A stretch of DNA of 64,000 nucleotides from positions 67,828,001-67,892,000 of the forward strand of contig OX597830.1 of NCBI GenBank assembly GCA_951406725.2. The letters run 5' to 3'. Positions within the stretch are counted from its first letter, which is position 1. Every line of letters starts with the position of its first letter. The position numbers and the translations under genes are program-made. Below the pieces are notes generated by a model. It saw only the letters and a program-made list of their open reading frames with translations, was not told where the DNA came from and ran no database searches. Below are positions 1 to 64,000 of this stretch, piece by piece. The DNA is from Octopus vulgaris (taxonomy: Eukaryota).

Positions 1-352
1 GGGTGGGTGGGAGTGATGAATGAAAGTGTGGGCGGAAAGAACAATATTAAATGATGAAGGATGGATAAATAGTGAATTTATTCTGGATAGAAAGAAAAGT
101 GGTATCAAGTAAGAACTGGTGTTAGGGAGTTGATGGAGGTGGTGGATGCTCGAAGAGAATTGAAATTGGGTGAAGGGCCGAGTTAAACATAAATATACAT
201 ACACAACTTTACAAGAGCACCGTTCCACTGAGGTGGTATGTCTTTTGGAGAACTGCATATCACCAGTGATACTGGTTCTCTATAATTTCTTCCATGGTGT
301 CCAAGCTTTTAATCACATCTCTGAAGTTCAAGATCCCGAGATAAGCCTTACG

Positions 353-384
353 CACACACACACACACACACACACAATCACACG

Positions 385-449
<65 letters not shown>
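353..449. repeat. (CA)n microsatellite
   Basis: Direct reading: an interrupted CA run. Confidence 0.95.
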
Positions 450-452
<3 letters not shown>

Positions 453-461
453 AGCTATTAA

Positions 462-2202
462 CACTGGTCGTCATCTTTCGAAAAGTCGTGTGCTTCTTAA
501 ATAAGATTAGTTAATTCATATGTATTTTCATGTCCTGAATCTAAATATCACCTTGAAAAATGCATATTAGCTATAGGTTGAAAGACACACGACATATAAT
601 ATTTGATTATTTTATTATAACGTACAGTTTTTGTCATTATGTTTAATGCTCTAGTCCGTATCTACTCCCTGCCTTTTTGCTTGACGCTTATAGAGGGCTG
701 AAGAATAATGTCCAGCAAGCATCGTTTTGCTCCATTTGCCCTGGTACCGCCGTGTCCATAGTCGAAATATCTTGGTGAAACCGTCAACCATGTTCGTCAC
801 TAACTGCCCCACAGCTCGCTAGAAAAACGTCTAAATGTGTCTCCAAACGTGGTTTTAACATGACATGTTACATCCCATATTCTTGTAAGCCTTGGCGAGG
901 TTTTTCATTAATTCTTTAAGAAGCTCTCAGCTCTGAGGACCAATGAAGACTCCCTCATTTATCATAGCATTACTCAGTGGGGGTGGGAATTCTGATGTTA
1001 AATACTTGAATCCTTGACCAGATTTGTCCATAGCTTTTACAAATTTTTTCATGAGCCCCACTTTTATGTGTAGTGATGGGAGAAAAATTTTGCTTGGCTC
1101 AGAGAGAGGTGGAAGTTGAACATTTTTTCATCCCAAGTTTCAACGTTTGCCGAGGTGACCAGTCTCTCCTGATACAGTGCGAACCTCTTGCGCAGCTATC
1201 CCATTCACACAGAAAGTAACAGAACTTGGTGTATCCGTCCTGAGAGCCCATCACAAAAGCAACAACCTTTAAGTCATCACAGAGCTGCCATTGATGTTCA
1301 CTATATTTTATGCATTGCAGCATAAGCTTTATATTCTCATATGTTTTTTTCATATATGAATCATAGCCCACATGAACTGAAGGTTCACTATTGCCATTAT
1401 GCAACAAGAGAGCTTTCAGGCAAATTTTTCATGAATCCATGAACAGCCTTCAGTGACTGGGTTCGTATTCAATATCAAGTGCTTCCATCCTTCCATTATG
1501 AAAAAATTGCTGAACTGTTGCTGACGGTCATGAAATTTTGAAAGTTTACATCAGCTATTCGGAGATTTCACTGTTGAAGACGAGAGCCTAGCAGCTTTGC
1601 CCTATTCTCAGGTAGTCATAGATCCTTGTCAAGGCCATGGAATTCCCGTTGTGTTATGAGATGTGATCTAGAGGAGTGTGTTTCATCAAAGTTTTGGTCA
1701 TTCCGCAATCCAGCACTGTTATCCCCTTCTGCTTCCTCTTCACCCCCTTCTTCATCTGACTCGAAGAATATGGAAGTTGGTGCATCAGGAACAGATAGAC
1801 ATTTTCCACGTGGAACCTGGCGCATACCTAATGGAATATTTCGATATTCATGGGACTCTTTTTTGAAAAGCCCTTTTTCACTGGAAGTACCATGCAGAAA
1901 TAACAATTGCCTGTATTGTCTGTTGGCTCCCGCCATGTCATTCGTACAATAAAAGATATTCCTTTCCTTTTCCTCTTCAACCATTGGTGAAGACTAGTAG
2001 CACAAGTGTTGCAACACATGTGAGGAGCCCACTTCTTATCCTGGTCGCCAATCTTGCATTCAAAACATAGGTGATATACCTTTCTAACCAGAGCAGTAAT
2101 ACGGCGCTTCTGCGATGCAAAGGTCACCTCACCACAAATGTTGCAGAAGTTGTCTGACTTATTCACAAAAGTGCGAGGCATTTTAAAGAAGACGACAAAC
2201 AA
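462..2202 (-). mobile_element. Decayed Chapaev3-like (CMC) DNA transposon with frameshifted transposase
   Basis: Minus-strand peptides NFCNICGE...KIGDQDKKWAPHMCCNTC...WREPTDNTGNCYFC, LCDDLKVV...GYTKFCYFLCEWDS and PSLHIKVGLMKNFVKAMDK match the Chapaev3 transposase pattern as I recall it. Multiple stops and frameshifts; ends approximate. Confidence 0.7.
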
Positions 2203-3037
2203 TAAGCAGATAAACAGAAAATTCGTTCATAAATTTATCATTAGCAGAAGTGTTTATATCATTCAGTAGAAAAATAAAATTTATATAAAATGCCTCATAT
2301 GCATATCAACAGCTTGCTCAATGAATATTTATTATAAGTTTAAAAAGTGTTTGACTAGGAAAATCATTTACCTTTTACCTCAGTATATAAACTTGCACAG
2401 CACAACCACATCCTACGACTTCTCTAACAATCCTGAAGGGCAGTGCAACTGTGAGTGCGATAAGAAACATACTACTGCGTGCTTTTGGAAATTTGTTTTT
2501 AATAGGATACCAACGTTGGCGGTGGAATTTATCTTGAAGGTTTCACCAATGAATAGATCTTTCAATTGATGGAGGCTACAAAAATATTAAATATATTAAA
2601 CAACAAGATCATTTATCTTTAGCATCTGTTCTTTCCTTCCTTTCATTTTAGTCTCTATTTTTTAACTATGCATTAGGTGTATTGTATAACTTTCTCAGCC
2701 TGACAGATGTTTAAATTGGTGAAATAAAATTCTCTTATCATCATGTGGCTCTGTTTCTATCCGGAAGATTTGATTCATTCCAATCCCATGTCAAAACCAG
2801 TGTACCATGCTAAAAACTATAAATCAATAGAAAACAAATTCATGTGTACTTGTGTTAATATGGATTGGATTATCTCTTCCAGATAATTGTAGTTATACTT
2901 ATTTATTATAGTATTTCTGTTCAGTTATGTCTTCTCTGTATAATTTGTTATAGAATTTGAAACTCTGTGTTATTAATGTCAGATGCTGAAATCTCATCAT
3001 TCCTGCAAACATTCATATTATTTTCTTTTATTTTCAG

Positions 3038-3078
3038 ACATCTGATAAGAAATGGATAGAGAAAAACATTAAACTAAG
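3038..3078 (+). CDS. TRPM: TRPM-family channel, N-terminal exon (TSDKKWIEKNIKLR)
   Basis: Pyrimidine tract and ttttcAG acceptor, AG|GTAATT donor. The peptide resembles the conserved TRPM 'WIE..(F/I).KREC' start of MHR1. The exon is short and its link to the next exon is unresolved. Confidence 0.6.
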
Positions 3079-4630
3079 GTAATTCAAGAAATATGCCCCT
3101 AAATTTTATAATGTATAAGTACACATATATTAGGATTTCAGTTATGGTAATGTTGTAAATTGAAACATTTTTATCAGTTGAGATTCTTCCAGTAATTAGT
3201 ATACAAAAACATCGCTTAGAGATGTGGATATCTAAAAGCAATGGGCGGGAGAGGTAACTAAAAGAATCTCTTAATTGTTGATTTCCATATAAGTAATTTT
3301 TTCTTATGTGAAATTTGACTGGCGACTGTTGGTGCTGCCACCTACAGTTGCTTTCGGAATAAGAGAAGTTGAGAAAGAAAGTTTACTAAGAAATAGGGAG
3401 AGAGTAAGGTTTTCTATTTTCTTTACTTTTAACAGTGGATGAGAGATGCAGAAGGAGAGAGACTGAGTGATAGAATGAGGGAAAGTCTCCTACATGTTTA
3501 GGATTTCATTCCAGTAGTTTTTCAAAGATATTATTTTATTTCTCTTGTTAATTTCCCCCCTCCAGTGCTTGTTAGATTGTTCTTCATACAGACTTCATTA
3601 CCATTTCCTTTACAAACTACATGCACACCCCTCTGTGTTTCTCTCGGGTGCAAACGTGGGATCTCTTGTATTTCCACGCTGCTTATCACGTGAGGATGAC
3701 TTAGGATTAATTTCCAATATATTTCATCTCGCCATGGTACCTTTCCGTTTGTTTTGTGTGTAGCATTCAGAATTCAACCATCGTTCGAAACACACGTGGG
3801 AAATGTGACCGGTAACTGTTGTTGCTGCTACCTACAGATGATTTTGAGTAAGAGAGAGAGAGAGAGAAAGTGAGTGAGTTAGCTAGAAATAGAAGGGAGG
3901 GTGAGGTTTTCCTTTAAAGAGAAAGAACCACGCAGGGCTTATATTTTTTATTATTACAAGATTTTTTCTTACGAGGGAGAGAACATAAAATAATATTTCT
4001 ATATAATTCAATTTTCCACCTCATTTTTGAGTGTCCTAGTAGCTGGAAATAACATTATTTCGCTTTTCTTTGAGCATCCCAATACATCATAACTTAGTAT
4101 CATGAGGCCAGTTGGACTATGTTCATTTAAAACATTTAGGAATTATATACAGTCGATTTTCTTATTTCCGTTTTCTTTCTTTTTTCTTAAACGCTTAGCA
4201 CTTAAGAAAAGAAGTGAAGAGATAGAAGCAGAGAAATAAAATCTCAGGGGTTTTCTCATAATAATTTGGGAATATATTAAATTGTTACATTTCCAAATCC
4301 TACTCCCTTAGATCACCGGTATTATTTATGAAAAGCATAAAAATGGAGATCAACAGAAGACTAAAAAAAGTTAAATCTGATTGGTGTTTGATATAACAAT
4401 ATATCATTTCTGTTCAATTATTACTCTTAATACAGTAATGGCATAAATAATTTTAATAATCACACACATGTTTATGAGTGAAAGAGGTTAGGTTTTGTGA
4501 TGCCGATTTGTTTCTCTTTTATATAAAGAACAAATTAAAGTGAATTAAGCAAAAGTTAAAACTGGTTTGTGAACTCAGTGGGAAATCCACAGCATCTGCT
4601 AATAATGATCCTAATTATATTTATGGAGAG

Positions 4631-4665
<35 letters not shown>

Positions 4666-5209
4666 GAAATTTTACTTTTCTGGCTGGGGACTTGATCTAA
4701 TTTTATGTGAAGAAACTGAAATGAGTTCATCATAGATGATGAGTTATAACCACGACAACGTATATTGTTAGAAGTGTTTTCTTATATAATATTAAATATG
4801 AAGAAGTCTCCAAAGGTTAAATCGAACATGCATTTTGGAAGTTTGAGACGAAGATCAAAATGTCTAGCTTTATTGTTACTTAAAAATTCTATAAATGCCA
4901 GTTTCCCCTCTTTCCCAAGATGTTAGGGCGAAAGCAGTAATTAAAACATGAAATCCAAAATATGAGAAATCCTGGTCTTTGTGTTCCGCAGCAAATGTAA
5001 ATCATAGAAAGAAAATATATGGAAAATTTAAAAGAAAGTCAGTGTATTTAGCCAATTGGAAATGAAAAAGATGGCAAACATTGAAGCAAAAGACATTTTA
5101 TTGGAGAAAGATATCTTTTGCAATGAAAATGTGTTGCTGTGAAGATTTAATTTTGATGTAGGGACATGTCTCCTCCTCTTCCTCCTCCTCCTCCTCCTCC
5201 TCCTCCTCA

Positions 5210-5845
5210 TCATCATCATCATCATCACTGTTTAACGTCCATCCACCTTGCTGCTATGGGTTTGACGGTGTGACAGGAGCTGGCCATCCAAGAAGCTCTC
5301 CAGACTCCAATTGTCTGTTTTTACATGGTTTCTAGGGCTGGATGCCCTTCCTAACGCCAACCACTTTGCAGAGTGTGCTGGGTGCACTTTACGTGCCACC
5401 GGCACGGGTTCATTTTACATGGCACTAGAACCTGTAAATCACATGCCTGTGTATATGGATGACCGGGATATTACTTAGCGTGGTACGTCTTTTCAAGTAC
5501 AGCAGATCATCACAACTCCCGGTCCCTTGATATTTCCTCAGTGTAGCCCAGTGTCTGAAGATACTTTCTCACCATTTCGTCCCATCGCATCTTCCCCCGT
5601 GTATTCCATCCACAAGTTCTCTCCACAATTAGGGATCAGCTCTTCTTTATGCAACCGTCCTCATCCACACGCAACACATGACCAAACCAGCGCAGTCTCT
5701 TCTCTTGCTCACAACATCTGATGCCTCTTAAATCATATAGTTTTCCTCTTAAATCATATACACTCTGACATCCAGCGGAGCATTCTAGCTTCGTTTCTTT
5801 CAAGTGTTCGCAAGTCATCTGTTGTCATAGCTCATATTCCACCGC
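5210..5845 (-). mobile_element. RTE-clade LINE 3' fragment with (GAT)n tail
   Basis: Minus-strand CCEQEKRLRWFGHVLRVDEDGCIKK. The 3'UTR motif ctggatgcccttcctaacgccaacca is shared with copies at 27.4, 47.6 and 58.0 kb. Confidence 0.8.
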
Positions 5846-6899
5846 CAGTGGTTTCATTAAAATAAATCCAACAGTAATGGGGAATCTACAAAAAAAAAAA
5901 AATTAACCTGAATATTGAAAAATGTTTCTGTCTTTAACTTTTTTGATGTACTACAATTTGCTGTTAATGTTATTCTCGTTTTGTTTTTAAAAAGAAATAT
6001 AATTCGTCTAATGTTGATTACGATACTATTTCCACTTTTTGCAAAAATTTCCGAGATGTTAGTGACTTATACCTGTCATTCTGGCACCTTTTCATTTTCA
6101 TGGAAGTGAAGCATAATTTTGAAGAAAAGTAATTTTATGGAAACGAAATCATTAATCTGTAATCCTTGAACATTTTTCTATTCAATTTTTATTAACTTTG
6201 GCAGCTGCTCTATTTATCTGCAAAAGACATAGGAGTAATACATATGCATAAAGTGACTGGCTTAATATACCTGCAGCAGGATTAAATGAAGTATGTCTAC
6301 ATTGCTGCTATCAGTTCCAGCATCATTTATTCATTTTTAAAAATTATTTTCTTTTGCTTCTATTCAGAATATATATTATACTCACACATAAAATATCTAA
6401 GAATGCCACAGAAAATTCAATTGACTGGAATCTCAGACGAGTAAAATTTACAAAGAACAAAATGAAAACATGCTGCTGTATTAGAAAAGACACAACACTG
6501 TGTAGAATTGTTATTTTCTTTGAAAAAGAAAGCCTAGGGGCTAATAATGCAGAAACAGTATCAGACGTCCCTTTTGAAGAACCAGCTGCATTCCTAAGTA
6601 GATCTGCAGAAAAGAGGAAGAACGTATTACCTCAAAACATTCAAGGTGAAGAATCCTCATGTCCTACTGTCATGAATAGCAAAGTAGCATCATGGGATCC
6701 AGACACAGTCATATGATTTTCTGTCAGAGAAAAGTATTTGTCCATGTTCTTTCAGGCAAAATCAGCCATATGTTAAAATAAAATTGCCTCCGACACCTTC
6801 CCAGTATCTCGACACCATTATAAACCAAGTGAAGGCAAACTGGCTGGGCACTATCGTTGTTTAAAAAATTTAATGTTTTATACCATTCATGACAATGGT

Positions 6900-7570
6900 G
6901 AGCAGTTTTTTTTAAAGATGTGACCCCTGTACAGCTCATCAGAGGGTAAGGTTTATTGTTTTTACTGCACTCTCCTGCAAGGTCAACATGACAGGTTTTC
7001 CAACAAGGAAGGCTTTACTGAAGTGAGAAAAGCAGAGGAGAAACTGAAAACAGAAGAACAAAGTCAAGCCCCATCTTTTATGCAGGGATCATCTCATGTT
7101 AACAAGGAGTTGGAAGAACAAGTCCAGGGAAACAAGAAATACTGGACTGAAGTATTGCATTCTTTCATGTAGTGACTGTGACAATATTTCTAGTTGAGAG
7201 AGGTCTGGCATTTAGAGGTAGTGAAGAGATAGTTGGCTGAGAAATTTTCTGAGAATTATGGAACTTATAGAACAATTTGATCCATTTCTTATGGGTCACT
7301 TGAAAACCTTTGGCAATACTGGAAGTGGTAAGCAGTCGTACTTATCACCTACCATCTACGAAGAAATTGTTCTGTTGATGGCAAAACATATCAAGAATTA
7401 TATCGTTGCAGATTTTAAAACTGCCAAGTATTTCCCTGTTTCTGTAGATCCAACACCAGAATGTTGCTCAGCTTTCAGTTATTGTGCGTTATGTTCTTTC
7501 AGGTAAGCCAATAGAAATTTTGAAAACTGCAGGAGACAGTCTTATGACAATGCCAGTATTATGTCCGTCA
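6900..7570 (+). mobile_element. hAT-type (ZMYM1/DUF4371-like) transposase remnant
   Basis: FLVERGLAFRGSEE...MELIEQFDPFLMGHL...SYLSPTIYEEIV...AKYFPVSVDPTP, broken by stops. Confidence 0.7.
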
Positions 7571-8378
7571 TTTTGATGATTGATGGTATGGAATGCGGAA
7601 TTGGTTGTAGGTATGAGATTTCTAGTAGAGGAGAACGGAGAGAGGGTGCTCCTGTTGAGATAGAGTGTTGATGTGTGTATCAGTGATACCTGGATAAGGT
7701 GGTCAGAGACCATCCAGCAGAGGCTATTGTAGTAGCGGTAGAAAAGGCAGAGAAGACACAGCACAGTATGGGTCAGAATTTGGTGTGTATTTGTAAGTGA
7801 CTTCGTGCCAGTCTCTGAATACGGCCTTATCATACCTCAGATGTGGAATGGTGAAACCCATTTCCTTAATTTATTTTGACGGCAACATATTTCTTATTTT
7901 TCCTTTTCAGTTTATTTAAAAGTAATCATTATTTGATTCAACTAAATTAAAATTTATTTATTTATTTCCGTGTATGGATTTATGTATCTATGTCGGTGAT
8001 ATTTGTATCTTTCATTGGAGTTGTTCTTTATCTCTTGATTTTGTCATTTTTCCTCTTCTACCTTCCCCATCACAACTTTACTCCAACAGTTCATTTGGTT
8101 TCTGTTTGTCTTTGATAGAAATTCTAAAGATGAGGAGCCATCAATACCCTGTGATGCATTTGGTAAAATAAACTTTAGAGGACTTTATCCGAAAAATGCA
8201 ACGGTATTCTTTTTGCTTGCTTTTTATTGATGTTGTTTGTAGAAATTATCCAATAATCAGCTGAATATTTTGTCCTTGGATTTGTATAGCAGCAACATTT
8301 TACATGCTTTTTGTGAATATTTTTACATATCGTTTCTTTTTTTTTGTATAGTTGGCTGTTATTTTTTATATTGGTGTA

Positions 8379-8417
<39 letters not shown>

Positions 8418-8479
8418 ATGGATAGAAGTGATTCTGGGAGGTAAAAAAAACTTGAAAGTGCTATCATTTAAGGTTACTA

Positions 8480-9725
8480 TATGTGGAGATAACATGGAAG
8501 AAAGATCTTTCCAACAGAATGACTAGTCATTCTAGCTGGTAGCAATATGATAGATAGGGCCCTGAAGAATATTAAAGCAGGAGAAATCCCATTAGCAATT
8601 ACTATTATAAGGTTTAAAATACTTGGCACTGTGGGATAGGGCTTAGTTACTTGTATAGTCAATCAGATTATACAGGAAAGTGGTATACCTAGTGACTGGC
8701 ATTACAGCATTACAACAATTGTTACAAGCATAAAGGAGATGCTATAGAAAGGTAATCACAGGAGTATCAAATTGCTGGACAAGGACACGAAAGTTATGGG
8801 AACAACTACAGCTCAAGCAATTACAGAAAAAGACGAGACGAGATAAAGTTCGGTTCTGTGCAATAGATAAGTATTAAAAAATCCATGTTTTGGGGAAGTG
8901 ACTGCAGATGTATTTGGGTAAGAGTAAGCTGCTCTACTTAGCATTCATTGATCTGCAGAAAACGTTTCACAGAGTTCCTTACTCTGAAAAGGTGAGGTCA
9001 AAGAAGAAGCTAGCAGCAGAAGAATAGCTTATGACAGCCACACAAACCCTATACAGAGATACTATTAGAAATTCCATGCGGTATACTTAGTGCAAACTAT
9101 AGAAACACAAGAGTTGCCGTAGTATCACAGACAGTTTAACAGAGAAAGTAGACTCTATATGCAATTGATGCACACTAGCAAAGAAATTCTATATGTGCAT
9201 AGGAAATAGATTTTCTGAAATGCTCAGGAAGATCCCTAAACAAAAAAGATAGTTTCTATTACCCATCAGTGGAGAAGTTGTTCTGAAGTTATAGCTACTA
9301 AAATAAAAACAGGCTGGAGAAATTTCAAGGAGTTTTTACCTCTGTTGGTAACAAAATGCTTCCCTATCAGAATGAAAAACTGATTGTATGATGGCTATAT
9401 ACAAACAACAGTGCTACATAGTAATAAGATGTGGGCTCTAAATGCAGTGGACATGTGAAAACCTACGTACTCCGTTGGATGTGAAAAATCTGTGTATATG
9501 AACAACAAAGTACAAATGTATTTAAGAGAAAAGTTAGGCACAAGAGGAATCATATGCGTTCGAGGGAGAAGACTATGTTGATATGACCATATGATGGTTA
9601 TGAAAGAGGCTAGCTGTATAACGACATGCTGATCATTGTAAATGGTTGGCTCTTGTGGAAAAGATAACGTAGAACTAAGTAGTGAAAGCTGATTTCAGAA
9701 TTTTGAATCCGAAAGAGATGACAAA
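8480..9725 (+). mobile_element. Heavily decayed RTE LINE (RT region)
   Basis: Nucleotide similarity to the 55.5-58.1 kb RTE copy, including YLAFIDLQKTFHRVP. Confidence 0.7.
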
Positions 9726-9729
9726 ATAT

Positions 9730-10470
9730 TGGGACGAAGAGGTGCCCTTCACAGGATCCCCTGTTTTCACTCTCTCCAAGACGTCTTGTATCATGGCAAC
9801 TCTCTTCTAACTCATTTTTTTCAGCTTCACTTCCTCAGATCGCCTCTTGATGCAGCTTCATGCCCTTTGGAGCCATCCTGTTATAGGAGAGTGCTCTACC
9901 AGTTTTCCGCATATTGAGAGCTGTTCTAACCTACTCATGTGCTCGCTCAGATCTCAAATCCCATTTCCTCTCTAAAACACGGGTCTGCCCACCTTACCTC
10001 TTTCGTGTTTGAGCCTCAGCGCAATGCCTCCTATAGCCTCGGTGGTTTGTGGTCAACTCACACCACCTCAAATGACCCACAATTTACTCTACCAACTGCA
10101 CATACTAATCTATCCAGAATGCGATATGTGTAGGAACTCGTAGCCTGTGCTACCTTGGTCATCAAGATCGTCCTAAGAACCTTCGCCATGATTTTCGGTA
10201 CTGCACTGAAACCGAATGCCAGCCGGATCAGGAAATATATTCTGTTCTTGTACCTCACCAGATAGTACCACCACTATTTCTCAGAGCTGTAGATATACCG
10301 ACTTAACATCGACGATCGTAGTCGTCCCTGTTGTCAGCCCCTGTCCCGCAAAATTTCACCGCCCTAAAAGCATTATACGTGCTCATTCAACTCCCAAAAA
10401 TCTAGCAATGGTTAGACTTTATTCTTTATCGGTTGGACCCTAACACACTAGTGGGAGGACTCCATTCTTC
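9730..10470 (-). mobile_element. LTR-retrotransposon-like RT remnant
   Basis: Minus-strand SAYLQL and YFLIRLAFGFSAVPKIMAKVL resemble Ty3/gypsy-type RT motifs. Confidence 0.5.
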
Positions 10471-10479
10471 ATTTCCTTT

Positions 10480-11330
10480 CTGCACTGTGGTAAAATGCCT
10501 TATTTTCTCCGTCTGTCCAGCCATGTTGCCTTGGCATCTTGTTAACAGGAACGACAAAGTGTTCACTGCCAATATAGACAAAATTACCGATAGAATATCG
10601 CCCTGGATTGCGCCTGTTGATAGCTTAATCCTGTTTGTACCAATAGGTGTTGCATTAATAGTTGTCAGTGATAACTGTGTAGACCACGTTGTGGTCATCC
10701 ATGAGTGAGCACAGATTCAAACACCTTCTTGCAGTCTAGCCATATTGTTAAGATGTTACAACGATGTTGCTTAACTTCTTTCAGGGCATCTTTGTTAAAG
10801 AGGACCTGTCCAGTACAGCTGCAAACTCCTTTCTTTCCCCCTGCCACTTCGTGAGTTATCACACCATTTGTTTGACAATGGTCCTGGGGAGGTTTATTCA
10901 GGCAACCTGCGTAAAGTTCAAGCCTATAGTTTTTGGTCACATTGGACTCTTCGTTCTTGCGGGCAGTCGTATTCCGTGCGAACGTCAGCCAATCTGGTAT
11001 ATCTAGCTCTGCATTCGTTCTTTTTTGCAGCAAGGCCATGAGAATTTCTCTGAAGAATGTGAGATTTCTGTACCTGTAGCATGTTACCAGGTCTCTCCCA
11101 GATGGTTTTCCTTTCGGCAGTTACATAATAACCATCAGGAGTGTTTCGCTGATGATGTTAGATGTTTGGGAGAGGCATTTACACAATACTCCCTTCGTAT
11201 GTCGTTTAGCTCTGCTGCATCGCGGTTGTGTTCTTTCTTTACATACCGGATTTCCCGCCAGAATGACTCTAGGTCTTCCGTGCGAGGAGAATTTGCTGCT
11301 TTGATAGTGCAACGGTATGCGAAATTGAAG
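10480..11330 (-). mobile_element. R4/Dong-like non-LTR RT remnant
   Basis: TIWLDCKKVFESV (WLDYxKAFDSV type) and GAIQGDILSVILSILAVNTLSFLL. Confidence 0.6.
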
Positions 11331-11334
11331 TCAG

Positions 11335-11826
11335 TGGTCACCAATTGTTACAGTAATTGTGTAATGATATATGTTGATTGTTGGCAGTTAACGATTGTAA
11401 CGGATATTGATGTTGTAGATGTGCAAAATAAAAGAAGATGCAAGAAGAACAGAGATTAAAGTTATGTTGGCTTCAAATTTATTTATTTACCGTTACTTAA
11501 TATAATGCCATGCCTCGACGGGCAGGTGTGTGTAATAATATAAGTGGAAAAGCATGCAAAGTTAAGAGAGTTAATTTCTTCTTGTATAGGTGTGTTTGTG
11601 TTCTCGTCATTATGTAGTAGTAAAAGGATAGAGATAGGGTAATGTTGTAGAAAACAAAATTGAGATAGTGGATGTCAGAGAGTAGTGGGAAGTTGTATGT
11701 CTCATATTGTTTTCTTTCTCCCTCTGGCCATTTGTCTCAAGTGGCTGTCTGCCGGTGGCCATCTCTAGTTGCCTCCGTTCACTAACTGATATTTCCTTAG
11801 CAAATTCTAGTATTTATAACTATACA
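11335..11826 (-). mobile_element. Possible LTR with adjacent primer-binding site
   Basis: Minus strand reads ...GTAACA|AT TGGTGACCA (LTR-like CA end followed by TGG), with AATAAA upstream. The far end is uncertain. Confidence 0.3.
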
Positions 11827-12683
11827 AAACTAGTTAGAAAGATAGCTATGCTGCAAAGACAATGGATATACTTTGAGGGGTTGACTGTTATCTCAATTCA
11901 ACTCCCCATCGCATACAAAAGGTTAGAAGAGTCAAGTGGCAAAGACATAATTCAACTTAGCAAAAGCCATGTGTTCATTTTATTGCTGTCAACTTAATGT
12001 CTCTTTATGACAAAAGTGCTGTTGAAATGTGAAAGGAAATTTGTCGATTCAGGTTCTAATCTACTCTATGCCTAAATGAAGTCCACTACAATAATATCAC
12101 TGATCATACTGCGATATAGAGTTTGTGGGTTTCGGGAAAATTGTGTGCAATTTTTTACAATAGCAGCGTTGTTCATTTACTGCTCGTAAATCGTGTTTGA
12201 GGGTGACCAGTTGGCTTGTGAGTGTTTCTCGATGACAATTCTCATACCATTTGGAGAATCTATCATGCTGTTGTAGCTAGTGATTTGTGAAGTCATTTTT
12301 AGCTTTGGATTTCATAATAAAATCCAACTGTTCTATTTTTTCTATCTCCATTATGTTATTGGGGTGCGGTGAGTTAATCCATTTTGGATTATCATTATCC
12401 TTTGGATCAGTCTCTTTGGATCAGCCATATGTGGAAACAAAGTTACTGCGGCAACATATGGCAGGACATTTTTTTGTCCAAATGCAAGGAGCTTGAATTT
12501 GAGTTACTTGTTCTCTTACAAATTCGTCACTGGTAGATTACATCATGTCAGTGGTGCTTTTCCAAACTCTTGTCGGTATTGTTATCCCTTGCAGTACCTT
12601 ATGCATATAAGACGTGAAGTTCTGCTTGAACTCGATGTAAGCTGCGATTTTAGTATTCGATGCCATAATGTGTGTGTGTTTAT

Positions 12684-12746
12684 ATGTATGTATGTTTGTA
12701 TGTATGTATGTATGTATGTATGTATGTATGTATGTATGTATGTATG
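12684..12746. repeat. (TATG)n microsatellite
   Basis: Direct reading. Confidence 0.9.
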
Positions 12747-13103
12747 AATTATGTGTCTGTGTATGAATATATGTGTGTATGTACTGATGTGCGTGCATAC
12801 ACATACGCACGCATGCACACACGCTTGCATGCGTACAACTTGGGTAATAGTCTATTTTACTCTTGTGATGTTATGAATTATATTAAACTGGAGTGAATTA
12901 TACTAATTCTGAGCTGCATATGACATTGATATTCGAAATTTACTCTGTTGTGACGGAATGATTGAAATAAGAATTACAAAACAGGAGAGAGATAACATAA
13001 TATTTTCTTGTAAAGAATTGTTTAAAGAAATCACTAATTCTAAATTTTATATTTATGGCTAAACTCTATGTATGATAGAAAAATTCAAAAGTGTTGCAAT
13101 ATA

Positions 13104-13287
13104 GGCGTAGGAGTGGCTGTGTGGTAAGTAGCTTGCTTACCAACCACTTGTTTCCGGGTTCAGTCCTACTGCGTGGCACCTTGGGCAAGTATCTGCTGCT
13201 ATAGCCCCGGGCCGACCAATGCCATGTGAGTGGATTTGGTAGACGGAAACTGAAAGAAGCCTGTCGTATATATATATATATATTTAT

Positions 13288-13332
<45 letters not shown>

Positions 13333-13545
13333 TGTGTGTGCCTGTGTTTGTCCCCCTAGCATTGCTTGACAACCGATGCTGGTGTGTTTACGTCCCCGTC
13401 ACTTAGCGGTTCGGCAAAAAGAGACCGATAGAATAAGTACTGGGCTTACAAAGAATAAGTCCCGGGGTCGATTTGCTCGACTAAAGGCGGTGCTCCAGCA
13501 TGGCCGCAGTCAAATGACTGAAACAAGTAAAAGAGTAAGAGTATA
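13104..13545 (+). mobile_element. tRNA-derived SINE with internal TA/TG microsatellite and LINE-like 3' tail
   Basis: Pol III A-box-like (tggctgtgtggt) and B-box-like (ggttcagtcc) head. The 3' end GGCGGTGCTCCAGCATGGCCGCAGTCAAATGACTGAAAC is homologous to the 3' end of the CR1-group LINE at 47065-47103. Confidence 0.85.
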
Positions 13546-13832
13546 GAAGATATTTAACATAAGATATTAAACATATTATAATAAGTAATTATTACAATAA
13601 CATCTGTGGATAATATTCATTGAAATTGTTGCTTGAATTTTCTTGATTTCATCTGTGACAGGAGAAACCTCTAACTTTTCAAATATTTATTGTTAGTTCT
13701 CTATATTATGGATACAAGCAATAACTCTGCACAATAAATTTATTCACCAAATTATCAGTAACTGAATTTTTTTTTCCATTTTATTAAACATTAGGTTACA
13801 TTAATACAATGTTTCTTTTTTTCTACATATAG

Positions 13833-14010
13833 TTTGTTCGTGTGGATCACCAAACCCCTATGGAGATTATGATGTATTTGATAAGATCTGCATGGAATAT
13901 TCGTTTACCAAGTTTGCTTATTTCTGTAATTGGGGGAAGAGAAGACATTCAGTTGAACCCACATGATGAAGCTGTTGGGCGTGGTTTATACAAAGCAGCA
14001 AGAACCATAG
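13833..14010 (+). CDS. TRPM: TRPM-family channel exon, MHR1/2 (FVRVDHQTP...PSLLISVIGG...RGLYKAARTI)
   Basis: tAG acceptor at 13831-32, G|GTATAA donor, 178 bp, phase 0 to 1. Matches TRPM 'YVRV..DT.P...W.L..P.LLISV.GG...KGL.KAA.TT'. Confidence 0.9.
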
Positions 14011-14024
14011 GTATAAAGTTTTAT

Positions 14025-14064
<40 letters not shown>

Positions 14065-14066
<2 letters not shown>

Positions 14067-14900
14067 TGCAGAATATGTGGGAAGAGAATGTGTCAAAGTG
14101 TGACTCACATTGTTAGTGCTTGTGAAAGTCTTGCACAGAAAGAGTACAAGCATAGATATGACAAAGTAGCCCATAGCCTCCACTGCTGGAGCACATGACC
14201 TAGTGGTTAGAACAGCGGACTTGCGGTCGAGGGATCGAAGGTTCGAATCTCAGACTGGGCGATGTGTGTGTTTATGAGCAAAACACCTAAGCTCCACGCG
14301 ACTCCGGCAGAAGGTAATGACGAACCTCTGCTGACTCTTTCGCCACAACATTCTCTCGCTCTTTCCTCCTGCATATTGCAACTCATCTGCGATGGACCGG
14401 CGTCCTGTCCAGGTGGGGAACCTATACAACAAGGAAACCGGGAAACCGGCCCTTATGAGCCAGGCATGGCTCGAAAAAGGAACAAACAAAATAGCCTCCA
14501 CTGGCTACTATGTCGTAAGTAAGGATATGAGGCTACGGGTGCTTGGTGCCAACATACACCAGAAAAGGTAATGGACGATAAGGGGAACTTTGATTTGCAG
14601 ACAGACAAGGTGTTACAGCAGTGAAGGCCGGATATAGGAAGGACAAACAAGAGTGCTTAATAATCGACATCATCATGAAAAAAAAGAGAAAAAGTTGATA
14701 AATATAGAGACCTGAGAATTGACATCGCTAAGATGTGGCAGCTATGAGAGTCAAACATAAAGGTTACTCCTGTTGTCAAAAAATATCTGAAAAAATTTTA
14801 AATACCCAACAATCTCGGTGTATTGCAAAAGTTGGCATTACTTGGAAATGGATGTATATTGCGTAAAGTACTTTCTGTCTGAGGTCCTTGTTGTGACTTG
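14065..14900 (+). mobile_element. R4/Dong-like non-LTR 3' fragment (CCHC plus RLE endonuclease) next to (AAT)n
   Basis: CRICG...THIVSACESLAQKEYKHRYDKVA, then RPDI and KYRDL motifs. Interrupted by a SINE. Confidence 0.75.
14186..14490 (+). mobile_element. tRNA-derived SINE with 13-bp target-site duplication
   Basis: A box (tgacctagtggtt) and B box (ggttcgaatc). ATAGCCTCCACTG is duplicated at 14173-14185 and 14491-14503. Confidence 0.9.
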
Positions 14901-15044
14901 ACAAACAGTGTCATTATTTTAATAGCCTACCAATGTATACAGTGCGTTTCTCTGCTCTGAGAATCAGGAAGAAACTCGGCAAGAAATGGAAACAGAATTG
15001 AAAGAAGATGATAATAATAATAGCAATAATAAAAGTAATAACAA

Positions 15045-15232
15045 TCCTTTCCACAGTAGGCACAAGGCCTGAAATTTTGAGGGAAGAGACTAGCCTGTTA
15101 CATCAAGCCCAGTGTTTCACTGGTATTTAATTAATCCACCCCGAAACAATGAAAGGCAAAGTCGACCCCGGCAAAATTTGAAATCAGAACATAAATACGG
15201 ACCAAATGCCGCTATGCAGTCAGCTCGATGTC
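15045..15232 (-). mobile_element. SINE fragment (CORE-like)
   Basis: Its reverse complement resembles the + strand copy at 60425-60610. Confidence 0.6.
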
Positions 15233-15282
<50 letters not shown>

Positions 15283-15284
<2 letters not shown>

Positions 15285-15635
15285 GAAGGAGGGTGGTGTC
15301 ATCAAAACTGAAAATCGTGTAACGAAAGAAAAATTTAAAGAAGAAATGAATAAGAAAAAGCATGGAATGAAAAACTGTACGGTCAGTTTCCAGAGATATG
15401 AACGCCAAGACAGATACAGAGGACCGGTGGCTGTGGATGAGGAGGATTGACCTGAAAATAGAGACAGAAGCACTCATTTTTGCAGCTCAAGAACATGCGT
15501 TAAGGACCAAGTATGTGAAGTGCAGAATAGACAGCACCATCGACAGTGAGAAACGTAGAATGTGTGGTGAGTGGGGTGAAACAGTATGGCACATCGTTAG
15601 CAAAAGCCCGAAATTGTCACAACACGAATACAAAA
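15283..15635 (+). mobile_element. R4/Dong-like fragment following (AAT)n
   Basis: WLWMRRIDLKIETEALIFAAQEHALRTKYVK...RMCGEWGETVWHIVS. Confidence 0.7.
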
Positions 15636-16997
15636 TCAATAACTTCTTCAATTACTTGTTTAATGTCATCAATTACTTCTTCAACAATAAATTTAGTGTT
15701 GCTCTTCTGAACAACAGTGACGTTGATGAAGGACGTACGTATCTGAGCGTGTGACTGTTGGTCAATTTGTCAGTTGTTTTGTTTTTTTGTTTTCGTGTTT
15801 TTTTTTTGCGGTTGTGAACGTGTTTTAAAAATTGGTTTCCTTGTGATGAAGGTGTTGATGTTGGCGTTGATTTGTTTTTTAATCAGTGTTGTGACGGATT
15901 TTGTTGTTTACAGTCATGTCTTAGGGCCTTCAATTTGGACTGGTCTCCGTTTGCTTCAGATTCAGTTTTTTTTTCTCTTATCTGCGACAAAGACTTTTTG
16001 GTGCGATGTCAATGAAGTCTTTGCTTTTAAGAGGACTTAGTAGGACGAAGGAGGCAGATGTGAGATAATAGCTTTGTTCATACCTTGAAGAGTTGGTAAT
16101 AACAGCGGAGATATTCGTGCTTATTCCTCTACGGGGCAAAAGGCTTTGAGGTGGTTCGTATACACACACCTAGAACACTTCATTTCTTTCGCTTCTATAT
16201 AAACGGGCATCTGTTCGCATTCCCCGGCACAGAAAAATCATGTGTAAGATTTATTTCCTATGAAGAAACTAATATCTGGAATTGCATCAGATTTCCATAT
16301 CTATTGAGTTGTAAGGTGCACTTCACCTTCACCATCTCCCCATGCTCCTCCTAAATCTCTCGCCGAATCACGGTGAATCGGTTCTTGACTCGAAAACGAG
16401 TCAACCATTTATTCATGTAACGGGAATCATCACAAAAGCCTGGAACGTGCAGGCTATAGTAACCATTTTTCTGGCTTCTTGCTCAGTGCTACATATAACA
16501 GCTAACGTCCCGTAGTGCATACTGTTGCATATGTGTAGTATTGGGGGGGGGGGTGCACAGTTCTTGCAGGCGTTTTTCGGTCTCTGCTGGAGTAGGAAAT
16601 TTAAGTTTCCGCTCTTTGCGAGAAACATATTGGCAGACAATTCTTTATCGCTCGGTAGGTTTTCTTTTTAATCCTCACTGGTTGCGAAATGTCACTTTGG
16701 TATTGCTGTGCTTTATTTTTCAAATCTTCAACCGAATGGACGGTCCACTAGATTACTGCTCCCAAAAAAGATAAAGCGTTGTTGTGAGTCCTTATGTTAT
16801 TGTTGTTGCTGTTGTTTTTTTACACAGTTGCCATTGGCAGATGTATTGGTCTTTTTGTTATTGCTGTTGTTTTCAATGTGGTTGTTTATGTTACTGTTGT
16901 TATTATCAATCTTGTTCATGCTGCTGATGTTGTTGTTGATATAGTTACTATTATTGTTGTTTCTGCCGCTTGTGCTGCTGCTGTTTCTTTGTTTGTT

Positions 16998-17214
16998 TGT
17001 TGAGCGAAGCGGTCTTCGTCCTGTAGTGGGAGAAGTCCGAAACGTAGTCCTTTGCTATTCGTAAGACCCGCAGAAGAAAAAGCAGGTCAACTCCCGACAC
17101 CGAGAGCATCGATGGATGGGTGAATGCGCATCCAGGCTCAGCGGTTGCGTAGGAAGTCGGGGACAAGAAACAGGAAGAAAGAGTGAGAGAAAGTTGGAGC
17201 GAAAGAGTACAACA
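16998..17214. mobile_element. LTR-like 217-bp unit
   Basis: GC-richer island bounded by TGTTG...CAACA (TG..CA with a 5-bp inverted repeat). No TSD seen. Confidence 0.4.
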
Positions 17215-17229
17215 GGCGTTTCAGAGTTT

Positions 17230-17860
17230 TTATTTTCCAGATGATACCCGTTAATCCTGTTGTAGCTCTTATCCTATTGTTTGTTCACTTATCCATATTG
17301 TTAGCCTTCAGCATTCTCCTTTCCATGGGTCTTTGTGTTGATATAAATTTATTTCCAATGTTCTTGTGGTTAGCCCAGTAGCACACACTAGTTGAAGATC
17401 TTTTTTTACACACATGGACACGTTACTACTCACGATGTGATTCAATTTACCAAAGGACGCTCATCCCAATTGTTCAATATTCAAAAATGTTTATCAGTAT
17501 TTGTCCAACATAAGTTTATTGATTCACATGTCTTACTATTTCATCATCTATTACTACACTTCAGCTGTGATTAGATGGTTAGAGATCATCTTCGTTTTAC
17601 TAATATTAATTCTGAGTCCACGTTTTTTGCTTTCTTCTGAGGATTTCTCAGCATTTCTGTTGTTACTTTAATGCTTCTGGAAACGAATACAATATCATCA
17701 GTGAATTTGAAATGATTTAGCATATAACCATTTATATTCAATTTCTGACCAATATAAGTTTTGAAAAACCTTTTCTAATACAGATGTGAATAATTTGAGT
17801 AATATAGTGTCTCTTTGTTTGAATCCTTTGCCAGTTTTCATTTCAATCACTTTGTTGTTT
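17230..17860 (-). mobile_element. Decayed RTE/BovB-like RT fragment
   Basis: Minus-strand GFKQRDTILLKLFT...LNHFKFTDDIVFVS (degenerate GVRQGD / RFADD). Confidence 0.55.
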
Positions 17861-18330
17861 ATATTCGGTTGGCAACCAAGTTCCCGCCATTTTTAAAATT
17901 TAAATTTTTTAAAAGGTTTAATAAAAAATGACAACTAATTAATCAATAATGTATTCACCCTTGTTATTTGCAACTTCTTCCCAACTTTCAACAAGGTTTT
18001 CTATACCTCCTTGGTAGAAATCACCCGATTTCGACTCGAAACATTGATCCAACCAAGCTCTCATTTCTGCATCACTATTGAACGAAACTCCAAAAGACGT
18101 GGAAATCTGTTGGTACCAAATCAGGAGAGTATGGCGGGTGTGGCAGTACTTCCCAGCCATGCGTTTGAATGACTTCCTTGGTCATATTGGCGATATGAGG
18201 GCGGGTGTTGTCGTGCAGCAGAAGAACTCCATGCTGCCGATTCGGTCTTTTCTCATGAATAGCCGTGTTGAGTCGTTCCATCTGTGGAACGATGTATGAG
18301 GCAAACGTTGTTATAGATAGATCCCTCAAG
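17861..18330 (-). mobile_element. Mariner transposon 3' part
   Basis: LLLHDNTRPH...WEVLPHPPYSPDLVPTDFHVF. TA-bounded terminus tattcggttggcaac at ~17862. Confidence 0.85.
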
Positions 18331-19217
18331 AACTACACAGGTTTGAGTATTCCTGATACACTATCTGTATCTTGCATCAATCTCTCTGTGAATATCTAAA
18401 TTTATTGACTACACCCTCCTTGTCTGAGTCCTTCCTCCTCACGGCCACCTCTCCTCACTAACACAGGTGGGTGTACTGACAAAGCTTAAATGAACAAACC
18501 TATGTTGAAAATCATTCCAGCAATGACCATCCCAACTTATAAAGGGTTTTTCAGACTATTTCCTTCAATGTGTTCTCTCCTTTTCAAAGACAGTAGGGAG
18601 AGAGGGAGGAGATATAATTGCTATTTTCTGAAGGTCCAGTGACCATGTAAAGGTTACTCGAGGAATTGTGAAATGGAAAGAGTGACAGTCATGTACCATT
18701 TCAGAGCATTACTAGACTTGAGCCAATAAGTGAAACCAAGTCACACTTCCATCTAAGACTTTACTCTTGCTCTCTAACAAAACACATTTCAAGTTAGCAA
18801 TATGGAATAAAAAATGCAGGGTGCTGATGATTATAGCTGAAAAGGGCTGAATGAAGTATATTGTTGTATTTAGGCTTTGGTTCTTTCTGTTATGAGTTCA
18901 AATTCTACTTGGGTTGTATTTTTGATTTATATGTCTTGTCAAGGATTCATTGAAAAATTAATAATTGAGTTTCATTTAGTTCATCATATCTTTGTTTCTA
19001 TAATGAGAAATGTATCAATATTTGAATCACCTCCAGTTAGTGACTGGTGCCTATTTCATCAAGTTTACATGGACAAAGGAAATTCAACCATTTTGTGTGA
19101 AGTCAGAATGTGAAGGAATATAACTAAATACCAGAAGGTATTTTGTGCAAAAATCTACAGTAGTTTTAGAATAAGATATCAATATTTGAATATAATTCTT
19201 GATCTCTTGTTTTGCAG

Positions 19218-19381
19218 ATGCTTGGATTATAACTGAAGGCTTACATACTGGAGTTGCGAAATATATTGGAGAAGTTATGCATAATAAGGAAAATAAAGTG
19301 GTTGCCATGAATGAAGTGACAACTCTTGGTATTGCACCATGGAACTGTGTACTGGACAAAAAATCCCTAGTGAATAAGCAG
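19218..19381 (+). CDS. TRPM: TRPM-family channel exon (DAWIITEGLHTGVAKYIGE...LGIAPWNCV...NKQ)
   Basis: ttgcAG acceptor, CAG|GTAAAT donor, phase 1 to 0, which fits the previous exon. TRPM 'AWIITGG..GV.K.VG...GIAPWG' motif. Confidence 0.92.
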
Positions 19382-20876
19382 GTAAATTTCTGTTTCAGTT
19401 ATTTTCCTTTTTTTTAACCTCTTATATAATCCTTTCTCCATATTAACATTAAGTATTGATTTATATCATTTTACTGTTGGTGTTTGAAAGTTCAATATTA
19501 ATTATGAAATGGTAACATTTAATTATTAAATTACATCAAGACATAAAGAAAAGTCCATATGATTTCCATTTATGATACATTGCTAATTTTGTGATAAGAG
19601 AAGTAATATTTTCAAGGGTTCTTGACTTTCGTGTGTGTATTATTTTTTTCTATTTTATTTGAAACGAAAAAGTAAATGGCCGAGTGAATGAGATATTTGA
19701 CTACCTGATCATAGAGAATGAGTTCTGTTTCATTGTTTCTGGGGAAAATACTATGTTCTACATTGCCTCAGTTTTTTTTTTTTTTTTTTTGCTTATCAAG
19801 AAAAAATATATCAATTTGGCAATATTCCATCACTTCTCAAAGATTATCAATCATCTTGATTTCTTGCTTGACATTTTGATCCAGTTTCTGGTTTTGGTTA
19901 GAGTTTGTGTGCAATGGATATAACTCAACAAGTCATTCTATATTAAACTTATTGTTTCTTCCTTTGTGCAGTGTAACTATTTGACAGAGATTAAGATTTG
20001 ATGTGGTTATATAGCAGAGATCTCTTGCCAAGCCTGGTTCTGGGAGTCTTTCGTGCTTTGCTTACTCTGATATCCAGTTGAATTATTTACGTGAATCGAA
20101 GTAGTGGTTAAAGACAACACATGGGTTATAGGTTTTTACTCTGTTTCCACCACCAGTTGTTTAAAAAAATTCTGCAAATATCCTGAATACTTCACTTTTT
20201 TCCCTTTCCCCAAGCTAAAAAATAATAATAACGAAAATACAAAACGTGACTATCACAACATAGAGAAAAAGATACCCTGAGGTTGTGTGAGATTTGGATT
20301 AAATCACCTTATAGCAAATGAGTAGTGTAAGATCCGCAGAAAGTCAATATAATTGAGCAGCCATATCCATGGTTATTTTAAAACTAAAGATTGTGAAAAT
20401 ACATAATTTCTTTGCATTATGTTTTACTGAAGCAATGATTTCTCGGATTTGTGTAAAGTTCTCTTAGGGAAAACAATTTTCTTTCTTATAGAATCGTTAT
20501 CTCTTCATCTTTAGGAGTTACTTTCTTTTATTTTTGTCCTTACGTCAGAAAGTAAAAAACTTCGTAGAAAAAGCTATACGCACTTGTTCATGAGAAATCA
20601 CTGGTTTAACGTTCTTCGCTTTTCTCTAGTGACAATATCATAAAACTATTTTAAAGTTATTGAAAGGTTTAAAGATTTAAATAATCTTAACAGTGTAATG
20701 AAATCAAAGACATTCTATAGTATCATTATGCTATGATACGACTACACTGAGACCAGTGTTACAAATCTTAATACATTTTCTATTTTAGAGAATAGTGCAT
20801 ACGACTAGAATTGAAATCGCTAACCTAGTGAACAAAGTACTGCCGCTGTCACGCTGCAGTATGGATTCTAAATTTG

Positions 20877-20930
20877 TGTATGTATGTATGTATGTATGTA
20901 TGTATGTATGTATGTATGTATGTATGTATG

Positions 20931-21008
<78 letters not shown>
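20877..21008. repeat. (TATG)n(TA)n microsatellite
   Basis: Direct reading. Confidence 0.95.
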
Positions 21009-21011
<3 letters not shown>

Positions 21012-21114
21012 GTGCCTCTAAATTGCGCACAAATGAAAACAACACTCGCATCTCGTTTTAACAGATATTTTAACAAACTTTCATTAAAATATCTTGAAAT
21101 ACTAAAGAGTAAAT

Positions 21115-21840
21115 TTATTATATAGATGAACCACTCACTGCTATTCTTCGGGCCAGTCGTTTTGTTTACGTTGGTGAATACTGCCATACTCCTTGCTTTC
21201 AGTTCATTTTTGGTGTCACAAGAAGTTTCATTGGTCTCTTACTCAACTGCACCCCGCACATAATAATGAAGCGGGTTGCTGTCTGGGGAGTTAGGTAACC
21301 AGATGTTAAGTGTGATGTGGTTGCGGAAATTGTCTGATATCCATGACTGGGTTCTACAGCTTGTGTGGTATGGTGCAGAGTCCTGTTGCCAGACATGAGA
21401 TCTTCCAGCAGCCACCCTCTTGACCTAGGGCAGCACTACGTCCTCCAAGCACTTTACGTAGGGTTCTCTACTGAGTCTGGAGCCATGTGGGAAGATGAAT
21501 GGAGGCATAATGTCGCCATCACTAGTGATTACACCAAACACTATGATGTTGAGGGGATGTTTGATTTTCCTCTCACTCGGTACATATCAAATTGCACTGT
21601 CCTCAGATTGACACCCAAACAATCTGAAATATTCGTATTGGAGCTTCCAGCGCGAATGCCAAGCAATACAGTTTGTCATTTCCAAATGTTTGGCATAGTG
21701 AATTGCGTCATGGTGCTGCTTTACTCACAGACTGTGCCCAACTGACCCTACTATAGTGTGTAGTCGACAAAATCAAAAACGAACAATGCACATAAGCGAA
21801 AGCAAAAAAATAAAAAATAAAATGGTGACAATTTCTGATA
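21115..21840 (-). mobile_element. Tc1/mariner-superfamily (maT/rosa-like) transposase remnant
   Basis: Minus-strand VFGVITSDGDIMPPFIF...VWQQDSAPYH...WLPNSPDSNPLHYY. Confidence 0.65.
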
Positions 21841-22039
21841 TTCAACGCGGAATTCTCTGTATTTGAGTGCGGAACTCTCTGTTATTCAGATTATTATTAT
21901 CATTGCTTTACTTCTCAGAACGTTCAGTCTCATTTGTTCTGGTAGATTCTATGAGAAAAGACAGCAGCCTGCAGTCAGAGATCTCACAAAATCTCTTTCT
22001 GCACATTATATGATACTTGGTTGTTAATTATTGTAGGAA

Positions 22040-23180
22040 ACTTTCAATATACAAGTACCAATCTCAAAATCCTACCTGTCCCCAGTAGATCAGTTTTTTG
22101 GCCTTGCTCTGCTCTCATGTCAATTCCGATTTCTTTGACATATTTCTCGAACTTGGTTGTTAGTGCTCGGAGTGCCCTTAAAACTACTGGAATGACAGAC
22201 ACTCTCCTCGTAGTCTATATTCTCGCAATTTCGTCTTTTAGAAGTCTGTACTTTTCAATCTTTTCTAGTTCTTTGTCACTTATGCGTGCATCTCCGGGTA
22301 TTGCAATATCTATAATCTTGGTTTCCTTTTTCCCTTTATCTACCACAACAATATCTGGTCTCCGAGCCATGATCAAGGAATCACATTGGATCGTAAAATC
22401 TCACAGTATCTTATGTTCCTTGTTCTCAGTGACTACTTCTGGTTCATGTTCGTATCATTTCCGTATTCAGTTCAGGTCGCACTTTTCACAGCGTCCAGGA
22501 GACAAACTTAGCCACATTATCGTGCCTCCTTTTGTAGTGCTTTTGAGACAGCTTGCTACACTCACTCACAATATGTGAGATTGTTTTGTTTTCGCTTGCA
22601 CACATCCTAAAAAGAGGCGGTTCGGAATTTGGTGTAATTAGTTCTCAGAGCTTGTTCCTAGGTGCTACATATAAATGCCTCACTGCGTCCTTGCAGATCA
22701 CTTTTTCTTAACCATCTGTAAGTATTGATCTTGTCTTTTCCTTCGATTTCTCTGAGGTATTGCCCATGCAACGGTTTCATTTTCCAGTTGTGTACTCTTT
22801 TTTCATTTTGTTTCTTAAATGCTTGTGGGTGCCCTCCTGTTACAGGAGAACTTATAGGCATAATCGAGGAACCACACTGTCCGAAATTTCCCCGAACACC
22901 AAGAGCAAGTGCCCACTTCGACTTACAGGTCTACACTGAGAGAGGTGCCATCCACTCTTGCCATTTTTGCAACTTTCACCCACCTTTCAAATACACTCAC
23001 TCAAGGACAGAACTTCCCTCTCCACTCGCAATTTCATTTTTCAAGTGAAAATCCACTTCCTTTCATAGAGATTTTTATTTTCCTGTAGCCAGGGGAGACG
23101 TTTACGCTGGTCTATATTTATCGACTGCGTGATGTTTAGTTCTTCTACTTTTGTTATTTCTTCAATTGGTCCGTCTCCCT
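22040..23180 (-). mobile_element. R4/Dong-like non-LTR 3' fragment
   Basis: WKMKPLHGQYLRE...WLRKSDL, then WDFTIQCD...ARRPDIVV...IIDIAIPGD...EKIEKYRLL (RLE PD..D). Confidence 0.75.
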
Positions 23181-23572
23181 CCTCGGTTTTAGCTGGTGTG
23201 TGTTATTTTGTTTGTTGTTGTTTTATGCTTCAGTATTCGCCTGTCTATGTGTGTTGTTTATGTGTATGTGAGTGTATGGAGTGTCATTATGCATCTGTAT
23301 ACCAATTCATTAGTGTTCTTTTTTTATGTCTGTAAACATTAAAATCTCCCTAACACATTCAGTATAACACAATCCATATTCTGATACTTTCTCTCCCTAT
23401 TTCCAAAGCTATCTCTCTCTTTCTCTTTTTCCCACTTTTCCCTGCTCTTTGTTACTCCCCCAATTTCTATTAGCTGTATATTTTTCTGTATCAGAACAAA
23501 AAAACACATATTTTTATGTGACAATGGTTTTTATAATATGTATAACAATTAAAATATTGATTTGATTTCTAG

Positions 23573-23746
23573 GGATCGTGGCCTGTATGGTATTACACAC
23601 GAACTAATTCTAAAAAGAAAAGTATGCATTGGATCCTAATCATTCACATTTTATCCTTGTTGATGATGGTACCAAAGACAATTTTGGAGAAATAATTGAA
23701 TTCAGAAAAAAGTTAGAACATACTATTTCACAAGAGAAAATCCCAG
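23573..23746 (+). CDS. TRPM: TRPM-family channel exon (GSWPVWY...YALDPNHSHFILVDDGTKDNFGEIIEFRKKLEHTISQEKIP) with apparent 1-bp frameshift
   Basis: ttctAG acceptor, G|GTAAGT donor, diagnostic LDPNHSHFILVDDGT motif. The 5' and 3' halves lie in different frames unless one A is added at 23612-23621. Confidence 0.88.
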
Positions 23747-26700
23747 GTAAGTTGTTATTACTGAGAAATCTAAACATATCATACAGAACAGAGATGAAAT
23801 ATTATTGAGAATTCCTTGTTAAATTGACACATACATCATATCAAATGTCTCCCTTTAATATGGAACCGATCTTTTATAGGTTTTAGTTAAATTATTTTTA
23901 ATATTTAAGACTTAAGCAATTCTATTTTTCTATGGTATCCAATCAACATTTACTGAATGATTCTTTTTTTCCAATGTTGACCGGTTCAGTGGTGTCACTG
24001 CTTTGCTAATAAAGTCACAATGAGTTTGGAACATGTCTGGATTTTCTCTATGAAGTTTTGTTCTCTTTATTGTTCCTATCATTATGTTTTCTCCAAATGT
24101 ATTCCTCATTGTTGTACATATTGTGTTAAACTTTGTGTAGGATGCTATCGTCACATTTGGGCTGGTGTCCCAGTTGCTATTCATCCTCTCCTTCATTGAC
24201 TTTAAAGCATGTTTCTGAAGTTATTGGTCCTGTTTTGGTAGCTAAACTCCAACCTCACTTTTATCATTGTGATATGACTTCCTTATCTCTTTTCTCCCAT
24301 TGTCATTTTTCTCCCTAACTCCCTAACTTTCCCTTCTTGTCCCTTCTCTTAATGTGGCTAATTGAGTGATTCATCTATTTGCTACTTCTCATCATTTGCC
24401 TGTTCTTATTCCCTCCAGTCAGAAATGTTTTTTTAATCTCAGTGTTTTCCCTCTAACTTTTTCTTGTTTTTCAGATAACAATGATTTTCCTTTTTAAATT
24501 TTGGGTTTACTATTTTGTTTTATTTTTATTACAGTTTCTCATTAGATGAGACAGTTGATCTCCCGAAAGATTAGCTCTCATGTTTCTAAGCACTTTAAAG
24601 ATTTTAATTTTGTTTTAAAGTGATACCAAATTAAGGCAGGCATAGATTTCATTAATTCTTCTTCCTTTTTGGGATCACTGGTTGGGTCTGATGGAAGCCA
24701 CTTGATAACAACAAGGCTACTCTACCTTTTTCGAGATATATTGTCATGTTATCCTTCATTGATTTACTCAGAGCCTCCAGAATTCACTTGTTTTTCATTA
24801 AACATTAATCCATGGCAATCATTTGATATCACTAAAGTACATCTCTAAATTTTGAAATTCATGGCAATGTGTCACCCAGGTGCATCAAGTATAAAAAGGG
24901 TTTGAAAACAGAATTTGCTGTATAGCTCCCAGAAAGGAGTGTGGAAACAACAACAGAAGGAAAAAACCAGCTGTGATTGCTGAAGCATTATGTTGATAGT
25001 CATTGCATACTGTGGTGGAGGGTTTGTGTGGTCCAGTAACTCTGAGTGCAATCTTGTAGGGCCATTCATAATGATAAATCAAAGAAGGGGACCCGGATAG
25101 AACATAGCCAACCCTTTCAATACCTCAGTGACAAAACAAGTAGATGTAGACAACAACAATATCATATTTCAATAGTGTTTGAACAGGTAGAAGTAGGCAA
25201 TGTCAAAATGGACTGTCTATGATGGTGTCATTCAGAAGTATAAATGAGTTAGTGGCTATCTACCATTTCCCTCAGCTGATACTGTCCATCTGATTCTACA
25301 TGCTCTGTAGAGGATGGTCCTGAAACCATAATGCATTGGTCACTCCCTAGCAAGTTAGGTTCCACAGAACAAATTCTTCTTGCTAATATACTGAGCAACA
25401 GACTGAAACAAGAATGCCTTTAAAGATCTGCCATTAACTTCCAGGAAGCACGTTTCAGATCCTTGTAAATGAACCTTGTCAAAACTAGCAGAAATCACTG
25501 CCCTTTGGTCAGCAGTGAGTTTGGAGTCATTGATCTCTGCTGTTAATATGTCAATATTATATTTTTGTTTCCAGAAGCTTTACTGGTCAAATAACTTTTG
25601 TACTGTTTCCTTCATGCAGCTTTTATAAAACCATAAACATTCTAATAATTTGGCTTCAAATTCCTTCTCATTGAAAGTTATCCAATCAGACACCAATCAA
25701 GCACACCTGGTACTATTTTATTAATCACTACCAAGAGAAGTATTTCAACAAATTGATATTACAAAGGTGGAACTTTACATATTTCCACTCTCGATTCATT
25801 TTCAATTCTGTAACTTTGCTTGGTAGTCAATGAAAACAGTCACTTCTGGGAATATTCTATTGATAAAGAGTCTTTGGTGAATTTCCATGACCACCAAATC
25901 ATTAATGAGAGAAACACAATAAGAAGATTAATTATAAAATGAAAGATTACATTTGATCAATTACCATAATTTCAAATTTGCCCAATTTCAGTTCGATAAA
26001 TAAATTTCAATCACCTGATATGTCAGTATTAGGGGTTGATGCACATAGCAATGTATTCAGCAGAAGCTCTACATTAAGTGAGTCTTAAACTAAATTGTTA
26101 CCTTTCTATATAGGTTTTAGAAGAAGAGAGATAAAGTAAAGGTAAGAGAGAAGTGAAAAAGGTATTGATAATATTAGATTGGCAGGGGAAATGAAAGAAT
26201 GAGAAATAAAAAGAAGGAAAATGACGAAAGTAGAAAAGCGTTTAATGAGATGAAGGAAGAAGCAGAATAGTAAATGGGAGCATTGTGTTGGCAGCAGAGA
26301 TCAGGCAATAGTTATATATAAAAGAAAGAGAAGTAAATGATAGAAACAATAACTTCTAAAGCATATGATAAATATATATTTGTTGTATTTTTATATGCTT
26401 TCTATAATGATGAAGCAATTAATTAATGACATTTGTTGATTGCTTAAGATAGATGTGGCTAATGTTCAGGTTGATCAGCTACAAGTTAATGCCAGTTTGA
26501 ATAAGTGTTACAAGAGTAATGTGTGTGAATATGATTTTGAGAGATTAACATCTTGAGGAGGAAGTATTTGGAAAAGTGGTTAGTTTGGAAATGAGTGGGA
26601 ACACAAAGAATTGTTAATGAGAGAAATAATGACCATTGTATTATTAGCAAATATATAAGAGTCAGGAGATAGAGCTTTTGCAGACAGAAATCTTGACCAG

Positions 26701-27214
26701 CCAGATGCTTGGTGTTCATTTTTGTGTAATATAGGTTATTTCTGATGTTTAAGTGCAGTCCCTTTCCTGTTGTGGAGAACGTATCAATTGAAGGTCTCAC
26801 AATGAAGAACTTTGTAGAAAGTTGTACAGAGTTGAAGTATGATCTGGTTCAAAAAAGGAAGACAACACCTTGACACACTTGTTTGATATATTATAGATTT
26901 GAGATTGCCAGGAGAGATACTCAGTAATTTAGAAGCTTAGAATGTGTGGTGACCTTAAGGATTTAGTTGTATGCAGTTTAAGACTAGAGGGGGTAAGTGG
27001 TTGGAGAATGTTTCTTTGTTATGAACATTATGTCATTTTTATTATACTGTTAAAATAAACAAGATTATAGAGGTTATGTTGAATTTATATAAAACATCTG
27101 TGTTGCAAACACCTGTGTGTGACAGTTTAAGAAGCAGTGAAGAATGGTATCACCTGTAAATTAAGCATTTCTAGCTTTTCTGTTTTAACATATGTGCCCC
27201 ATGTTAATAGGGTG

Positions 27215-27581
27215 CTAAGAGCACCATCCGAGCGTGATCATTGCCAGAGCGGCTAACTGTCTTCCATGCTCGCGGCACGTAAAAGGCACCATTCGAGTGT
27301 GATCGTTACCAGCATCACCTTACTGGCGCCTGTGCCGGTGGCATGTGTAAAAAGATTCGAGTGAGGTCATTGCCAGTACCGCCTGACTGGCCCCTGTGCC
27401 GGTGACACGTAAAAGCACCCACTACACTCTCGGAGTAGTTAGCGTTAGGAAGGGCATCAAGCAGTAGAAATTCTGCCAGATCAAGATTGGAGCCTGGTGT
27501 AGCCATCTGGTTCACCAGACCTCAGTCAAATCATCCAGCCCATGCTAGCATGGAAAGCGGACGTTAAACGATGATGATGAA
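27215..27581 (+). mobile_element. RTE-type 3'UTR/SINE with internal ~60-bp repeats and (GAT)n tail
   Basis: Homologous to 57690-58110; ends ggacgttaaacgatgatgatga. Confidence 0.75.
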
Positions 27582-27763
27582 CAATTCTAAATTTATTACA
27601 ATTAAGTCTCTCTATTGTTTGTAATATTTGGCAGATAGATTTGACGTCTACGTATACATATCTTGTATTGGTGAAAGAGTAATAGATTTCTATAGTAATG
27701 TTTTCTTAAGAGATGGGTTAGTTGTTGATTATGAGACAAACTGAATTAATTAACATGTGTGTA

Positions 27764-27816
<53 letters not shown>

Positions 27817-27822
27817 AGAAAG

Positions 27823-27947
<125 letters not shown>

Positions 27948-28044
27948 TATAAAATATTATTAGAGACAAAACCACTATGTTGCAAAACAAAAAAGGAAAG
28001 ACTTAATCAATACATAAAATTTTAATAAATAGTCAAAAAAACCG

Positions 28045-28087
28045 CCACTACAATTGTTTCTTGTCTTGATCGACAATCTTCAGGTGG
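28045..28087 (-). ncRNA. Minimal type-I hammerhead ribozyme motif (mirror copy)
   Basis: Exact reverse complement of 28134-28176. Confidence 0.8.
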
Positions 28088-28133
28088 ACTTCCAATAAGT
28101 CAGTTTCAAATTTGAAACTGACTTATTGGAAGT

Positions 28134-28176
28134 CCACCTGAAGATTGTCGATCAAGACAAGAAACAATTGTAGTGG
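28134..28176 (+). ncRNA. Minimal type-I hammerhead ribozyme motif
   Basis: CCAC-CTGAAGA-TTGTC gatcaa GACAA-GAAA-CAATTG-TA-GTGG: stem I, CUGANGA core, 5-bp stem II, GAAA, palindromic stem III and a GUA cleavage triplet (cut after 28172). Confidence 0.8.
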
Positions 28177-28362
28177 CGGTTTTTTTGACTATTTATTAAA
28201 ATTTTATGTACTGATTAAGTCTTTCCTTTTTTGTTTTGCAAAATAGTGGTTTTGTCTCTAATAATATTTTATAATATTTTACTATAAAATTGGATTTATT
28301 CCCTAATATTTATTATTTTATACATATATATATATATATGCATATATATATATATACATATC

Positions 28363-28397
<35 letters not shown>

Positions 28398-28400
28398 TTT

Positions 28401-28537
28401 TTTATTATATAGAAGGAGCTTCTACAGGACTAGTACTGTTTCATTCAAGAGAAATCTTCAGGAAGCTCTGAGCTTCCTGAAGATTTCTCTTGAATGAAAC
28501 AGTACTAGTCCTGTAGAAGCTCCTTCTATATAATAAA
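28401..28537. mobile_element. Perfect 137-bp palindrome: second Penelope-like pseudo-LTR family
   Basis: 68-bp arms around a single T at 28469. The right arm continues unpaired to ~28606. TA flanks. Confidence 0.78.
28471..28521 (+). ncRNA. Type-I hammerhead ribozyme motif (mirror copy on - strand at 28417-28467)
   Basis: AGCTTC-CTGAAGA-tTTC tctt GAAt-GAAA-CAG tactagtc CTG-TA-GAAGCT: 6-bp stem I, weak stem II, GUA triplet (cut after 28515). Confidence 0.65.
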
Positions 28538-28601
28538 TTAATTTTACTCTGCTATGTATTGAGTACCTTACTTACTGTGGTTAACCCCGTATCAACCGGG
28601 A

Positions 28602-28645
<44 letters not shown>

Positions 28646-28754
28646 TATAAATATATATACCTATATATATACATATATATAAATATATACCTATATATAT
28701 ACATATATATATATATACCTATACATATACATATATATATACATATATATATAC

Positions 28755-28909
<155 letters not shown>

Positions 28910-29100
28910 CATATATATATATACATATATATATATATACATATATATACATATATATATATACATATATATATACATATATATATACATATATATAAAT
29001 ATATATACCTATATATATACATATATATAAATATATACCTATATATATACATATATATATATACCTATATATATACATATATATATATACATATATATAC

Positions 29101-29160
<60 letters not shown>

Positions 29161-29247
29161 ATATACATATACATATATATATATACATATATATATATAC
29201 ATATATATATATATACATATATATATATACATATATATATGTATATA

Positions 29248-29317
<70 letters not shown>

Positions 29318-29351
29318 CATATATATATACATATATATATATACATATATA

Positions 29352-29497
<146 letters not shown>

Positions 29498-29500
29498 TAC

Positions 29501-29581
<81 letters not shown>

Positions 29582-29585
29582 CATG

Positions 29586-29617
<32 letters not shown>

Positions 29618-29640
29618 AGTATATATGTATAAGTATATAT

Positions 29641-31117
29641 GGATCTCTGCTTCACAAATGACATGGATCTCATCCATAATGTGAAAGTGACACCGACACT
29701 ACTCTCGGATCACAACATGATAGAGCTGACCATGTACGGGCCAAAAGAGAGCACGGACATGCAGCCTACAAGAAACCCTCAGAATCTTTCCAGCTTGAAC
29801 TACCATTAGGCAAACTGGAAACAAATTGAGAAAGAGATCCTCAAACAAAACTGGCCTAAATGTCTCTCCTCGCCAGACATCGACGTGAAACTTCAACAAT
29901 TCATGTCTGTAATGCAAGCCATATGCTACAAATGTGTCCCAGAGAGAAAGGCCACTGTACACAAGAACAAAATCCCCAGAGAGAGGAAAATTTTAATGAG
30001 ACGGCGTACAAAATTTTCAAATCGCCTAAACAAACAGATTGAAAGCAGTGAAAAGTCCCGCCTAAAAATAAAACTGTTGCAAATCGAAAAATGTCTGCAA
30101 CTCTCCCATGAAAAAGAAAGAGCAGACAAAGAAGCCTGGGCTATAGACAACATAAAATCTAACCCCAGAGCTTTCTACAGGTATGCCAAAGAAACAGCTA
30201 CGGTGCACTGTAGAATAGGGCCACTCCTTGAAAAGGATGGCACACTTACAGGAAAACCAATGAGGGTAAGTGAAATACTGAATGAGCAATTCAAGAGTGT
30301 TTTCACTCCACCCCTTGGGCATCTCCAAATCACCAATCCAACTGACTTTTTTACCACTGCAGATATAAAATCAGAGGCGGCGACGATAGATTACATCGAT
30401 ATAAAGGAAGACGATGTAATCAAGGCTATAGATGAAATGAAAACAGACTCAGCTACTGGCCCCGATGGATTTCCGGCAATCCTCCTAAAAGCATGTAAGA
30501 GAGTCCTAGCAAGACCACTGCAGTTCCTCTTTCAGAGCTTCCTTGCAGCTGGCAAACTTCCAAGAAAACTGAAGGAAGGTAAAATATGCCCCATTCATAA
30601 AGGAGGTAGCAGAGCGGAAGCCAAGAACTACAGACCTATCTCTCTGACCTCGCACATCAGCAAGGTCATGGAACGAATAGGCAGAAGGAAGCTGATCACC
30701 TTCCTTGAAGAGAATGACTTGCTGCCCGACACCCAACATGGTTTCCGACCAGAAAGAAGCTGTTTAACTCAGCTCCTACAACACTATGACTGGGTGCTGA
30801 ATCGGCTGCTCAACCACTCATATGTGGAAGTCATATATCTCGACTTTGCAAAGGCCTTTGATAAAGTCGATCATGGAATGATATGTCACAAACTGCGTGA
30901 TCTCAACATAGTTGGAAAACTAGGAGAATGGCTTCATGACTTTCTGAAAGATAGAAGTCAGGTGGTAGCAGCCAATGGGGCCACTTCCATTAACACGCAA
31001 ATAGTGAGCGGTGTTCCGCAGGGCACTGTTCTGGGACCACTACTGTTCATAATGGCCCTCTCAGACATGCCCTCAGCCACGCAGAGAGCCACGATCACAA
31101 GTTATGCAGATGATACA
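29641..31117 (+). mobile_element. CR1-group LINE family 1, copy A (truncated at both 5' and 3' ends)
   Basis: Near identity to 44665-46141. RT motifs [21 protein letters not shown] and YADD, then an abrupt TA-rich run. Confidence 0.95.
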
Positions 31118-31195
31118 TGTATGCATATATATATGTATGCATATATATATATATATATATGTATACATATATATATATATATATATGTATACATA

Positions 31196-31232
<37 letters not shown>

Positions 31233-31238
31233 GTATAC

Positions 31239-31280
<42 letters not shown>

Positions 31281-31282
<2 letters not shown>

Positions 31283-31598
31283 TTTGATACTTTGATACTT
31301 TGATAGGTTTCGGCCATTATTGGCCCAGGCCATGTCTAACTTAATAGCACCACCTGGTGAAGTCTTTCAAGTCAGAATTTGGGCACTATGGCCCACTCAA
31401 GTAGTGAGTTATTGTTTACAGAGACATATCCGGGTGTAGGGGGTTTATCCGGGATTTCTTGAAGTAATCTGTCCAAAGACTTCTTGAACCCTATAGGGTC
31501 AGTTTCTATTTTAATGTGTTTTGGTGTAATGTTAAAGAGAGCGGGGCCAATTGAGGTGAAATAATTGTGCCGTATTGTTGTTATGAGATGAGAGTGCG
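31281..31598 (-). mobile_element. CR1-group LINE family 3, 3' fragment (copy B) with (TATCAAAG)n tail
   Basis: C-terminal peptide [12 protein letters not shown]...[16 protein letters not shown]...NSLLEW parallels family 1 [12 protein letters not shown]...[12 protein letters not shown]...NSLMHQ. The 3' hairpin motif is present. Confidence 0.85.
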
Positions 31599-31694
31599 AT
31601 ATATATATATATGTATACATATATATATATATATGTATAAATATATATGTATACATATATATATATATATATGTATACATATATACATATATAC

Positions 31695-31726
<32 letters not shown>

Positions 31727-31736
31727 GTATGTATAC

Positions 31737-31768
<32 letters not shown>

Positions 31769-31770
31769 GT

Positions 31771-31830
<60 letters not shown>

Positions 31831-31831
31831 C

Positions 31832-32316
<485 letters not shown>

Positions 32317-32343
32317 TATATGTACATATATATATATATATAC

Positions 32344-32526
<183 letters not shown>

Positions 32527-32547
32527 AATATATACATATATATATAT

Positions 32548-32589
<42 letters not shown>

Positions 32590-32724
32590 TTAATAAGGGT
32601 GAGAGAAGTAGATACTAATTTAATAGTATATCTATTCAACACCAAGTGGCCTAGTGGTCGAAACCTTTTGGATTAACTAGTGCTGGAGTGAGCCATATAG
32701 TGACCACTCTCTTATATTTATTTT

Positions 32725-32945
<221 letters not shown>

Positions 32946-32962
32946 AATACATATACATATAT

Positions 32963-34307
32963 ACCAGGAAGAAGCTGCTTAACTCAGCTCCTACAACACT
33001 ATGACTGGGCGCTGAAACGACTGCTCAACCACTCATATGTGGAAGTGATATATCTTGACTTTGCAAAGGCCTTTGATAAAGTCGATCATGGAATGATATG
33101 TCACAAACTGCGTGATCTTGGCACAGTACGAAAATTGGGAGAATGGCTTCATGACTTTCTGAAGAATAGAAGTCAGGTGGTAGTAGCCAATGGGGCCACT
33201 TCCATTAACACGCAAATAGTGTGCGGTTTTCCGCAGGGCACTGTTTTGGGACCACTACTGTTCATAATGGCCCTCTCAGACATGCCCTCAGCCACGCAGA
33301 GAGCCACGATCACAAGTTATGCAGATGATACAAAAGTTTCACAGGCAATACAGAACCCTGAAGATACTAATCACCTGCAATGTGAGCTGGACAAAATATA
33401 CAAGTGGGCTGAAAAGAATAGCATGCAGTTCAATGCCGAAAAGTTTCAAGCTTTATGCTATCAACATGCAAAACTAAATGCAATACCCAATGAATACACT
33501 GGACCTGGAGGGATTGCAATCCCAGAGGCATAATCAGTGCGTGACCTGGGTATTTACATGAGTGATGACGCAACCTTTCGTGTACATGTTAATAAATTGG
33601 CAATGAAATGTAGACGGCTGGCCGGATGGATTCTTAGAACCTTTAAAACAAGAGAGCAAGAAACCATGATGGTCCTCTGGAGGACACTTGTCCTAAGCCA
33701 CTTTGACTATTGCCCTCAGCTATGGTCACCATCCAGTGTCAAGTTGATCACAGAACTTGAGGCGATCCAACGTAGCTACACGAAGAAGATAGCCTCTGTG
33801 CAGAATATAAGCTACTGGGAAAGACTCAAGAGATTAAAACTCTATTCCTTGGAGCGTAGGCGAGAAAGATATGCCATAATATACATCTGGAAGTTCTTGG
33901 AAGGACTTGTCCCAAACTTTGGCATTGAGAGTTACACAAATGCCAGAACTGGGCACCACAACGTGGTGCCAAGGACTCTAAATATGCCATCAAGATGTAG
34001 GACAAGATACTGTGATAGCCTGGGTTTCAGAGGCCCTCAGCTCTTCAATATCCTCCCGAAGAACCTGAGGGACCTGCATGGGGTGGATGCAGATGTCTTT
34101 AAAGTAGGACTGGATCTCTTCCTATCAGGTGTCCCAGATGAACCAACTTCACGGCAGGAGGTGCAGCTGCATCGAACTCTCTCATGCACCAAATGGCAGT
34201 TGCTAAAAAGCATTCGTGAAGTAAAATCATGTAGCAACATCAAATGGCGGTGCCCCAGCATGGCCACAGCTTATGAGCTGAAACTAGATAAAATAAAAAA
34301 AACAAAA

Positions 34308-34317
<10 letters not shown>
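32963..34317 (+). mobile_element. CR1-group LINE family 1, copy C (5'-truncated)
   Basis: RT to 3' end, premature TAA at 33531, small deletion near 34165, A-rich tail. Confidence 0.95.
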
Positions 34318-34405
<88 letters not shown>

Positions 34406-34446
34406 TATATGTATATGTATGTATATATATATGTATATATATATAT

Positions 34447-38045
<3,599 letters not shown>

Positions 38046-38080
38046 ATATATATACATATATGTACAATATATATATATAC

Positions 38081-38253
<173 letters not shown>

Positions 38254-38266
38254 CATATATATATAT

Positions 38267-40753
<2,487 letters not shown>

Positions 40754-40759
40754 CACACA

Positions 40760-41805
<1,046 letters not shown>

Positions 41806-42245
41806 CCGGTTCCGGCAGGGAAAGTCGTGTATCGCCTTTGCTCTGCTTAAAAAAGGCAGAAAGTGTGCATAAATCGGTGAAATAATCTACTGAAAGTCCA
41901 AATTCAACTCATAAAGTCCACTACAACACTTCGGTTACAAATATATTAATCAAAAACGTAATATATTTTGCCTGAAGCCAAATACAGTAATAATTTTTCA
42001 TTTCGCCGAAAACGCACATGCTGGAAAAACTCACTGAAGTAACTTATCTCCTACAAGAAGGAAAAAGAAACATCTCCTGGAAAATAATTCCGTAAAACTC
42101 AAAAAATCCAGACCACATCGTTGGATTAAGTATCACATTCATCTTCTATTTCATATTTTGTTTATTATCCTATTTTATCCCCCTAACTTAAGCCTACATC
42201 TCCTTTTAAAGTTACGAACGCCATTTCTGTTTACATCTCTCCTCT

Positions 42246-43130
42246 TTCAGATACTCTATCCTCTAATTAGCCTTAAGATTAAATAACGTTTTTTACCCAC
42301 ACTCTAATATTGTTAATATATTTTCAGATACTCTATCCTCTAATTAGCCTTAAGATTAAATAACGTTTTTTACCCACACTCTAATATTGTTAATATATTT
42401 TCAGATACTCTATCTTCTAATTAGCCTTAAGATTAAATAACGTTTTTACCCACACTCTAATATTGTTAATATTTTTTCAGATACTCTATCTTCTAAGATT
42501 AAATAACGTTTTTACCCACACTTTAATATTATTGATATATTTTCAGATACTCTATCTTCTAATTAGCCTTAATATATTTTCAGATACTCTATCCTCTAAT
42601 TAGCCTTAAGATTAAATAACGTTTTTACCCACACACTAATATTGTTAATATTTTTTCAGATACTCTATCTTCTAAGATTAAATAACGTTTTTACCCACAC
42701 TTTAATATTATTGATATATTTTTCAGATACTCTATCTGCTAATTAGCCTTAAGATTAAATAACGTTTTTACCCACACTCTAATATTGTTAATATTTTTTC
42801 AGATACTCTATCTTCTAAGATTAAATAACGTTTTTACCCACACTTTAATATTATTGATATATTTTCAGATACTCTATCTTCTAATTAGCCTTAAGATTAA
42901 ATAACGTTTTTATCCACACTTTAATATTGTTAATATATTTTCAAATACTCTATCTTCTAATTAGCCTTCAGATTAAATAAAGCTTTTACCCACACTTTAA
43001 TATTGTTACTATATTTTCAGATACTCTATCTTCTAATAAGCCTCAAGATTAAATAACGTTTTTACCCACAAACTTTAATATTGTTAATATATTTTCAAAT
43101 ACTCTATCTTCTAATTAGCCTTAATATCTT
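42246..43130 (+). repeat. 13-unit tandem monomer array in LINE 5'UTR (~76-bp long units, ~66-bp short units, one ~37-bp unit)
   Basis: Unit ttcagatactctatc(t/c)tctaattagccttaagattaaataacgtttttacccacact(c/t)taatattgttaatata starts at ~42246, 42323, 42400, 42476, 42542, 42579, 42655, 42722, 42798, 42864, 42940, 43016 and 43094. Confidence 0.95.
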
Positions 43131-43185
43131 CTTGTCTTCTCTCGAACATATTTAGATAGATAAACAAATAGACAGATTATCCAGC

Positions 43186-44004
43186 ATGTCCAGAGCCTGG
43201 ATACCTGACGAACTAGAGTTATTCGAACGAGCCTGGAAATGCGCCGACGGCGATAGCCCTAGCGAGGTGATTGCGGCTGCGTTGAAGAACAACGGCTACA
43301 AGAGGACAGCGGCTCAGATGGAGCGAAAGAGACGGGAATTCGTGCGCTCATATGCGCTTATACGGTCGCACATTGGTGCACTTGATGCCATCTTTGAGAA
43401 CGAGCGGGACAAAGATGGCAAGAATGGAGACGATGAAAGAAGTCACCCCCACCTGGTGGACGCCCGGGAGGAGGTTTTGAGTGAGAAACCTGCCCGGGAA
43501 GTGAACCCAGGTGCGAGTTCTCCAACCGGCAGCAAGGGCCATGGAGACGGAGAACCCGGTGAAGAGGTAGAGGGAGGAGGAAGAACTAAAAGAAGGACTG
43601 GAAGAGCTAAAGGAAAAGCTCAAGCAGGACCAAAGGGTGAAACAACCAGGAATAGAAGTGGAACCGCAAAAGATGGAAGCAAACAGCGCACACGGGTGTG
43701 TAGGTTCTACCTGAGAGGTTCCTGCTGGCATGGAAAGGAAGGTGCAGGCTGCCGCTTTGCACATCGGGGACCCTGCCACAGAGACACGAGGCAGATGGAC
43801 AAACCATCAACACAAGGAAAAGGGATGGACCACGCACCACCTGCCCCAAAGCGGAGGTACGCAGATGTTGTGCGTGCCACAAACCGCCAACATGATGTTG
43901 TCGAAAGGGCAGCTGCTGAGCAACAATCTTTTTTGTGCATGGCACAAAAGATTGTACAGCAGCTGACCTGGCTTCATCAAACCCAAGCCCGCAGGTGGGA
44001 TTAA
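43186..44004 (+). CDS. LINE ORF1 (272 aa): N-terminal Myb/SANT(trihelix)-like domain, basic linker, CCCH zinc finger
   Basis: Open ATG-TAA frame. W..DELELF..AW...VIAAALKNNGYKRTAAQMERK, and C-x7-C-x8-C-x3-H (CRFYLRGSCWHGKEGAGCRFAH). Confidence 0.8.
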   Translation: MSRAWIPDELELFERAWKCADGDSPSEVIAAALKNNGYKRTAAQMERKRREFVRSYALIRSHIGALDAIFENERDKDGKNGDDERSHPHLVDAREEVLSEKPAREVNPGASSPTGSKGHGDGEPGEEVEGGGRTKRRTGRAKGKAQAGPKGETTRNRSGTAKDGSKQRTRVCRFYLRGSCWHGKEGAGCRFAHRGPCHRDTRQMDKPSTQGKGMDHAPPAPKRRYADVVRATNRQHDVVERAAAEQQSFLCMAQKIVQQLTWLHQTQARRWD

Positions 44005-44042
44005 CCACTATATACAAGACCACCACAGCAAACAGACCCAGG

Positions 44043-47038
44043 ATGGACACCGCCGGCAACAACGTACACCTCACCTCGATGCTCCTACTGAACATCAGAG
44101 GGCTGAAAACACTCAGTAACAGGACAAAAATCCCGTTCCTGAGAGACTTTGTTGCATGCAATCAAGCCTTATGCATAGCACTTACGGAAACGCACCTGAA
44201 ACCGGACATAGCAGATGCGGAGTTACACATACCACAGTATGCTGTACTACGGACCGACAGAAAGAAAGGAGTCATGAAGGTGTTGCTATGTACATCCGTG
44301 AGGACCTCACACCCCAGGTCCTCTTGTCATACTCAAACTCGGTGTGTGACACACTAATTGTTCATATTAGGCAACTTGATGTAGTTGTGTGTGCTACATA
44401 TCGCCCTCTAGATGCCCCAAGCCATGTGGGCAAGTTTGAAGAATGCCTTATAAAAATAGAAGAAGTTCTAACCACATTAGAACAAGACATAAGTGTACTT
44501 CTTATGAGAAACTTCAATCTGCCCAATGTCAGATGGCCCGAGGGCCTTTCTCTCCCAGGAATGACAAGATGTGAACGAGGACAGGCGAGGTCCCTCCTGA
44601 ACCTCATCAACACCCTGTACATGGAGCAGGTAATACTCCAACCAACCAGGACAGGTAACACACTGGATCTCTGCTTCACAAATGACATGGATCTCATCCA
44701 TAATGTGAAAGTGACACCGACACTACTCTCGGATCACAACATGATAGAGCTGACCATGTACGGGCCAAAAGAGAGCACGGACATGCAGCCTACAAGAAAC
44801 CCTCAGAATCTTTCCAGCTTGAACTACCATAAGGCAAACTGGAAACAAATTGAGAAAGAGATCCTCAAACAAAACTGGCCTAAATGTCTCTCCTTGCCAG
44901 ACATCGACGTGAAACTTCAACAATTCATGTCTGTAATGCAAGCCATATGCTACAAATGTGTCCCAGAGAGAAAGGCCACTGTACACAAGAACAAAATCCC
45001 CAGAGAGAGGAAAATTTTAATGAGACGGCGTACAAAAATTTCAAATCGCCTAAACAAACAGATTGAAAGCAGTGAAAAGTCCCGCCTAAAAATAAAACTG
45101 TTGCAAATCGAAAAATGTCTGCAACTCTCCCATGAAAAAGAAAGAGCAGACAAAGAAGCCTGGGCTATAGACAACATAAAATCTAACCCCAGAGCTTTCT
45201 ACAGGTATGCCAAAGAAACAGCTACGGTGCACTGTAGAATAGGGCCACTCCTTGAAAAGGATGGCACACTTACAGGAAAACCAATGAGGGTAAGTGAAAT
45301 ACTGAATGAGCAATGAAAGAGTGTTTTCACTCCACCCCTTGGGCATCTCCAAATCACCAATCCAACTGACTTTTTTACCACTGCAGATATAGAATCAGAG
45401 GCGGCGACGATAGATTACATCAATATAAAGGAGAACGATGTAATCAAGGCTATAGATGAAATGAAAACAGACTCAGCTACTGGCCCCGATGGATTCCCGG
45501 CAATCCTCCTAAAAGCATGTAAGAGAGTCCTAGCAAGACCACTGCAGTTCCTCTTTCAGAGCTTCCTTGCAGCTGGCAAACTTCCAAGAAAACTGAAGGA
45601 AGGTAAAATATGCCCCATTCATAAAGGAGGTAGCAGAGCGGACGCCAAGAACTACAGACGTATCTCTCTCACCTCACACATCAGCAAGGTCATGGAACGA
45701 ATAGTCAGAAGGAAGCTGATCACCTTCCTTGAAGAGAATGACTTGCTGCCCGACACCCAACATGGTTTCCGACCAGGGAGAAGCTGTTTAACTCAGCTCC
45801 TACAACACTATGACTAGGTGCTGAAACGGCTGCTCAACCACTCAAATGTGGAAGTGATATATCTCGACTTTGCAAAGGCCTTTGATAAAGTCGATCATGG
45901 AATGATATGTCACATACTGCGTGATCTCAACATAGTTGGAAAACTGGGAGAATGGCTTCATGACTTTTTGAAAGATAGAAGTCAGGTGGTAGTAGCCAAT
46001 GGGGCCACTTCCATTAACACGCAAATAGTGAGCGGTGTTCCGCACGGCACTGTTCTGGGACCACTACTGTTCATAATGGCCCTCTCAGACATGCCCTCAG
46101 CCACGCAGAGAGCCACGATCACAAGTTATGCAGATGATACAAAAGTTTCACAGGCAATACAGAACCCCGAGGACACTAAACACCTGCAATGTGAGCTGGA
46201 CAAAATATACAAGTGGGCTGAAAAGAATAGCATGCAGTTCAATGCTGAAAAGTTTCAAGCTTTACACTATCAGCATGCAAAACTAAATGCAATACCCAAT
46301 GAATACACTGGACCCGGAGGAATAGCAATCCCAGAGGCACAATCAGTGCGTGACCTAGGTATTTACATGAGTGATGACGCGACCTTTCGTGTACATGTTA
46401 ATAAATTGGCAATGAAATGTAGACGCCTGGCCGGATGGATCCTCAGAACCTTTAGAACAAGAGAACAAGAAACCATGATGGTCCTCTGGAGGACACTTGT
46501 CCTAAGCCACTTTGACTACTGCTCTCAGTTATGGTCACCATCAAGTATCAAGTTGATCACAGAGCTCGAGGCGATCCAACGTAGCTACACGAAGAAGATA
46601 GCCTCTATGCAGAATGTAAGCTACTGGGAAAGACTCAAGAGATTAAAACTATATTCCCTGGAGCGTAGGCGGGAAAGATATGCCATAATATACATCTGGA
46701 AGATCCTGGAGGGACGTGTCCTAAACTTTGGCATCGAGAGTTACGCAAATGCCAGATATGGGCGCCACTGCGTGGAGCCTAGGACTCCAGACTTACCATC
46801 AAGATGTAGGACAAGATTCTGTGATAGCCTGGGCTTCCGAGGCCCACAGCTCTTCAATATCCTCCCGAAGAACCTGAGAGACCTGCATGGGGTGGATGCA
46901 GATGTCTTTAAAATGAAACTGAATCTCTTCCTGTCAGGTGTCCCAGATGAACCAACTTCAGGGCAGGAGGTGCAGATGAGGGCAGCTGCATCGAACTCTC
47001 TCATGCACCAAATGGCTGTTGCTAAAAAGCTTTCGTGA
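44043..47038 (+). pseudogene. LINE ORF2 (APE endonuclease + reverse transcriptase), disrupted
   Basis: LNIRGL, ALTETHL, LDLCF and SDH (APE); DFAKAFD and YADD (RT). One frameshift near 44262 and stops at 45314 (TGA) and 45815 (TAG), where other copies have TTC and TGG. Confidence 0.92.
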
Positions 47039-47140
47039 AGTAAAACCAAGTAGCAACACCAAATGGCGGTGCCCCAGCATGGCCACAGCTCATAAGCTGA
47101 AACTAGAATCAATCAATCAATCAATCAATCATATATACAC

Positions 47141-47191
<51 letters not shown>

Positions 47192-47275
47192 TATATATAT
47201 ATCATCATCATCATCATCATTTAACGTCCGCTTTCCATGCTAGCATCGGTTGGACTGATATATATATATACACAC

Positions 47276-47316
<41 letters not shown>

Positions 47317-47335
47317 TATATATATATATATATAT

Positions 47336-47372
<37 letters not shown>

Positions 47373-47375
47373 AAC

Positions 47376-47408
<33 letters not shown>

Positions 47409-47487
47409 TTATATATATATATATATACACACATTATATATATATATATATATATACACACATTATATATATATATATATACACATT

Positions 47488-48123
47488 ATCATCATCATCA
47501 TCATCATCATCGTTTAACGTCCGTTCTCCATGCTAGCATGGGTTGGACGGTTTGATCGGGGATCTGGGAAGCCAGAAGGCTGCACCAGGCTCCAGTCTTA
47601 TCTGGCAGTGTTTCTACAGCTGGATGCCCTTCCTAACGCCAACCACTCCGTGAGTGTAGTGGGTGCCTTTTACGTGCCACCTGCACAGGTGCCAGGCGAG
47701 GCTGGCAACGGCCACGGTCGGATTGGTGTATTTTATGTGCCACCGGCACGGAAGCCAGACGAGGCGGCGCTGGCATCGGCCACGAGTCGGATAGTGCCTT
47801 TTACGTACCACCAGACCAGGGATCCTGGCTGGTTCAATTCGATTTCCTTTGCCTTGCCCCAACATGTCTTCGCAAGCAAAGGGGTTGGCATGGGTGCCTG
47901 TCGTACGGTCAGATTGGTGTATTTTACGTTCCACCGGCACGGAAGCCAGTGGAGGCGGCGCTGGCATCGGCCACGAGTCGGATAGTGCTTTTTACGTACC
48001 ACCAGACCAGGGATCCTGGCTGGTTCAATTCGATTTCGATTTCGCTTGCCCCAACATGTCTTCGCAAGCAAGGGGGTTGGCATGGGTGCCTGTCGTACGG
48101 TCAGATTGGCGTATTTTACGTGC

Positions 48124-48127
<4 letters not shown>
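47488..48127 (-). mobile_element. RTE-type 3'UTR/SINE with ~191-bp tandem duplication
   Basis: (CAT)n then tttaacgtccg. The unit restarts at 47715, 47906 and 48098. A short duplicate of its end lies at 47201-47258. Confidence 0.8.
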
Positions 48128-48166
<39 letters not shown>

Positions 48167-48208
48167 TATATATTTATATATATATATATATACACACACA
48201 TTACACAC

Positions 48209-48262
<54 letters not shown>

Positions 48263-49073
48263 TAAAGGTGGATGGAACTTGAGGAGGAGGAAGACCTATA
48301 AATATGTGGGAAAAAGTATGTAAAATGACCTTCAGATTGTGAGTTTCACAGAGGATATGACAAAGATCTGGGTTAATTGATCATTTGGGCTTCAGGAGAT
48401 CTGTCTATCTATGTAAAATCGATGTCCTAACGGCATGTTGTTTATTTCTATACCCCTGCACACAATCCATGTCTCTGAATCTCTCCCCCAAAACATATCT
48501 TCCTATCCCCCTCCCTCCACTCACATTCACTGCATTTTTCTCCCCTCCATCTCCTACTCACCTTTCATAAACTTACCTACCCACTCACCCTATCCAATCC
48601 TCTGTACCAATTCCTATATATACACCTCCCTGTAATTTGATGGAAATGCCCCAATACATCTTCTTCACCCTCTTCTCTCTCCCTCTGGTTCCACCTGGAG
48701 TAGCCATGTATCTCTTCTACTGCAACATATCTGTTTCTGTCCCCTTATTCATACTCTAACTTCTCATCAGCTGGCACAAAGTTACCTCCCTCACTACTAC
48801 TCCCCCCACTCAGTTGCAGTTTCTTGTTTTGCAAGTTACTTGGTCACCTCTCTAGTGTTGGTGCCACATAAAAAGCACCCAGTAAACTCTGTAAAGTGGT
48901 TGGTGTTAAGAAGAACATCTGGCTGTAGAAACCATGCCAAAGCAAATGGTAGAGTCTGGTATGGTCTTCTGGCTTACTAGTTCTTATCAAACCATCCAAC
49001 CCGTACCACAATGGAAGAAGGACATTAAATAATGTTGGTATAGACGATGACGATGATGATGATGATGATGATG

Positions 49074-49118
<45 letters not shown>

Positions 49119-49534
49119 TTCATCATCATGGCATTGATTTATGTTTTCTAAAACCTGAACATATACTAAACTTTATATTCTAGTCAAGTCATATTTTATA
49201 CAATTTAGACCTAAATGAGGTTATACTTAATGTGAGATGTATTTTAGAAGCAGTTATATTTTATTATTAAGATATAATTAAAAAGATATACATTTTACTT
49301 TAAATCATTTATATATTTTTACCTCATTCAGGTATGTTTTGTACTTTAACCAGGTATGCATTACACCAAGATCTGGTTATACCTTCTACTTTAATCCAGG
49401 TATATTTAAAAATTTAATCATGTATATGTTTTATACACTAACTAGATATGTTTTACCTTAATCAGGCATATTTCATAATTTAATTAGATATATATTTTTT
49501 CTTAATCAATTTATATTTTCTGCTGTAATTTTAG

Positions 49535-49644
49535 AGACAGAAGTCAAGATTCCAGCTGTTGCAGTAATGGTTGGAGGTGGACCTGGAACTCTGAAGTCAG
49601 TGCATGATTCAATATCACGCAACATCCCAGTTGTAATAGTAAAG
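49535..49644 (+). CDS. TRPM: TRPM-family channel exon (ETEVKIPAVAVMVGGGPGTLKSVHDSISRNIPVVIVK)
   Basis: tttAG acceptor, AAG|GTCAGT donor, phase 1 to 0, matching the exon ending at 23746. TRPM 'IP.V..V..GGP.T...PVV.V' motif. Confidence 0.92.
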
Positions 49645-50849
49645 GTCAGTAAATAGACTATTATGTAAATAAGGTTACTGAGAGTTTATTCAGTTCATAA
49701 TGTTTACATATCTGAAGAAGCTTGTGGTTAAGAAAACTAAAAGGAAGGACTATATGAGTATTTTGTTGGTGCAGAATTTTCCATAAATATTTTATTTAAT
49801 GATTTTCCGGTTTTTGGTTTCCTGGTCAACTGCTTAAATCTTATGACTGTCTCTATTGGATGAATGACTTTATATGTACTTAATTCAGAGTATTTTATAA
49901 CAAATATTCTTTTAAAAATCTGTCTTTCAACCAAAAATAGTAATTTATTTGCCATTGCCAGTGGTCAACCTCTTCTGTTTTCCTTCTGTTGCTACTTTAT
50001 ATGAACCCCCTCGTACATTAATGGTCCTTGAAATTACACCACTCGCTAATTTCCATGTGTAATGAAATGACCAGCAAAGTGTTGCTTCTTCTTCACCTTA
50101 ATTATACATCATTCATCTCTTTGCATTTCTACCTTACAAAACACTAACCCACCTGTAATTGGATTTCATTTCTCATAATTTTGTTGTTCATTAGATGTGC
50201 TCCTTGGCCTTTGACCCATCACTTTAATTTTTTGCACCACCTAATTCATCTTCTGTGTACTACCTGTAACTCTTCCTAGTCTCGAATTAACATAATTGTA
50301 GGCCTACCACTATTTACAATCTTTCTTCTCTGATTTCTCTGTTCTTCCTTTGTCTCCTTATGGCTCAGAAAAGTGCAGTCTTTCTGGCCTTCCTTATACA
50401 CGATGTGCCAAACTATTTCTGCCTCCACCACAACATATTACAGAAATCTCTCCTTTGTAACAGAAACACCTCATGCCTCTGCCTCCACCAGTTGTCTCAT
50501 CCACATTTATGCATGTACTGAAATGAGACCTTGTTACTTTTTAGTCAATTAAGAAACTACCTTTTTCTTTTCTTTCTACTTGTAATGAATTAACCAATTA
50601 GCTGTTTTCTTAATTTTCATTATTTACCCATTTATGTTTGTATTAATGGTGCTTATAATGACAATGCTTGTACTACACTTACTTCCAGTAGAGACAGTCA
50701 TTTGAACATGAATGAATGATAATATATTAATGCGAGTGGAACTGATACATGTCTGCTGGTAAACGCTCAATGAAACCTTCTTTTCAAATGTTGAATGTCA
50801 TCCCTCCTTTCCAAGTTCCATGTCATGTCCCTTTCCACACCTTATGTAG

Positions 50850-53155
50850 GTCTGGCAAGATTGTGGAGGGGTGCTTCAGACAAATTCCTCATGGGTAAGA
50901 AACAGATTTAAAATCATCTGGAAAAGTAACAGGGATGAGGTAGGTAGCATGGGATTACTTCTAACAGACAAATGGGATGGTAAGGTGATTGAGGCAGTCA
51001 CAATTTGCAATAGAGAATTTAAGCTTAGACTAGTTTTGCAGAGAAGTAGAGCAATATCTCTAACTATGTTCCCCAGGCAGGTCTACCAATGAACAAAAGG
51101 ACCGTTTTATGATATTCTTCTGCTAGCTACCTCAAAGACAAATGACAATAACCTCATCTTTGTTGGCTGATGCTTTCAATGGACATGTTGGGCAACACCC
51201 AGGTATCTTCCATGGTATACATGAGGGCCATGGAATTGGTTCTCAAAACAAGGAGGGAACAAGGCTACTGGAGTTCTACAATGTGAATAACCTAATGATC
51301 TGCAACACCGACTTCAGAAAGCCAGCCAAACACCTGATAACTTATCAACTAGGTGATCATGCTAGCCAGATTTATTACATTCTCAATTGTAAGCAAGATA
51401 TATGGTTGCTCGTAAATGCAATGGCCTTACCTGGTGAAGAATGTGACCACCTCAGCATAGATTAGTCTTTAGTGATTTTATACTTCAGGCTAGAGAGATT
51501 CCAGGAAGCAGACCAATCTAGAAAAGAAGGATTTGGAAGCTTTTAGAGACACCCAAATTGAGAAATTTAAGGAGAGGGAGGAGAAATTACAAACTTGTAA
51601 CAACGTGGGTGAGTAGGAGTTACTGCAGGACAGCTTGCTGAGTACCACAACCCAAATCTGTGGCTGGTGTAAAGTTCCAATCAGACCTAGGATGATGTGG
51701 TGCTGGAATGATGTTGTAGATAAGGACATGAATGTGAAGAAACAAGCCTGGAATGACTGAAAGAATTACAGTACCAGAGAATCATATCAGGTAGCATGGA
51801 AAAAGGCTAAAACAAAGGTATATTTAGACTGGGGACAAGCAGAGAGGGGAAAGTATGCAAATGTTCTGTATCATGAAGATCAGAGGCTTGAGATATTTCG
51901 GAACACAAGGCTATGTCAGAGATCATTATGATGTGGTAGGAGAGAAGTGTATTCACATGGACGATGGTTCACACGTAGTTAGGGATTCTGCAAGGAAGGA
52001 AACTTGGAAACACTTTTATGAAAGTTTGCTAAATGTAGAGAATGCATGGAAGAAGAAAAGCTCACCTAATGCTGATCTAACAGAGGGGACGGCTATCTGA
52101 ATTGACAGTAATTTGGTAGGTAAAGCAATTAAAGTTACGAAGACAGGGAAAGCCTCTGGCTCATTAGGAATGACTGCTAAGACGCTTCACATATCTGGTG
52201 GAGTGGGATATGTCCTTGTCTCTTATATAGATAAACCAAGCAAGAGGGAGCCAAATGCAATAGTTGGTGTAGCAGTGTTATAGTCAACAGGTACAAAGGC
52301 AAAGGTGATGCTTTAGACAAAAATAATTACAGATGCACCAAATTGTTGGGCCAGGTGATGAAAGTTGCAGAAAGAGTAGTAGGTCAATTAATAAGGAAGA
52401 GAGTTAGTGTAGATGAGATGCAGTTTGGATTTGCACTAGGTAGAAGCACCACCAATGCTTTCCTCCTGGTGTGCAATTGCAGAAGTACTTTGCCAAAAGT
52501 ATCTGGTTTTTGCTGACATAAAGAAGATCTTTGACAGGGTTCCCCACACCTGGTGGGCAAGGCAGAAGACAGGGATAGATTAGAGGTTGGATGGGTAATG
52601 TTAATATGTATATGCAACAGTGTGTAAGTGATTTGAGGGAAAAGCTGGGTGTATGATGCATGGAACGTAGTATGCAAGAGATAAGTCTGTGCTGGTACAG
52701 TCATTTAATGTGTATGAGTGAAGAGTTGCATGGCGAGGTGCTGATCTCTAATTGTGGAGGGAACGTATGGAAGGGCTAGGCCCATGAAGATGTGCGACAA
52801 AGTCATGAAAAAGGAGCTATGGATGTTGATAGTCACAGAGGGGATGACAGAGGATTGGTACTCCAGGTACTTTGGTGTGCTTGAGAAAATATGACAAGCT
52901 AAGTAAAACTGAGGTCGTACTTGTTCCCTGCATTACTCTTCAGCTGAGTATTCACAATCCTGCAGGTTCATGGGTACTAATTCCAGGTAAATGTACCTGT
53001 TTTGGTGCTGCATAAAAGCACCCAGTTCACTCTATAAAGTGGTTGGCATTAGGAATGGCATCCAGTCATGGAGCCTGGGCAGCTTTTAAGCTGGCCAGTT
53101 CCTGTCAAACCATCCAACTTATGCACACATGGAAAATGGATGTTAAATGATGATG
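50850..53155 (+). mobile_element. Decayed RTE LINE (APE + partial RT + 3'UTR)
   Basis: FNGHVG...HEGHGIGSQNKEGTRLLEF (RTE APE); paralogous to 55.5-58.1 kb. Confidence 0.8.
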
Positions 53156-54460
53156 GAAAATGTTCTCATAAACACTGTGGTTCCAATATGTTGAAGGACA
53201 TGAGGTAATCAGGGAATTCTCTTTTTATAATAAGACAGAGAACTTGTCCTTCCTCCTAAAAACTACCAAAAATACCTTCACTACATTCACAACATATCCT
53301 AAAAGTAGGCGAGAGTTAAATTGGAAAAAGCTATAAATAGTGACTGGCCCCATATTTGACCAAAACAAAGATCCATCCTGCATCATACCAGTCCTGTCTA
53401 GACCCCTAATCTCTGAACAATCCATTTCAACAATCTACAAAGATCACAAAATAGTACACTTCATATTCTTTCGAATTTTGTATAAACCATTTCCACAGTC
53501 CATGTGAATAAGCAAGTTAGTTATTAGATGAGACTGCTAGAAATAGCAGCTAAATCTCTCTGAACAGCACCTGACTTTCTTGAAAATGCACAGACACACT
53601 TTCTTAAAAATGTACGCACACATGATACATTGTAGATGTCAATATGCTAAAGCAAAATGAACAACGCTTTAATTCTCTCTAATCACAAGTCAGCTTGATC
53701 ATGGCTGATGTTGATCTAAACAACAACAACAACATATACAATAAAGCTAAAATGTTTAAAATGAAATATCCACTTCAATGCATGTAGGCAGAGTTTGTTA
53801 CAGCAAGATGAAACACCACACAATCCTTGCTGTTACATGTTCAGTGAAACTAAAACTACCAAACACGTTATTAGCCTCTTTAGTCTCAAACTCTGTGCTG
53901 AGAAACAAATCGATAGAGACAAGTGCAGAAGCACAGTGATTGTCACACTGCAAGAAGGGGTTCATTCAACGTCTGTTGGTGCCCAGAAATGAAATGATGG
54001 AAGAAAGGCAATCTATCCAAACTGATACACTGCACCCCATATTACAAAGCTCTGCACATCAGATTGCACATTACAGTCCTCAGATGGGAAGAATATGGTA
54101 TATCTACAGATCACATCCAGTCATTTCACTAACTACATACATACTATAACTATACAACAACAATAGCAACAAGTAAAACAACCACAAACTCATGATACTT
54201 TATAGATTGCAATGAAGGTAAGAGCAACACAGGAGGAGTTTACAACAGCTTATTTGGATTGATGTTTGATGTTAACTGGGGAATCTTCTCTCATTATTGA
54301 AATTAATAAAGAGAGAAAATCATGGATAGATAAATAGTTTTATATATGTGTGTGTGTGTGTGTGTATGTGTGTGTGTGTGTGTATTTGTATATATGTATA
54401 TTTATACATATATATGGGTGTGTGTATATTTATATGTCTATGTATCTATGCATGGCCAGT

Positions 54461-54803
54461 GAAGGCGCATGGCTCAGTGGTTATAGTGTCGAGCTTACGA
54501 TCGTGAGGTTGTGAGCTCGAGTCCCGGACCGGGCTGCGTGTTGTGTTCTCGAGCAAGGCACTTTATTTCACGTTGCTCCAGTTCACTCAGCTGTAGAAAT
54601 GAGTTGCAACGTCACTGGTGTCAAGCTGTATCGACCTTTGTCTTTCCCTTGGATAACACTGGTGGCGTGGAGAGGGGAGGCTGGTATGCATGGGCGACTG
54701 CTGGCCTTCCATAAGCAACCTTGCCCGGACTTGTGTCTAGGAGGGTATCTTTCTAGGTGCAATCCCATGGTCATTCATGACCGAAGGGGGTCTTTACCCT
54801 TTA
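54461..54803 (+). mobile_element. tRNA-derived CORE-like SINE
   Basis: A box (tggctcagtggtt), B-box-like (agctcgagtcc) and a CORE-like ttcactcagctgtagaaatgagt segment. Confidence 0.8.
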
Positions 54804-55544
54804 TGTATCTATGCATGTGTTTGTGTGTGTGTGTGTATATATATAGTTAATCCAAACATGAAAACACAAAGAGAAAACACAACAACGCGAGGACGTGGAA
54901 CAAATATAGTATTATTGGATGCTCAGGAAGGAAGGGAAGAAGGAGAGTTTAATGTTTCGAGTGGAGCTCTTCGTCGAAAACATAGGAGAAGGAAAGATCC
55001 AGAGAAGGGGAGACAGAGGAAAAAAATCGCCAATGGTACACACGTGGTCACATTTTGAATGACCGGAAGGAAATGGGTGAAGAAAAGTTCTTTCAAAGAC
55101 AGGAGAGTGCAAGAGGAGGTATGTGTGTGTAAGTGTGGATATGTGCGTGCGAGAAGGTCTGCATGTGCATGTGTGTGTATGTGTGTATGTGTGCAATGAT
55201 AACACGTGTGTGTAAACAGAGTGAGAGAGGAGATGGTAAAGTGTATAACATTCATGGATTATGAGTTCAAACCCACCATTGACAATTGTTGTATTTCTTT
55301 GTCAATATCTTTATTTTATATGGTCACAACTCAGCTCTAAGGAATTAGTAGCAGAACAATTTGGTTCAGTCTCATACAAGAACAACACTCTATCCACTTA
55401 ACTATTATCTCCACAATATAGTTCTGATAATGCCACTGTATATCTTCCCTGGATGTGTTAAAGATAAGTTCACATCAAAAATTCCTTGGGACAACCTGGT
55501 GAGATCTGTGACCAGATCTGTGGATGGTGCAAAGATCTCTCTCA

Positions 55545-58112
55545 ACCCAAGGTAACATGGTGGTGGAACAACGTAGTTGACAAGGCCATAAGGGAAAAGA
55601 AATAGGCATGGAAGGACTGGTGGCAGGAGGGAATTGTATCAGACTGTCAGCTAGGAGACAGGTTTATTTAGCCAGAAGGATAGCAGATAAGAAAAAAATT
55701 GCCAATGTCCTGTGTTGTGAGGACCAAAGACTTGAGGTGGTTTGTGCTGCAAGACAGTGTGTGAGAGAGAATCATGATGTCATAGGAGAGAAATGTATCC
55801 GCATAGATGATGGTTCACTTGCATTTAATGAGGCTGCAAAAAGAGAGACTTGGAGATGCCATTATGAAAGATTGCTAAATGAAGAGAGTGAATGAGATAA
55901 AGAGAGTCTGCCAAATGTCAACCCATCAGAGGGACCCGCTATCCGAATTGACAGTACCTTGGTAGATGAAGTAATTAAGGGTATGAAAGCAGGGAAAGCC
56001 CCGGCCCATCAGGAATCACTGCAGAGATGCTTAAAATATCTGGTAATGTTGGCTATAGTCTAGTCACCCATATAGACAATCCGGTGATACATGAAGGAGT
56101 CATACCCAATGACTGGTGTAGCAGTGCCATAGTCAACTGTTACAAAGGTAAAGGCAATTCATTAGCTACAAATAATTACAGAGGTATCAAGTTGTTGGAT
56201 CAGGTAATTAAAGTCACAAAGAGGGACATAGGCCAACTAATTAGGGAGAGAGTTAGTTTAGATGAGATGCAGTTTGGGTTTGTGCCAGGGAAAAATACCG
56301 CCAATGCTATATTTCTAGCAAGACAGCAGCAGGAGAAATACTTAACCAAAGGTAAACCTCTGTACCTGGCTTTCATTGGCATGGAGAAAGCCTTTGACAG
56401 GGTTCCCCTATCCCTTATCTGGTGGTCAATGTGGAATCTAGGTACAGATGAATGGTTAGTGAGAGCTGTACAATCCATGTACAGGGATGCTGTCTGTAAG
56501 ATGAGGGTTGGCAATGAGTACAGTGAAGAATTCTGGGTAGGGGTCCACCAAGGATCAGTCCACAGCCCCCTCTTATTCATCATAGTCCTCCAAGCAACAA
56601 CAGAGGAATTCAAGACAGGATGCCCCTGGGAGCTCCTCTATGCTGATGACCTTGCTCTAATTGCTGAGTCATTATCAGAACTAGAGGAGAAGTTTCAGGT
56701 GTGGATGCAAGGACTACAGTCGAAGGGCCTTAGAGTCAACCTAGCAAAAACCAAAGTCTTAATAAGTAGTAAGGCAGACAAACCACAAATCCCTTCAGGT
56801 AGATGGCTCTGCTCGATCTGTAGAGAAGGCATAGGTAGAAACTCGATAAGATGTACCCAGTGTCAGCTATGGATACATAAGAGGTGCAGCAATATCAAAG
56901 GAAAGCTAACTGCGAAGATAGTTTATATGTGTGGCGAATGCTCAGGAGCAATAAACACTGAAAATGTGCAGAGAACATCTTCCATGAAATTCCAGGGGCA
57001 AAAAACTACAAGTAGCTGATAGCTTTCATTACCTAGGTGACCAAGTGAAAGTGTAACTTCTAGAATAAGAATAGCCTGGGCAAAGTTCAGAGAGCTCTTA
57101 CCTTTGCTGGTGGCAAAGGGTCTCTCACTCAGAGTAAAAGGTAGACTGTATGACACATGTGTGTCAACAGCCATGCTACATGGCTGTGAAAGATGGGTTG
57201 TGACTACTGAGGACATCCGTAAGCTTACAAGGAATGAAGCTAGTATGCTCTGCTGGATGTGTAATGTCAGTATTCATACACAACAGTGTAAGTGCTCTGA
57301 GAGAAAAGTTGGACATAAGAAGCATCAGATGTGGTGTGCAAGAGAGATGACTGCACTGGTATGGTCATGTATTGTGAATGGATGAGGACAGCTGTGTGAG
57401 CAGTGCCACATCCTATCATTTGAGGGAACCTGTGGAAGAGGTAGACCCAGGAAGCCCTGAGATGAGGTGGTGAAGCATGACCTTTGAACATTGGGCCTCT
57501 CCTAGGCATGACAAGTGACTGAGACCTTTGGAGATATGCTGTGCTTGAGAAGACCCGGCTAGCCAAATGAGACTATAATGTAGCCTATGCCAGTGCTGCA
57601 TAACCAGCCCATTTAAGAGTACCCTTCAATCATTGGGCAATAATCTCTGCTTGCAAAGACCTGTTGAAGCAAGTGAAATCGATGTCATGGCTGATGAGAG
57701 TACCACCTGACTGGCACCTGTGCCAGTGGAATGTTAAAAGCACCATTCAAGCTTGGTCGTTGCCAGTGCCACCTGACTGGCTCCTGTGCTGGTGGCATGT
57801 AAAAAGCACGATTTCAGAGTGGTCATTGGCAGAGTCACCTGACTGGCTCCTGTGCAGGTAGCACATAAAAAGTGCCATTTGAGCGTGGTTGATGCCAGTA
57901 CCACCTGACTGGCCCCCGTGCCAGTGGCACATTAAAGCACCCACTACATTCTTGGAGTGGCTGGCATTAGGAAGGGCATCCAGCTGTAGAAACTTTGCCA
58001 GATCAGATTGGAGCTTAATGCAGCCTTCTGACTCACCAGCCCTCAGTCAAACTGTCCACCCCATGCCAGCATGGAAAGCGGACATTAAATGATGATGACG
58101 ACGACGATGATG
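55545..58112 (+). mobile_element. RTE-clade LINE, 5'-truncated, RT with downstream PHD-like finger and repeated 3'UTR
   Basis: ORF 56027-57019 with EKAFDRVP, GVHQGS and LYADDL; ~60-bp repeats at 57690-57940; (GAT)n tail. Confidence 0.9.
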
Positions 58113-58261
58113 TAGTACCTTTACTAACAACAAAACATCTTTATTTGATTGTATGTGTGCATTTTAAAAGATTTTTTTTAATATTTGTTCATTCTTAGAT
58201 TACTTTATATCTGAAGATTTAACTTTAATGAATTCATTAAAGTTTTTCTTTTAATTATCAG

Positions 58262-58350
58262 GATTCTGGTCGAGCAGCAGATATTATGGCAGATGCTTAC
58301 CAAAGAAAACTCGAAAATTCAAATGAAGAAGATGAAGACATAAATGACAG
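58262..58350 (+). CDS. TRPM: TRPM-family channel exon (DSGRAADIMADAYQRKLENSNEEDEDIND)
   Basis: atcAG acceptor, AG|GTTTGT donor, phase 0 to 2. TRPM 'GSGRAAD' motif directly continuing PVVIVK. Confidence 0.9.
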
Positions 58351-59647
58351 GTTTGTTCTTCATTTCGATAGAACAATAATTTTTTTTTTTGCTTTTGTTG
58401 TTGTCATTACTGTTGATGTTATTAAATATGTTGTTGTTTATCCCCTATTAGCCCTGATAGAACAGGTCTATGAACGTATGTAATCCAGTCTTTATTTTCC
58501 TGTATTTACATACTTATTAGAAGACTTTATTATTCCACTGTGTCAGTCTTCATTTTTGCTGAAAGGGTATGATTTGAAATGGATTTAACTTATATTTTTA
58601 GCAGTTTTGAGTGGCAAGGTAATCTGCTCCCTCCTTGGCTTGCAACTCTGCTATTACTATAGTTGATAGTTTGATTTTAGAGCTGATATTAATAGCGTTG
58701 TAGATATTTAAAGCTTTGACTAAAACTGATGACTCATCAGATTTCTTTAACTAAAGACTCAAACTTTTGGCTGTATGACATGACACTGATAATAATCATA
58801 ATATTGATTTGTTATTTTGACACAAGGCTCCATATTTGCTGGGGAAGGATAATGGGTCCAATTCAGGACATGCCTAGAGATGTTTGGTTTTGTCTATTTC
58901 GTTTTCCATCCAATTTAAAAGATCAGATCAAGCAGTAGGTATCATGAAACAACATGAAAACACATTAATAGAAATGGTAATTATGAATAAATCTAGTATG
59001 GGTTTAACCAGTTCTGGGCACACTGGCTCCGGCTGTAAACTTAATTCATTCCATCTTTTAACACTGAAGTACCTGGTGGTGGTTCAACAGGAGCATTTGG
59101 TCCTTCACTGCCTTTAACAGTCCACAACGTTGTGAGCATTCAGAACCGGCCATGTCTTGATTTACAGTCTTTTCAATTCATAGCATCACTGTTTGCAACA
59201 GGCTGACATGTTCTCAAAAGGAGGTCTACTAGCATATATGCCAGAGTTACTATGAGCAACATCTCTAGAAACAACCCCATTTCTTCTCAGGCCTCCCCAA
59301 TCTATGTCTACCAGGTTAATTATTTACAAGATCCAAAAATTGATTAGCAGCAACCCATGAGTTCTGTTTTATCCATGTCTTTTCCTCATTAATCTTAGTT
59401 GTTCTGTAAAAATTATGGGTGGTGCCTTTCCTCCTTAAATTAAGATTTGTCCCATCATTTGTTATCACTAATAGTGTAGCCTGATTAACATAATTCTGAT
59501 TAGGGCTCCAAGGTAGCCTAACTTATCTTCTTTGTGACATCAGTATAGACCTTATGTTATTCTTTATAGCTAACTTTCTTTTAATCACTATTAAAAGATT
59601 TACATATTAATTTCTGAAATAACTCTTCTTTCTCCATCAATTCTAAG

Positions 59648-59832
59648 GAAACTGAAAACTGATATCAGAGTGAAAATTTTTAAAGAATTTAAAATGGAAT
59701 TGAAAGAAAACGGGATAGATAACTTGGTTGACTATGTGTTGATGTCCCTAAAACGACCAGACTTGCTGACTGTTTATGATATAGATTCAGAGAAAGAATT
59801 TGATCTAACAATGTTCAAAGCTGTATTCAAGG
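59648..59832 (+). CDS. TRPM: TRPM-family channel exon, MHR3 (KLKTDIRVKIF...KRPDLLTVYDIDSEKEFDLTMFKAVFK)
   Basis: Pyrimidine tract and taAG acceptor, G|GTAAGA donor, phase 2 to 1. Resembles TRPM 'LLTVF......D.D.AIL.ALLKA'. Confidence 0.85.
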
Positions 59833-60424
59833 GTAAGAAATAGTTTAAAATTAAATTTTCAGTTTTTTTATATTTTCCAATCAGTTTGACTTTTATTAGA
59901 CGTAATTGTAATTTAGATTAATTATTGCTAATTAGACTAATTATTACACTTGTAAAAAAGTTGAGAGCTATTTTTAGTATAAAAAATCTAAAAAATCTAA
60001 ATTAGGATGAAATATGCAGAGAAAGAATAACGATATTATTAATGACTTATACTATTATTTGTATATTTTCTTGTAAGTTTTGGGAGGTTAATCCTGTACT
60101 TGAAGCTTAATTAAGCTTCATCAATAAGAGAATCGATGGCTGTATCAATGGATTTTCTAGAGAAGCTTCTGGTGTCTCAGGGAATTGTATGTTGTTATTA
60201 GCATTGTACTTTGTCTCAGGTGAAGACATTTAACTCATAGGTTCCCCTTTTCTATATTACTGAAAATAGATACAAAATAGTAAAAACAGTATGCTTCTGC
60301 AATTGTTATCACGATGAATATTTTCCAGATTTGAGGCACTCAATCTAACCTTAGCCATAGAAATAGTTAGTTGGAAATAGTTCTTGTCTTGACAAAATTG
60401 CCATTTAATATATCGGCACAAGAA

Positions 60425-60708
60425 GGCAGCAAACTGGCAGGAACGTTAGCATACTGGGTGAAATGCTTTGTGGGATTTGGTCTGTCTTTACATTCTGAGT
60501 TCATCCTTTTGGGGGTCGATAAATTAAGTATCAGTTGCATACTGGGATCAATCTAATCCACTAGCCCCCTCTCCAAAAGTTTCGGGCCTTTTGCCTAGAG
60601 TAAAAAAGAATATATAGGCGCAGGCATGGCTGTGGTAAGAAGCTTGCTTCCCAACCACATGCTTCCAGGTTCAGTTCCACTGCATGGCACCTTGAGCAAG
60701 TGTCTTCT
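60425..60708 (+). mobile_element. Two adjacent SINE fragments
   Basis: 60425-60610 is CORE-like; 60617-60708 matches the head of the 13104 SINE. Confidence 0.65.
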
Positions 60709-60709
60709 A

Positions 60710-61860
60710 AAATTGTTTCAGTATGGATATTGGGTGGCTGGACAAATGTTTCAAAGAGACAGAGACATTGAGAAGAGCCAGATTAATCAATACTGAAAAT
60801 ATTGCACTCAACAAAGACATAGAAATCAGAAAATTAGATCTCAATCGCCCACATATCTAGGAACAGTGGAAATAGAATACATCACAAAAATGAAAGAGTA
60901 AATTAGTAGAGAATATTAAAGAATAGTTAGACTTATATTTAAACACTGAAGTCAATGCTGAAACTAATATGTTAGAAACAAGCATACTAGCTTTACTGAT
61001 CATACTTGAAGAACAGTGAATTGAAAACCTTAGATAAAAAGACCCTATTAACAGCATACAGAAGTCACCACCCCACAGCAGACAAAAACAGAATATATCT
61101 ACCCCTCTCAGAAGATGGTGTCTTGACACAGATAGAGAACTACAAAATAAAAGCAGTTGGACTGGAAATGTACTTACAAAGAACTGGTGCAATAGAGTGG
61201 ATGAAATTACTGCCCATATCATGAACGAGTGCCATAGACTTGACCAAAATCTCTATAAGTTGTGACCACACGATCATGTAGTGAAAGTGCTCCACTGGAA
61301 ACTGTGTGAAAAGTGAGGGCTAGAGAGAGTCAAAACGCAGCATGAGCACAAACCACAGAGATTGGCGGAATTGGAGACTATCAAAATCTTCTGCATTTCC
61401 CAATCCAAACGTATCGAATGCTAGAGCATAACAGACTGGACCTAGTGGTGGAGGACAAGGTGCACCACATATGTTATATAAATGATGTTGCTTGCCCTGT
61501 TGACCCACGAACAATCAAGAAAGAAGATGAAAAGATAGATGCAATCATTTTAAGTATCAAATAACCAGGCTATGGAAAATGAAGAAGGTGAAGACAGTGC
61601 CAATTATTGTTAGATCCTTGGGAAGAGTATGAGAAGGCATCAAGAGGAATATAAAGGAAATCGGAATAGAGTTCCCAGTAGAACTGTTACAAAAGGATTT
61701 CCTCCTTGGCACGGCCAGAATAATCAGGACAGTATTAGATAACTGTAAAGAGCAGGTAGTAAACCCAATACGCATGCAAGACTCCAGGTGTTCCAACAAA
61801 ACCTGTAATAAAGAGATAATAATAATAATAATAATAATGATAATAATAATAATAATAAAT
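60710..61860 (+). mobile_element. Decayed R4/Dong-like element ending in (AAT)n
   Basis: LDKKT...HHPTADKNRIYLPLSEDG, and a C-terminal VPIIVRSLG...ELLQKDFLLGTARIIRTVL. Confidence 0.7.
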
Positions 61861-61862
61861 CT

Positions 61863-61994
61863 AATGCCCTGATGCAGTACCAGGAATGCCCTGATGCAGT
61901 ACCAGAAATGCCCTGATGCAGTACCAGGAATGCCCTGATGCAGTACCAGGAATGCCCTGATGCAGTACCAGGAATGCCCTGATGCAGTACCAGG
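61863..61994 (+). repeat. 6 x 22-bp tandem repeat AATGCCCTGATGCAGTACCAGG
   Basis: Direct reading: one substitution in copy 2, no spacers. Confidence 0.95.
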
Positions 61995-62549
61995 CAGTGG
62001 CTCTCATGGCTTCTGATCTTAACTGATTGGAAGTGTTATCATGTACATTGTTTTGTCTTGGTATAAAAGATGGGCTACAGCAAATATTCTGCTCAATACC
62101 ACAGATTTGCTTGTCAGTTGTTTGACCTTAACCAGTTGAGCATGTCCCTTAGTGGCTGACGATATGTGCATCTCTGATCACGAGCAGAAGTAGTGGGGGA
62201 GCATCATAGCCATGTGTTGAGAGGGATTCTTTGGGGTTTGAATAGTTCACCTCTGGAAACATGGGTGGTTCTTTCAACATCCTTAAACAACCCTTATTCA
62301 GGGACCGTTTGAGCGGGATGGGCTACTCAACCTGAAGAAAATTCTAACTGGGCCCCACCTGCAAGGTCATGTGCTGTTTATCTTGATATGAGATCACCAT
62401 GTCGCACACATATGGTTGTGATGCATGTGCCTGGTGTACCTTTATCAGACGGGTAGTCATGATGGGTATATTGGGCTTCGTATATTTTACCCCAGTGTCA
62501 CTTTGATGGCATGAACTGCTCTCTCACTCAATAATAATAATAATAAATT

Positions 62550-63330
62550 GAAGTGCAGTGGAGCCAGAAGCCTCTGCATGGACAGTATATACATTGAAGC
62601 CGAAATGCTGATGTAGACCAAGCAACAACCTATCAGTAGCTGAGAAGCTCAGGACTGAAAACAGTGACTGAAAGTTTCATATTGGCAGCAAAGATCAAAT
62701 GTTGCCTTCCCGGAGAGTCATGAGAAGCTAAAGAAACTTTACAACAAAGTTTTTCTGAAAGTACGATTCCTTCTTGGCTCGTTAATGGTGTTACATTTCT
62801 ACTTCAGAAAAATGAAGAAGCAAATGAACCAAAAAATCATAGACCCATAACCTGCTTAACAACAATGTATAAAATACTAACATCTGTCTTAACTGACTAT
62901 ACCTGTAGTTTTTTAATAGAAGTGGTATCTTCCTTAATGAACAAAAGATTGTAAACATGGGTTCTATAGTTGTAAAGATCAGCAACTCATCAATAAGATG
63001 ATTTTGGAAGATTGTCACAAACAACACAAGAACTTATCAATAGTATGATAAATAAGTCTTTGATAGTCTACCACAAAGCTGGATTGGAAATATTTGGGAA
63101 GTTATAAAATAGCACCTGCTCTGCAAAACGTCTTATGGTATGAGATTATGGAAAACAACACTGACTTTGAATAGTGACAAAGAATCTTTCAATGCTAGGA
63201 ATGTAAGAATTTCATGTGGCACTTTCCAGAGCGACCCTATAAACACTCTTCTTTTGTCTAGCTTTAATGCCTCTTTAGAAATTGCTCGGTGATAGGCAAA
63301 TAGCTATGTCTTTTAAAAACATTCATGATT
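62550..63330 (+). mobile_element. R4/Dong-like RT fragment
   Basis: KNHRPITCLTTMYKILTSVL, CKDQQLINKMILEDC, FDSLPQSWI, GTFQSD. Confidence 0.65.
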
Positions 63331-63602
63331 AACAACGATGAATATAATGATCAAATTCTTCCATTAACGTTATTAAGTTTTGGATCAACCTTAAAGAATA
63401 AAATTTAAGGATTGTGGGGTCTGACAGAAGTAGAGAATTGAAAGACATTTTGTACTGCTTTTGCCCTTTCTATGATAAATATTGAGGACTGAAATATCTG
63501 GAATAAGTTTGTCACACTAAGTTATTACACATAATTACATAAAATTTAAGCATTAAACTTCAAATCCAAATATTACTCCTCCTCCTCCTCCTCCTCCTCC
63601 TC

Positions 63603-63653
<51 letters not shown>

Positions 63654-64000
63654 ATACCACTACTACAGTAACTACTATCATTTGGCAACATGTTAGGCAT
63701 AATTGTGCAGACCAATGGTCACGGTCTTTTAATTGTGACCACCCTATCTTTTTTTCCAAGTCATCTACAATTTCATCTTGGACATCTTTATCTGATTTGT
63801 GCTTCCGTTTTAAGTCAGTAGGGTGATATAATATGGTGATTCCATATTTATTTCTATTTAATAACAACATAGATATTCTTCATATATTCCCGTCATAACC
63901 TTGTCATTTCATTATGAACACTGAACATCAGAATATAAAGCTAGAAGAAATACTGCTAAGCATTTTCCCCGTTACACTAACGACTGGCAAGCTCACTGTT

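Follow-up and report, generated by a model that had tools for sequence, protein, structure and literature searches.

A hammerhead palindrome in an octopus TRPM intron as a probable head-to-head copy of a spliced Penelope-like leader

Two hammerhead palindromes in a host intron

The window considered here is a stretch of 64,000 nucleotides from Octopus vulgaris (GCA_951406725.2, contig OX597830.1, positions 67,828,001 to 67,892,000 of the forward strand), and positions refer to it unless a locus is named. Exons of a TRPM SLOG-domain gene are distributed over 8117-59837 (+), and the homologous proteins contain several internal repeats of the domain set. One host exon is identical to a predicted Octopus vulgaris protein. 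The palindromes lie in a large intron of this gene (Table 1), in agreement with the host pre-mRNA setting considered in a preliminary description of the first one. The same intron harbors nested, partly broken LINE copies (endonuclease and reverse transcriptase (RT)) among long (TA)n runs at 29800-47100, and, at 42245-43114, a complex tandem repeat (66-77 bp) that lies immediately upstream of the 5′ end of a LINE.

Table 1. Features of the palindromic locus and of the parent element
Feature	Position	Strand	Description
Host exons flanking intron	23573-23745 and 49534-49650	+	
Host intron	23746-49533	+	about 25.8 kb, TRPM SLOG-domain gene
(TA)n target, left	27770-27951	.	
Short arm	27948-28110	-	antisense copy of spliced leader: about 14-16 nt of exon 1, then exon 2
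Short arm, 3′ limit			first of two fixed 3′ ends, about exon-2 position 150
Mirror hammerhead motif	28045-28087	-	
Centre	28109-28112	.	self-complementary AATT of exon 1, common to both arms
Tail arm	28111-28317	+	sense copy of spliced leader, to second fixed 3′ end (about exon-2 position 240)
Palindromic part of right arm	28111-28273		pairs with 27948-28110
Exon 1/exon 2 junction	28124-28125	+	site of the parent intron; mirror copy 28097|28096
Minimal type-I hammerhead motif	28134-28176	+	predicted cut after 28172; palindromic stem III
Unpaired tail	28274-28317	+	39-bp internal deletion relative to parent, between two short repeats
(TA)n target, right	28319-28397	.	
Second hammerhead palindrome	28401-28607	.	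arms 28401-28537, centre 28469, tail to about 28607
Second-palindrome hammerheads	28473-28519 and 28419-28465	+ and -	
Parent element (L111)	G000:C3:63974000-63981600		unit of 5,998 bp, 838-aa ORF at about 2712-5228
Parent leader intron	L111:608-2425		1,818 nt, GT-AG

The first palindrome is, as had been described, a spacerless inverted repeat of 326 bp; it is centred at 28110|28111. Its arms are complementary at 161 of 163 positions. The segment 27948-28273 is predicted to fold as a 159-bp hairpin, in keeping with the masking hairpin of about 160 bp proposed earlier. The symmetry applies to the paired arms but not to the insertion, since the right arm continues beyond the paired region to about 28317. 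A perfect spacerless centre beside long (TA)n runs could point to a fold-back artefact of sequencing or assembly. However, the arms differ at two positions, the tail is asymmetric, and an anatomy governed by the same rules recurs in a second family and at dozens of loci whose centres differ, so that an artefact is next to impossible. This second family is represented by another palindrome, 130 bp downstream. It belongs to a different Penelope-like element (PLE) and shows the same anatomy of a short arm and a tail arm.

The hammerhead motif comprises the CUGANGA, GAAA and NUH core elements, helices I and II and a palindromic stem III. Its presence on both strands is confirmed at the level of the letters, but helix II is closed by a U-A pair in place of G10.1-C11.1, a G-C pair called highly conserved by Cervera and de la Peña (PMC4209133, available part). 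In computed co-folds of two copies, the double hammerhead is the minimum-energy structure (-22.0 kcal/mol versus -13.0 for two monomers), which fits the dimer type attributed to this stem III. The monomer ribozyme fold is weak, with a computed probability of 0.02. Rfam models do not score the motif: at the gathering threshold no match occurs in the 64-kb window, and the 63 matches at E<=10 include no hammerhead family, only hairpin-type microRNA models below their cut-offs.

Conservation of the core among genomic copies, a point raised in the preliminary description, is observed. Of 134 arms, 131 have an intact core, and pairing is maintained by the three shared variants that fall within the motif (a loop change, U-A to U-G and A-U to G-U). 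Changes affect 2 of 1,607 core positions versus 72 of 14,665, a comparison in which paired arms are non-independent and part of the core is touched by the anchor pattern; as a sign of purifying selection it is therefore suggestive only.

A Penelope-like parent and a spliced template

A 30-nt piece of the arm has 2,118 exact matches in the genome (control 0). Arm copies are 97-99% identical on many contigs, and with dozens of dispersed copies reaching 99%, the window insertion is very young. It is one among many hundreds of young (TA)n insertions of the same family; all of 100 arms are inserted in (TA)n, the target recognized previously.

Full parent elements were reached elsewhere in the Octopus genome through a rare upstream extension of the arm family. 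The Penelope-like origin proposed for the palindrome is thereby upheld: the arms match the leader of an element encoding RT and GIY-YIG endonuclease, and family members attached to such an ORF, for which a search had been recommended, do occur. In the parent, exon 1 and the 1,818-nt intron are followed by the hammerhead and then by the two fixed end points, which precede the ATG of the ORF by 130 and 45 nt. It carries partial tandems (pseudo-LTR), an inverted 5′-truncated copy and a tail, and its repeat contains both the hammerhead and the spliceosomal intron. The intron also contains 80-90% identical repeats of the sequence upstream of exon 1, and its length differs by subfamily from about 1.15 to 2.4 kb, according to donor/acceptor spacings.

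The predicted fold of the 838-aa product best matches TERT (E 5e-10); a PDB sequence profile search returned nothing significant. A YIG-type motif and PF26215 are found in homologues of the ORF, while a Pfam scan of parent ORFs and homologues gave no family at cut-off, so the GIY-YIG assignment is based on motifs. An alignment with 13 homologues displays the motifs of the Hydra clade as characterized in the available part of PMC8557442: an RWK-like motif (R-x-R/K-W-K-like), DKT, a CxCx5C linker, C-terminal CxxC and CxH, and no CCHH inside GIY-YIG. (TA)n insertion and the hammerhead are further shared traits. In contrast, Hydra families are generally under 3 kb and the parent measures 5,998 bp, including an asparagine-rich insert of about 110 aa. 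On the described motifs we provisionally assign the parent to the Hydra clade of PLEs with RT and GIY-YIG domains, this length difference notwithstanding.

The asparagine-rich insert (residues about 492-601) is predicted with low confidence, lies between RT and endonuclease and is absent from most homologues. An asparagine-rich insert has been reported in rotifer Penelope ORFs (PMC3846280, available part). At another locus (L122:1-987), a copy of the first family has as its neighbor a distinct RT ORF, whose AMG motif is canonical and PLE-like.

The relation between arm and parent is that between a spliced leader and its gene. In the parent, the exon-1 part of the arm abuts a GTAAGT donor, and the remainder starts after a TAG acceptor, 1,818 nt further on; in the window the two parts are joined exactly, with a mirror copy of the join. 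Genome-wide exact counts are 314 for the spliced junction and 296 for the unspliced acceptor. A subfamily carries a GT to GA change in the donor (8 of 30 loci), and we predicted before the search that it would be spliced at the next GT, 4 nt on. This shifted junction was found 68 times (control 0). All 31 shifted arms, from the 25 loci examined, share an exon-2 haplotype typical of GA-donor parents: two of the three such parents have it, one site sets the third apart, and all nine GT-donor parents lack it. A third junction, using the +4 donor in GT-donor parents, is represented by three arms; retrocopies L302, L332 and L356 record this alternative donor. Furthermore, each of the four main haplotypes is found spliced and unspliced.

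The exact and shifted junctions and the shared haplotypes argue that spliced sense-strand RNA served as template many times over. On these genomic grounds, we conclude that the arms were copied from such RNA and do not descend from a one-off DNA deletion. In the main texts of openly available papers that were searched, we found no prior account of intronless leader copies.

A template of the opposite polarity has been proposed for head-to-head repeats and intron retention in PLEs, through self-priming on an antisense transcript (PMC3846280, available part). Such a template accounts in principle for both features, and bidirectional promoter motifs were noted in rotifer elements. However, in hundreds of octopus head-to-head copies the intron is missing exactly between GT-AG sites of the sense strand, which is impossible from an antisense transcript unless it was recopied from spliced RNA. 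For the octopus copies we find this proposal barely tenable.

Paired arms and the origin of the palindrome

The arms end in a stereotyped manner. Their 3′ ends fall on one of two sites followed by TA in 98 of 100 cases, at about exon-2 position 150 or 240. For 90 of the 100, an inverted partner lies no more than 400 nt away, and in 86 of these cases a short arm is joined to a tail arm; single arms end at either site. Likewise, 56 of 70 short loci are head-to-head and 53 are short-plus-tail pairs. Within these 53 pairs the 5′ ends lie within 15 nt of each other in 36, the tail arm is the 5′-shorter in 10 and the short arm in 7. At two loci (L215 and L217) the arms share almost no sequence, so that neither can have been copied from the other.

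Partners nevertheless resemble each other closely. Exact-match patterns, which capture 678 of the about 2,100 arms and thus provide a partial sample, gave on contigs 1-4 19 spliced-spliced pairs, 27 unspliced-unspliced pairs and no mixed pair, compared with about 22 mixed pairs expected under independence. Divergence amounts to 0.5% within pairs versus 1.9% between random arms, and at ten variable columns the variant occurs on both arms in 29 instances and on one arm only in 10. The lack of mixed pairs and the low divergence point to one template per pair.

The junction between the arms varies. Forty-six loci display 22 different centre sequences, three of which recur (9, 7 and 5 loci). The AATT of the window, probably a microhomology join, is the commonest (9 of 46). 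Recurrent centres, including this one, occur on two or three haplotypes. Variation of the centres and their recurrence on several haplotypes indicate that the palindrome is built at insertion and is not moved as a unit.

These observations bear on the mobile, orientation-independent ribozyme unit favored by the preliminary description, and more generally on an intronless non-autonomous master (SINE/retrozyme-like or MITE-like palindrome) that would move whole. The abundance of the family and the recurrence of some centres would suit a master, and six spliced arms with upstream sequence could be transcribed. This reading is nevertheless largely refuted, and we rate it as very unlikely: there are 22 centres at 46 loci, the same centre stands on different haplotypes, three or more distinct splice junctions each follow the parents to which they belong, and the haplotypes are common to intron-bearing copies. 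In addition, the ends are asymmetric and the internal sequence is variable, in contrast to MITEs, and the short loci examined are head-to-head pairs or singles, with no head-to-tail tandem arrays of the type formed by non-LTR retrozymes. The proposed unit thus gives way to arms that are copies of a spliced leader.

We consider it very probable, from the structure of the genomic copies, that the palindrome is a head-to-head cDNA pair of a spliced PLE 5′ leader, produced in one insertion by two primings and joined at the 5′ ends. In the proposed pathway, the (TA)n site would be cut and both cut ends would prime reverse transcription on one sense RNA. RT would start inside the RNA at the two fixed end points and run towards its 5′ end; the joining of the two cDNAs at their 5′ ends would create the palindrome.

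In L1 twin priming, a single RNA is reverse transcribed from both target ends, and the two cDNAs are then united as an inversion through microhomology. The octopus primings differ by their use of fixed internal sites and of overlapping sequence, which results in a palindrome. An in vitro precedent for two internal RT start sites is provided by the anole PLE Poseidon PAc (Frangieh et al. 2024, PMC11167929). According to the available part of that study, two internal sites define the tail, as in octopus, both target strands are cut and extended, and cleavage is not needed for insertion. The PAc sites are inside the ORF and no reads end at the cut site, whereas the octopus sites are in the 5′ UTR and a cut-site class is present.

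The main alternative for the mirror arm retains the spliced sense template and invokes fold-back of a single cDNA, with trimming by the endonuclease at the short site. Variants and splice state common to both arms, tiny self-complementary sequences at the centres and the 36 pairs with nearly coincident 5′ ends are compatible with it. The window copy, a perfect hairpin whose arms end at the same place, may by itself have formed in this way. However, fold-back of one cDNA cannot give the ten pairs with a 5′-shorter tail arm or the L215 and L217 arrangements, which argue for two primings; single arms ending at either site and the two start sites used on either strand in vitro (PMC11167929, available part) also speak against it. 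We therefore judge fold-back to be improbable for the family.

Lastly, the hairpin could be kept for the host, as an editing substrate, a small-RNA source or a masked ribozyme in a TRPM-family intron. Its intronic position and its predicted duplex of 159 bp are in favor of this possibility. Its arms are very young, however, with 99% identity to dozens of dispersed copies, and insertion mechanics account fully for its anatomy. A host role is accordingly highly improbable; sparing of the pre-mRNA and roles for ADAR or Dicer need not be invoked.

RNA 5′ ends, intron retention and the ribozyme

The 5′ ends of spliced arms respect a limit. Among the first 100 listed matches to the spliced junction, 98 arms contain at most 23 nt of exon 1, and 13 contain exactly 23. 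This ceiling falls on the A of TCACTTC, which we liken to the initiator consensus. For arms with the shifted donor the ceiling is 27 nt instead of 23, which is the same A, and 28 of 31 arms stay within it. Genome-wide, only six spliced arms at five loci hold at least 33 nt of exon 1; they extend for 47-300 nt and do not come near the ORF. Together with the three shifted arms that pass the ceiling, they indicate that some read-through RNA is spliced or that starts are heterogeneous. By comparison, unspliced arms have scattered 5′ ends. Of 38 intact donors on contigs 1-4, 35 continue upstream of the start, and the intron is still present at 29 of the 30 loci that have upstream sequence. A cap-derived extra G was sought at the 5′ limit and could not be told from microhomology.

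From these ends we infer that transcription starts 23 nt before the donor. Since priming sits in the 5′ UTR, a spliced mRNA would yield only leader stubs: RT would fall off after about 170-260 nt and leave a dead copy. ORF-bearing copies would come from read-through RNA that reaches the downstream repeat, in which the intron copy would rarely be removed. Intron retention would then be a by-product of where priming starts, and the sister copies of the window palindrome suggest in this way why full-length Penelope elements keep their introns.

Penelope in Drosophila virilis offers a parallel. According to the available part of Schostak et al. 2008 (PMC2377424), its TATA-less start lies shortly before the 5′-UTR intron of the pseudo-LTR, and most transcripts are spliced while genomic elements bear the intron. 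That study explains retention by selection against intronless elements; the priming geometry proposed for octopus needs no selection.

The ribozyme can be approached through arms matched on the piece downstream of it, regardless of their 5′ end. A sample of 100 such arms contains about 39 spliced, 35 unspliced, 5 ending at exon-2 positions 3-9 and 21 starting at 49-68. The predicted cut corresponds to exon-2 48|49, and one of the 21 arms in the last class starts exactly there; most start 6-12 nt past the cut, inside a T run. Two alignments begin at exon-2 positions 14-48, and both are internal deletions counted among the spliced arms.

The 21 cut-class arms are distributed over 18 loci, and four have no partner. 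At 3 of 14 cut-class loci the partner extends across the cut site, versus 41 of 53 for junction-bearing arms (Fisher p = 2e-4); three loci pair a cut-site arm with an intact arm. This bias indicates a property of the template, most simply self-cleavage followed by trimming of the ends by a few bases, which is also seen at the start site. A cleaved RNA used as template would thus give rise to a third class of copies starting just past the cut. Alternatively, RT stalling at the ribozyme fold or microhomology at the T run could explain these ends. The position of the ends in the T run, a helix II without G-C and the monomer probability of 0.02 count against cleavage. On balance, the chances that self-cleavage in vivo produced the cut-site class are about equal either way, and the sister copies hint that the self-cutting ribozyme may work in cells. 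The window copy itself derives from uncut RNA, and its ribozyme is a passenger.

Once spliced, the end of exon 1 also pairs with exon 2 in a perfect hairpin of 5 bp (28120-28134). It occupies the first base of helix I and is absent in unspliced RNA; it could tune the ribozyme.

Several elements of this picture have been described before. Endonuclease-bearing PLEs are known to form complex insertions with an inverted 5′-truncated copy and a tail (Craig et al. 2021, PMC8557442; Arkhipova et al. 2013, PMC3846280). In the available parts of these papers, such insertions resemble those of octopus in the head-to-head copy, the tail at one end, (TA)n, the hammerhead and the 5′-UTR intron. The octopus tail is longer (about 90 nt versus 30-40) and the octopus intron measures 1.8 kb. 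A large share of octopus insertions are intronless leader stubs with a fixed 5′ limit, a type that these parts do not describe. Metazoan PLE hammerheads share the short palindromic stem III and dimer type (Cervera and de la Peña 2014, PMC4209133). The available part of that study also reports opposite-strand hammerhead pairs 100-700 bp apart and a D. virilis intron ending at helix I; it differs in the G-C base of helix II, for which octopus has U-A, and contains no spliced-leader origin for the opposite-strand pairs.

Taken by itself, the window palindrome is an ordinary by-product and belongs to a known class. Earlier work had described inverted copies, tails, (TA)n targets, minimal hammerheads and opposite-strand pairs; the exact exon-exon junctions in the arms appear to be new. 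They matter because intron retention, head-to-head repeats and hammerhead cutting are stated open questions in the available parts of PMC8557442, PMC3846280 and PMC4209133, the first of which calls the significance unknown. A young, abundant family that preserves junctions, a start ceiling and a cut-site class would offer an answer from the genome itself: a sense template, two primings and a length set by the RNA 5′ end. The hairpin stubs, dead by-products through which the octopus genome gains roughly a thousand long perfect duplexes, mimic MITEs and microRNA precursors and call for caution among annotators.

A wider reading goes beyond the window, and we hold it tentatively, with slightly more doubt than conviction. 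In this scheme the genome would record three RNA species: the capped leader after splicing, read-through RNA that is unspliced, and RNA cut by the ribozyme. Two primings on one sense RNA would be the work of a dimeric RT, and every insertion would be an inverted pair sized by the RNA 5′ end. The scheme would settle intron retention and head-to-head repeats, give a first sign of germ-line cutting by minimal hammerheads and hold for PLEs generally.

The second family has 1,979 exact matches to its hammerhead, which has a weak helix II (U-U at the base) and a longer stem III. RT and endonuclease frames are found at L190 and L191, where a frameshift interrupts the ORF in each of the two tandem copies examined. 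Exon 1 of this family was sought in nine long loci and not found. Its 5′ ends pile up at or just inside an AG that precedes helix I, 39 of 53 arms lying no more than 6 nt from it; the pile-up may mark either a start site (TATAAA at -29) or a splice acceptor (CTAAT at -23). One short palindrome of this family, at L190 (reverse strand, 3290-3480), lies within the (TA)n of the 3′ region of its own parent.
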